Below the pieces are notes generated by a model, which had not been told where the DNA came from, did not search any database, and saw only the letters and a list, made by a program, of their open reading frames with translations. Made by a program: the position numbers and the translations under genes. This document shows positions 1 to 64,000 of a DNA stretch of 64,000 bases, in pieces. The DNA comes from Mobula hypostoma (lineage: Eukaryota). The stretch spans positions 79,238,001 to 79,302,000 of the forward strand of contig NC_086108.1 in NCBI RefSeq assembly GCF_963921235.1. Direction: 5' to 3'. Positions within the stretch are counted from its first letter, which is position 1. Every line of letters starts with the position of its first letter.

Positions 1-169
1 TGCAATTTCTGTAAAAATCTCTAAGAAATGCATATTCTTCCATCTCGGATCCCTCTCCATAATCATTCTCACCATTGTCTGCCATGTCTTCAACTACCTT
101 CATCCAGAATTCTCTTTCCAACCCTATTCCCTTTTCTCCTCCTTATATAAATGTTAAACAAACTACAAA

Positions 170-297
170 CAATTGAAAATCTGCAAATGCTGGAAATCAA
201 AGTAATACACACAAAATGCTGCAGGAACTCAGCAGGCCAGGCAGCATCTATGGAAGAAAGTAAACAGTCGATCTTTTTGCCCAAAACATTGACTGTT
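170..297 (-). mobile_element. Penelope-like element terminal fragment
   Basis: ctgcaaatgctggaaatc...gaactcagcaggccaggcagcatct matches the terminal repeat of the other Penelope-like copies in this window. Confidence 0.65.
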
Positions 298-780
298 AAA
301 CTATCTCTTTGACAACAGGCTTTTCACCTTGCCAGATGTCACCACCATTGGCTTGGTGGTTACTTTTGCTTGATTTCCTCCTGATTGTCAATGGAAATAA
401 GGGACTTAATAGATTGTTGAGCTATACAGCACATACCTGCTTTACGAGAAGTCTAAATTCAAATTTGCTTCCAATGCGTCCTTTCATTGCTTTGCATAAA
501 ATCAATATCATCAAAGGTCTCTGAAATAAAATGAAGGTATTTACCACTAATCTGTCCAAAGGGCCTTTCCATCTGTTGATTACTCTGTGCTAGAAAGTAC
601 TTCTGAATATCAATGCGGTATCATCTATAACTATTTTTGACATCCAGATGGCATCTCAACACTGAAGCAATGGGTGGTACCAATCAGAATTTCATGCCAC
701 CAGTTTTTCCATGATGAGAGTGGAGAATTGCTGTGATTTTGTTCACAACATACAGATGACAATGTACAGATGTCTAACCA

Positions 781-794
781 GTTACCATAGCAAT
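781..794. promoter_or_regulatory. RFX X-box-like palindrome
   Basis: GTTACCATAGCAAT vs consensus GTTNCCATRGNAAC, in non-repetitive sequence; motif only. Confidence 0.25.
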
Positions 795-2002
795 AGAAGG
801 AAATCAAGAGAATACAGTCAGAGACAGTAGCTGGAATTTTAGTTATAGTGAAAGGAAATTAAAATTACACTAGGTTGCAGTATTTTGCAGGTCCTAATTT
901 TATAAAAAATACGATCAATATTATACTTGTAATTAATCTAGATCATTGGTGTTTCATTTTGCAATTCTTGATAAAATATTATCGTGAAGTACGTCCAATA
1001 TATGACTTGCAAGCAAGGAAACCTGAGAGTGCCCCTGCTTCTGTCAGCAACTCAAAGCCCACACTGTTACGTAAATGCTAAGGGGGAAGACGCCTGTTCC
1101 CATTATACTGAACACACATACTTCTTGTAAGAATAGAAAAGGCAAGCATAAAGCATTCAGAGTGAAAGCTTTCATATGTCTTTTTGTCTTTATCTTCAAA
1201 ATATCTTACTTTGTGGATTATCAGCAATGCCCTCAGTCTAAATAACCAACCATTTTGGAAAATGAAATACCCTGCAGCTATCTGCAGGGAGAATGAGCAA
1301 GAAACAATGTTCTGCTTTTGAGTTTAAATGCTGCGACCACAAGGGAAAATGAAGGGAAATAAATTGCCCAGAGGCAAGATTTTGAGGAAGAACTTAAGTT
1401 TGCTTGATAGAATAGAATGAATGAATTCTCTTCCCAAAACCCTGAGGACCTCTTAATTCAATAACTTGGAACAGAAAATTGTGCTTATGGAAGTTTAATC
1501 AGCAAGATGTTTTTGAAATCTTAATGGAGCTCTGCAGCTCTTCAAAGTTCAGACCTCAGTCAGTGCTAGAAGCAAATAGTTTGACTCTGATATAGGAAGA
1601 GTAATAGGTGATTGGAGTGATAATAAAGCAGTAACCTAATCGAGGGTTTCAGATGAAAGAAGACCTGTGTTGCTGCTAGGTTTGAGTGGTTTCTGCCTGA
1701 CTCCTGAACACCTTGATTAGATTACTGCTTTGTAATCTTATCAGGTTTCTTTGCTGCATTTCCTTTTTGTAAGGTTAAATATATAGAGTGATAAGTTTGC
1801 CTTCGTTCACTCCTATAATCTGTATGCAGCAGTACTAACCACTGCTATACCCACCTCCAGCCATTCAGTTCCATTGTCATTGAAGTAAAGGCCCAACAGA
1901 AGAGCAGGGCCTTATCTTTCACAGTACCCTCCTAATTGGATCCTGGGAACAGTATGTAGTTTTATATATCAACAGACAGTGTGTGTGTGTGTGTATATAT
2001 AT

Positions 2003-2537
2003 ATGAGGAACTCTGCAGATGCTGGAAATTCAAACAACACACATCAAAGTTGCTGGGGCATTAGCGGAGGAACAACACCTTATATTCCATCTGGGTAGCC
2101 TCCAACCTAATGGCATGAACATTGACTTCTCTAACTTCTGCTTATGCTCCACCTCCCATTCATACCCCATCCGTTATTTATTTATATACACACATTCTTT
2201 CTCTTTCTCTCCTTAGTCTCCCTCTGTCCCTCTGACTATACTCCTTGCCCATCCTCTGGTCCCCCATCCCCACTTGTCTTTCTCCCCGGACCTCCTGTCC
2301 CATGGTCCTCTCATATCCCTTTTGCCAATCACCTGTCCAGCTCTTGTCTCCATCCCTCCCCCTCCTGTCTTCTCCTATCATTTTGGATCTCCCCCTCCCC
2401 CTCCCACTTTCAAATCTCTTACTAGCTCTTCCTTCAGTTAGTCCTGACGAAGGGTCTCAGCCTGAAACGTCGACTGTACCTCTTCCTAGAGATGCTGCCC
2501 GGCCTGCTGTGTTCACCAGCAACTTTGATGTGTGTTT
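2003..2537 (+). mobile_element. Penelope-like retroelement 3' remnant with inverted 5' terminal copy
   Basis: Encodes EEQHLIFHLGSLQPNGMNIDFSNF (PLE GIY-YIG C-terminus); the 3' end of 2010-2055 is the inverted complement of 2516-2536; 22-bp direct repeat at 1948-1969 and 2563-2584. Confidence 0.8.
2440..2475 (+). ncRNA. minimal type I hammerhead ribozyme motif in Penelope terminal repeat
   Basis: AGTC-CTGACGA-A-GGG(tctcag)CCT-GAAA-C-GTC-GACT: core boxes, helix II, GUC cleavage triplet, helix I AGTC/GACT. Confidence 0.65.
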
Positions 2538-2664
2538 GATATATATATATATATATATATCAAACAGTATGTAGTTTTATATATTGTTCTGTTTATAATT
2601 CTTGCTGCCCCAGTAAAACAGACAGCAAAATTAAAGACCCCACCTCCCAAAACATTCTCTTTTC

Positions 2665-3285
2665 TCGCCTCTCCCGTCGGGCAGAAGATTCAAAAGCCTG
2701 AAAGCACATACCGCCAGGCTCAAGGACAGCTTCTACTTCACTGTTATAAGACTATTAAATGGTTCCTTAGTATGATGGGAAGGACTCTTGACCTCATAAT
2801 CTACCTTGATATAATCTTGCACCTTACTGTTTACCTGCACTGCACTTTCTCTGTACGTAGCTGTTAGAATTGTTTTGCCTTGCTCTATCTCAATACACAT
2901 GGCGTGTGGCCAAGTGGTGAGGGCGTCGGGCTCACGATCTGAAGGTCATGGGTTCGAGTCTCGGCCAAGGCAGCGTGTTGTGTCTTTGAGGAAGGCACTT
3001 AACCACACACTGCTCCAGTCCACCCAGCTGAAAATGGGTACCGGCAAAATGCTGGGGGTTAACCTCGCGATAAACTGGCGTCCTATCCGGGGGTGGGGGG
3101 AGAGTCTCGAACTCTCAGTCGCTTCACGCCACAGAAACTGGCATAAGCACCGGCCTGATTGTCCACAAGGCTCAGGACAGACTTTAACAATCTCAATACA
3201 CAGTGTAATAATTTGATAAACACAAACAATATGCAAGACAAGCTGTTCACTATATCTTAGTGCATGTGAAAATAATAAACCTGTA
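2665..3285 (+). mobile_element. Rex1/Babar-type LINE 3' end, split by a SINE
   Basis: LPSGRRFKSLKAHTARLKDSFY-like C-terminus, then 3' UTR with AATAAA at about 3274. Confidence 0.65.
2900..3189 (+). mobile_element. tRNA-derived SINE
   Basis: A box TGGCCAAGTGG, B box GGTTCGAGTC, CORE-like tgtgtctttgaggaaggcacttaacc; 13-bp TSD atctcaatacaca at 2887-2899 and 3190-3202. Confidence 0.85.
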
Positions 3286-3309
3286 CCCATTCTAAATCCA
3301 AAATGTCTT

Positions 3310-4110
3310 ACAAACTAAGTTGCTCTCTTTCAGATAGTCTGCTTCTGGACTTAATCTTGTCTCCTACCTATGTACAGTCCTCCTGACTTTGTTTAGAGAC
3401 TGCTCTTGTTCATCATTCAGTTTCACCATGTGTGAGTTGGTCAACAAGCCTTCTTGATGGTTCTTCTATGATTGGCATCTGTTCCTCTGTTATGGGAAGA
3501 TCACTCTCATAGCAACACACACAAAATGCTGGAGGAACTCAGTACGCCAGGCAGCATCTTTGGAAAACGAGTAAGCAGTCAACGTTTCGGGCCGAGACCC
3601 TCCTTCAGACCCTTCCTCCCTCATAGTCTTGTATGATCTGGTGCATGTTGGGAGTTGAATTTCATCTGTTTGTCAGGTGAGGTTTTTATTTCACGGTGAC
3701 AGTGGTAGGTAGTTTTAAGTGGCTTGCCTGTCTTCTTTTGGCTGCTTCCAGTTGGCCTCTTCTAATATCCTTGTTTTTACAGACTTTTTGTTGTTGTTTG
3801 GTGCAGAGGTTTGGGTCATCTGCTCTTGAGTCTCAGTGCAGGACTGTTCAATATCCCTATGGCTGGGATTTTGTAGAAATCCTCAAGTGGGGTTCTATTT
3901 GTAATAACAAAACCTTCTCCAGCATTTTCCTTGGCAACCACCACAAGGTTATCTGCCTTTTCACCTCTCTGTCAGGTGATCAAGCTGCTCTTCCTTTGAG
4001 AACCTCTTCAGTTTGTCTGCTGTGTACTGTAGTCCATTATCTGTGGTCAGCTCCTCAGGGATGGCACATCTGGCAGACTGTCCTTTGAACTTGAGAATGA
4101 TTAATGATAA
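3310..4110 (-). mobile_element. decayed Gypsy integrase fragment, interrupted by a Penelope-like piece at about 3512-3610
   Basis: Minus strand reads ARCAIPEELTTDNGLQYTADKLKRFSKEEQLDH, like the Gypsy IN core (ARxGIPEELxTDNGPQY). Confidence 0.65.
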
Positions 4111-4234
4111 ATGGCTGATTTCCACGAAGACTGTCGACCAGAAATTTCAAAAAGCGACACTTTACTATCTGGTTTAAACAAATCTGATTGCCCAGAATTT
4201 GAATGGGACTTATAGGAATAGAATGTTTTACTGC

Positions 4235-4811
4235 AATGGCTGATGTTTCTGGGGGAAATTCAGAGGACAGAAAAGATACATCCCAAAGATGAAGAGGTAT
4301 TCTAAAGGGAAGATGACACAACTGTGGCTGACAAGGGAAGTCAAAGGCAGCATAAAAACAAAAGAGAGAGCATATAATATTGCAAAAATAGTGGAAATTT
4401 AGAGGATTGAGAGGCTGTTAAAAACCAATAGAAGGTAACTAAAAATAGCCATGAGGAGAGAAAAGATGAAATATGAAGGTAAGACAGCCAATATTATAAA
4501 AGAAGATACCAATAACATAAGTTTTTGGAGACCTATAAAGAGTAAAAGAGAAGTGAAATTTGATATCGGCTTGCAGGAAAATGACGCTGGAGGGGTAGTA
4601 ATGGGGGACAAGAAATGTCAGATGAACTTAAGTACTTTATGTCAGTCTTCACTGTGGAAGACACTGGCAGTATGCCAGAAATTTGAGAGTGTCAGGGGGG
4701 CGAAAGTAAGTGTAGTTGCTATTACTAAGAAGAAGGTGCTTGGGAAGCTGAAATGTTTGAAGGTAGATAAGACAGTTGGCCCAGATTGGTTACACCCCAG
4801 GGTTCTGAAAG
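4235..4811 (+). mobile_element. CR1 LINE ORF2 fragment
   Basis: KVLGKLKCLKVDKTVGPDWLHPRVLKE, typical CR1 region just before RT. Confidence 0.8.
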
Positions 4812-4812
4812 A

Positions 4813-5095
4813 GACTATAAGACAAGGAGCAGGACTAAGCCATTCAGCCCGTTGAGAGCTCTGCCATTCAATTATGGCTGATTTATTATCCCTCTCAACC
4901 TCATTCTTCCGCCTTCTTCCCATAACCTTTGATGCTCTGATAAATAGGAATCTATCAGCCTCCGCCTTAAATATACCCAATGACTTGGCCTGCATGGTCA
5001 TCTGTGGCAATGAATTCCAGAGATTCACCACCCTTTGTCTAAAGAAAAGTTTCCTCATTTCTGTTTTAAATATATGTCCCTCTATGCTGGATTCC
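4813..5095 (-). mobile_element. CR1 LINE 3' end
   Basis: FFRQRVVNLWNSLP...FKAEADRFL C-terminus plus 3' UTR. Confidence 0.8.
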
Positions 5096-5134
5096 CTAAT
5101 AGTTAACTTGCAGGGTGAACCAGTGGTATGGAAG

Positions 5135-6857
5135 TGGTAAGGTATGGAAGGATAGACAGGAAGGTAAGGGAGGTGGGGTAGCGCTCTTAATTAAAGATGA
5201 GATCAGGGTAATAGTGACAGATGATAGAAGATCTAAGGAGCAAAATGTTGAATCCCTCTGGGTAGAGATTAGGTAAAGAGAAAAAAATTACTAGTGGGAG
5301 TTGTCTATCAGACACCAAATAATAATAACATTACAGTGGCACAGGCAATAAACAGAGAAATATCTGAGGCATGTAAGAATGGAACAGCAGTTATAATGGG
5401 GAACTTTAACTTGCACATATATTGGGTGAATCAAGTTAGTCGAGGCAGTCTTGAGGAGGACTTTATAGAATGCATCCGTGATGGTTTTCTTGAACAGCAT
5501 GTTACTGAACCTACAAAAGAACATACAGTATTATCTTAGATCTGGGCTTGTGCAGTGAGACAGGTGATCTTATAGTTGGGGATCCTCTTGGAAAGAATGA
5601 TCACAGTATGACTGAGTTTCTCATACAAATGGAGGGTGCAATAAGTCAATCTAAAACCAGTGCATTATACCTAATTAATGAAGACTAATGGGATGAGGGA
5701 GGATTTGGCTAGTGTAGATTGGAACCACGGGCGGGACAGTTGAGGAACAGTGGAAGACTTTCAAAGAGATTTTTCACGGTGCTCAACAAAAGTATATCCC
5801 AGTTAAAAACAAGGGCAGTAAGGGTGAGAAGAGCCTGCTTTGCATAACTGAGGAAATAAGAGGAGGCATCAAACTAAAAGCTTGTGCATACTAAGTCACC
5901 AAGAGTAGTGGGAAACTGGAAGATTGGGAAAATATTAAAAAGCAACAAAGTACCACTAAGCTGGGGTACTACGAGGCTGGGGTCGAAGCGTTCGGCAGAG
6001 ATGGTGCTCGATACTCGGTGTCGGAGGGCTGATTGGAGGCTTGAAGTTTTCAGACGACTCAGAGTCGGACTGTGGTCAGGGATGGCAGGGAGGGTTTTCT
6101 TCCTTCTCCCGTCTGCGTGAGATGTGGGCCTTTTGAGAGACTTTGAACTTTTTTACTGTGCCGTGGCCTGTTCTTCATCAAGTTATGGTATTGTTGCACT
6201 GTTGTAACTATATGTTATAATCATGTGGTTTTTGTTAGTTTTTCAGTCTTGGTCTGTCCTGTGTTTCTGTGATATCACACCAGAGGAATATTGTATCATT
6301 TCTTAATGCATGCATTACTCAATGACAATAAAAGAGGACTGCGTGTCCTCATAATCTAATCTAATCTAAGCAAGCAATAAAGAAAGGGAAGCTAGATTAT
6401 GAACATAAACTAGCACAAAATATAAAAACAGATAGTAAAAGTTTTTATAATTATATAAAGTGGAAAAGGGTGGCTAAAGTGAAAGTAGGTCCCTTGGCAA
6501 ACAAGAGGGGAAAATTGATAATCGGTAATGAGCAAATGACCAAGCCTTTGAATGACTATTTTGTGTTGGGCTTCATGATGGAGGACACATCTAATATGCC
6601 AAAGAGAGATGTTATGGATGCAATAGGAGGTGAGAACCTCAAATCAATAGCTATCACTAAAGAGGTAGTGCTGAGCAAACCTGTGGGCCCCTGGTCCTGA
6701 TGGAATGCATCCCAGGGTACTGAAAGGAATGTCAGAAGTTGTAAAAAATGCTTTGGTGATGATTTACCAAAATTCCCCGGTCTCTGGCAGGTCCAGGTGG
6801 ATTGGTAAACGGCAAATGTCACACCACTGTTCAAAAGAGGATGTAGGCAAAAGAAAG
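5135..6857 (+). mobile_element. CR1 LINE ORF2 fragment (APE endonuclease to pre-RT), interrupted at 5962-6366
   Basis: GGGVAL, GVVYQTP, VIMGNFNL, FLEQHVTEPT endonuclease motifs; GPDGMHPRVLK-like motif near 6690-6725. Confidence 0.8.
5962..6366 (+). mobile_element. non-LTR element 3' portion with (ctaat)n tail
   Basis: Interrupts CR1; AATAAA then ctaatctaatctaa tail; short ctaagc duplication at both ends; family not identified. Confidence 0.55.
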
Positions 6858-9800
6858 GTATGTATATGATTTCTGAAAGATCATTTCTAATGCCACCACG
6901 ATCTCTACCACTACCTCTTTCAGAACCCCAGGGTACAGTTCATCTGGTTTGGGTGACTTATGTACCTTTAGGTCTTCCAGCTTTTTGAGCACCTTCCCTC
7001 TTGTAATAGTAACTGCACTCACTTCTCTTCCTTCACGCACTACAACATCTGACACACTGCTAGTGTCTTCCACAGTGAAGACTGAAGAAAAATACTCATT
7101 TAGTTCATCAGCCATCTCCTTGTCCCCCTTCCAGCAGCTCCTTCCAATTTACTTTGGCCTACTCCTCTCTCATGCCACTGTAATTTCCCTTACTCCACCG
7201 AAATACTGCTACATCAGACTTTACTTTCTCCCTATCAAATTTCAAGTTGAACTCAATCATATTGTGATCACTGGTTCATTTATCTTAAGCTCCCTAATCA
7301 CCTCTGGTTCGTTGCATAACACCCAATCCAGTATAGCTGATCCCCTAGCAGGCTCAATGACAAACTATCCTAAAAAACCATCTCTTAGGCATTCAACAAA
7401 CTCACTCTCTTGAGATCCATTACCAAGCTGATTTTCCCAATCGACCTGCGTGTTAAAATCTCCCATGATTTCCATAACATTGCCCTTTTGACACGCCTTC
7501 TATATTTCCTGTTGTCCACCTCCCAATCACTGTTGGGAGCCCTGTATGTAACTGCCATCAACCTTGCAGTTTCTTAACTCACCCACAAGGATTCAAAATC
7601 TCCCTATCCCATGTCACATCTTTCTACTGATTTGATGCCATTCTTTACCAGTAGAACCATATCACTCCCTCTGCCCACCTTCCTATCCCTTCGATATAAC
7701 ATGTAACCTTGGGCATTCAACTCCCAGCTACAACTACAGCCACGATTCAGTGATGGCTACAATAGGAATTTATTTTTGAGGATGTGACTAAACATATTGA
7801 TGAAGGTAGAGCTGTAGATGTAGTGTATATGGATTTCAGCAAGGCATTTGATAAGGTACCCAATGCAAGGCTTATTGAGAAAGTAAGGAGGCATGGGATC
7901 CAAGGAGACATTGCTTTGTGGATCCAGAACTGGCTTGCTCACAGAAGGCAAAGAGTGGTTGTAGATGGGTCATATTCTGCATGGAGGCCGGTGACCAGTG
8001 GTGTTCGTCAGGGATCTGTTCTGAGCCCCCTACTCTTCGTGATTTTTATAAATGACCTGGATGAGGAAGTAGAGGGATGGATTAGTAAATATGCTGATGA
8101 CAGAAATGTGTGGAGGGCTGTCAGAGGTTACAGTGGGACATTGATAGGATGCAAAACTGGACTGAGAAGTGGCAGATGGAGTTCAACCCAGGTAAGTGTG
8201 AAGTGGTTCATTTTGGCAGGTCAGATATGATGGCAGAATACAGCACTAACGTCAATACTCTTGGCAGTGCGGAGGATCACAAAAATCTTGGGGTCCGAGT
8301 CCATAGGACGCTCAAGCTACTGCGCAGGTTGACTCTGTGGTTAAGAAGGCGTACGGTGCATTGGCCTTCATCAATCATGGGATTGAGTTTAAGAGCTGAG
8401 AGGTAATGTTGCAGCTATATAGGACCCTGGTCAGACCCCACTTGGAGTACTGTGCTCAATTCTGGTCGCCTCACTACAGGAAGGACGTAGAAACCATAGA
8501 AAGGGTGCAGAGGAGATTTACAAGGATGTTGCCTGGATTGGGGAGCACGCCTTATGAGAATAGATTGAGTGAACTCAGCCTTTTCTCCTTGGAGCGGTGG
8601 AGGTTGAGAGGTGACCTGATAGAGGTGTATAAGATGATGAGAGGCATAGTGTGAATGTGTGAATAGTCAGAGGCTTTTTCCCAGGGCTGAAATGGCTAGC
8701 ATGAGAGGGCATAGTTTTAAGGTGCTTGGAAGTAGGTATAGAGGAGATGTCAGGGGTAAGTATTTTATGCAGAGAGTGATGAGTGCATGGAATGGGCTGC
8801 CGGCAGTGGTGGTGGAGGTGGAAGTGATAGGGTTTTTTAAGAGACTCCTGGATGGACACATGGAGCTTAGAAAAATAGAGGGCTATGGGTAAACCTAGGT
8901 AGTTCTAAGGTAAGGAAAAGTTCGGCAGAGCTTTGTGGGCCGAAGGGCCTGGATTATGCTGTAGGTTTTCTATGTTTCCATGTTTCTATCACACCTGGCA
9001 ATCTGTAATAGTGCAACAAAATCATCCACCTTATTTCTTATACTATGTGCATTTAGATACAACATGCTAAGTACCGTATTTGCTATCCTTTCTATTTCTG
9101 CATCCCTAATGTTTTGATACTCAGCCTGTTGGCTGCAACTAAGTCCCATCACCTGCCTGCCCCTCCTGTCAGTCTGACTGCACGCTTTCTTTACTTTTTT
9201 ACCATCCATCCTATCCTGAGTCCCTTCACTCCCTTTCCTATCCCTCTGACAAATTAGTTTGAACCCTCCCCAACAGCTCTAATAAACCTACCCACAAGGT
9301 TCAGGTGCAACCGTCACTTTTGAACATGTCACACCTCCCCCAGCAGATATCCCAATGATCCAAGAACCTGAAACCCTGCCCCCTGCACCAGCTTCTCAGC
9401 CATGTGTTTATCTGTCAAATCATCCTGTTTCTACCCTCACTGGTGTGTGGCACAGGCAGCAATCCAGAAATTACTACCTGGGAGGTCCTGCTTCTCTGCT
9501 TTCTAGCTAGCTCTCTAAATTCTCTTTTCAGGACTTCTTTGCTTTTCCTTCCTATGTCATTGGTACCAATATGTACGAAGACAGCTGGCTGCTCTCCCTC
9601 TTTATCCAAAACATTGTGGATGTGATCTGAGACATCCCTGACCCTGGCACCTGGGAGGCAACATACCATCCAGGTGTCCCGTGCACGTCCACAGAATCTC
9701 CTGTCTGTTCCCCTCACTATCGAGTCCCCTATCACTACCACTCCCTTCTTCTCTCTCTTACCCTTCTGCACCACGGACCCATGCTCAGTGCCTGTAACCC

Positions 9801-9928
9801 TGTCACCGTGGCATTCTCCCTACAGGTCATCCCCCACAAGAGCATCCAAAGCAGTATACTTATTTTTGCGTGGAATGGCCACAGGTGTGCTCTGCTCTAA
9901 CTGCCTATTTCCATTTCTCCTGACAGTC
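6858..9928 (-). mobile_element. CR1 LINE (ORF1 SGNH esterase plus ORF2 start), split by a plus-strand CR1
   Basis: ORF 9415-9774: VVIGDSIVRG, CLPGARVRD, VHIGTND; ORF2 start YLNAHSIRNKVD near 9030-9060; MADELNEYFSSVFT at 6831-7115. Confidence 0.85.
7765..8987 (+). mobile_element. CR1 LINE 5'-truncated copy (RT to 3' UTR)
   Basis: [35 protein letters not shown]; tail tttctatgtttccatgtttcta. Confidence 0.9.
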
Positions 9929-11047
9929 ATGATGGAATGAAAAATTTGCCATGATTCAATGGCGAAGTAGGCTTGACGGGCTTAATAGCCTAATTCTGAT
10001 CCTGTGTGTTATGGTCTTCTGACTTTAGGTTCTGAATCACTCCTAACAGATGCTGTATAGTTTAATCTTGTCTGGGAACCATTTAAATCTCCTGCTTCAA
10101 TGGCTGAAGGGTTGGAGTATGTTCCACCATGTTCAGTATCCTTTGCATTTCTTCTGTCCATAAGATAGAAGGGCTGTCAGCTACATGCAGATCCCTGCCT
10201 GGACAGTACCAAACTGTTACATTGTCTGCCTGACTCCTCACTATCACTCTCTTCAATCTCTTTGTTGTGCTAATGAGGAACTGAAAGTAATGGTCTTGAG
10301 TATCTTGTGATCACTGGGCACATATGAAGTTCTCCTTTATATTTACAGCTGAAACTTTTAGTGGCATAAAGGTCAATGCAAGTAATCCTTGTTTCTGTCA
10401 GATTCCTGCTAATGTATGACATTGTATGTCCTTTCTGTAAGTTTGCTGCTCCAAGATCCTTTGCTGAGACATTTCCTTATCACATCAGTTCCTTCACACC
10501 ACTGAGGCATTGTAATATATGGTTTGCTTTGACTGTCTCCATGACTCTTTTAAGCACTAAATCATGATCATCCAACCAAGGACCTTCCACACACTTCTTA
10601 GTCAGCTGCTGAGGCGGTTCACATCTTTTGATTTCGGAACACAGCTCAACTGTATCTTTACAAGTGCTTTTTACAGATAGTCTTCAAATACCAGCCTCTG
10701 CTTTCTGAGGAGGCTGAAGAGAGCTGGACATTGCACATCCATACTCACATCATTCGACAGATGCAGCAGGAACTTGCTCAGATAGTTAACTGAAGTTGTC
10801 GTCTGCTTCTGCCGGGCTTGACAAATCCTTCACTGTGGTCGAATTTTGTTGGATTTGATTGCAGACCATCTCTGCATTCCATGAAGGAGACTTCTGCCAT
10901 TTTGCACTTAATTTCTTTTGTTCATTCAACTTCAGTTGCTTCTCCCTGCACCCATTCATAAAGGTACTTGGCTTTCCTTCGAGGTTTAATTTGATTCTCT
11001 CTTTGTTTTCCCTTCTCCAAGCACCAAAGGTCATGTGCCATGGAAAT

Positions 11048-11860
11048 AAGAACATATAAAACCTACAACACAATACAGGCCCTTTGGCCCACAAAGCTGT
11101 GCCAAACATGTCCCCACCTTAGAACTACCTAGGCTTACCCATAGCCCTCTATTTTTCTAAGCTCCATGTATCCACCTAGGAGTCTCTTAAAAGACCCTAT
11201 CATTTCTCCTCCACTGCCGCCGCTGGCAGCCCATTCCACGCACTCACCACTCTCTGCGTAAAAAAATTACCCCTGACATCTCTGTACCTACTTCCAAGCA
11301 TCTTAAAACTATGCTCTCTCGTGCTAGCCATTTCAGCCCTGGGAAAAAGCCTCTGACTATCCACATGATCAATGCCTCTCATTATCTTGTACACTTCTAT
11401 CAGGCCACCTCTCATCCTCCGTCGCTCCAAGGAGAAAAGGCCGAGTTCACTCAACCTATTCTCATAAGGCATACTCCCCAATCCAGGCAACATTCTTGTA
11501 AATCTCCTCTGCATGCTTTTTATGGTTTCCACATCCTTCCTGTAGTGAGATGACCAGAACTGAGCACAGTACTCCAAGTGGGGTCTGACCAGGGTCCTTT
11601 TGCTGCAACATTACTTCTTGGCTCTTAAACTCAATCCCACGATTGATGAAGGCCAATGCACCGTATGCCTTCTTAACCACAGAGTCAACCTGCACAGCAG
11701 CTTTGAGTGTCCTATGGACTTGGACCCCAAGATTCCTCTGATCCTCTACCCTCCCAAGACTCTTGCCATTAATGCTGTATTCTGCCATCATATTTGACCT
11801 GCCAAAATGAACCACCTCATACTTCTCTGGGTTGAACTCCATCTGCTACTTCTCAGCCCA
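11048..11860 (-). mobile_element. CR1 LINE 3' fragment
   Basis: MEFNPEKYEVVHFG, EYCAQFWS, FFTQRVVSAWNGLP; same subfamily as 7765-8987 and 63664-64000. Confidence 0.9.
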
Positions 11861-11871
11861 GTAAGTTAACC

Positions 11872-13047
11872 TAGAACGTAGAACATAGAATAGTACAGCA
11901 TAGTACAGGCCCTTCGGCCCACAATGTTGTGCCGACCCTTAAACCCTGCCTCCCATATAACCCCCCACCTTAATTCCTCCATATACCTGTCTAGTAGTCT
12001 CTTAAATTTCACTAGTGTATCTGCCTCCACCACTGACTCAGGCAGTGCATTCCACGCACCAACCACTCTCTGAGTAAAAAACCTTCCTCTAATATCCCTC
12101 TTGAACTTCCCACCCCTTACCTTAAAGCCATGTCCTCTTGTATTGAACAGTGGTGCCCTGGGAAAGAGGCGCTGGCTGTCCACTCTATTTATTCCTCTTA
12201 ATATCTTGTATACCTCTATCATGTCTCCTCTCATCCTCCTTCTCTCCAAAGAGTAAAGCCCTAGCTCCCTTAATCTCTGATCATAATGCATACTCTCTAA
12301 ACCAGGCAGCATCCTGGTAAATCTCCTCTGTACCCTTTCCAATGCTTCTACATCCTTCCTATAGTGAGGCAACCAGAACTGGACACAGTGCTCCAAGTGT
12401 AGCCTAACCAGAGTTTTATAGAGCTGCATCATTACCTCGCGACTCTTAAACTCTATCCCTTGACTTTTGAAAGCTAATACCCCATTAGGTTTCTTAACTA
12501 CCCTATCTACCTGTGAGGCAACTTTCAGGGATCTGGGACATGTACCCCCAGATCCCTCTGCTCCTCCACACTCCCATGTATCCTTTGTACATTTACTTTG
12601 TACTCTGTCTTGGAGTTTGTCCTTCCGAAGTGTACTACCTCACACTCCTCCGGGTTGAACTCCATCTGCCACTTCTCAGCCCACTTCTGCATCCTATCAA
12701 TGTCTCTCTGCAATCTTCAACAATCCTCTACACTATCTACAACACCACCAACCTTTGTGTCGTCTGCAAACTTGCCAACCCACCCTTCGACCCCCACATC
12801 CAGGTCGTTAATGAAAATCACGAAAAGTAGAGGTCCCAGAACTGATCCTTGTGGGACACCACTAGTCACAATCCTCCAATCTGAATGTACTCCCTCCACT
12901 ACCACTCTCTGCCTTCTGCAGGCAAGCCAATTCTGAATCCACCTGGCCAAACTTCCCTGGATCCCATGCCTTCTGACTTTCTGAATAAGCCTACCATGTG
13001 GAACCTTGTCAAATGCCTTACTAAAATCCATCTAGATCACATCCACA
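11872..13047 (-). mobile_element. CR1 LINE 5'-truncated copy, well preserved
   Basis: [27 protein letters not shown]; tail (catagaa)n. Confidence 0.9.
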
Positions 13048-13324
13048 GGTTAAGCAGCATCTTTGCGTAGACCTTTCAAGTTGATGACCCTTAATCAAAA
13101 GTACATTCTTTTCTTTCCAAATCCACTTTGTGGTCAGGAAATTCCATCTTGTGTGCATATGTACGTACAAGAGCAACCTCTTCTGCTTGCCTCCTGCCCA
13201 AGCACTCTATCAACATCATCCATTAAATATTGAGTTTAAGAATGTTACGAGGTTTGTATGTCATTTCAGAACACAGCTCAACAGTATCTTTTCAAGTGCA
13301 TTTTATGGATAGTCTTCAAATACT

Positions 13325-14700
13325 AGCCTCTACTTTCTGAGGAGCCTGAAGAGAGCTGGACATTGCACATCACGTCATTCTACAGATGCACAGCTGGTAG
13401 CATCACTGCTTGGTATGGAAACTGCACTGCGATGGACAGGAAGGCTCTACAATGCCCACGCATCAAATTACTTTGAACCCTTCTGTATATATGCTCTTGA
13501 TGGCTGGACAGCCTACCAGCCATCAATGACCTATATACAGAAGGGTTCAAAGTAAGTTTATTATTAAAGTATGTACAGTATATGTCACCATATATAACTC
13601 TGAGATATGTTTTCTCGTGGGCTGATGTTCTCAATGGTGGGTAGGGTTTTACCCATGAAGGACTGGGCCATATCCACTACTTTTTGTAGGATTTTGCATT
13701 CAAGGGCATTGGTGTTTACATATCAGGCTGTGATGCAACCAGTCAATATACTCTCCACCACACATCAATAAAGGTTTGTCAAAGTTTTAGATGTCATGCT
13801 GAATCTTCACGGATTTCGAAGGAATTCAAGGTGCTGCCGAGCTTTCTTCGTAATGGCGCTTACGTGCTGGCCCAGGACAGATCCTCTGAAATAATAACAC
13901 CAAGGATGATGTGCTTTGAGGCAGGTTACCACGTACTTCTTAGGTACCAGTATAACTGAAGCCTGCTTGAAGCAGGTGGGTACCTCAGACTGCTGAAGCA
14001 ACAGGTTAAAGATATCAGTGTACACTGCAGCCAGCTGATCAGCACAGGTCTTTAGCTCTCAACCAGGCACCTCACCTGGGCCGGATGCTTGCCGTGGGTT
14101 CATCCTCCTGAAGGATGCTCTCACATTGGCCTCAGAGACTGAAATCAGAGGGTGATTGGGGGCTGTGGGAGTTCGTGTAGGTTCCTCCATGTTACGACAG
14201 TCAAAGCTAACATAGGAAGCATTGAGCTCATCTGGGAGTGAAGCCTTGCTGTCACAAATGTTGCTTCGTTTCACTTTGTGAGAAGTAATAGCATTCAAGC
14301 TTTGCCAGAGCTATTGGGCATCCTTCAGTGGTTCAAGTTTGGTTTGGAATTGTCACTTTGCACATGAGATGGCTTATCAGAGATCGTACCTGGACCTCTT
14401 GTATCTTACTTGGTAGCCAGACCTGCATGCCATTGATCTGACGCTCAGCAGGTTGCAAATAGTGATTCATCCCGAGCTTCTGGTTGAAAAGACTCTGAAT
14501 GACTTTGTGGGGATAGGCTCATCTACAACTGTTTGTATGAAGTCCATGACAACCACGGTGTATTCATTCAGATCCCCTAATGAGTCTTCGAACACAGCCC
14601 AGTAGACCGACTCCAAGCGATCCCGTAGCTCCTCCTCTGCTTTCTGACCTTACCTCTGGATCCTTGCTCTTTAGCCTCTGCCTGTATGCAGGTAGGAGGA
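13325..14700 (-). mobile_element. Rex1/Babar-type LINE fragments (mostly minus; plus-strand piece at 13325-13545)
   Basis: SLPDELNASY, RRMNPRQASGP, DIFNLLLQQSEVPTCFK, ITKKARQHL. Confidence 0.75.
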
Positions 14701-15154
14701 GGACAGCCCAGATTTCCTGAAATGCGGGCTAGGCATATATGAATTACAAAACAGGATGATTTACTGAATAACTCCTGTTCAACTGAATAACTTCCGAACA
14801 CATTTCATTTTGACTGACCTTTAGGCAAGATACCGGAGAACAAGGACGCCCATAAAATCATATTCTGCATTATCCAGTGCCTTTAGGGGAAGAAGGGGAA
14901 ATACTTTGAAATAGGCTTAATGCTGACAGAAACAGAGAATTAATTGTACTTTGATATATCTTTAAATCTTACTGTTTCTGTTGCGCCCTTATTTTGAGAT
15001 TATACAGTATATTTTTGTAAGATCACATTTTAAGTACATTATCCAGCAGATTACTGGGACAAAAACAATATAAAAGTATTATGTAGCATGTTAAAGCCTT
15101 TGCTGAAATTAAAATCATAATTCAGCAGGAAACTGTGCAGCAAAAATCCATTAC

Positions 15155-15222
15155 GTGCATTTCACTGGAGTGCATGAGTGAATCGTGGCAAGCGAGCATA
15201 GATGGATTTACGAAGTCAGAAC
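15155..15222 (-). other. candidate internal exon of unidentified gene
   Basis: tattttatgttacag acceptor, GTAATG donor, one open frame (G)SDFVNPSMLACHDSLMHSSEMH; no homology recognised. Confidence 0.3.
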
Positions 15223-16019
15223 CTGTAACATAAAATACACACTGACTGTCAAAACATCAGTTACTGACAGCAGCAGCACATGCGATAATGAGCCGAGGCA
15301 CCTCAGGTTAGCAACAGCAGATGATGAGCACATTTGGCCGGTGTCCTCCAGAGGAGTCAAGTACAACCCAGAAACTGTATTTTTTAATGTCATTGGCATC
15401 ACAATAAGACAGAGGTCAGGATAAGAATGCTTGTAAAAATAGAATGTACTCCTTGGATATTACCAAGGAATATTTCTGTAACACCAAGAGAGCTATGGAA
15501 GAACCCTTGTGGGAAGTGTATTAAATGTGTGGTACAATGTTAGTCATGTCAAGAGCAGGTCCTAAACAAAATACATGAGGAGATGTTATTGTGTGCTAAT
15601 TTGTTAATGAAATACTTTCACTCACACAGGCATATTCCTTTCATAATACTGTCGCTGTACTGCCTTTCCATTCTAAATATGACTTCCTTCTTAAGAGGGT
15701 TGTCAGCCCAGTCCCAGGCACGTTATACAAGTAGCTTGCTGTGGAACCAGGCACACTTACATAGTGACACAGAATGCCCCAGAGTCCTGGAATGTTAGGT
15801 CAATGGAGCTTCCCCTTCACGCACCCCTGTCTCCCTGTTTCTGGTGTTAACAGATCATAACCATCCTCCTTTGTGTTCCAGCAATCTCCCAACAGAGTTG
15901 TATCAAGTAATTACACCCCTGCCCTTCTCAATTCCTCCACCCCGCTTCCTATCATCACCAAATGCAATTTTCTATTAATTATTAAAACACATTGTGCATA
16001 AAATTCCACTTATCAAAGG

Positions 16020-17115
16020 ATCAACTTTATTCGCAAGGTTGTTTATCGTCATTTTTCAGGTTATGAGCGTCAAGGAGAACAAAATCTTTCTTATTCTGTT
16101 CTGATGCAGCATAAAAAAACACAATAAGCATAACAGACCCAATAAAGAAACAAAAATTACACAATAGATATAAATAGAAAATAAATATAAATTTACATGT
16201 ATTAGGAATTTATTGTGATATGTTGCCACAACGTGCAGCGAAACAACATATAAAAATTATAAGAATAAAGAACTTTATTTTAAAAATCTTAAAGGTTAAA
16301 GGACAGCTATGGAGTAAGATGCACATAAAGACATAAGTACCAGCATGTATGTACAATGTAAACAGCATGATAAACAGTGGTTTCAGGTGTTTACAGCGCA
16401 GTGCAGTGCGCTACCTGAAGTAACAGATAGAGGGGGTGGGGTAGCTATCTAGAATGGTTAATCAGATTAACTGCATGGGCGAAGAATCTTCTAAGATGGC
16501 ATGAAGTTTCTATTTCAATAGCCCTATAGAGCTTTCCAGAAGGGAGCTTTTGGAAAAGGCAGTTTGCTAGGTGGGTAGTGTCGTCAATGATTATTCCTGC
16601 ATGCTTCTTTGCCGTGGACAAAGTTCAAAGTAAAATTTATTATCCGAGTACATATGTGTCATCACATACAACCCTGAGATTGTTTTTCCTGCGGGCATAC
16701 TCTGTAAACTAATAGAATAGTAGCTATAACAGGATCAATGAAAGATCAAGTAGAGCATAGAAGACTTCAAACTGTGCTATTGCAAGTATAAACAAATAGC
16801 AATAAATAATGAGAGCATGAAATAACAAGATAAAGTTGTCCTTAAAGTGAGATCATTGGTTTTGGGAACATCTCAATAGATAAGTGTAGTTATCCCCTTT
16901 TGTTCAAGAGCCTGATGGTTAAGGGGTAGTATCTGTTCTTGAACCTGGTTTCCCTTTCCTGAGGTCTACAATCAGTTCTTTGGTCTTGCTCACATTGAGT
17001 GAGAGGTTGTTATGACACCACTCAGCCAAAAATTTTTGGTCTCCCTCCTGTGTGCTGATTCATAGCCACCTTTGATACGACCCACAACAGTGGTGTTATC
17101 AGCAAACTTGATTAT
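16020..17115 (-). mobile_element. nested Rex1/Babar-type LINE 3' fragments
   Basis: KFADNTTVVG near 17080-17108 on minus; two 3' UTRs ending in AATAAA-like signals and ttgaac-type tails. Confidence 0.65.
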
Positions 17116-17589
17116 GGTGTTGGAGTTGTATTTAGGCACACATACTGTGCAAATCTGCAGTTACGGTAAACTGTAGCCAATGATCTTTTCTGCTGACTTG
17201 ACAGTTCACTGTAGGTTTCATATAACATGAGAGGATTCTGCACCAAACCGGACAGTAATGGATGTAAGGATGGCAGTGCAGATTGCACCAGTGTGTTCTG
17301 GGGAAGATGGAATTTTATCAAGTGCCACAGGAAGTGTATCTTCGGCTAATACTTTTTGTTAATGAGGAAGATATCATTGTCGCAGATGAAGTCCTGTGAA
17401 GTATTGATGCCGAGGAACCTGAATATTGAAATAGTGCTAACTTCAGAATTGTCGTTGAATTATTTGCTGTTGTTGATGATTAGTGGGTGGAGAGGAAACA
17501 CATTTCTCCTGAAGTCAATATGAAGTCTATCATTGTTGGCAGGGCCTACAAATGTATTGTTAATAGCATTCTGATTGGTTACATCATGC

Positions 17590-18065
17590 TCTAGTATAGC
17601 AATTTGAATGTGCAAGAATGCAAGAAACTGCAGAGAGTAATGGACTCAAATCAATACATCACAGATATGTTCCTCACCATCATCAGTTGTATCTGCATGA
17701 GGTGCTGCCTCAAGAAGGCAACATCAATCATCAAACATCCCCACCACTGGGCCATGCCAGTTTCTCACAATTACCATTGGGTAGGAAGTACAGAAGCCAG
17801 AAGTCCCGTACAACCAAGTTCAATCACTTCCTTCAGCCATTTGGCTCTTGAACCATCCAATCAAACCTCAAACACTACTGTTTAGCAACACAATGAACAC
17901 TTTGACTACTTTGCACTAAAATGGACTTCAAGTTTCTTTTTGTTATAATTGTGTTTCCTTGGAAAGAACTGGGATAATTTTATTTTTCTTGTGAATGCTG
18001 TTTATATAATGCAATGCACCTGTGATGGTACTGCAAATGAGTTTATTATTGAACTTTTGAACTAT
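17590..18065 (+). mobile_element. Rex1/Babar-type LINE 3' end
   Basis: KKLQRVMDS, CLKKATSIIKHPHH, FSQLPLGRKYRS; (ttgaac)n tail. Confidence 0.75.
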
Positions 18066-18069
18066 TGAA

Positions 18070-20638
18070 CTGGATATTGAACTTTTTGCTGTTGGACTCT
18101 GGCCATATTATTTGCCAAGGGAACTCTCACATGCAGTTGTGGTTGTTGTGTACATCCCTCCCTCTGCCAACCCGACGTCGGCGTGTAACATCATTTACAC
18201 CGTCATAGCCAGATTACAAACCCAGCACCCGAGTGCCCTCATTACCATCTTGGGTGACTTCAACCATGTTACCATGGCTAGAACACTGCCCAACTTCACG
18301 CAGTATGTGAGCTGTACAACCAGAGGGGAGAGGACCCTGGATTTGATATACGCTAACTTTAAGGATGCATACAGCTCCTCTCCCGTCCCCACTTTGGGAA
18401 GGTCAGATCACAACCTGGTGCATCTAAAACCCTGCTACGTGCCTCTGGTGAAGAGTAAACCTGCAACCTCGAGGACAGTGAGGAAATGGTCGGAGGAGGC
18501 TTATGAGGTGCTCCAGGGTTGTTTTGAGGTGACAGACTGGTAGGCATTCTGTGAGCCACATGGAGAGGATATTGATGGGCTCACAGAGTGCATCACTGAT
18601 TACATCAACTTCTGTGTGGACTGCAATGTTCCAGCAAGAACTGTCCTTTGTTATTCAAGTAACAAGCCATGGGTAACAAAGGACATTAAGGACATCCTGA
18701 ACGCTAAAAAGAGGGCGTTTAGAGATGGAAATAGGGAGGAGCTGAGGGCAGTACAGAGGGACCTGAAAGCCAGGATCAGGGAGGCTAAAGACAGGTATAG
18801 GAGGAAGCTTGAGTGGAAACTCCAGCAGAACAACATGAGAGAGGTCTGGAGTGGTTTGAGGACCATCACTGGGTTCGGGCAAACTAGCAACAGAGGAGCT
18901 GAAGGCAGTGTGGACAGGACCAACGAACTTAACCTGTTCTTTAACAGATTTGACATTGTGGCCCCTGCCCATCCCCCACATGAGTCATCTGTTGTCAGCT
19001 CCCAACCAACTCATATTCCACTCTCCCCTCCTACCCCTCCTCACAGTCCCCCACCCTGCTCTCATGACTATACCCGTTCCCCACATGAAACCACCACGGT
19101 GGGCTTCACAGCTGAACAGGTGAGAAGACAGCTGAAATGTCTCAACCCAAGCAAGGCTGCAAGGCCGGATGGTGTCAGTACCAGGGTGCTTAAAGCCTGT
19201 GCCCCTCAGCTATGTGGAGTACTTCACCATGTCTTCAACCTGAGCCTGAGGCTCCAGAGGGTTCCTGTGCTGTGGAAGACGTCCTGCCTCGTCCCTGTGC
19301 CGAAGACGCCGTGCCCCAGCGGCCTGAATGACTACAGAACGGTGGCATTGACCTCCCACATCATGAAGACCCTGGAGAGACTTGTTCTGGAGCTGCTCCG
19401 GCCTATGGTCAGGCCACACTTAGATCCCCTCCAGTTCGCCTACCAGCCCTGACTAGGAGTTGAGGATGCCATCATCTACCTGCTGAACTGTGTCTACACT
19501 CACCTGGACAAGCCAGCGAGCACTGTGAGGGTCATGTTTTTTGACTTCTCCAGTGCATTCAACACCATCCGCCCTGCTCTGCTGGGGGAGAAGCTGACAG
19601 CGATGCAGGTGGATGCTTTCCTGGTGTCATGGATTATTGATTACCTGACTGGCAGACCACAGTACGTGTGCTTGCAACACTGTGTGTCCGACAGAGTGAT
19701 CAGCAGCACTGGGGCTCCACAGGGGACTGTCTTGTCTCCCTTTCTCTTCACCATTTACACCTCGGACTTCAACTGCTGCACAGAGTCTTGTCATCTTCAG
19801 AAGTTTTCTGATGACTCTGCCATAGCTGGATGCATCAGTAAGGGAGATGAGGCTGAGTACAGGGCTACGGTAGGAAACTTTGTCACATGGTGTGAGCAGA
19901 ATTATCTGCAGCTTAATGTGAAAAAGACTAAGGAGCTGGTGGTAGACCTGAGGAGAGCTAAGGCACTGGTAACCCCTGTTTCCATCCAGGGGGTCAGTGT
20001 GGACATGGTGGAGGATTACAAATACCTGGGGATACGAACTGGCAATAAACTGGACTGGTCAAAGAACACTGAGGCTGTCTATAAGAAGGGTCAGAGTCGT
20101 CTCTATTTCCTGAAGAGACTGAGGTCCTTTAACATCTGTCGGACGATGCTGAGGATGTTCTACGAGTCTGTGGTGGCCAGTGCGATCATGTTTGCTGTTG
20201 TGTGCTGGGGCAGCAGGCTAAGGGTAACAGACCCCAACAGAATCAACAAACTCATTCATAAGGCCAGTGATGTTGTGGGGATGGAACTGGACTCTCTGAT
20301 GGTGGTGTCTGAAAAGAGGATGCTGTCCAAGTTGCATGCCATCTTGGACAATGTCTCCCACCCACTACATAATGTACTGGTTGGGCACAGGAGTACATTC
20401 AGCCAGAGACTCATTCCACCGAAATGCAACACAGAGCGTCATAGGAAGTCATTCCTGCCTGTGGCCATCAAACTTTACAACTCCTCCCTTGGAGGGTCAG
20501 ACACCCTGAGCCGATAGGCTGGTCCTGGGCTTATTTCCTGGCATAATTTACGTATTACTATTTAATTATTTATGGTGCAACTGTAACGAAAACCAATTTC
20601 CCCCGGGATCAATAAAGTATGACTATGACGATGACTAT
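18070..20638 (+). mobile_element. Rex1/Babar-clade LINE, 5'-truncated, nearly intact endonuclease and RT
   Basis: One frame broken only by stops at 18541 and 19450; VYIPP, GDFN, SDH, DFSSAFNTI, PQGTVLSP, FSDD; AATAAA and (atgact)n tail. Confidence 0.92.
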
Positions 20639-21311
20639 TTTTCCTTGCATCTGTGCGTATGTGCATTTGTGTTATTGACAATAAATTCAACTTGACTTTG
20701 GCCTGTTGTGGACCCTGTTCCAGATACAGAATGTTGGATTATTCAGAAAAGTTTCCAAGGAAGCAATGGACATTATACCAAGCAAAGGAAGTAATTCCAC
20801 TTCCATTGCATCTCTCCAGACTGTCCTTCTACACACAATCACTTCTTTGCTCTTCTGAAGATTTTACCAACCACTCAACATAACAATTATTCATTTTCTG
20901 CTTGGAGGAGTATGTTTTTGCTGTCATCAGTGTGCCATCACTAACCATACCATGGGAACCTTCCAAGTATGTCAACATGATATAGGAGGTTACACCCTTC
21001 ACAAATGGAAGGCTTTTTAATCATAAAATGCCTCAGAGAGGTATTTGCTGCTGGTGTTCAGCTTGGCTCAGCAGCCTCTTTGACACAAATGTGCACTTAT
21101 AGCCCAGGTGCCAAGAGAGACTTGCTGAAGCAGATCAACAGTTCACTGATCTTTCATAGAAACCGTGCAGAAGTAAAGTGAAAACAATAAGTGCTAAGAC
21201 AACAGGGCCATTAACTAGAACTGTCAAACTAAAGTTAGCACTGATACAGCAGCTCGGCAGTAGTAGCTTAATACTAAATAAATACCGCTTCTTAACAGAA
21301 TCAGTCTGAAC

Positions 21312-23555
21312 CAGTGATTCCCAATGGGGGATGGTTATACACCCATGGGGAAGTTAGGAGGCATAAAAGTCATTGGGAAGGCGTTCAAGATTCCTGGGGG
21401 AGAGCGGGGTCAGTAAGCGGCAAACTAACTCGAGGCATGAGACCTGACGGACCGTGTCAACTCACTGCCGTCATCAACATTCGACAGGCATTCCCAGTTT
21501 GTGTTAATTTTTTATTTTAATTTAGCCCTGCTAATGATGGATAAGTATGTACAGCATGATCTCTATGCGTCTGAAGGTGGGGAAACCTTGAGTTCTAATC
21601 TTGCTGAGAAACAGAAACTACAGAAAGCACGTCAATACAAAGTTACATACCTGGAGTATGGTTTTATTCTGTTCCTGTCAGATCAGCAACACCCCATGTG
21701 ATTTTTTGTAATACTGTATTGTCCAATGAAGCCATGAAACCATTAAGATTGCAGGAACACTTCCATAAAAGACTCCCTGAAAAGGCTACTTATGGCATTA
21801 CGCAGTTCCAGAAGATGAAAGAAGCATTTGAAAAGTGGTTCACACTCGATTCATTTGCCAAAAAAGCTAAAAATGACCTTGATAGTGGTCTCATTGCTTC
21901 ATAGAACATTTCCAAAATGATAATAAAGTGTGGAAAATCTCATACAATTGGTGAAAGATTAATAATTCCTGCTATATCAAAAGTGCTCACCACTGTTCTC
22001 AAAATGGACACACTATTTTAAAATCAATTCCTCTGAGTAATAACTCTGTAGCTCATCATATTGAAGACATTGAGTATCAACTATGCACAGAGCTACAAAA
22101 CAGAATTTGGGTTATAACTGGATGAGCCAACTGTGCGAGACCACAAGGCATATGTATTGTTTATCAAAAATGGAAATGTTTATGAAGAGATTCTCTTTTG
22201 CAAAAAAAGGTAAAAACAAATATTAATGGAGAACCAATCTACGATGAGCTCAAAATGCATATTGAGGATAAAAGTATTCTGATTAGGAACATGATTTCTT
22301 GTGCAACAGATGGAGCATCATATATGACAGGTCACCATTCTAGTTTAGTAGCACTTATGTAAAAAGAAATTCCAAGTCTGCTTGCAATCCATTGTGTAAT
22401 TCCTCATCAACATCTCACAGCCATAAACCTCACCCAGCAACTTTTTTCAAGGATGACTCTCGTAATATCTGTTATCAACAATATTAAATCACATCCATTA
22501 AATAGCACAATATTTCACCAGTTATGCCAAGATAATGATGAAGAATTTGAACGCTTGCTCCTTCGTACTGAGTACATTAACTGTCAAAAGGCTGTTGCTT
22601 AAAATGTTTCTTTGATCTTTTTGACACTGTGGTTGAATTTTTGCTCAAAGTTGATAAAAGTTTAGGAAACAAGATTGAACTTCTGTGTGGAGATGGGTCA
22701 CCCCTAGGCAATCTGGATAACAAATTGAACATTCTAAATATGAAATTGCAGTGTGAGAATTTCAATTTAATCCAGGCAAAAAGTGTAGTGACCACTTTTA
22801 TCAGAAAATAGGGAATAAATAAGCAAAATATTGGGTGAAGAATGTTCTCACAGTTTTCCAGTATGGAAAGTATGGCACTCTCTTTTACAGATGGTGATTT
22901 GCAAGAGTACTGCTTACACCTGCAGTCACTGAAGAAGGATTTTCAGAATCAATTCAGGGACTTGAACGCTCTGGAAATTCTGGACTGAGTATTAACTCAT
23001 TTTTTTGCAAGGTGGGAGAACAGGAAGAGAGCTTGCAAGACGAAATTATAGAAATTCAGAATGATGAAGAAGCAAAATTACTTTTCAAAAATGAAAGCTT
23101 TTGTGGTATGTGGCTACACAGTCATACAAAATTTCTTGATCTTTGGAGAAGAGCCATACTGCTCTTCATTGCATTTCCATCCTCCTACCTTGTTGAAAGA
23201 GGCTTCAGTGCAGTGAACCACATACTCACAAAAAAGAAAAACCGCTTGGACATTACTACGCATGAGGACTTAAGGCTTTTGCTGTCATAGCTTGAATCAG
23301 ATATTTCAGCTCTTGCTAAAACCATCAAGCTCAAGGATCACGTTGATATTGAAGTTGCTGTACAGTGCACAGGTAATGTGTAACTAGGTTTAAAGACAGC
23401 TAAAAAATTTAAAGCAGAATCATTTCAATGATGTTAGCACATGGTAGACATGTTTTTACACTGTGGGGGCACCAGAAAGTATATTGTGCCTAAGAGGGGC
23501 ACTGAAAAGTATGAAGGTGCTTTTTGGAGTGCTTTATGAAGATTGGGAAACACTG
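21312..23555 (+). mobile_element. hAT (Charlie/Buster, ZBED5/ZBED8/FAM200-like) DNA transposon, full length, decayed
   Basis: TIRs CAGTGATTCCCAA / TTGGGAAACACTG; 8-bp flanks gtctgaac / gtctaaat; YLEYGFI, CNTVLSNEAMKP, CATDGA, IHCVI, FPSSYLVERGFS. Confidence 0.9.
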
Positions 23556-23639
23556 GTCTAAATGATAGTCTTCTTTTTCATAACCAGAACAACAGTAAGC
23601 AGGGAGTATAGATGTTGCTTTGCTTTTGATCAAGTGTTT

Positions 23640-24180
23640 GAACATGGAACATAGAGCAATACAGCACAGTACCGGGCCTTCTGCCTATGACATTACACCA
23701 ACCTATATAGACCTACTCCATGGTCAATCTAACCCTTCTTTCCTACACATCCCATAGTCCTCAATTTTTCTGACATCTGTGTACGTATCTAAGCGGCCCT
23801 CAGATATCCCCTGTTTTATCAGCCTCTGCCACCATCCATAGATGTGTGTTCAAACACATAGCATGCTCTTTTTAAAAAAACTACTTTTAACCTCCCTTAA
23901 ACTTTCCTTCACTCACCTTAAATGGGTGTCCTCTGGTATTGACCATAGCCACACTAGGAAAAAGGCAGTCTGTCCGCTTTATCTATGCCTCTCATAATCT
24001 TATATACCTCTATGAAGTAGAATCTCTTCTTTCTCCCCTGCAAAGAGAAAAATGTTAGGTCACTCAAAGTTTCCTCATAAGACGTATTCTGTAATCCTGG
24101 CCGTATCCTCATAAAACCTCTCTGCATCCTCTCTAAAACTTCCACGTTCTTCCTCGAATGAGGTGAACAGTATGTCCACA
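23640..24180 (-). mobile_element. old CR1 LINE 3' end
   Basis: LERMQRGFMR, IEVYKIMRGID; catggaacataga tail. Confidence 0.75.
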
Positions 24181-24181
24181 G

Positions 24182-24245
24182 TATTCATTCATTCATTTAT
24201 TCATTCATTTATTTATTTATTATCTATCTATCTATTTGTTATTTA
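24182..24245. repeat. compound microsatellite (attc)n(attt)n(atct)n
   Basis: direct reading. Confidence 0.75.
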
Positions 24246-26519
24246 TGCATGGTTTGACTTCTGCATTTTGTTTGTCAGTTTTTGTTTGTGTGGAGTTTTT
24301 CATTGATTCTTTTGTATTCTTTGCTTTCCTGTGAATGCCCACAAGAAATTGAAACTCACGATATTATATGGTGACATATACATACATTGATAATAAATTT
24401 ACTTTGAACTTTGAACTTAGCTTTGGAACTCAAGTGGCCGGGACCCCATCACTGAGGACAGGGATGTTCTCCTCCTTTCATTAACTCTTTAACTTGGTTC
24501 TCTGGACTGCCAATATACAGCTCTGCACCACAAGTCAGGCAATTTAAATGTTGTTCCATCGTTGTACATTTATAGTGTATGCTTGTCATCCTGTTTCACA
24601 TAGGATTCTTTGCACTGTTTTGTATATTCTGTATTGGGTGTGGATAACTTTACTCATCACAACTCTGAACTGATTGTACAACCTACAGGCTCACTTTCAT
24701 GGACTTTACAACACATGTTCTCAGTATTAGTTTTTTTTATTTGCAATTTTTCTTCTTTTGCATTGGTTAATTGCCAAACTTTGTTTATGTATGTATTTTA
24801 TTTTGTTTATTTATTTGTCTATAAATGCCTGCTAGAAAATCAATTTTAAGGCAGTATATGGTAATATACACATACTTTGATAATAAAATTTACTTTGACT
24901 TTCTGTTGATTTTGTTTCCTCTTTCTTACCTTGCACAAGACTTCTCTCATGTTTTGAGCTGTCAAATGAACTAAAGAGACTTTAAGCGGGATAGAGTTGC
25001 AGTGAACAGTTAATATAATAACACTCTACGCAAGACACCCCAAAGTCTTATTCATTATGACAATTCCCTTTTCATTATAGGTAATTTTTTTGCCTACGTT
25101 GGGTGTTGCAACAATTTTGTTAACAACTTTCTTTTACTGAGGTAGGGCACTCAGTGGGAACTCCAAGCAGTATAAGTATAAAATACTGTAAACATAATAT
25201 GTAAATTCCTCTTTGCTCAACCTAAACATCAGAAGGCAAATTCAACAAGACTTTGTTCTTCTCTTTCAATCCCTTATTATCATTCACAACAAAATAACTT
25301 AAAATGTAATAATTATTAATGTATTTATGATCCAGGGTTTTATGTTTTCATTTTTATTCAGGGAATTTGAATTTCTGTGTAATATTTCATCCAAAATAAA
25401 ATAAAACATAAGCCTTGCTTTGAATTCTAATCACTTCACACAAAATGAAATGTTTCCAAAGTCATTAGACTTATCACTGGTAATAGGTGCCATTTATTGC
25501 ATTTGATATATTCAGTAATCTCATCCTTCATTATGGACAGTTTCTTCACCTTAAAAGAAGTCTATTCATAGCCACTGTCAGTTGCCAATCCAAGACTCAG
25601 AATTCAAAACTAATTTCCTTGATAAAAGAGTCATTAAGGACAGACAACTCAACCTAGTCATTCTTTCCTCCCCGCTGCACTCCCCTCCTCCCACCTTTCT
25701 CTTTGTGGCTCACTGCACCTACATGAAGACACATTACTTGTGGGGTTTATCAGTGAAGAACAGTCATTTCCCAGAGGCCCTCACAGGAAGGTGCAAGCCC
25801 CAGGGACCTGTTTCATTAGTGTCAATGAATGAAGCATGAGGAAAGGGAGGCCTAATCAGCCTTGAGAGATGAATTTCAGGCCTTTTTCCTCAGCTAACCA
25901 AAGCAGCAAAGTGACAGCTCACTGACAGGGACTTGTATAAATTCCCTTCTATCTTTTTATGTAAGGTATAACTGCATTTCAAGTAAAAACAGTTATTTTG
26001 CTTTTAAATATCATGCAGACAGTAACTTCATTAGTAATAATTTCAAAATTTAGAAAACCATTTGGTGGTTCTTTTTAGCTTTAATTTTCACTATGATCTT
26101 TTATTAGAAAAGCTTCTGTGCTGTGACACTCAAAGCGCTTTTCACCATGGGAAATCACGCACCAGTCATATGCACGTCATTAAACACATTGGCATTATCG
26201 GACCTGAAACGCATGCAGCCACAAAGAAAGGACTGTGATCTGAATTACCTTGGCACTCCATTCATGACAAGATCTTCTATTCGTGTTCAATCAGAATTAC
26301 AAGGGGCTGTTGCCGCAGTGTTGTTAGTGGGAGAGCATTGCAGAGTCAGACCAAAATTACTTGTAAAGCTAGCAATAGCCTCAGTGCAAAGAAAAGCTCC
26401 AAATGTTCTGTATTATTAGTAATCGAAGGATATTTTCACACTAATGTAGCTTCTGTTCTTGACCACAGGAGCAACTTTTGAAATGTACTTTCTTGTGTAT
26501 GTGTGTGTACTTGCTCGTG

Positions 26520-26812
26520 TAGAATCTAAGACCTGAGGACACCCCCTCAGAATAGAGGGGTGTCCTTTTAGAACGGAGATGAGGAGGAATTTCTATAGCA
26601 AGAGAGTGGTGAATCTGTGGAATTCTTTGCCACAGACAAATGTGGAGGCAAAGTCTTAACATATATTTAAGGCAGAGGTTGTTAGATTCTTGATTAGTCA
26701 GGGCATGAAGGGCTACAGGGAGAAGGCATTGGATCAGCCATGATGACATGGCGGAGCAGACTCGATGGGCTAAATGGCCTAATTCTGCTCCTATATCATA
26801 TGGACTTATGGT
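26520..26812 (+). mobile_element. CR1 LINE 3' end
   Basis: FRTEMRRNFYSKRVVNLWNSLP plus 3' UTR ending cttatgga. Confidence 0.85.
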
Positions 26813-27318
26813 ATATATGGGTGAAATGGCTTCCCTGCCTCAACTTTCTCTTACCTTTATAATCTGTTAGATTTTTAAGAAAAAGTTTGTCATCCTATCA
26901 TTACATTTTGCATTTTCCAACTATTTCCCCTACCTTATCTGACAATGGTTTTGCCCAATGTTGGCTTTTATTTGGATTTCAAAGTAAAAATGTTCTTGTC
27001 GTTTTTGTTTCAATGGTTATTGGTGATTACTGCCGCACTGGCATGGTGCCACCATCACAAAATCCATCCTACTTGGTTTCATTTTTGTAATAGGCTCCAT
27101 CCTATGATGCAATCTCCCTGTAGCTTTTATGAATGGAAGGCATCTACTGCAGGATATATTGTTTAGGATCATGATTGATTCAAACAGCTCCTCCTGCCTT
27201 CCCCTTGCCCTACTCCCAAGAAAAACAGATCCACACGTTCTCTGGTCCTGACTCTGCAGCTGTTCTGTGATCTGTGTGTGTTGTCTCAGCCTCAGGTGGT
27301 GGATACTGAGGTACTCAC

Positions 27319-27398
27319 CCAGGGCACTCCAACGAGCTTTCATCACCGGGTTGCTGTCCACGACATTTTAAAGTGTTCTTCAACGTCTTTGATAATCA
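27319..27398 (-). other. candidate first coding exon (MKARWSAL + phase-1 donor)
   Basis: ATG at 27343; consensus donor TGG|GTGAGT; plausible acceptor tctttaattaacag; CpG-retaining unique sequence. Confidence 0.45.
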
Positions 27399-27642
27399 CT
27401 GTTAATTAAAGACAGTTAAAATATATTTACATAATTAATTAAACTGATTTTAAATTTTAAATGAAACTATAAAGCAAAAAACTGCAGATGCTGCAAAGGG
27501 AATAAAATTCAAATGTAAATTTATCTGAAAATGTGAACGTTATTTATGTGGAATTATTGTTGGAAATTAAATTTAAACATTGTTAAATAAAACAAAAAAA
27601 AATTTCCTGCACCAAGCTTTCAATCTAAGCTAGTGATCTTAC

Positions 27643-27850
27643 AAATGAAAAGAAATGAACCGCAGATGCCAGCCATCTCTGTTGTGGATTTGGGGGAATG
27701 GATGCAAGATCCATCTGGGTCCTTGGCAAGTGTGACCCTCACTCCAGTGCAGAGAGCAGCGGTGGTTCAGGAGCTCAGGAATGCCTGCAAGGAACCATCA
27801 GATCCTTTCGAACTTAGTCTGGGACACTGACACACACATTAGTTACCATC
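27643..27850 (-). other. candidate upstream 5' exon
   Basis: GC-richer unique sequence ending in TTT|GTAAGA; contains ATG (27676) for MAGICGSFLFI; 5' boundary unknown. Confidence 0.3.
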
Positions 27851-28433
27851 AATTTCCTGTCTGCTAGTGAGTAGCAAACCCAGCCCGTCAAGTTTGGTGA
27901 TCGATAAGTTAGCAAGAGTTTCAGTAATGAACAATAATTTATTCAACACTTTGGCTACACTGATGTTCTGGTAAGGAAAGGTATGCTAGAATTTGATACC
28001 CAGTCTGTACTAAGGTAGCCAGTTTTAAATTTAAAGTGGAAGTCATTCATTGTCTTTGGCCTCAATGAGAAAGAACAAAAAAAGGACGAAGCCAGGTATA
28101 AAATTTATTGAAGAAAGGAAATGCTGTTAATTTTGTATTTCTGTGTGCATATATAGTGACCCTGATATGAAAGGAATGTTGTGAGATGCACTTACTATAC
28201 AGCAATGTGAAATTATCACGGGAAGCTGGCGTAAATAGAGTCGTAGAGCCATAGAGAGCAGAACCAGACCCTTAAGCCATCTATTGTACATATTGACACT
28301 AATCTCATTTGCCCGCATTAGCTCTGTAGCCCTCTATGCCTAGGCAATTTGAGTACTTGTCTAGATGCTTCTCAAACATTGTGAGAGTATCTGTCTCCAA
28401 CTCCTCCTCAGGCAGCACATTCCAGACTTCTGC

Positions 28434-28681
28434 TGTTACGTTTTGTAACCTCAGCACATTAAGCTAATTCAAAGGAAGACACAGCAGTCCAGGAGTGCAG
28501 GTCTAACTTCCCGTTTACTTTTAAGCAATGTGCAGATGTGGTAGCGTGATGAGGTATGCAAATCATGTATTTTTACATATAACTGGTAATTAATTATTTA
28601 AACAAACAGGGATGCTAAATCGAACAATATACTGTATATACAAGATTACTCAAATATTATTGCAATATTAAATACACAACA
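28434..28681 (-). repeat. 3' LTR of RBM25-carrying Gypsy element
   Basis: TGTTG...TAACA termini directly after a purine tract; homologous to 34548-34778. Confidence 0.8.
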
Positions 28682-28915
28682 CTCCTCTCAGCATAGCTAT
28701 AAACTCCAACTTAATAGAGAATGTATCAACTATATAAACAGTACTCTATATACTACAACTACTATATGCAAACTTCCACACCATAGTAAATTTTAAAGCG
28801 TCCCATTCAGGCCCAAGTGGCTGTGAAACAATCCCAGGTTCTGGGGCCTCCTCCATGGTGCTTGTAGGAGTTGATTATGAGCCTGCAGGAAGTGGCTCTG
28901 AAATTGGTAGCCACC

Positions 28916-29463
28916 TTTCTCCTTACATTTTCTTCTTCTAGTTCGCACATTCTGATCTTGGGAAGATGCATTTAGTTCACTGGAATGTTTCTCTTATTAA
29001 TTCTTCTATTGCTCCCTTTATGATCTGATCTTTCCACATCCACAACATCATCTGATGAATCCTCTGTTTTTGTATCTCCATTGACTCCCTTATTTTTGGC
29101 CGTCCATTCACCTCCTGGGCTTTTATCTTTGCATTTAATTTTACAGGCAGCTTTTTGTCACTCACTTGAAGTTCATGCAATAACCTTAATGCATGCAAAG
29201 CAGATTCTGGTTCTTTATATTCACAAAAGCCAGATGCTTGCAACTTTCCCAAAATTCCTTGAACTTGCTTTGAGCTTAAAACCAAGCTGCATTTTGCGAG
29301 TAAGTGCCTGATTAATGTACCAGAAGCTTTCTCAGATATGTTGCCTACAAAAGCTTTTGTAGTGAAGCCATTGCTTTCATCACTTTCATGATTTCAGAGC
29401 AACGTGGTCCTTCCTTTGTTCAATATGCTTTCAAACCAGAGGCACAAATGTTGGCACCAACAC
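28916..29463 (-). pseudogene. RBM25: processed RBM25 fragment (RRM and following region), with stops and frameshifts
   Basis: VLVPT...RKDH...FVGNISEKASGTLIRHLLAKCSLVLSSKQVQGILGKLQASGFCEYKEPESALHALRLLHELQVSDKKL...DQIIKGAIEELIRE...SSELNA matches vertebrate RBM25 as recalled; no introns. Confidence 0.93.
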
Positions 29464-30698
29464 CTCTTTGTCCTCTGTTGGGCAACGGTTCATAGTGTTC
29501 GGCATGAAGACATTTGAGGCATCATCCAGTACCTCTCTTAATTCACTTTTATTTGGTTTCATGGCAGGCGTCATGGGATGGAAATAGTGGATGAGTCCCC
29601 AATCAAGTTGTAGATGTCTCAGCCAATCACATCCCCACAATGCTGGTCCTGCTGTTTTTACTACATACAAGCTCAATGTGGTTTGTTGGTTGTTGTATTT
29701 CACTGTTACGAATGTCATTCCCACAGGAGTTATCTTTTCTCCAGTACAAGTTGTCATTTGGATATCAGCAGGCTTTAGTTTGGTATCTTTGAAATATCAT
29801 TGAAATCCTTTTTGTGGAATGACTGGGGCAGCTGAGCTAGTGTCCAATTTTATTTTAATTCATTTGCCATTCACTTCTGGTGTAAGCCATATCTCTTCTC
29901 TCCTGTTAGTTTTCACATTGTAAATCCTAAGGCTAGCTAGTCCTGTGTCACTCTCATCATAATCAGATTTTTCATCAACAGCATGCAGATTAGTGCTCTT
30001 TTTGAAACTGCAACTTGACTTTTTAGCTTTTTCTCTTCCCTGCACAGTCCATTTATTTTTGTCTGCAAAATGCGCTTTGTATGTGCCCTGCTTTGTTGCA
30101 GTTTCTGCAAGTTTTGCTCTTAAATCTGCATTGGCTTGATGTATGTGAGACCCTGCAACAACGACAACACAATTTGCTTGGCCAGTCTGGTTTCTGTTTA
30201 GATGCTGCTCATCCTTGTCTGCAACTCAATTCTGTTTGCAGTTTCCATTGAAACAGTGATTCAACTGCTGTTTTAAATGTGAGCTGTGCTTTAGTTAGGA
30301 GCTATTTTTGAATGCTTTCTTGTAAAATTCCACAAACTAAACAATTTCTCAGTGCATCGTAAAGCCCGTCACTGTATTTTCTTTTCAGGACTGCAAAAGA
30401 GCATTGTTGGCTCTTTCTTGGCAAGCTTTAGGTAGGCCCACGTTTTCAAAACTGTTTTTTATTTTACCTATGACCTTTCACTTAGAATACTGCTTATCTG
30501 AGACCTGCATGGGTATTGTACAGCATCGCACAGCAAATTACAATGGTAAAGGAGTACAATTTTGACTTTTTATTGGTTAAATTATGCTGCTTTTGAATAG
30601 ATGTGAGATCAACTGACTGCCTCAAATGGTAAAATGGAAGCCTTGGCATTTGTGACCAAAAATCACTCAGTTTGTACATTTGATGAATAGATTTTTTT

Positions 30699-30779
30699 TT
30701 CATGTGATGAGCACACTGGAGGTTGAAGCAGATGATGAAGACATAGAAGCCCAAAGCAGTGTGCTGTTTTCTGATGGAG
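30699..30779 (+). ncRNA. C/D-box snoRNA-like motif (unverified)
   Basis: C box GTGATGA 30704-30710, D' TTGA 30723-30726, C' ATGATGA 30732-30738, D box CTGA 30771-30774, weak terminal stem. Confidence 0.25.
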
Positions 30780-32211
30780 AATATACTGGAAGCATATCAC
30801 ACATGGGCAAATGCTCTACAAGATTCCTTCTTTACCGATGCTACGCAAAAACTGAAATTACTGTAGTCTAAAGCCATGTGATATAGCTGAAAGCTTTATG
30901 TTTAGGACAACTGCCAGAAAGAGGGCTTCATTAAAGAAACAATCTTGTATTTTGATGGCTTTTTAGATAATGTCATGCGCATCAGTGTTGTGTGGATTGG
31001 GAGACAAACAAATTCAGTTAAAGCTATTGAATATAAATATGAGCATTTGAATTTGTGTCTAAAATTGCTGTGTTGATGGAAATTACACCAAATAATGCCA
31101 GAGAATTTTGTCCACTACAATCCTCAGCCATAGCAAAGCCTTGGGGTCACTAACGCAAGTACAAAGCATTCCATTGAGGCCACTGAATTCAGTCAATTTC
31201 ATTGCAGTGGATACCAAACACCATATTATTGACTGTTTAGAGCAAAAAAGTGCCACAGCTGTCAAAAGAGGGACATTTTAATCATCTGCAGGCACGTCAC
31301 CAAAATAACAAAAGGTATTTCAGCAGCAAATCAAGATGGCATAGAAAGGAAGAGTTTAGAGTTTAGAAGTTCATCATACATTAGGAAGGGGAAGTCTACA
31401 ATATCCATGTCACAATGGTACAGACAAATGGATTTCAAGTGAAAGTTGCTAGCAGCCACTGGATTATGATGTGCATTAATACAGCCATAGATCGTTCAAT
31501 AATGAGTAAAGGAGTTCTTTCTGGTAAGTTCAACAAAGTGCAACAATAAGTGAATGCTCTAAAAGCTTTCTTTAGTGAGGTTCCACAAACCTTTGAGTAA
31601 TGGAGTGCATCGTCCAAGGTGATAACTTTATCTGCCATCCTTTTCTTCCTTTTCCTTATTTTTTTGTATGGTCTGGTCTGCTGGGCATGTCCATCATCCC
31701 TGACAATACAACATTGCACAAACTCTGCAACACCAACAGCACATTATACAGACAACGAAGCTTAATCTGATCCTACTCTTCCTGCTGTTTATTTGCCACA
31801 TTATTCCACCTATCACTTCACTCACCATTCTCTGCTATCTGGACTAACTTGTCTCTCTCTTTTTCGTTCCTGTTATTGGGTCTCAGACCTGAAACGTTAT
31901 CTGTCTTTTCTTTCCACAGATACTGTCTAACCTTTCTGAGTTTTCTCAGCATTTTCTGTGTTTGTGTCAGATTTCCAGTATCTGCATTTTTTTGTATTTT
32001 CTTGTAATGATAACAATTGCTACTTTGAAAGAAAAGATCTTGGGTGAACCTCAAACTGAAAACACGGGACAGATTCAAATGAAAGTATTTGGAGGAAGCT
32101 TTGCTTATTGATGCTTTCTGAGAATGACTTTGAGTCTTTGGGACACAAATGCCGTATTGGTTGGCATTATAATAACGAGCAACCGAATACTACACTGCAG
32201 TCACCATCATG

Positions 32212-32700
32212 GCAACACACACAACATGCTGGAGGAACCCAGCAATCAGACATCATTTACAGAGGGAAATAAACATTCGCTATTTCTGGCCGAGACCCTT
32301 CATCAGGATTGCAAAGGAAAGGAGAAGAAGCTAGAACATGAAGATGGGGGGGGGGCGGTGGGTAGGAAGGAATACAACCTGGTAGGTGAAAGGTGAAACT
32401 AGGTGAAGGGGAAGGTGCATGAGTGAGGGAGGGAAGTAAGAAGCTGGGAGGTGATAGGTGAAAGATGTGAGGGGCTGAAGAAGAAGCAATCTAATAGACC
32501 ATGGAAGAAAAGGAAGAGGAAGAGCATCAGAGGGAGGATATGGGGAAATGGTCAGGTGAGGAGAAGAGAAGGGGTGCGACAAGAACCAGAATGAGGAATG
32601 GAAAAAGAGAGAAGGGGGAATGGAGAGGAATTGTCAGAAGTTAGAGAAATCGATGCTTATGCCATCGGGTTGGAGGTTACTCAGACGGAACATGAGCTAT
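32212..32700 (-). mobile_element. Penelope-like element 3' remnant
   Basis: Minus strand FRLSNLQPDGISIDFSNF, pyrimidine-rich UTR, degenerate CTGATGA...GAAA near 32280-32310. Confidence 0.75.
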
Positions 32701-33734
32701 TACAACCATTGAATAGCACAGTAATTTTACCATCATAGACTTCTCTGCAGAATTTCATGACAAGTGGAATGGCAATTTCCAGGCGTTGGCTGGTACCCAT
32801 TCAAGGGAGATTGAAATGAAATGCATGGATTCACACAAACATACCAAAATGGAATGGTATCAGACATTCTCTCATTCTTTCATATCATAAGGCTTAAATA
32901 GAGCACTTAAGAGGCAGAGTAGTTAAACAAGCTCGAAAGAAACAAGAGCTGCAGGGCTTTTCAAACTCAGCATGAAAAATTATTAGACCAATGTCTTCCC
33001 GAAGTACAAAACAACTCTGCACTCTACCACTGGACACACACTTCCAAAAACTTTGAGGAAGAAATAATTGTGAATCCTTTTGTGCTTTATTCAGCCAATA
33101 AGGTCAAATTGAGCAGTTGAGGCAAAGGCATATGGCACTAATCAGAAAGAATTGAGCATCAAACAAAATGAGTGAGTTTGTGTTTTTAACCCACCAAGCA
33201 ACTTGTACTCGTGCACGTGGGAGGTAGCAACCAGAGTGGAGCTTTGTGGAATTATGGGTTAAGTGATGACAAAACCTGGTGTTCATGAGGTACAAATGAT
33301 CTCCTCAGAGATGAACTCACTCAATCCTGAAGTTGTGTTTGAACTGAACCCAGTGCAGACCCTGGGAAGTGAAGCACTAGATTCAGACAGGTCTAACAAA
33401 AAAGTCCAATCCAGAACCAAACAGTCTCGAACTTGTGTAACACAATATTGGATCCTGGTGCTTTTCTAATCTTGAGGTTTGAAAATTACAAATGACTCAT
33501 AAAACTTGTTGGTTACTGCCATTTTATTAAGTGTTATAAGAAAAATATAAACAAAGAGTAGGAAAAAGAAAAGGCATGGTTATCCTGACCAAAAAAAATG
33601 GCTCTGATTGAAAATGGAACAACATTCCAGTGATAACTATTAACCTATAAAATAGCCAGATTCAAGTGGCATGACAATTAATACAGAAAAAAATAGGGAA
33701 GCAACTATACTACAGTCCCTCCAAGAGGACCACA

Positions 33735-34080
33735 ACCTTGCTGTACCGTTTGGAGGCTCAATGACTCAGAGAGCTATGTTGGCTGGAGTCAGGGCTTCAT
33801 GCTTTGGCCCTTGGTAGGGTCACCCATGCCAAACAGGTCAAAGGGTAGAGGCCAGACTAAGAGTGGTCCACCAATCTCCCAGGTTCAAGGGTTCAGCTCA
33901 GGGCTAACAATCCTGACTGGCAAAAGAAAACTGTTATGGAAATAGCAATGAGGAATCCTTCTGCATCTAAGTGTGCCAGTATTCCTGAGTCTCCTCTGGG
34001 GCTTGCATGACTGACAGTCATGAAAAATGAGCTGCTGACACGATGAAGGAAGCCGTGAACACTGCCAGATGAAGAGGACC
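33735..34080 (+). mobile_element. RTE-clade (Expander/Rex3-like) 5' UTR-derived repeat
   Basis: ggtagggtcacccatgccaaacaggtcaaaggg...ggccagact resembles RTE 5' UTRs as recalled. Confidence 0.5.
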
Positions 34081-34243
34081 TTCCTTGCACAACAGGCAGT
34101 GGAGTATACTACAATTATTGGAAAATTCACTGAACAATTACACATATATAGATAATTATATAAAAATACAAGCAAGCAGGAAAGTTAAATTCCCAGAAAA
34201 ATAAGAGAATAATTACACTTCTACACCCTAATCTAGAGACAAC

Positions 34244-34778
34244 GAACCACTTCCTGTGGTCTCAGAGTCAATGCCTACACTCACCACAGAGGAGTCCCCA
34301 GACCTGACATTGTTTCACAGCCACAAGTCTCGCCTGGCAAGCAGAGTGATCCTCTTTGACAGGAAAGATGTTATCCCACAAGAGTAAGAAATCCTCCACG
34401 GTGATTAAATGTTTAGGCCTGAATGGGACAATTTAAAACCTACCATGCTGTGAATTCTGCACATAGTTGCATTATATAGTATACACTGTGTATATTGCTG
34501 ATGCATTCTTTATTGAGTTGGACTTAATAACTAGGGAGAGAGAGGAGCATTGTATATTTAATATTTCAGTATTATTTGAGTAATCTTATATATATTGTTT
34601 GATTAAGCATTCTTGTTTGTTTTAATAATTCATTATGAGTTACATGTAATACTACGTGAATAACATGCATCATCATGTTACCAAGCGATACGTGGTCACC
34701 TCAGTAAAAGCAAACTCAAAGTTAAGCCCATATTCCTGGACTCCCGTATCCTCCTTTGAATTAGTTAAAACAACAACC
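34244..34778 (+). mobile_element. Gypsy 3' end (integrase tail, PPT, LTR), same family as 28434-30375
   Basis: Shares ccacttcctg...tttcacagccac...ggcctgaatgggac and LTR sequence; PPT agggagagagaggag at 34533-34547. Confidence 0.8.
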
Positions 34779-35252
34779 TGTTTGTGAAATCCCTATAAAT
34801 TGACAACTGGACAAGATTGATACTGTAGTTGTTCATTAAATATGTTAAATTGATACTTATAGCTAATGCATGTTTAAGCAGAGAAATATTGTCCTCTCTG
34901 TACCATGCCTGTGTTTCTATTATGACCCTGTATGGACATGCGAACCATGTGATGTGTCTATCTTGTAGTGTAACATGGATGTGGGTAGTTTGGCAGCTAA
35001 AACTTAACAGGCAAATAGGTTATATCAGCTGTCTTGCAAATTAGCATCGCATCTTTGGAAATTATGGTGCATATCATTGCATTTGAAAATATCAATACAA
35101 GAGTCTTCAGGTGGTAATAGAATAGAACTGGATTAAGTTCTAGTCTTTTCCATGGCACAAGAGCAAAATTTTAGGTTCACAAGTGAATGTTTAATTTGAC
35201 AAAGCACGGAATGATTCTAATTACCCAAGAATGTACTGTAGTCAGTAGTTTT

Positions 35253-35270
35253 CAGCGCCCTCTGGCGAAG
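35253..35270 (-). promoter_or_regulatory. CTCF-binding motif
   Basis: Minus strand TCGCCAGAGGGCGCTG matches the CTCF core; CpGs kept in AT-rich unique DNA. Confidence 0.55.
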
Positions 35271-37329
35271 AAGTAAGAACATAAACTTTAAAAGAAATTT
35301 AAATGTAGATGTTTTGAAGCCGATTGGTGAATGAAAAATACTTCCCTTCTATTTTTTTCCCAATCGTAATATCCACCAGCTGTAGTTATATTAAAACTTG
35401 CCTGGCAGATCGCAATCATTAGCACCAAATTTCCTGTGCAGTAACAAAAGTACAATTCACTCCGCTTCTGACATTTGCTGCTATTGGCTTCAGAAGGAAC
35501 TTCAGAATACTTATTTTTTGTATAATGATGTGTTTGGTACTCTAGACTGGAGATGAATTTCTGGGCAGTTAGGTGGTACAGATGTCTACACAAAGTAAAA
35601 TTGCAACTAGATAATTCAATGTACTTTATTGGCGACTTCATAAAACATCCTTTGCTATAGTTACATTGTATTTCCATAAGCCAAATCAGAAGCCCTTATA
35701 GGTTCTTAGTAAAATTACCAAATCAGAGTACAGTTTGGGCTTGAGATGTACACTTATTAGCAGAAACATATGTAGTACATATATGTACATATAGTATATA
35801 TACCGCCGTCCAATACTTATATCTCCATGACTTAGGCTGCAAGCATTCAGATTTTGTGCAATATGTTATCCCCTGGCCTTTGTGCCAATTTTTCCCTTTG
35901 CTTTCTCTGTGCTTTAGGGTAATTGGACAATTGTATATGTGATATGATTGCAAAGAGACCTGTTTCATTTTCCGTTAGTGAGAATCTGTGGGATTGGAGT
36001 GCAATGCCACTTACATGCTCTTACTTGGACTGTAATGTGTCCCTAATAGGAATGCTGCACATGGACTCCCTGATTCATATATCACTGCAACAGGAGTACA
36101 AAAGTTATCTACGCTAGTGTGGGATCATTGCAGTGCGGAAAATTAAAGCAAGATAGCTACAGCAGGGTGCTTGTTGATTGCATTGGTTAAAATAATGTAC
36201 TTCCTCCCCGGAGCCGGGGTTGAGTCCTGCACAAAATGATAGCTATTCTATTTTCAAAGTAATGACTTGGAAGGAAAGAAAATCAAAACTGCTGATAATT
36301 TAGGGATCTTGCATAAAAATACAACACCGATAGCTATTGCATTAAATTGCAATGATATATGGGAAGATATATTCCCAATGTAAAGCTTTTATTGTGACAT
36401 CAAAAATAGTGAAAAGTGCAAGTCCCACTTGCATTCGCAAAGACACTTGGTCATTGGCAAAGTATCAAGCTCTTACTGATGCTGAAGCAATATTCAGGGA
36501 TATTCTGCAGGCTCAGATGCTCTCCACATCTTGCCAACACTGACTTATCCTTGAACCTTCAAGAACATGCCTGTAACCAAAATGGAATCACAATGTCAAT
36601 TAACACACAAAGTGGTGGAGGATCTCAGTGAGTCAAAGTACAAAGTTCAAAGTAAATTTTATTATCAAAGTACATTTATATCACCACATGCAACCCCGAG
36701 ATTCATTTTCCCGTGAGCATACTCAGCAGATCTATAGAATAGTAACTATAACAGGATCAAAGAGAGATCGGCCAGAGTGCAGAAGACATCATACTGAGTC
36801 AAGCAGCATATTTTGGGTCATGGCACTTCATCTGGCCAGTCCCCTGCCTGACCTGCTGAGTCCCTCCAACGTGCTGTATATTGCTCCTGATCCTAGCATC
36901 TGGAATCTGGAGCAACACACAAAGTGCCTCTAACAATATAAATTGTCTGGATAGAACACTCTTCTGGGATGGGTAACATATGTAACAGCTGCCTTTTCAG
37001 GCACATTAAACATGCCAGAGAACCATGCCACAGGGGCACACAGTGGCACAGCCCCCAAGCTTGCCCACACAACCTTATGAAAGTCCCTTCTGCTTCTCAA
37101 ATGAGCAGTCTCTACTCAGGATCTGCTTCTAAACAGTAGTCCTCACTGAGGCTGGTGACTAAATAAAACCTCTCTCCTCACCAACTCTCACTGACAGAAA
37201 GGGAGTACAATATCTCAATGTGCAGTTGTGGTTGACCAGCAGGGGACCCTCCTGACGTTATACTGACAACACCTTGATCTATCCCCCTCAGTCACTGCTG
37301 TCAGAAGCCACACTATCGCTAAGGCTGGA

Positions 37330-37665
37330 CTCACAGATCATTCAGCACAGGAGCAGGATCTTTGACCCAGTGAGACTGCACTGACCACCAACTATCCATT
37401 TATACCAATCCTATACTAGTCCCATTTTTCATCCTCCCCACTTTTTCAACACTCCCTTCAGATTCTATCACTCATCTATATACTAGGAATGAATTCATTT
37501 ACTGATCCACTTGCTTTTGGGATTTGGTTGAAAACTGCAGCACCCAGATGCACTCCACACAGCCACAGGGAGAAGGATTAAATTCAACGCAGGCTGCACC
37601 TAAGGTCAGGAATGAACCAACGTCTCTGGCATTGAATCTGTGGCTCTACTAGCTTGCCACACTGC
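37330..37665 (-). mobile_element. old V-SINE/HE1-like SINE
   Basis: Reverse-complement tRNA-like head near 37600-37665, V-domain-like body, CR1-like tail. Confidence 0.5.
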
Positions 37666-38504
37666 TACGTTATAAATCTTTGATGATCTCCGCTTTATGA
37701 AACAAGGCTTCATCTATTTCTTCATCTGTCTCCGGGATTCTGGGGAATCAAGATGATCCCCTGGGGGAGCTGTTCATTCGATTCAGTTTCAAACACGCCA
37801 TCTACAGTAACACCCCTACTATTACCAGTAATGCAGTGAAGACTATAACGTGGACGCACAAAATTGGACTCCGGCATCTGCGCCAACGTGGTAGCACAAT
37901 TCGAGGTTCAGCATCCAGACTGTCAACCACTGCAGTGGTCTGCTCTACCTTCCTTGACCTGACCATCAAGTGAGCTGTGACCAACCAAGATGGAACAAGG
38001 GGAAGCTCTGAGGGTATGACAGCTGGAACAACAGGGAAAGGGAAGAAAGGTGAGGGACACCGCAAAGCAGCGGGCACCTGTGATGGAGACAGAGGGGAAG
38101 AGGAGGAGAAGAGAAGAAGCAACAGCTTCTCAGTGTGTTGTCGGGAACTGTGTTAGCAAACATGAGAAATGCTGTGGATGTAATGAAGAAATGTTAAGTT
38201 GAGACTAACATTGTGAGATATCTTTTTTTAGCTAGCACTGAGGTGAATATTGATTCAATTGGAGACCTTACTCACACCCTCCTGTTGATAGGGTCTTTGT
38301 AATCGCTTCGAATAAAAGACGCTCCACTTGATACAATCACAGGCCCCTTTCAGTAAACTTGAGAGCTTGGTCCCTGCCCTTTAGAATCAATGGCAAGAGC
38401 TTTTCAATACAGTCTACTGTTTCTGCAGCGTAGGAACCCTATGGTATAAGATACAGTATTATAGTTTCCCTCTTAACACACACAATGAACATACATAGGA
38501 ACCT

Positions 38505-38768
38505 CTCATATCCCTTTTGCCAATCAACTGTCCAGCGCTTGGCTCCATCCCTCCCCCTCCTGTCTTCTCCTATCATTTCAGATCTCCCCCTCCCCCTCCC
38601 ACTTTCAAATCTCTTACTATCTCTTCTTTCAGTTAGTCCTGACGAATGGTCTCGGCCCGAAACATCAACTGTACCTCTTCCTAAAGATGCTGCCTGGCCT
38701 GCTGCGTTCACCAGCAACTTTCATGTGTGTTGCTTGAAATTCCAGCATCTGCAGATTCTCTCATGTTC
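38505..38768 (+). mobile_element. Penelope-like terminal-repeat insert
   Basis: Near-identical to 2310-2537; TSD aggaacct at 38497-38504 and 38769-38776; hammerhead motif partly mutated. Confidence 0.8.
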
Positions 38769-39699
38769 AGGAACCTGATAGCTTGTGTGCCTCATCTAAG
38801 GAAGGATGTGCCGGCTTTGGAAAAGATCCAGAGATCCAGAGGAGGTCCATGAGAATGAGAGGGTGAGCAGGAAAATAAATCAACCAGGATTGAATGTGGA
38901 GCAGGCTCAAAGGGCCAAACAGCCTACTTCTGCTCCTATGTCTTATGGTCTTTACATATGGGAACCTTTCAGCAGCATTAGCGGTTCCCTCTTAAAATGC
39001 ACAGTGAAATTTTTGTGTTCATTTTTATGAGCATTTTGGAACTTTTTAAAATGTTACAGGGGATACTTAACATGTTCTTAATGCCTTTGAATAAAGGCTT
39101 GGAAGAATCTTTAGATGGTACGTTTTGAAGAGGAGGCTATTGCTATGACACTTTCGTGGTGACATTGTCCATAATCTCAGTTCCTCAACATGTCAAAAAA
39201 TTGTCATACCAAGCAAAATTCATCCTCTTGTGTCAATGGCACTTTATAAAGGAGGACTGGATTTGCAGCTACTTCAGTGATAAAATTGTTCTCTATACCA
39301 TTGGGGATAAAATGCATCTCACATCTTCCTTTGTAAATCAGGCAATATGCCTTTGAAGTATACCTTTGGATGGTTTAAATAGAATTGATGGGCCGAATTG
39401 CCTGCTTCAATGCTATACAATTATATGATTTTCTCTGACACAACGTTGGTTGAAATTTAAGCGAGTTAAATGTATTTGAGAGTGAACAAATCTAATTTAT
39501 TGCATATCAATTGAATTACACATAATTGGAAGATTTCAGGCAGTAAAACAGGCTTCAAATTTGATACTTTATCATTATCCCTCAGAAGTGATTCCAAAAC
39601 TTGAGTACGAGAAGATCTGGAGTATGATGATTATTCTTCAATGGAAAAGTTTTCTACTATTCTTTATATTTAGATAAATGGCCAGGTAATCATGATGAG

Positions 39700-39820
39700 C
39701 AGGGGAGGACTGTTGGATTGGACACATGAAAAACTTCCTGCTCTGCTTCAAGTTGCGTCATGGGTTCTTTGATTATCACCAGATGAGGTGCAAGGTGTAA
39801 TTTCTCAAATGAAGAACAGT
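39700..39820 (-). mobile_element. ancient Deu-domain SINE fragment
   Basis: cctgctctgcttcaag...catgggttctt...caccagatgag resembles the reverse complement of the Deu domain as recalled. Confidence 0.35.
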
Positions 39821-40396
39821 GATCCCCATGTTTTACCAAGTTGCTTATCTCAGCCACAGCAGAGACTGAAAATTACAGTTGGTCTATACTGTTGTGTAAG
39901 CCAAGGTTTTTTATCCTGTTTGCAATTCAGCAATCTCTAATAAAATCATACACTTGAGCTCTAGGATGAAATAGAAGTTGGCTCAGCTACAAGGTTTTTA
40001 CAACCGAAAGGTCTGTCAAGTCTTGCAAATGAGAATGGTAACATTGTCATCTGTAAACTGCAGTCTGGCTGATTTCAACATGGTTGGGGCTGAAAAACTG
40101 AATGGAAGTGTTCTGCTGTTTCAGTTAAAGGTATATGACTCCATTCCTCTGGTGACTATAATTTCCATGTATAAACCAGACTGCACAAGCAAATATTTCA
40201 GCATCACTAAATTAACAGTCAGAGCAAAACTCAGATGTATGGAATGCTATAGGAAAAGATTCAAAAAAAGGACAAAATATTATTAAGAGAAAGTTAAGAG
40301 AGAAAATTCAAAACTTTATCAGAAAGATTGGATCTAGCAAGGCTTTTGAATAAAGTACAGACGATGAAGGATATAAATTCACCGAGATACATCTAC

Positions 40397-40657
40397 TACT
40401 GTAGCGTAGTGGTTAGCAGAATGCTTTACCGTACAGGTGACCTAGGTTCAATTCCTGCCACTGCCTGTAAGTTTGTATGTTCTCCTTGTGACCGCTTGGG
40501 TTTCTTCTGGGTGCTTAAGTTTCAAAGATATAGCGGTTGGTAGGTTAATTGGTCATTGTAAATTGTCTCATGATTAAGGTAGGATTAAATCGGGGGTGGC
40601 TCGAAGGGATAGAAGGGCCTATTCCGTGCTGTAGCTGAATAAATAAATAAACAATAA
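40397..40657 (+). mobile_element. HE1/V-SINE-type tRNA-derived SINE
   Basis: A box tagcgtagtggtta, B box ggttcaattcc, V-domain-like tttgtatgttctcc...tgggtttc, CR1-like tail with (taaa)n. Confidence 0.75.
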
Positions 40658-41138
40658 ATGAGTTTGTGATGAGCACTATACTGTATATGTCCAATTATGG
40701 GCATAAAGCTGGCCCAAATTTGAGCCTCAGCTGGTATTTCAAACGTGCAGTGAATATGTAAATGTGTATCACACACTGCATTCTTAGTAGCCCGAGGTGT
40801 TAAGCAGAAGACAAAATAGCAGTCCATACTCACTACAAAATGATCAATGTGGGATGATCTCACCTGCAGTGTTAAAGGTAACATGCACCTTATGATAGGA
40901 AGCCTCAGATCCCAAATATCTGCTTCATATCAAAGGTAGTCCTTGATCATGGATCTGTGGGTATATCTCCTATAGTTTGCCACCCATTAGAATTTATGAA
41001 AAAATAAGTTCTGGTACTTGCAAGTTTGCCTACTAGAAATACTCTGAATTAGAGGTTCCGGCTACCTTTGAAGAAAATTGGAAAATGCCCTATGACAGAT
41101 CTTATACAGATAAACTGAAGTGAACATAACACAAGGTA

Positions 41139-41324
41139 AACAACAGGAATTCTGCAGATGCTGGAAATTCAAGCAACACACATCAAGGTTGCTGGTGAAT
41201 GCAGCAGGCCAGGCAGCATCTCTAGGAAGAGGTACAGTCGACGTTTCAGGTCCTGACGTAGGGTCTCGGCCTGAAACGTCGACTGTACCTCTTCCTAGAG
41301 ATGCTGCCTGGCCTGCTGCGTTGG
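41139..41324. mobile_element. Penelope-derived fold-back mini-element
   Basis: Perfect 50-bp inverted arms 41201-41250 / 41270-41319; 13-bp TSD ataacacaaggta at 41126-41138 and 41325-41337. Confidence 0.88.
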
Positions 41325-41654
41325 ATAACACAAGGTATGGGCTTTGGGTGTAACTGTAGTGAAAAACATCCTGGAATCTGTTCTGGAAGCCTTCAGAAGT
41401 TAAAAGTCAACATTAAAATATCTTTAAGTCTGATGACGACTCTAGCTTAAAATTGCCAGGCCACTAAATAGGTTGACCTTGCAGGGAGGAAATTGTGAAA
41501 ATGTTGCAAAAAAAATTTTTTTTTTTTGGGTTCTGGAGCAGCATAAGTTAGAATAGTGGAGGTTGCAACACAGAGAAATACAACCTAAGCCTTGCTTTTA
41601 AATAGCACCTTCATGATGCTCTAAAATACTTCACAGCCAGTCAAGTTTATTCAG

Positions 41655-43545
41655 AGTACTAACATAGAACATGGAACATTACCACACAGGAACAGGCCCT
41701 TCAGTCCCCAATGTTGTGTTGAGCCAATTAAATAAGTAATCAAATGGCCAACTAAACTAAACTCTTTTGCCTCCCAATGTCTATATCCTTCCATTTCCCT
41801 CATATTCATTGTCTGTCTGTCTAGGTACCATATCCGATGCGGACTTTGGTGACCATGGTTTTCCATTTAGATCTATCCTTCGTTTTTTGGATGACTTCCA
41901 TGTCCTTGATGTGTAGCCACCTGGCTATGCTTTTGATGTACATAATCCGAGGTCTTCCTCTAGGTTTGCTCCCCTCAATCTTTCCAGAGAGTATGAGTTT
42001 TTCTAGTTCATCTTTCCACATGATGTGTCCTAGGAATCTGAGTTGTCTTTCTCTTATTGTTGGTATGAGTGATCGAACTGCTTGGGCTCTTCTGAGAACT
42101 TATTCATTACTTATCTAAATATCTCTTAAAAGTCTCCAAAGTTTCTGCCTCTTCCACCACCCCACACAATGCATTCCGGGCACCCACCTCTCTCTGTGTA
42201 AAAAACTTGTCCCAAACATCTCCTTTATACTTAACCCCCTCACCTTAAATGCATGCCCTTTGGTATTAGACATGTCAACCCTGGGAAAAAGATTCTGTCT
42301 GTCTGCAATATCTATGCCTCTCATAATCTTATAAGGCTATAAGACCGTAAGATATAGGAACAAACTTAGATCACTTGGCCCATTGAGCCTGCTCTGCCAT
42401 TTCATCATGGCTAACCTATTTTCCTCTCAGTCCTTATCTCTTGCCTTCTCCCCGTATTGTTTCATGCCCTCATTTATCAAGGATTTATCAACCTCTACCT
42501 TAAATATACCCAACCACTTGGCCTCCACAACCTCCACAGCCACTTCTGGCAACAAATTCCACAGATTCAACAGTTGGTGGCTAAAGAATTTCCTCCTCAT
42601 CTTCATTCTAAATGGTTGTCCCTCTATTCTGAGGTTGTGTCCTCTGATTCCCCCACCATTGGAAACATCCTTTCCAAATCTTCCCTATTGATGCCTTTCA
42701 ACATTATAAACCTCTATCAGATCTCCCCTCAGCCTCTAGCACTCCAGAGAAAATAACCCAAGCTTCTCCAACCTCTCATGATAGCACATGCCCTCTAATC
42801 CAGAAAACATCTGAGTAAACCTCTTCTGCATCTTCTCCGAAGCCTCTACATCCTTCCTATAATGGGGTGACCAGAAAGGTGTGCAATGCTCCAGATATGG
42901 CCTAACTGGAGTTTTATAAAGCTGCAATATAACTTCCTGAATTTTGAACTCAGTGTCTCAATGAATAAAAGCAAGCATGCCATAACCCTTCTTAATCATC
43001 CTATCAACCTGCGTAGCCACTTTCAGGGAGCTATGAACTTGGGCCCCAACATCCCTCTGTTCATCAGCACTTAAGGTCCTCAATTTTGTCCTGGTGCTCT
43101 GGTTCCCATCCTCTGCCAAACAAGTTGAAACCCACTTGAGAATCACTAGCGGACCTCCCGGCTGGGATATTGGTTCCCTCTCAGTTTAGGTGCACTCTGT
43201 CCCTCTTGTTCCGGTCACCCATGCCCCAGAAAAAGTTACAATTATCCAAGACCCTGAAACTCAGCACCCTGCACCTGGTCCTCAGCCAGTCATTCATCTC
43301 TTACTATTGTCCTATTGGCGCCCGGACTAGCACATAATACTGGTAATAATTCCAAGGTTCCAACCTTGGAGGTCCTGCTCTTCAGCTTCTTTCTTAACTC
43401 CCTATTTTTACTAGGCAAGACCTCTTCCCCCTTTCTACCTGTGTCATGGGTACCAATGTGCACTATGACCTCTGGTTGCTTTTCCTCCCTCTTGAGAATA
43501 CTCTCCAGCCATTTTGAGACATATCCTTGACCCTAGTGTCCAGTG
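41655..43545 (-). mobile_element. nested CR1 fragments (3' ends and an ORF1 esterase piece)
   Basis: MQLYKTPVRPYLEHC, MRGIDIADRQNLFP; second CR1 3' end at about 42340-42700; VHIGTHD at about 43445-43465. Confidence 0.8.
41811..42100 (-). mobile_element. RTE-clade LINE 3' fragment
   Basis: LEKLILSGKIEGSKPRGRPR...DRSKWK; (agac)n tail; TSD tattcatt at 41803-41810 and 42101-42108. Confidence 0.85.
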
Positions 43546-43654
43546 CCATGGTGATCCTAGTCTGATTAGTATTGCACTGTAGAGTCACAACATCCGCCAA
43601 ACAGCAAAAGTAATGAACTCTTTCAGTACTGCAGATTGAGAGATAAGATTTTCC

Positions 43655-43845
43655 AGGAAGTAAATCCCCTCCTCTTCTTCTCTGAGACGTCAGATGGAGT
43701 CTTGGTTGAACTGTGGTCCCTTTTCCAGTAAAGCAGCACTCCCTCAGAAATGCACTGAAGTTTCAGCCTGAACTTTATTAAGCAATTTGCTGTATCAAGA
43801 CTTGAATCTGCAACTTTCTGCCTCAGAGGCAAAGGACTGCAGAAC
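43655..43845 (-). mobile_element. SacSINE1/DeuSINE-like ancient SINE fragment
   Basis: gcagcactccctcag...tgcactgaag...cttgaatctgcaactttctgcctcagaggc resembles the reverse complement of a DeuSINE head as recalled. Confidence 0.45.
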
Positions 43846-43884
43846 CAATCAGTACACAATATGAATTGTATTTCCAATAGAAAA

Positions 43885-44780
43885 TTAACTTGGATGGACC
43901 CAGCAGCTCTGGCAGCATCTAGGAGAGAAATAAAATGTCAATGTTTTGGGCCGAGACCCTTCATCAAAAGGAAAGGAAGAGGGAAAAAGCCAAAATAGGA
44001 AGTTGGGGAGAGGAAAGCGTACAAGCTGTAAGGTGATAGGTAAAGCCAGGTGAGGGGGAAGTTAAGTGGGGGGGTGGTATAAAGTGGGGAAGGGGGTTGC
44101 TCAGCCACCCAAGCACCTTCACTCTGTCTGCAACAAGGGGATGTCCCATTGCCGACCATTATAATTCCACTGTCAATTCCCATTCCGAAATGTCAGTCCA
44201 CGGCCTCTTCTACTGCCATAATGAGGCCACTTGTGGGTTGGAGAAGCAAAACCCCATATTCCCTCTGAGTAGTCTCCGGTCTGATGGCATGAGCATCAAC
44301 TTCTCACACTTCCAGTACTTTCTCACCCCTGCCCCTTCTCCCCTTTACCATTCCCTTTTCTGGCTCTGCTCTTAACCCTTCTCTTCTTCTCACATATCTA
44401 TCACCTCTCTCCAGTCCACTTTCTCCTCCTCTATGCTCTTCTCTCCTCTCCTATCAGATTCATCTTCTCCAGCCTTTTTCCTTTTCCACCTATCACCTCT
44501 TGGCTTCTCACTTCATTCCCCCCCCCACTTCCCTACCCACCTACCTTCCCCCTCACCAGACCACCTATCTCCTTCTCGCTTGTACTCCTCCCACCCCCCC
44601 CCCCACCCCCACCACCGCTTCCCTATTCTGGCTTCTTCCTCCTTTCTTTCCAGTTCTGATGAAGGGCCTTGGCCCCAAACATCGACTATCCCTCTCCATA
44701 GACGCTGCCTGACCTGCAGAGTTCCTCCAGCGTTTTGTGTGTGTTACACTGGATTTTCAGCGAATGCAGAACCTCTTGTG
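43885..44780 (+). mobile_element. Penelope-like remnant with inverted 5' copy
   Basis: PIADHYNS...HSEMSVHGL...LEKQNPIF...DGMSINFSHF (GIY-YIG end); inverted terminal copy at 43885-44090. Confidence 0.8.
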
Positions 44781-47700
44781 TTTAGGAATCACGTTGTTGT
44801 GATTTAATCAGTTAATTTTGCTTTCAATTGTAAATTTGACTGTACCAGATTGAAGATTATTGTACACAGTCCTTGGTGGCGCACTCTGGTCAGGATCTTC
44901 CCACTCTAATTTGAGGAAGAATGGTAGAAGTCAGAGAGTCATTCAGCACAGTCATTCCATACTGACTGTGTTGCAAGTGAACATTCCACCTGTTTGCATT
45001 TGGCCCACAACCTTCCAAACCTCTTCTATCGATTTACTTACATTGAGTGCTTAATAAAATTCTACCAGTAATGGTCTCTCCCACTCGTCTCTGCAAGAAA
45101 TTATGCTGTGGGGTTAATGCAAATTCACCTATGCGATATAAAGTTGCTCAAGATTAAGCGTTTTACTATTTTAGACACTTTTGCATGAAATGATTTATAG
45201 TTTCATTTGTTTGAAACAAATGCAGGGAAACATAACTCACCGAATATGCAGTATTATAATCAGCAATGTTATTGTACAAATGTGGCTGCATATTCCATTC
45301 TCTATTGTATTTATGTATGTATATTCCTCTCTGACATATAACTTCATCCATTTAGTATCTTTCTAGTGAACAAAAATGATAATTATGCATGAATGCATAT
45401 ATTTGACTGTTCTGAGACATATTTAAATTATTCTAAAAATGAATTTGTAGATGTGATGTTGTATTTGAGCTGATAGTAGAATACTGCATTGCATGCACTA
45501 AGAATTCATGTATATTCTGATTTTCTATCTATCTATCTGCTTGGTCTAATTTTGATCAGATTCACACTTGTATCCTACTTCATCCTCCAAAGCCCCAGAG
45601 ATGAGGGTGGGATGGGGGAGGAGTTGCATTAGACAAAGTGTACTTGACATCTTCATGAATGACTTCGGACAGCTAGATTAAGGACAGAGGAAGAAGCTTA
45701 TTTCATGGCTGATTTGCTTTAATACCTCAGCGACAGCAGGGAAGCTAAAATGAACTTGCCCTTGAGAAAGCGGACGTAGGTCCTTTTTTTTTAAAGTCAC
45801 GATCAGACTCGGTGAATGCATCAGTGCTGCTGCTGTGTGCTGGTAAATAAACACACATGCACAAAAGAGAGGGGGAGGAGAGGTAACCGCAGAGATTGGG
45901 TTCATCCCCTCTAGAGTTGATGAAATGTTGCATTTTAAATGACATACTTCATATGCTTTAGAAGCACAAATACTCTGTGGAAGTGTTTATGATTCTGTCT
46001 AGCCTCTCGAACAATCAAAATGAATTCTTGCTCAAATCTGTTCCATTTTATGGTTGCTGTTTTGATACTATTTCTAGGCTGAGCTATTATCCAGAGAAAC
46101 ACTCACTTTTTTTTATTTGTGTTCCAACATTGCCTAACATCAGAGGCAAGGATGGAACAATTCCATGCCTCCCTATCTCTTTTTGTGTTGGAGTCACTAT
46201 CATATTTTATTGAAGAAAAGCTACGAAGGCCTCTGATACTTTGATTAAGCTCTGTGTACAGCCCTTGACCTGTGAACCTGAAAGAATTAATATCAGTCAA
46301 CACAGCGTTTCACTGCCCTCGCCAAGAATAAGAGAGAGAAGGAGAGAATGACTCAGAAGAAAACTACAAAGAAAATAGAAAAAGAGATTGATAGGCACTG
46401 GAAATGACAGAGACACAGAGAAGCAGGAAAAGAGACCGAGAGATTGGCAATGACAGGAGTAAATTAATATGAATAGGTGAATAAAGGAACAGGAACGGAG
46501 AGGCCGTTTCCAAAAGAAACAAAGCCATGGAAATAGATTAGTTAGGCTCTTACATACTGTACATACACACGCTGTGTACATGTGTGAATAGTAATCAATA
46601 GAAATAAATATGGTTTATAGTTTTAACTGAGATAGATTCTGCATAGAATAAATATTAGATTTATGCTGTAATGTACGGTATAGATAAATGTACATAACTA
46701 TTGGAATAGTGGCAGATAACAAAGATATTTAAATGAAGAAGAAAATAGAGTTACAGCATTCAGCCATCATATTGATAACTGCAGTATGGATGCAAGCCAT
46801 GGGTAGAGGAATGATTGAATAAAGGAGCGTCACCAAAGAGCCGGTAATCACATTTTAAGGAACGCTGATGAAAACTATAAAAAGGTATTTGGGACAATAA
46901 ATATAACAAAGGAGTATATATATTATGGTACCAAGAGCCTTGTAGAAATCTATGGCTGCAGAACAGCATGGTATAAAGTTCTGCACCACTCATTTCCTAT
47001 TACTTCTTCATCTTCCTGGAGTACAGCTACTGCCTTTTTAACCCTGTAAAAACATGGTTTCAATTTCACTATCAATTCAAAACATATGGAGCAGCGTACG
47101 TAGGATCAAATTAGGGTAGCACTTACAGCCCAACCTTCCGTGATTTCAAATGGAGCATTCTGAAACAAGAATAGACTGCACTGGAAGCACGGAGCAGGTC
47201 AAGCAGCAACATTGGAAAGAGAAGCTGAGTTAATGATTCAAGTCAAAGACCCTCTATCAAAACAGGGAATGAGAGAAACGGGTTAAGTTCCAAAGAATTA
47301 AATAGGACAGTAGGAATATCTTTGATAGGATATGACCAGGGTTGCCATGGGAATAAGATGTAGGCTTCATTTTCTTGATTGGTTAATAGGGATGGTTTAA
47401 GAGTGAGAATCAGAATCAGGTTTAATATCGCTGGTATATGTCATGAAATTTGTTAACTTTGCTGCAGCAGCACAATGAAATACATAATGTAACGTCCTGG
47501 TTAAGATTTCTAATGCTATGCTGTGAATTACAGTAAGTGTATATATAATAAATTGTTAAATTAAATAAGTAGTGCAAAAATAGATATAAAAAAGTAGTGA
47601 GGTGGTGTTCATGGGTTCAATGTCCATTCAGAAATTAGATGGCAGATGAGAACAAGCTGTTACTGAATTGATAAGTGTGTGCCTTCAGTGTTCTGAACAA

Positions 47701-47827
47701 GGCATGACCTGGGAGGTGGGTGGTCCTTAATGATGGACGCCGCCTTTTTGAGGCATCGCTCCTTGAAGGTGTCCATTTAACTCCGCAGGCTAGTGCTTAT
47801 GATGGAACTGACTAAGTTTACAACTTT

Positions 47828-48017
47828 TTGGATCTCCCCCTCCCCCTCCAACTTTCAAATCCCTTATTCACTCTTCCTTCAGTTAGTCCTGACGAAGGGT
47901 CTCGGCCTGAAACGTCGACTGCACCTCTTCCTAGAGATGCTGCCTGGCCTGCTGCGTTCACCAGCAACTTTTATGTGTGTTGCTTGAATTTCCAGCAGCT
48001 GCAGAATTCCTGTTGTT
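47828..48017 (+). mobile_element. Penelope terminal-repeat-only insert (190 bp)
   Basis: 15-bp TSD taagtttacaacttt at 47813-47827 and 48018-48032. Confidence 0.88.
47885..47920 (+). ncRNA. minimal type I hammerhead ribozyme motif
   Basis: AGTC-CTGACGA-A-GGG(tctcgg)CCT-GAAA-C-GTC-GACT; predicted cut after C47916. Confidence 0.65.
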
Positions 48018-48631
48018 TAAGTTTACAACTTTCTGCAACTTTGGTCCTCTGCAGTATCCCATCACCCCCATACCAGACAGTGATGCAGCCAGTTAGAATG
48101 CTTTCCACAGTATGTCTGTAGAAATCTTCAAGTGTTTTTTGATGACAAAGGTCTGTAAGAAATTGCAAATTGCAGGGCAACAGAACTTCCCCAGGAGGTC
48201 AGGCGATGCTAATGGAGAGAGCTGATGAGCTCAGAGTTTAAGGCTGGAATTTGTGGTCCCTGTCATTGGCAGGTCCACGGGTCAATAATGAAGATCTAAG
48301 CCCAAAGGTTGATTGGAAGTCTGGAAGTCAAAGCTTGATAGCTGAAGCCTGGAGACTGAAGGGACAAAGGCCTGTCCTGGAGTTGGTGGACTATCCATGG
48401 TGTGTGGTGAGTGTGAAGGAGGAAAGGGACTTGTTTTGATTTGTTTTCTTTGATTGTGTTCTGTTTTGTAGTGCTCTGTGTTGTTCTACCGAGCATTGTG
48501 TGTATACTCTGTTGGTGTCAGAATGTGTGGCGACACTTGCTGCTGCCCCCATCACATCCTTAGGTTGTGTTGGTTGTTAATGCAAATGACAAATTTCACC
48601 GTATGCTTTGATGGTCACAAGCAATGAACTT

Positions 48632-49991
48632 AAGATAAGACCATAAAATATAGGAGCAGAAGTGGGCTCATTTGGCCCATTGAGTCTGCTCTGCCATTCA
48701 ATCATGGGCTGATTCAATTCTCCCAGTCATCCCCACTCCACTGCTTTCACCCCATACCCTTTGATGCCCTGGCTAATCTAGAACCTATCTATCTCTGCCT
48801 TAAATACACCCAATGACTTAGCTTCCATAGCCGCTCGTGGCAACAAATTCCATGGATTTACCAACCTCTGACTAAAGTAATTTCTCCGCATCTCAGTTCT
48901 AAAAGGATGTCCTTCAATCCTGAAGTCATGCCCTCTTGGCCTAGAATCCCCTACCATGGGAAATAACTTTGCCATATCTAATCTGTTCCGGCCTTTTAAC
49001 ACTTGGAATGTTTCTATAAGATCCCCCCCCCCATTCTCCTGAACTCCATGGAATAAAGCCCAAGAGCTGCCAGACGTTCCTCATAAGGTAAGCCTTTCAT
49101 TCCTGGAATCATTCTCGTGAATCTCCTCTGAACCCTCTCCAATGTCAGTATATCCTTTCTAAAATAAGGAGCCCAAAACTGCACACAATACTGCAAGTGT
49201 GGTCTCATGAGTGCCTTACAGAGCCTCAACATCACACCCCTGCTCTTTTATTCTATACCTCTAGAAATGAATGCCAACATTCCATTTGCCTTCTTCAAAA
49301 CTGACTCAACATGGAGATTAACCTTTAGAGTATCCTGCACAAGGACTCCCAAGTCCCTTTGCATCTCCTCATTTTGAATTCTCTCCCCAGTTGAATAATA
49401 GTCTGCTTGTTTATTTCTTCCACCAAAGTGCATGACCATACGCTTTCCAACATTGTATTTCATTTGCCACTTCTTTGCCCATTCCCCTAAACTATCTAAG
49501 TCTCTCTGCAGCCTCTCTATTTCCTCAACACTACCCGCTCCTCCACCTATCTTTGTATCATCGGCAAATATAGCCACAAACCCATTAATCCCATAGTCCA
49601 AATCATTGACATACATCGTAAAAAGCAGCGGTCCCAACACCGAACCCTGTGGAACTCCACTGGTTACTGGCAGCCAGCCAGAATAGGATCCCTTTATTCT
49701 CACTCTCTGTTTTCTGCCGACCAGCCAATGTCCCACCCATGTTAGTAACCTCTTTGTAATTCTATGGGCTCTTATCTTGCTAAGCAGCTTCATGTGCGGT
49801 ACCTTGTCTAAGGCCTTCTGAAAATCCAAGTACATCACATCTACTGCATCTCCTTTGTCTACCCTGCTTGTAATTTCCTCAAAGAATTGCAGTAGGTTTG
49901 TCAGGCAAGATTTTCCTTTCAGGGGACCATGCTGGCTTTGGCCTATCTTGTCATGTGCCTCCAGATACTCCATAATCTCATCTCTAAACAT
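48632..49991 (-). mobile_element. CR1 LINE 5'-truncated copy (RT to 3' UTR)
   Basis: 247-aa ORF with [34 protein letters not shown]. Confidence 0.92.
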
Positions 49992-50344
49992 TTGAATAAC
50001 ACAGATGGATAATTAATAACAGAAATGGCCATTTCTTATACAGATTGTGAAAATGAGTTACATGAAATTGTATAATTCAATATTTAATCTTGAAACAATA
50101 TTCCCAGACAGAAGATAAAGTGTTCTTCCTATGTTGGGCCTTGTTTTAATAGTACAGAGGGCTACACATAGATAGGTGAGTGTGGGATGGAGCACTAAAG
50201 TGGCAAGTAACAGAAAGCTGATCACCTCAGTGGACTGAATGCAGGTGCCGAGCACAGTGATTGCGTGATCTGTGTTTGAATTCCCTCATGTGAATAGTGC
50301 GTTCACTAGATTGAAGAAGTGAAAGTGAGGCATTGCTTACACAG

Positions 50345-52380
50345 ACACTAAGAGCAAAGGATTTGATATGACCACTCAATGACAAAGGACGGAATATGTG
50401 CTTAGAGGCAGAGAATATGGGTGAGGCACCAAAGGAGTACTTTGCATCAGCATTTACCAGGGAGAAGGGCTTGGGGTATCGTGCGATCAGACCGGAGCGT
50501 ACTAATTTGCTAATGCATTTTGTGATAAGGAGGCATTGTTGGGCTTCATAAAAAACATTAAGGTGGATAAATCGCCACTACCCTGATGGGATATACCCAG
50601 ATTATTAAGATAAATAAAAGATGAAATTGCTGTGGCCTTGACCAATATCTTCATGTCGTCCCTGACCATAGGCGTGGTTGTGGAAAACTGGCTGATGTTA
50701 TTCCATTATTCAAAAAGGGAATTAGGAATAACCCTGGAAACAACAGATTTGCAAGCTTCATATGAGTGGTAGGGGAGTTACTGGAGAGAATTCTTAGGGA
50801 TAGGTGTTATGACCATTTGGAAAATTGTGGCCCGTTTAGGGACAGAGGGCATGGCTTTGTGCGGGCCAAATCATGTCAGACTAACGATTGATTTTTGAGG
50901 TGACGAAGGTAGATCTGTGGATGTTGTCTACAAAAGGTGTTTCTTAAGATCCCCCCTTGAGGCTCATCCAGAAGATTAAGATGCTTGGGATCCTTGGTGA
51001 ATTGGCTGTTTGGATTCAAAATTGGCTTACCCAAAGAAGACAGAGTAGTGATTGATAGGACTTATTCTGGCTGGAGGTCTGTGATGAGTGGTATTCCGCA
51101 GGAATTCAGACTGGGACCTCTGCTATTTGTTAGATATACAAGGGGTAATTGATAAGTTCGTGGCCTAAGGTAGAAGGAGTCAATTTTAGAAAACCTAGCA
51201 CATTTATTTTTCCTACATTTACACACTTAGTCCAGCAGTCGTGGAGCATACGGATCCCTTCTTTGTAGAAGTCGCCGTCTTGGACCTCCAGAAAGTGGTC
51301 CACAGCAGGGGTGATTGATAAGTTTGTGGCCTAAGGTAGAAGGAGATGAGTTATTAACTTCAAACTTCCTGCATTTTCACTCAAAGAGTTGAACTGAATG
51401 TGCATGTAGCAAGAGCTGTATAACTCATCTCCTTCTACCCTAGGCCACAAACTTATCAATGACCCCTGCTGTGGACCACCTGGAGGTCCAAGACGCTCTC
51501 GTTACATGCACGTGCAGTTCAACTCTTTGAGTGAAAATGCAGAAAGTTTGAAGTTAATAACTCATCTCCTTCTACCTTAGGCCACAAACTTATCAATCAC
51601 CCCTCGTGTAAATAATGTGGATGAAATGTAGATGGGTAAGTTAGTAAGTTTGCAGACGATCACAAAGATTGATCGCGTTGTGGATAGCATAGGTGACTGT
51701 CAAAGGATACAATGGGATACAGGTGGGTTGCAGGTATGGGGGGAGAAATGGCAGATGGAGTTTGACCCCACTAAATGTGAAGTGTTGCAGATTAGGTGAT
51801 CAAATATAAAGAGACAGTACACTGTTAATGGAAGGACCATAAGAGTGTTGATGTACAGAGAGATTTTGGGATCCAAGTTCACAGCTTCCTGAAAGTGACC
51901 ACACAGGTGGAAGGGGTGATAACGAAGGCATATGGCATGTTTGCCTTTATTAGTTGAGGAAATGAGTTCTAAGAGTCGGGGAGTTATGTTGTAACTTTAT
52001 AAACCTCCAGTTATGCTTCATCTGGTGTATGGCATATAGTTCTGGTTGTCCCATTATAGAAAGAGTGTCGAAGCTTTGGAGAGGGTGCAGAAGGGGTTTA
52101 CTGGGATGCTGTCTGGGTTAGAAGACATATACTATAAGGAGAGATTGGACAACTTGGGTCGTTTTCTCTGGAGCAGTGGATGCTGAGGGGAGATCTGATA
52201 GAGGTTTATAAAATTATAAGATACATAGATATAGTAGACAGCCAATATCTTTTACCCAGGGTTGAAATATCTAATACCAGAGGGCATGCATTTAAGCTGA
52301 GAAAGGATAGTTCAAAGGAAATGTGCTGGACAATTATTCTGCAGAATAAGTGGTGAACCTGGAATGCGCTGCCAGGGTTG
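50345..52380 (+). mobile_element. decayed CR1 LINE ORF2, interrupted by a mariner MITE
   Basis: PDGIYPRLL, SGIPQ, KFADD near 51645, WQMEFDP and LERVQK fragments. Confidence 0.8.
51139..51606. mobile_element. mariner-derived MITE with internal inverted duplications
   Basis: TA at 51137-51138; TIR-like C(G/A)AGGGGT(G/A)ATTGATAAGT in four copies; transposase end FYKEGIRMLHDCWTKCVNVG on minus at about 51205-51272. Confidence 0.85.
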
Positions 52381-52479
52381 ATGGTTCAAATGCCTGAGTA
52401 GAAAAGGGAGTAGTGGGTCATGGCAGCTTAATAGGCCTTTGACCTGCAACGAATCCGGACATCGGAAGTTGAGACCCCA

Positions 52480-52685
52480 TCTGGCACCGACAACCATTCC
52501 ACGGTCAAGGTCACTTAGAACACATTTCTACCTCATTCTGATGTTTGGTCTGAACAACAACTGAACCCCTTGACCATGTCTGCATGCTTTTATGCATTGA
52601 GTTGATGCCATATGATTGGCTGATTAAATATTTACGTTAACTAGCAGGTGTACATGTGTACCCATTAAAGTAGCCTTTGAGTGTA
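52480..52685. mobile_element. Tc1-like non-autonomous element, one end only
   Basis: Ends gtgtacccattaaagtagcctttgagtgTA, like the Tc1 TIR gtacctaataaagtggccactgagtgTA. Confidence 0.55.
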
Positions 52686-52859
52686 GGTTAACCTTGTTAA
52701 ACTGGAGTTTTCTTTGCTAATGCTCCAGGGATATGAAGTACACCCACCCCCAACTGATTATCAAAATTCATCAAGACCGTCGCAAAAGATAGTTCTCAGT
52801 GCCCGTTTGAGATTCCTGAGTCATTGACAAATAATGATCTTAACCGATGAAATATGGCA

Positions 52860-53085
52860 GCCCAGTCTTTGGTTTGTTTTTTTTAGCGTAGGGGGTAAAA
52901 ACTTTTTTTTTGGAATCTTTTTCATGTTCAGTTATAAAGAGATTGGGAGGTTTAAATTAAATATGTTACTCGGAGTCTGTGTCTGTATATGTTAACTGTT
53001 ATTAATGTAATCCCGAACTCTTTGTATCATTATCATTGTTATGGTTATCAATTTAAAACTTAATAAAAAAGATTAAAAAAGAAAA
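52860..53085 (+). mobile_element. L1/Tx1-like 3' UTR with A-rich tail
   Basis: T-rich UTR, AATAAA, then aaagattaaaaaagaaaag; no ORF support. Confidence 0.4.
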
Positions 53086-54349
53086 GGAAGAGATTCCAGA
53101 AACCTTTCACTGTGGGCTAGTTTTGTCACATGCTTTCAAAAGTTTTAAACATCCATTTGTCTTTTTTCTTTAGGACCTAGCATTTCAACCAGAGCTATAG
53201 GCAGAGAGTTGCAAAAGGAATGGCTTATTTTTTTCCATATTTGTCTGCCTCTGCAGTGCTTTACACAGTTCACAGCTTGTCCATTCCCATTCTTCCAATA
53301 TTGAGATAAACCAGAGTATTAATCCCGAGCACTCGAATTCAGCCGCTCTCAGTTTTTCAGTTCGCCTGCTCTCTCTATTACCTTGGGCTGGGGTGCACTT
53401 CATTTCTTCCAGTGTTCTCCAGAGTATGTGTTTAATAGGACATTGCTTCTCATTAGTGTGCCTTGCCTGAAATTGGGCCTCTGAGTGTCTCATTCCATTA
53501 TTGTATCCACACTCAACTACAGTATCCAAAGCAGTTATTTTAATGTTAATTGTGAGTTCATTCTTTTATTATGTTGTTCTCTGTGGTGTAGATACCAATC
53601 CATCTTCATTCATCGATGTTCTATTAAAATTAAACTATGTTCGAGGTCCATCTCTGGGAGCATTTGAGAGGTGGATTTCCTTGCCTCTGAACAGACTATC
53701 ACATGCACTTCTCTATGTCAGCCATATTCTGTTTGCCTCTGCAAGTTGGGGCCACATGTCAAATTTCATTATGGTTACAGCAACAATTGGGTTAAATGGG
53801 CAGATAGAAACTCTATGGTTTCCTTGATATCAGTGGCCATGCTCCTTCCTTTAGCAATCATACAACTTACAGTTTTCCTGCCCTCAAAAGAACGCTAGAA
53901 AGAGAACATTCGACCCATACCATTATTGAGGGTTATTCCCACCAACCAGCACCAGGTATGTATCCCTATCCAAGTGCTGCCTAACTGTGATGCTGGTTTC
54001 TGACCCTAATATCCTTTCAGATGACAATTTATCTATTGCTATTATACTCTAAATGAAAAAGTGTTCCCTTATTATACTCTAATACTTTTGCTAATTGATT
54101 GAACTCTGTAGCTACTTGCTTTTGACCCATTTGCTGAAGGAAATAGGTCATGCCTTTTTCCTCTAGGCTCTGAGAAGTCCTGAAACAGATGTGAAAGGTG
54201 CCACATAAATTCATATATTTCTCTATATTCTCCAATCTTTACCACATAGTACAAGGGTGCTCTCCTATCTACTAGGAATACCAAGGATTATTCTAAATTA
54301 AAATTTTAGATTCAAATCCATTTTATAATCACCTGCCAGGCAACTGAGA

Positions 54350-54965
54350 AGATACACAAAATTCTGGAGGAACTCAACAGGTCAGACAACATCTAAAGGA
54401 GGGGAATAAACAGTCGGTGTTTTGGGCCAAGTCTCTTCATCAGGCCTGCCTGCCACTTCCTTTCCAGTCCTGATGAAACGTCTCAACCCGAAACATCTAC
54501 TATTTATTCTCCTCCATAGATGTTGTCTGAATTCCTCCAGTACTTTTTGTGTGTTGCTCAAGATCTCCAGCATCTGTAAAACCTTTTTTTGACTATGATT
54601 ACTGGCAAAGTGCAAAGGCCTCTAATTATAAACATAAGAGATTCTGCAGAATATAAAGGTGGGGTGGGGGGGGAAGAAGAAGTAAAAGCTGGCAGGTGAT
54701 TGGTGAAACAAGATGAAGGGGAAGTTGGATGGTTGGTGGAAAGGGGATGAAGTAACAAGATGGGAGGTGATAGGTAGAAAGGGTAAAGATCTGAAGAAGA
54801 AGGAATTTGATAACAGAGGACTGTGGACCATAGGAGAAAGGGAGGGAGGAGAGGCACCAGAGGGAGATGATGGGCAGGTGAGGAGAACTGAAGGGGTAAG
54901 AGGGGAGCCAGAACAGGGAATAGAATGGGGATGAGGAAAAAGTTCCCAGAAGTTAGAGAAATCAA
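54350..54965. mobile_element. old Penelope-like remnants including an inverted pair (54350-54580)
   Basis: Degenerate CTGATGA...GAAAC motifs in opposite orientation at about 54410-54445 and 54465-54500; DFSNF on minus near 54950. Confidence 0.7.
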
Positions 54966-55904
54966 AGAACCCTGATTCATGTTTCAATCTTACCACTTTC
55001 ATCCTTTTTAATGCACAATTCATCCAGTTCATTAGTTGAAATTTGAAAACATGAAACATTTTCAAATGTATTTTAATTAATTGTTTTACTTTGAATGAAA
55101 TGGATTAGATAGGTGAAGGCCCTCTCAGCACCTAACTTAGCTGTATTTTATTTTTTAACCATATAGTTGCCAGTTGTAAGGTAGTTGTGCCACTGTTCTT
55201 ACTTCCAAAAGATAACTACTGAAAGTCTCTTTCAGGGAAGCTCTCTCTTCACTGCCATTTTTAAGATTAAACATTATTTTCTTGTAGTGCGCATTACTCT
55301 TGGTTGACCAATAAGACTACTTCTTTCAGCCTTGTGATATTTATAGCTTCCATCATCCATATTCATTGAAGTTAACATATTTGTGCCAATTGTTCTTATG
55401 CTTAACAACTTTCCTGTCTATATGTTCGATTGCCTCTGTGAGTACCTGTAATAAATAATGTGCTTTGAAAAATACTTTTCACATCCTTTATTTTTAAGCA
55501 ACTTTTTTGGGATTGTAAAATGGCCAGTAACTTTTCACAGAACTATATTAATTCTTTAACTGTGTTGAAAAATACCATTCAAAAGTCTTACCAACGAGTA
55601 AGACATTTGATTTACTTGTCTAATTTCAGCCCTGTTGGTTTGTGCTGAAATAATACAACAGCATTCCATGTGTCTTTCCAACCACTGCCAGTCCTCAAAT
55701 GTAGAAGTAATTCTATTCTGCACTAAGGAACAAAGTAGCAGCTTCCCGCCATGCACAGATTCGTATTTCAGATGTCTCACCTGAGTCTCCTTTAAATTCT
55801 TGATGATAAGCTCCCACTACCTATTAAATGCTCCCAATGGCTTAGCTACTAAGCCTGGCAGAATCATTCTACTGACAGGAGAAGGGGTAAAGACAGGTTA
55901 CTGG

Positions 55905-56102
55905 TGTAATGTATGGATCTATTTCTTTTAGAGTAATGAACCACCCCCCACCCAGCATGACATATTGATCTGTTGTCTACGCATATGCATTGTTCTCTCT
56001 CTCTCTCTCTCTGTCTCACTATAATGTGAATATACCAGTTAAAGCCATCTCTCATGTGCATGCTTTTATTTAATTGATATGCAGTTGTGCACAGACACAA
56101 CA
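55905..56102 (+). repeat. 5' LTR
   Basis: TG...CA, homologous to 60079-60270. Confidence 0.85.
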
Positions 56103-59100
56103 AATTGGCAACAAGTACGACCCTGAATGTCAGGAAATATCACAACTGCACCGACTGTTATGGGACAAAACAGCAAGAGTTAAATAGCACGAGAAAACTG
56201 AAGGACCCGTGAATAATAGTGAAAGATGCACGCTGAATTTAAAGTGAAAATAATGTGGTGATGGCTTCATTCGGGAAAGTTGACAAATTTGATAGTGCTA
56301 ATGAAGACAGGGAGTCATGTATTGAGAGGGTTAAACTGTATCATAACGCAAACAGCGAGGAGGAGCAAAACAAAGCCAATGCACTTCTTAGCTTAATGAG
56401 TATAGGGATGTACGGTCTATTATTCAACCTAGTAACCCCTGAAAAGCCAGCAAGCAAAACGTTCACCGAAAATGTTATGATTTTACTAAATCCCTTGAGC
56501 CCTAAACCGCTGGTAATAGCTGAGAGATTTAGATTTTACAAAAAAGACCAGTCAAAAGATGAAAGCCTTTCTGAATATGTTGCAGAAATGCACAAACTTT
56601 CCCAGTACTGTGACTTTAGAGATGGACTTTCTGATCCATCCAGTAAGGGACAGGCTTGTCAAAGCACTCAAACGAGGCTACTGGCAGAAAGACACCTAAC
56701 CTTAGAATGGGCTTTGACCATTGCAATATCATTAGAGACTGCAGCAAAGGATGCAGCAGAACCATAGCTACTTAAAATGTGGAATGCACAAAATATACCT
56801 GAATGGTGTAAAGAGCCAAAAATGTTACTGATGTGGCAAGATTCAGAGTCAAGGTCATATAGAGAGCATGTGCAAAGCAGACAAAAAGCACAACCATCTG
56901 AAGTCTCAAACATAAAACTAAACAAATGCATAAAGTTACCGAACATAAAACGGAATCAGATAATATAGAGGCTGACAAAGGTGAACTGTCATGCCTAGAA
57001 CTGCATAGTATACCTGAAGCAGATCACATTAGATGCCCAATGTAAAACTGAAAATAGAGCTGGATACAGGGTCAGTATGGTCCATAATTCCAGAGGCTGA
57101 CTACAACAGACTGTTTTCTAAGATACCGTCAGAGAAGACCTCCGTGATGCTAAGACTTACACAGGTGAAAAAGTGTCTCCCAAAGGCAAACTGAAAGTAA
57201 GTGTGACATATGGAGGCAAAACACAATAATTAGAACTTTATGTATTGAAAAGTGGAGGGCCAGCGCTTTTTGGATGTGGATGGTTGTGAAAAATCCATCT
57301 AGACAGGCTCTCAATCAAAGCTTCCAGTGTGACATCCGCAGGCGATGGCATCCCAAATAGAAGCACTAACCAGAGACTGGCACAGCTGCTCAATGCTAAT
57401 GAGGATGTGTTTGAGAAGGGGATTGGTAAACTCAAGGGCATGAAGATCAGATTTGAACCGGATGGAACAGCAACATTAGGATTCCATAAAGCGGGTCCAG
57501 TGCCTTACACACTACAACCTAAACTGGATGCTGAACTGCAGAGCTTGGAGGTGTCTGGAATTCCTTCCAAGGTTGAGTGGAGCGATTAGGCCACGCCCAT
57601 TGTCCTGGTGATCAAGAAAGTGAAGGCAGGAGCTGTTTGCGTATGTGGGGATTTCAAGCTGAGCATCGACCCAGTGCTGTGTACTGTGCACAATCCCCTG
57701 CCATGAATAGAAGACACCTTTGGATCTTTGGCAGGCAGGGAGAGGTTTCCCAACATTGATTTGTCACAAGCTTGTCTGCAAATTGAGAGGTCAAGAAGGA
57801 AGTTCCTTACAAACACCACTCCAGTAAATTGTCTCTGGCGTCGTGTCAGCTCCAGCAATTTGGTAAAGAGCAAAGGACCAAGTGCTCCAAGATATCCCAG
57901 GAACAGAATGTTACCTTGATGACATGATTGTGACTGGCCAGAATGATGAAGAGCACCTCTGGAATCTTGGTAAAATGCTTACCAGACTGAGTGAGTATGG
58001 TCTGCACGCAAAGAGAGAGAAATGTGAGTTTTTCAAGAATAACATCTCTTGGACCTTGTAAACTACTACCACCAGTTTCTCCCAAACATTGCATCCATTG
58101 AATGCACTGGTACAGACAGGAGAAAAGTGGGAATGGTCAGAAAGATGTGAAAGAGCATTCAGGGAAACAAAGAGACTAATAACATCCGATGAACTGCTCA
58201 CCCATTATGACCCATCCCTGCTCATCAGACTGGTGTTCGATGCGTCTCCTTATGTCATGGGAATCATTCTGTCACATGTTATGAAAGACGGATCTGAACG
58301 CCCAGTTGCATTTGCTGACAAGCGCAGAACGCAACCATGTATAAATTGACTGAGAGGCCCTTAGTCTAGTATGGGAAATAAAGAAGTTTTGCCACTACCT
58401 CTACGGACAATGGTTTATGCTACTGACAGATCACCAGCCCCTTGTGTCCATTTTCAATCCCAGGAAAGGAATTCCAGTGATGACTGCTACCCAGTTACAA
58501 TGTTGGGCACTGTTCCTAGGCGCCCACTCTAATGACATAGAGTTGAAGGATACCAAACAACACAGCAATGTTGATGACTTGGCATGTCTTCCACTACTGG
58601 CAACTGAAGAAGAAAAGTCTTCATACTGTGACTGAGCAGAAGGGTTCCACACAGCGTTCATGGACCAGTTGCCGGTAACAAATTCTGATATACGTAGGGA
58701 AACAAGGAATGATCTGACATTGTCAAAAGTCTATGAAGCCACCATGCAAGGATGGCCAGCTCATGGTAACTCTATGTTTCCAGCGTTCTTAGCAAGATGA
58801 GACCAATTATCAGTATGTCAAAGAACGCTGATGTATGGATCCTGTGTTATGGTTCCCTCTAAACTGCACACCAGAGTGTTAGAAAATCTGCATGAAGGAC
58901 ACCTGGGTACAGTCAAGATAACAAGTCTTGCCCAGAGCCACGTGTGGTGGCCAGGAATATATAAACAGATTGAAGACTTGGGCAAAAGCTGTTTGGGATG
59001 CCAAAGAGTTCAAAATGTACCCCCACAGGCAGTGTAACACCCAAGGGATTGACTGTCATCACCATGGGAAAGAGTACACATTGCCTTTGCTGGGCCATTC

Positions 59101-60078
59101 ATGAACTCTGTTTCTGATTGCTGCGGATGCTCATTTGAAGTGGCCGGAGGTTATACCAATGAAGTCAACTACCTCAGCAAAAACTATCTTGGCTCTGAGG
59201 ACTATCTTTGCCAGAAATAGCTTACCAGAACAGATTTTGAGTGACAACAGACCACAATACATGCCAGAAGAATTCCGACTGTTCAGGAAGAAAAATGGCT
59301 TCAGACATTTTAAGTCAGCTTCTCATCACCCAGCAACAAATTGGCTAGCTGAAAGGTTTATCCAAACCTTCAAGAAGTTCATTAACACAATGGGCAAGCA
59401 GCACATATCTCATCGACAGCATAAGCTGGACAACTTCCTTTTTGTGTATTGGAATTGTGTTCTTGCAATGATAAAGCAAACACCTGCAATGCTGTTCATG
59501 AACTGGAATCTGAGGTCTCACATAGACCTCCTGAAACCAGATCTACGGAGGGAAGTGCAGAATAAACAGTTCTGCCAGTTGTCAAGTGAAGCAGCAAGGA
59601 GCTTCGAGATTGGACAGGATGTCCTAACACGTTTTTACTGAGAAGGCAAGTGGACACCCAGTAGGTTAGCTACAAGAACTGGATCACTGATGTCCGCAGT
59701 GGATGTTGGAGATCAGGCACGGAGATGTCATGTGTATCAGATACTGGATGCTCAACTGAAGAACACATCAGAGTCGACTGCATCCAACAAGATGGACACA
59801 TTACAGTCACTCGACTTATCTCTCAGTGATGATGTCACTGTCAGTGACATGACACCGGAAGCCGAGAACGTTGTCTTAGACAAAATACCTACCAAACCTG
59901 ATGCCACTCCATGGGTCCAGAGGCGCTATCCTGAAAGAAACAGAGTACCACCCAGAAGACTGAATCTTTAGAATTCAGTCTAAAGAAGTTAGTTATGGGC
60001 TGTTAGTGAAGTTAGTTATGGACTGTTATTGTCAAAGCATGTTTAGTTGGAATATGGGTTTGCGGAAGGGAAATTGAA

Positions 60079-60270
60079 TGTTTTGTATGCCTTTTAGAGA
60101 AATAACATCCTCATTACCACTACATGTTGATATGATGTCTGCGCATGTGCTGTTGTCTACGCATGCGCATTGTTCTCTCTCTCTCACTGCAATGTGAATA
60201 CACCAGTTAAAGCCATCTCCCCTGTGCATGCTTTTATTTAATATATATGTAGTTGTGCACAGACAGGACA
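60079..60270 (+). repeat. 3' LTR
   Basis: TG...CA, follows the PPT, followed by the TSD. Confidence 0.85.
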
Positions 60271-60744
60271 ACTGGCACCTTAAAACCAACCACTTTGGAC
60301 AGATGGGGCTCATCAGCTGTGGTTGGCAGCTCATCTAAGAAAACAAAAATTCTGATCTCGAACCTCTGCTGCCTTGTGGCTATACATTCGTGGGGAAGGC
60401 TTCAGGGGTGAATCCTGAGGAAAAGCCCAGCGCTGGAGTCCCTAGGGTAGTCCTATGTTAAGTTCAATGCTTACTGGCAACTTCTGTGACGCCACTCTGG
60501 CCAAACTGTATCGGTGTCTGCTGTTCCTTTTGGATTCATCAGCTGTGTGGAGAGGGGGAGACTGTTATATGAACAACACCTTTCTCTCCATATTGTACTG
60601 CCCTGGCTGGCAGGTGAGAAGATTACAACAACAGTGAAAAATCACTAAAAGATCAGAAAAATAAAAACAGTTAATAAGACATGCAAAAGTTATATCGAAG
60701 AAGTCAAAAATCACACTAAGTGAGCATTCCTACAGAAAATCTGC

Positions 60745-63640
60745 GCTTTTGATAATCAGGAACATGTCAGATGAATTAAATCTGTACTTTATATCAATTG
60801 TCACTATTGAGAAAATTATAATGAGCAGGAAAGAAGTACTAAACAAATTGTTGGGGCTGGAGGCTGACAATCCTTTGGGTTTGGGTGGAATTCCTTCTCA
60901 TGTTCTCAAAATGGATGGTGAAATAGTTAATAATAATAGTTAGTGTATTGTTTTAAGTTTTTAATAGTTCCATTAAATTGAAAAATAACTAGCATAACTC
61001 CTTTATATGCTATATTACAGACCAGTTAGCTTAGCATCTGCTATTGGGAAAATGTTCAAAGCTTTTCTTAAGGACATAACAGCAGGGCACTTATAAAACA
61101 AAATCCATGGATGTACTATGCCTGGTTTATCAGAAGGCTTTTGATAAGGTGCCACATGAAAGGTGTTGCTGAAAAGTTCGTGGTATAGGAGGTTACACAT
61201 TGTCCCTGTACCTATAAAGACCAAGGTAACATGTCTGAACGACTGACATCCTGTTGCACTCACCTCAATAATAAGCAAATGCTTTGAGAGGCTGGTCAAG
61301 GACTACATCTGCAGCTTGCTACCACCCAAACTGGACTCCCTACAATTCATCTACTGACACAACTGATCAAAGGACGACCGAGTAGCCCTAGCTCTACGCA
61401 CTGTCCTTGCACATCTGGGGAAGGGGGATGCTTATGTGAGAATGCTGTTCTTGGACTACAGTTCAGCATTCAACACCATAATTCCCTCCAGGCTCGTCAA
61501 GAAGGTCAGAGACCTCGGCCTTCACCCTGCCTTGTGTACCTGGATCCTGGATTACCTGTCAGATCACCAGCAGGTGGTAAGAGTGGGCTCCCTCACCTCC
61601 AACCCTCTGACTCTCAACACAGGTGCCCCTCAGGGCTGTGTACTAAGCCTCACCTTTACTCTCTGTCCACCCATGACTCTGATGCCAACCACAGCTCCAA
61701 TCTGCCAATTAAATTTGCTGATGACACTACACTGATTGGCCTAATCTCAAATAATAATGAGGCAGCCTACAGAGAGGAAGTCATCACCCTGACCCAGTGG
61801 AATCCAGAAAACAACCCCTCCCTCAATGTTGTAAAAACAAAGGAGCTGGTTGTGGACTACAGGAGGAATGGAGACAGGCTAACACCTATAGACCTCAATG
61901 GATCTGGGGTTAAGAGGGTGAACAGCTTTAAGTTCCTTGGCATAAACATCACTGAAGATCTCACATGGTCTGTACATACTGGCTATGTGGTGAAAAAAGC
62001 ACAACAGCGCCTCTTTCACCTTGAACAGTTGAAGAAGTTTGATATGGGCCCCCAAATCCTAAGAACTTTCTACAGGGGCACAATTGAGAGCATCCTGACT
62101 AGCTGCATTACTGCCTGGTATGGGAACTGTATTTCCTCAATCGCAGGACTCTGCAGAGAGTGGTGCAGACAGCCCAGTGCATTTGTAGACGTGAATTTCC
62201 CACTATTTAGGACATTAACAAAGACAGGTGTATAAAAAGGGCCCGAAGGATCATTGGAGACCCTTGTCACCCCAACCACAAACTGTTCCAGCTGCTACCA
62301 TCTGGGAAATGGTACCACTGCATAAAAGTCAGCACCAACAGGTTCCAGGACAGCTTCTTCCACCAGGCCTTCAGACTGCTTAATTCATGCTGACGCATGT
62401 AACATAAAGATTTTTACTCCACATGTATATAAAGGATGTAAGTAATAAAGTCAATTCAATTCAGAAGATCTATCAGTAAACAAAGATTAGGAATAAATGG
62501 ATCTTTATTTGGTTGGTAAGATGTAATGGTTGATGTGTTACAGATATCAGTGTTAGGGTCTCAACATTTTACAATTTATACAAAATACTGCTCCAATTCT
62601 TTTTAGGAAAAATTGAAGAAGAATCATATGGTAGAAATGGCAAGAAACTGATGCGCTCTGAGATAGGTAATCTGGATGTCTTTGTAGAGGATTCATATCA
62701 GGCTACTGAGCGGGTACAGCAAATAGTTACGAAAGCTAACATAGTTATTATTTATTGCTTGGGGGAATTCAATAAAAATAAAAAAGTTAATGCTTCAGAA
62801 ATACCGCAAGTCATTGGTGAGACCACATCTGAACTACACTGTCTAGAATTGATCTCAATATTGGAATCAGAATCAGGTTTGTTATCACTGTCTTATATGA
62901 CATAAATGTTGTTTTGCGGCAGCAGTACAGTGCAAAAACATAAAATTACTATAAATTACAAAATAATTAAATAGTGCAAATAAAAGGAAGAACGAGGTTG
63001 TGTTCATGGATTTGTGAACTGTTCAGAAATCTGATGACGAAGGGCAAGAAGCCATTCCTGAATCACTATGTGTGGGTCTTCAGGTTCCTGAAAGTAGTAC
63101 CAAGAAAACAGATAGTGAGCGATCTTAATGATGGATGCTACCATCTTGATGAAATACCTCTTGAAGATGCCCTCAATGGTGGGGACGGTTGTGCCTATGA
63201 AGGAGCGGGCTAAGTCTATAATCTTCTGCAAACATTTCTGATCCCATGAAGCAATCAGACAGAATGTTCTCCACTGCACATCAATGGAAATTTGCAAGAA
63301 ATACCAAATCTCCTCAATCTTCTAATGAAATAGAGTCACTAGCATGTCTTCTTTATTTTATTTTCTCATCTAAGGATTTATATGTACTGGGAGAAGTTCA
63401 AAGACAACTCAGAGAATGGGCATATTGTCTCATTAGGAAAGATGGACACACTGATGGAGTTTAGAATAATGTGGGGTGCCTGTTTGAGACCTATAAGACC
63501 TCAAAGGATTTTGATATCATGGTTATGGAAAGAATGCTGTGGTAGAACCTAGAACTAGAGATCGCTGTTTAAACATAAAGTATTATCTATTTTTAGGCAA
63601 AGAAAGCATGATTTTTTTTTCTCTATGGAAGTATCATGAA
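60745..63640 (+). mobile_element. very old CR1 fragments hosting younger Rex1/Babar insertions (including a minus piece at 62865-63345)
   Basis: MSDELNLYFISIVT, AFDKVPH at about 61140, RPHL-like at about 62820. Confidence 0.6.
61197..62462 (+). mobile_element. Rex1/Babar-type LINE RT to 3' end
   Basis: LDYSSAFNTI, GAPQGCVLS, KFADD, FYRGTIESILT; AATAAA and (caatt)n tail. Confidence 0.88.
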
Positions 63641-63663
63641 TCTTTAAGACTGTCTTATAAAAA

Positions 63664-64000
63664 GAAACATAGAAACATAGAAAACCTACAGCACAATACA
63701 GGCCCCTCGGCCCACAAAGTTGTGCCGAACATGTCCCTAACTTAGAAATTACTAGGCTTACCTAAAGCCCTCTAAGCTCCATGTACCTATCCAAAAGTCT
63801 CTTAAAAGACCCTATCGTATCCGCCTCCACCATTGTTGCCGGCAGCCCATTCCACACACTCACCACTCTCTGAGCAAAAAACTTACCCCTGACATCTCCT
63901 CTGTACCTACTCCCTAGCACCTTAAACCTGTGTCCTTCGTAGCAACCATTTCAGCCCTGGGAAAAAGCCTCTGACTATCCACACAATCAATGCCCTCATC
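63664..64000 (-). mobile_element. CR1 LINE 3' end running off the window
   Basis: (catagaaa)n tail; closely similar to 11048-11380. Confidence 0.9.

Follow-up and report, generated by a model that had tools for sequence, protein, structure and literature searches.

The minus strand of a 64,000-nucleotide stretch of the Mobula hypostoma genome (contig NC_086108.1, hereafter the window) carries a Gypsy element in which intronless sequence of the splicing factor gene RBM25 lies where pol would be expected, raising the questions of how a host mRNA came to occupy that place, whether the chimera multiplied, and whether the captured RRM was of use to it. Read along the element, the copy begins with the 3′ part of gag (29950..30374), recognized by profile search and including a CCHC zinc knuckle (Pfam zf-CCHC E of 0.0027, short of the cut-off), and continues into a gag-protease linker, an aspartic protease region with an LDT motif near 29846, and a further linker (29515..29949), all in common with the parent Gypsy element to 29515. 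The RBM25 insert follows in the sense of the element (29521-28916, 606 nt), and after it come the C-terminal tail of the parent's integrase (28817..28915), a 3′ untranslated region with a polypurine tract at its end (28682..28816), and a 248-bp 3′ LTR of the form TG...CA (28434..28681). Profiles and alignments bear out the original prediction for gag, the protease region, the integrase tail from 28915, the purine tract, and the LTR. The 5′ LTR, the PBS, and about 570 nt covering the leader and part of gag are missing, as are about 90 nt deleted at 28817, and without a 5′ LTR the TSD of this copy is unreadable. In-frame stops at 29433 and 29396 and several frameshifts interrupt the RBM25 part, so the copy is non-coding now, as predicted: it is dead, 5′-truncated, and belongs to the shortest class of a deletion series.

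The insert matches the Pfam RRM_1 profile (E 1e-5) and its best named protein relatives are vertebrate RBM25 proteins (55-60% at the amino acid level), which agrees with the predicted intronless, sense-oriented RBM25 fragment. The RBM25 gene of the host was located on contig C1 (99.79-99.84 Mb, minus strand) with a C-terminal protein probe; a Pfam PWI search for it gave three matches, none of them RBM25-like by tblastn. Under exon labels of the authors' own (E2-E10, X, and Y), the insert of the window copy is 84.6% identical to the host gene (499/590 aligned bases) and joins the end of E3, X, E4, E5, E6, and E7 end to end, with the five host introns absent. By host-exon match, the last 3 nt of E3 and the 48-nt cassette exon X occupy 29464..29514, and spliced E4-E7, encoding the RRM and the following helix, occupy 28945..29463. 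The segment 29511-29464 had been read as a remnant of the start of RT; that assignment is rejected, as the segment matches exon X (88% over 50 nt), which in the host has a pyrimidine tract and AG and GT ends (C1:99832633-99832586; L334:3787-3834). The insert therefore begins at 29521 rather than at the proposed 29463 and is 606 nt long instead of about 550 nt; its other end had been placed exactly, at 28916. It is also not RRM plus helix throughout, as had been supposed, and its last ~30 nt are not one exon end. Nested internal deletions have brought together small remains of three exons there, with the start of E9 and E10 sequence to nt 28 (28916..28944) ending in a 3′ microhomology.

Exon X has a companion in the host gene, the 30-nt exon Y (C1:99837475-99837504; L334:8676-8705), which lies between E3 and X, the two being small in-frame cassette exons between E3 and E4. 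The joints E3-Y, Y-X, X-E4, and Y-E4 occur in contigs from public runs that may be RNA (two runs for X). Exon X is present in three of the 136 proteins compared, each of which clusters with the RBM25-like protein of Heptranchias perlo, and one of the three reads E3 straight into X, which is the captured form. Exon Y is absent from all 246 mapped element loci. The family thus preserves an old RBM25 splice form, with exon X in and exon Y out.

The full extent of the captured segment is seen in the two longest copies (L129 and L143), which start at E3 nt 41, reach E10 nt 28, and hold 1,072 nt of host mRNA from nine exons, with eight introns missing. Among the 246 mapped loci, no host sequence extends past either point, and 28 loci end at E10 nt 26-31. 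At the 5′ junction, 7 nt from the end of host exon E3 also occur in the pol of the parent (29515..29521, with one mismatch in the window copy). The three bases after this microhomology match E3 and not the parent in most copies shown, which places the join inside the exon; a splice origin of the 5′ junction was rejected because these three E3 bases precede exon X. At the 3′ junction, parent and host share 9 purine-rich nt, a match that is exact in only three parent loci with the tail junction in view (L250, L317, and L333) and decayed in the others. Microhomologies of these lengths are expected at a random junction with chances of 6e-4 (7 nt, 5′) and 5e-5 (9 nt, 3′). Both junctions were inspected for a poly(A) tail or TSD at the insert ends, and neither was seen.

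The parent is a Ty3/Gypsy LTR retrotransposon, with two 248-bp LTRs (TG...CA), a TGG-starting site after the 5′ LTR serving as PBS, a purine tract, a 5-bp TSD, and the Gypsy domain order, RT_RNaseH preceding Integrase_H2C2 and rve. At the insert site it has about 2.5-2.7 kb of pol, in which Pfam recognizes RNase H and integrase; RT gave no Pfam match on the broken pieces scanned and was identified by eye. This pol was replaced by RBM25, as had been predicted, and not split by it. Other deletion derivatives of the parent, free of RBM25, rejoin the tail at or near a purine-rich site before the integrase tail (L314, L321, L325, L329, L330, and L096), with L096, L314, L325, and L330 using the same site as the chimera. 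These derivatives multiplied too and are possibly further non-autonomous subfamilies.

The chimera is not confined to the window. An exact 23-mer across its 5′ junction occurs 155 times in the genome and the corresponding parent form 394 times, with no occurrence of the reversed controls; the chimera thus accounts for 155/549 exact junction matches. RBM25 was found in all 90 chimera-junction copies examined among the matches listed, of 155, versus none of 50 parent-junction loci, as expected of the propagated non-autonomous subfamily that had been proposed. Since the exact 23-mer is held by nine of 92 copies found otherwise, the 155 occurrences correspond to about 1,600 copies (873-3,390), and per-site divergence gives about 2,100, for an estimated family size of 1,600-2,300 copies. 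A first look gave 3,131 candidates for the insert with both junctions (the 40 scored were 78-82% identical), and 2,337 and 359 candidates for host exons E4 and E8, none of these verified as copies. All 58 host-exon probe matches lie inside the element, and there is no RBM25 retrocopy outside it among them.

In 28 two-ended elements, the 5-bp flanks agree at 3.18 of five positions versus 1.36 when shuffled, a value reached in none of 5,000 shuffles, and 13 of the 28 have a TSD matching at four of five positions or better. Dispersed two-LTR copies with their own TSDs indicate that the chimera moved as a unit, and with one structure throughout and RT and integrase absent, it is a non-autonomous LTR element. 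The copies share one pair of junctions, which points to one capture as the founder of the family. Shared LTRs and a recombinant locus suggest mobilization in trans by the parent's enzymes, all copies seen being decayed. The recombinant (L094; C96:23886500-23894500) has the parent's gag, protease, and RT start, followed by 70 nt from the end of RBM25 E7 and then by the chimera tail; together with the near absence of long-range linkage among copies, it suggests that chimera RNA was packaged along with that of the parent and recombined with it. Between its parent part and the chimera 3′ end, L094 has a LINE insertion.

These observations very probably mean that the window holds a dead copy of a Gypsy subfamily whose pol was replaced by spliced RBM25, likely captured once, through two template switches guided by microhomology, and later probably carried along as a non-autonomous passenger of the parent. 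Capture at the RNA level had been predicted, and the loss of introns (five here, eight in the longest copies) and the microhomology at both junctions support it. Under this model, RBM25 mRNA would have been co-packaged in a particle of the parent, where RT would have left the RNA of the element close to the integrase tail, switched to the RBM25 mRNA and copied it backwards from E10 as far as E3, and then rejoined the element RNA just after the protease. The product, with LTRs, PBS, PPT, and leader, could have been moved in trans by the parent's RT and integrase, and later switching may have trimmed the repeat-rich E8-E10 in stages and combined RNAs of the chimera with those of the parent.

Two other routes to the same structure were considered. 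Read-through transduction, in which an element in or upstream of RBM25 was fused from its protease to the gene by a deletion or splice, with one RT switch restoring the 3′ end, is improbable. Its appeal lies in a 5′ junction only 3 nt before a splice site, with a GT in the parent three bases after the junction, and in two solo LTRs belonging to the family, which lie no more than 70 kb upstream of the first coding exon of the host gene (C1:99876650-99876890 and 99906403-99906635), yet both LTRs are antisense to RBM25, no internal element sequence occurs in the 150 kb examined, and the E3 bases before exon X in most copies shown put the join inside E3, although the same structure would result if DNA had been deleted at this microhomology. 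Far less credible is a LINE-made processed RBM25 pseudogene that landed in a Gypsy copy and was then reshaped by deletions and amplified, even though LINE-like RT frames abound in the loci examined: the 3′ end lies inside the coding region, pol was replaced, microhomology is present at both ends, and every probe match lies inside the element. The class of LINE-1-type processed pseudogenes is rejected, poly(A) tail and TSD both being absent, and the exclusion of a LINE-made retrocopy in the original prediction stands.

After the capture, the insert was shortened, and the copies form a nested series of deletions. Of the 90 junction-selected copies, 62 were measured, 32 belonging to the shortest class and 30 being longer. 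A derived two-residue variant in exon X occurs in 38/105 short copies (36%) versus 12/77 long copies (p 0.002), and one tail variant is confined to short copies (15/40 versus 0/44 long); the higher frequency of the first and the exclusiveness of the second indicate that the short forms arose later.

Whether the captured domain mattered to the element was addressed in an alignment of 182 copies with at least 700 aligned bases, duplicates removed. A joint gag/protease-RBM25 reading frame, raised in the original prediction, is present: one frame common to gag-protease and RBM25 has a single common-stop column (34%) over about 620 codons, from 1,284 nt upstream of X through E7, versus 52 and 66 such columns in the other two frames over the whole alignment. 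In a natural copy (L174), 345 codons are open across the junction, the longest among 246 loci. The shared open frame implies that the family spread with gag, protease, and RBM25 fused in frame. Rare variants have N/S of 0.7-1.1, about neutral, and linked variants (four in gag-protease, none in RBM25) are not numerous enough to compute dN/dS on branches. The common state of the family is separated from the host by 22 synonymous and five non-synonymous changes, none of the five in the RRM. Over 196 codons, a single copy has on average 16.8 ± 6.1 changes that are synonymous and 47.3 that are not (147/182 copies). At least 22 synonymous changes are reached by 10% of single copies. As the host difference falls within the single-copy range, the burst would have closely followed capture, and identity of the RRM needs no selection in the element; purifying selection in the host appears to explain the RRM pattern.

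It is unlikely, but the same capture may have been aided in its spread by an in-frame Gag-protease-RRM fusion, or by RBM25 RNA acting as an export, stability, or packaging signal, kept by selection during the active period of the family. The open frame and its 345-codon example fit such a history, as do several further observations: in 65 junction-selected copies, E3-E7 are retained in 90-98% and E8-E10 in 17-23%, the commonest deletions (450 and 453 nt) keep the frame, the RRM amino acids of host and family are identical, and the chimera makes up a large share of exact junction matches. An in-frame 5′ junction and an in-frame dominant deletion, each expected by chance in one of three cases, are unexplained by pure passenger status. 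Retention, however, falls as the density of direct repeats rises (rho -0.84, with positions that depend on one another), just 13 of the 30 longer deletion forms are in frame, no excess over chance, the derived change in exon X rose to more than a third of short copies, RBM25-free derivatives multiplied as well, and the synonymous differences from the host are those of a single copy. There is no annotated protease-RRM fusion among proteins of 154-492 aa (19 matches, none exceeding 47% query coverage). A specific form of this idea, in which a translated Gag-protease-RRM fusion bound element RNA and gave the chimera a replication edge, the family then trimming all but the RRM, is likewise unlikely; if it is true, one of the largest captured-fragment amplifications in a vertebrate was driven by a domain from a splicing factor of the host. 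Although the original prediction implied that the RRM was important to the element, there is no sign of selection on it in the 182 copies, whose star-shaped tree gives little power against brief selection. Most likely, the RRM rode along without a role. An intact frame under purifying selection, which would mark a domesticated or oncogene-like transduced gene, is not found.

The copies are old and neutrally decayed. LTR pairs have a median K2P of 0.24 (0.16-0.33; 38 pairs with at least 120 aligned bases, among 104 loci), and no young copies were seen, the best non-host match to E4 being 93%. The host protein differs from the Heptranchias perlo RBM25-like protein at seven of 194 residues, a closeness that marks the host as a cartilaginous fish; the copies agree with the host at six, and at the seventh they keep the outgroup residue (114/157), so that the capture is younger than the divergence from Heptranchias but older than the substitution in the host at the seventh residue. 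At least one other organism also has the chimera, since a contig from its public run covers window positions 29192-29790 and thereby spans the 5′ junction. Dating in years was rejected: at the epaulette shark rate of 7e-10 per generation (PMC10587355), 0.12 substitutions per site equal about 1.7e8 generations, which is not credible.

The mechanism is a known one, and the scale is unusual. In LTR-mediated retroposition of metazoans, as set out by Tan et al. (2016; PMC5131818), partial spliced mRNAs replace internal ORFs, with microsimilarity at the switch points (median 6 bp), and the BLASTOPIA element has a preferred switch-back site (section 5). The RBM25 chimera shows every feature of this process that was tested: it lacks introns, has lost internal ORFs, carries microsimilarity at both ends and neither poly(A) nor TSD, has a preferred switch-back site, and spread onward as a non-autonomous element. 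The purine-rich site at which the parent's derivatives rejoin resembles the BLASTOPIA site described there. Among vertebrate LTR lineages, CrocERV29 (KIT-ligand) and CrocERV31 (nectin3) likewise captured a host mRNA and then replicated (PMC4299795); these are retroviral, with nine and six copies and near-complete ORFs under purifying selection, whereas the RBM25 chimera is a Gypsy element with a gene fragment, thousands of copies, and neutral decay. Maize Bs1 (PMC13317346) also holds host gene fragments in an LTR element with a chimeric frame, but is a plant element with three captured genes, and HERV-K FAM8A1 (cited in PMC5131818) is a host gene fragment in an LTR element found at one human locus; neither is a vertebrate subfamily of high copy number. 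Known vertebrate captures range from one to nine copies (FAM8A1 via PMC5131818; PMC4299795). No paper on this RBM25-carrying family was found in the literature searched, by title and abstract start or by whole words, and it may be catalogued in Repbase, Dfam, or supplements. Overall, the capture is real and well supported, and the non-autonomous subfamily is large and of no evident function.

The family illustrates the reach of LTR-mediated capture in a vertebrate, where a single event gave rise to RRM-coding fragments estimated at two thousand, or about 0.2% of the genome. Its copies are a fossil record of template switching that documents one capture, a hot spot of switching back at which deletion derivatives of the parent rejoin as well, the gradual removal of sequence rich in repeats, and exchange with the helper by recombination. 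In related fishes, the family will also make RRM and RBM25 appear more numerous than they are in gene annotation and read mapping.

Some copies may have been duplicated secondarily. Loci L151 and L158 (C96:22.42 Mb and 23.60 Mb) are 98.5% identical, every other pair reaching at most 88%, and are likely a segmental duplication; a tandem partial duplication of the insert is present at L151/L181. In the window, a second 5′-truncated remnant of the same Gypsy family, with integrase tail, 3′ UTR, and LTR, lies on the plus strand at 34244-34769, 3.9 kb from the chimera and opposite in orientation, and is too short to be assigned to parent or chimera.
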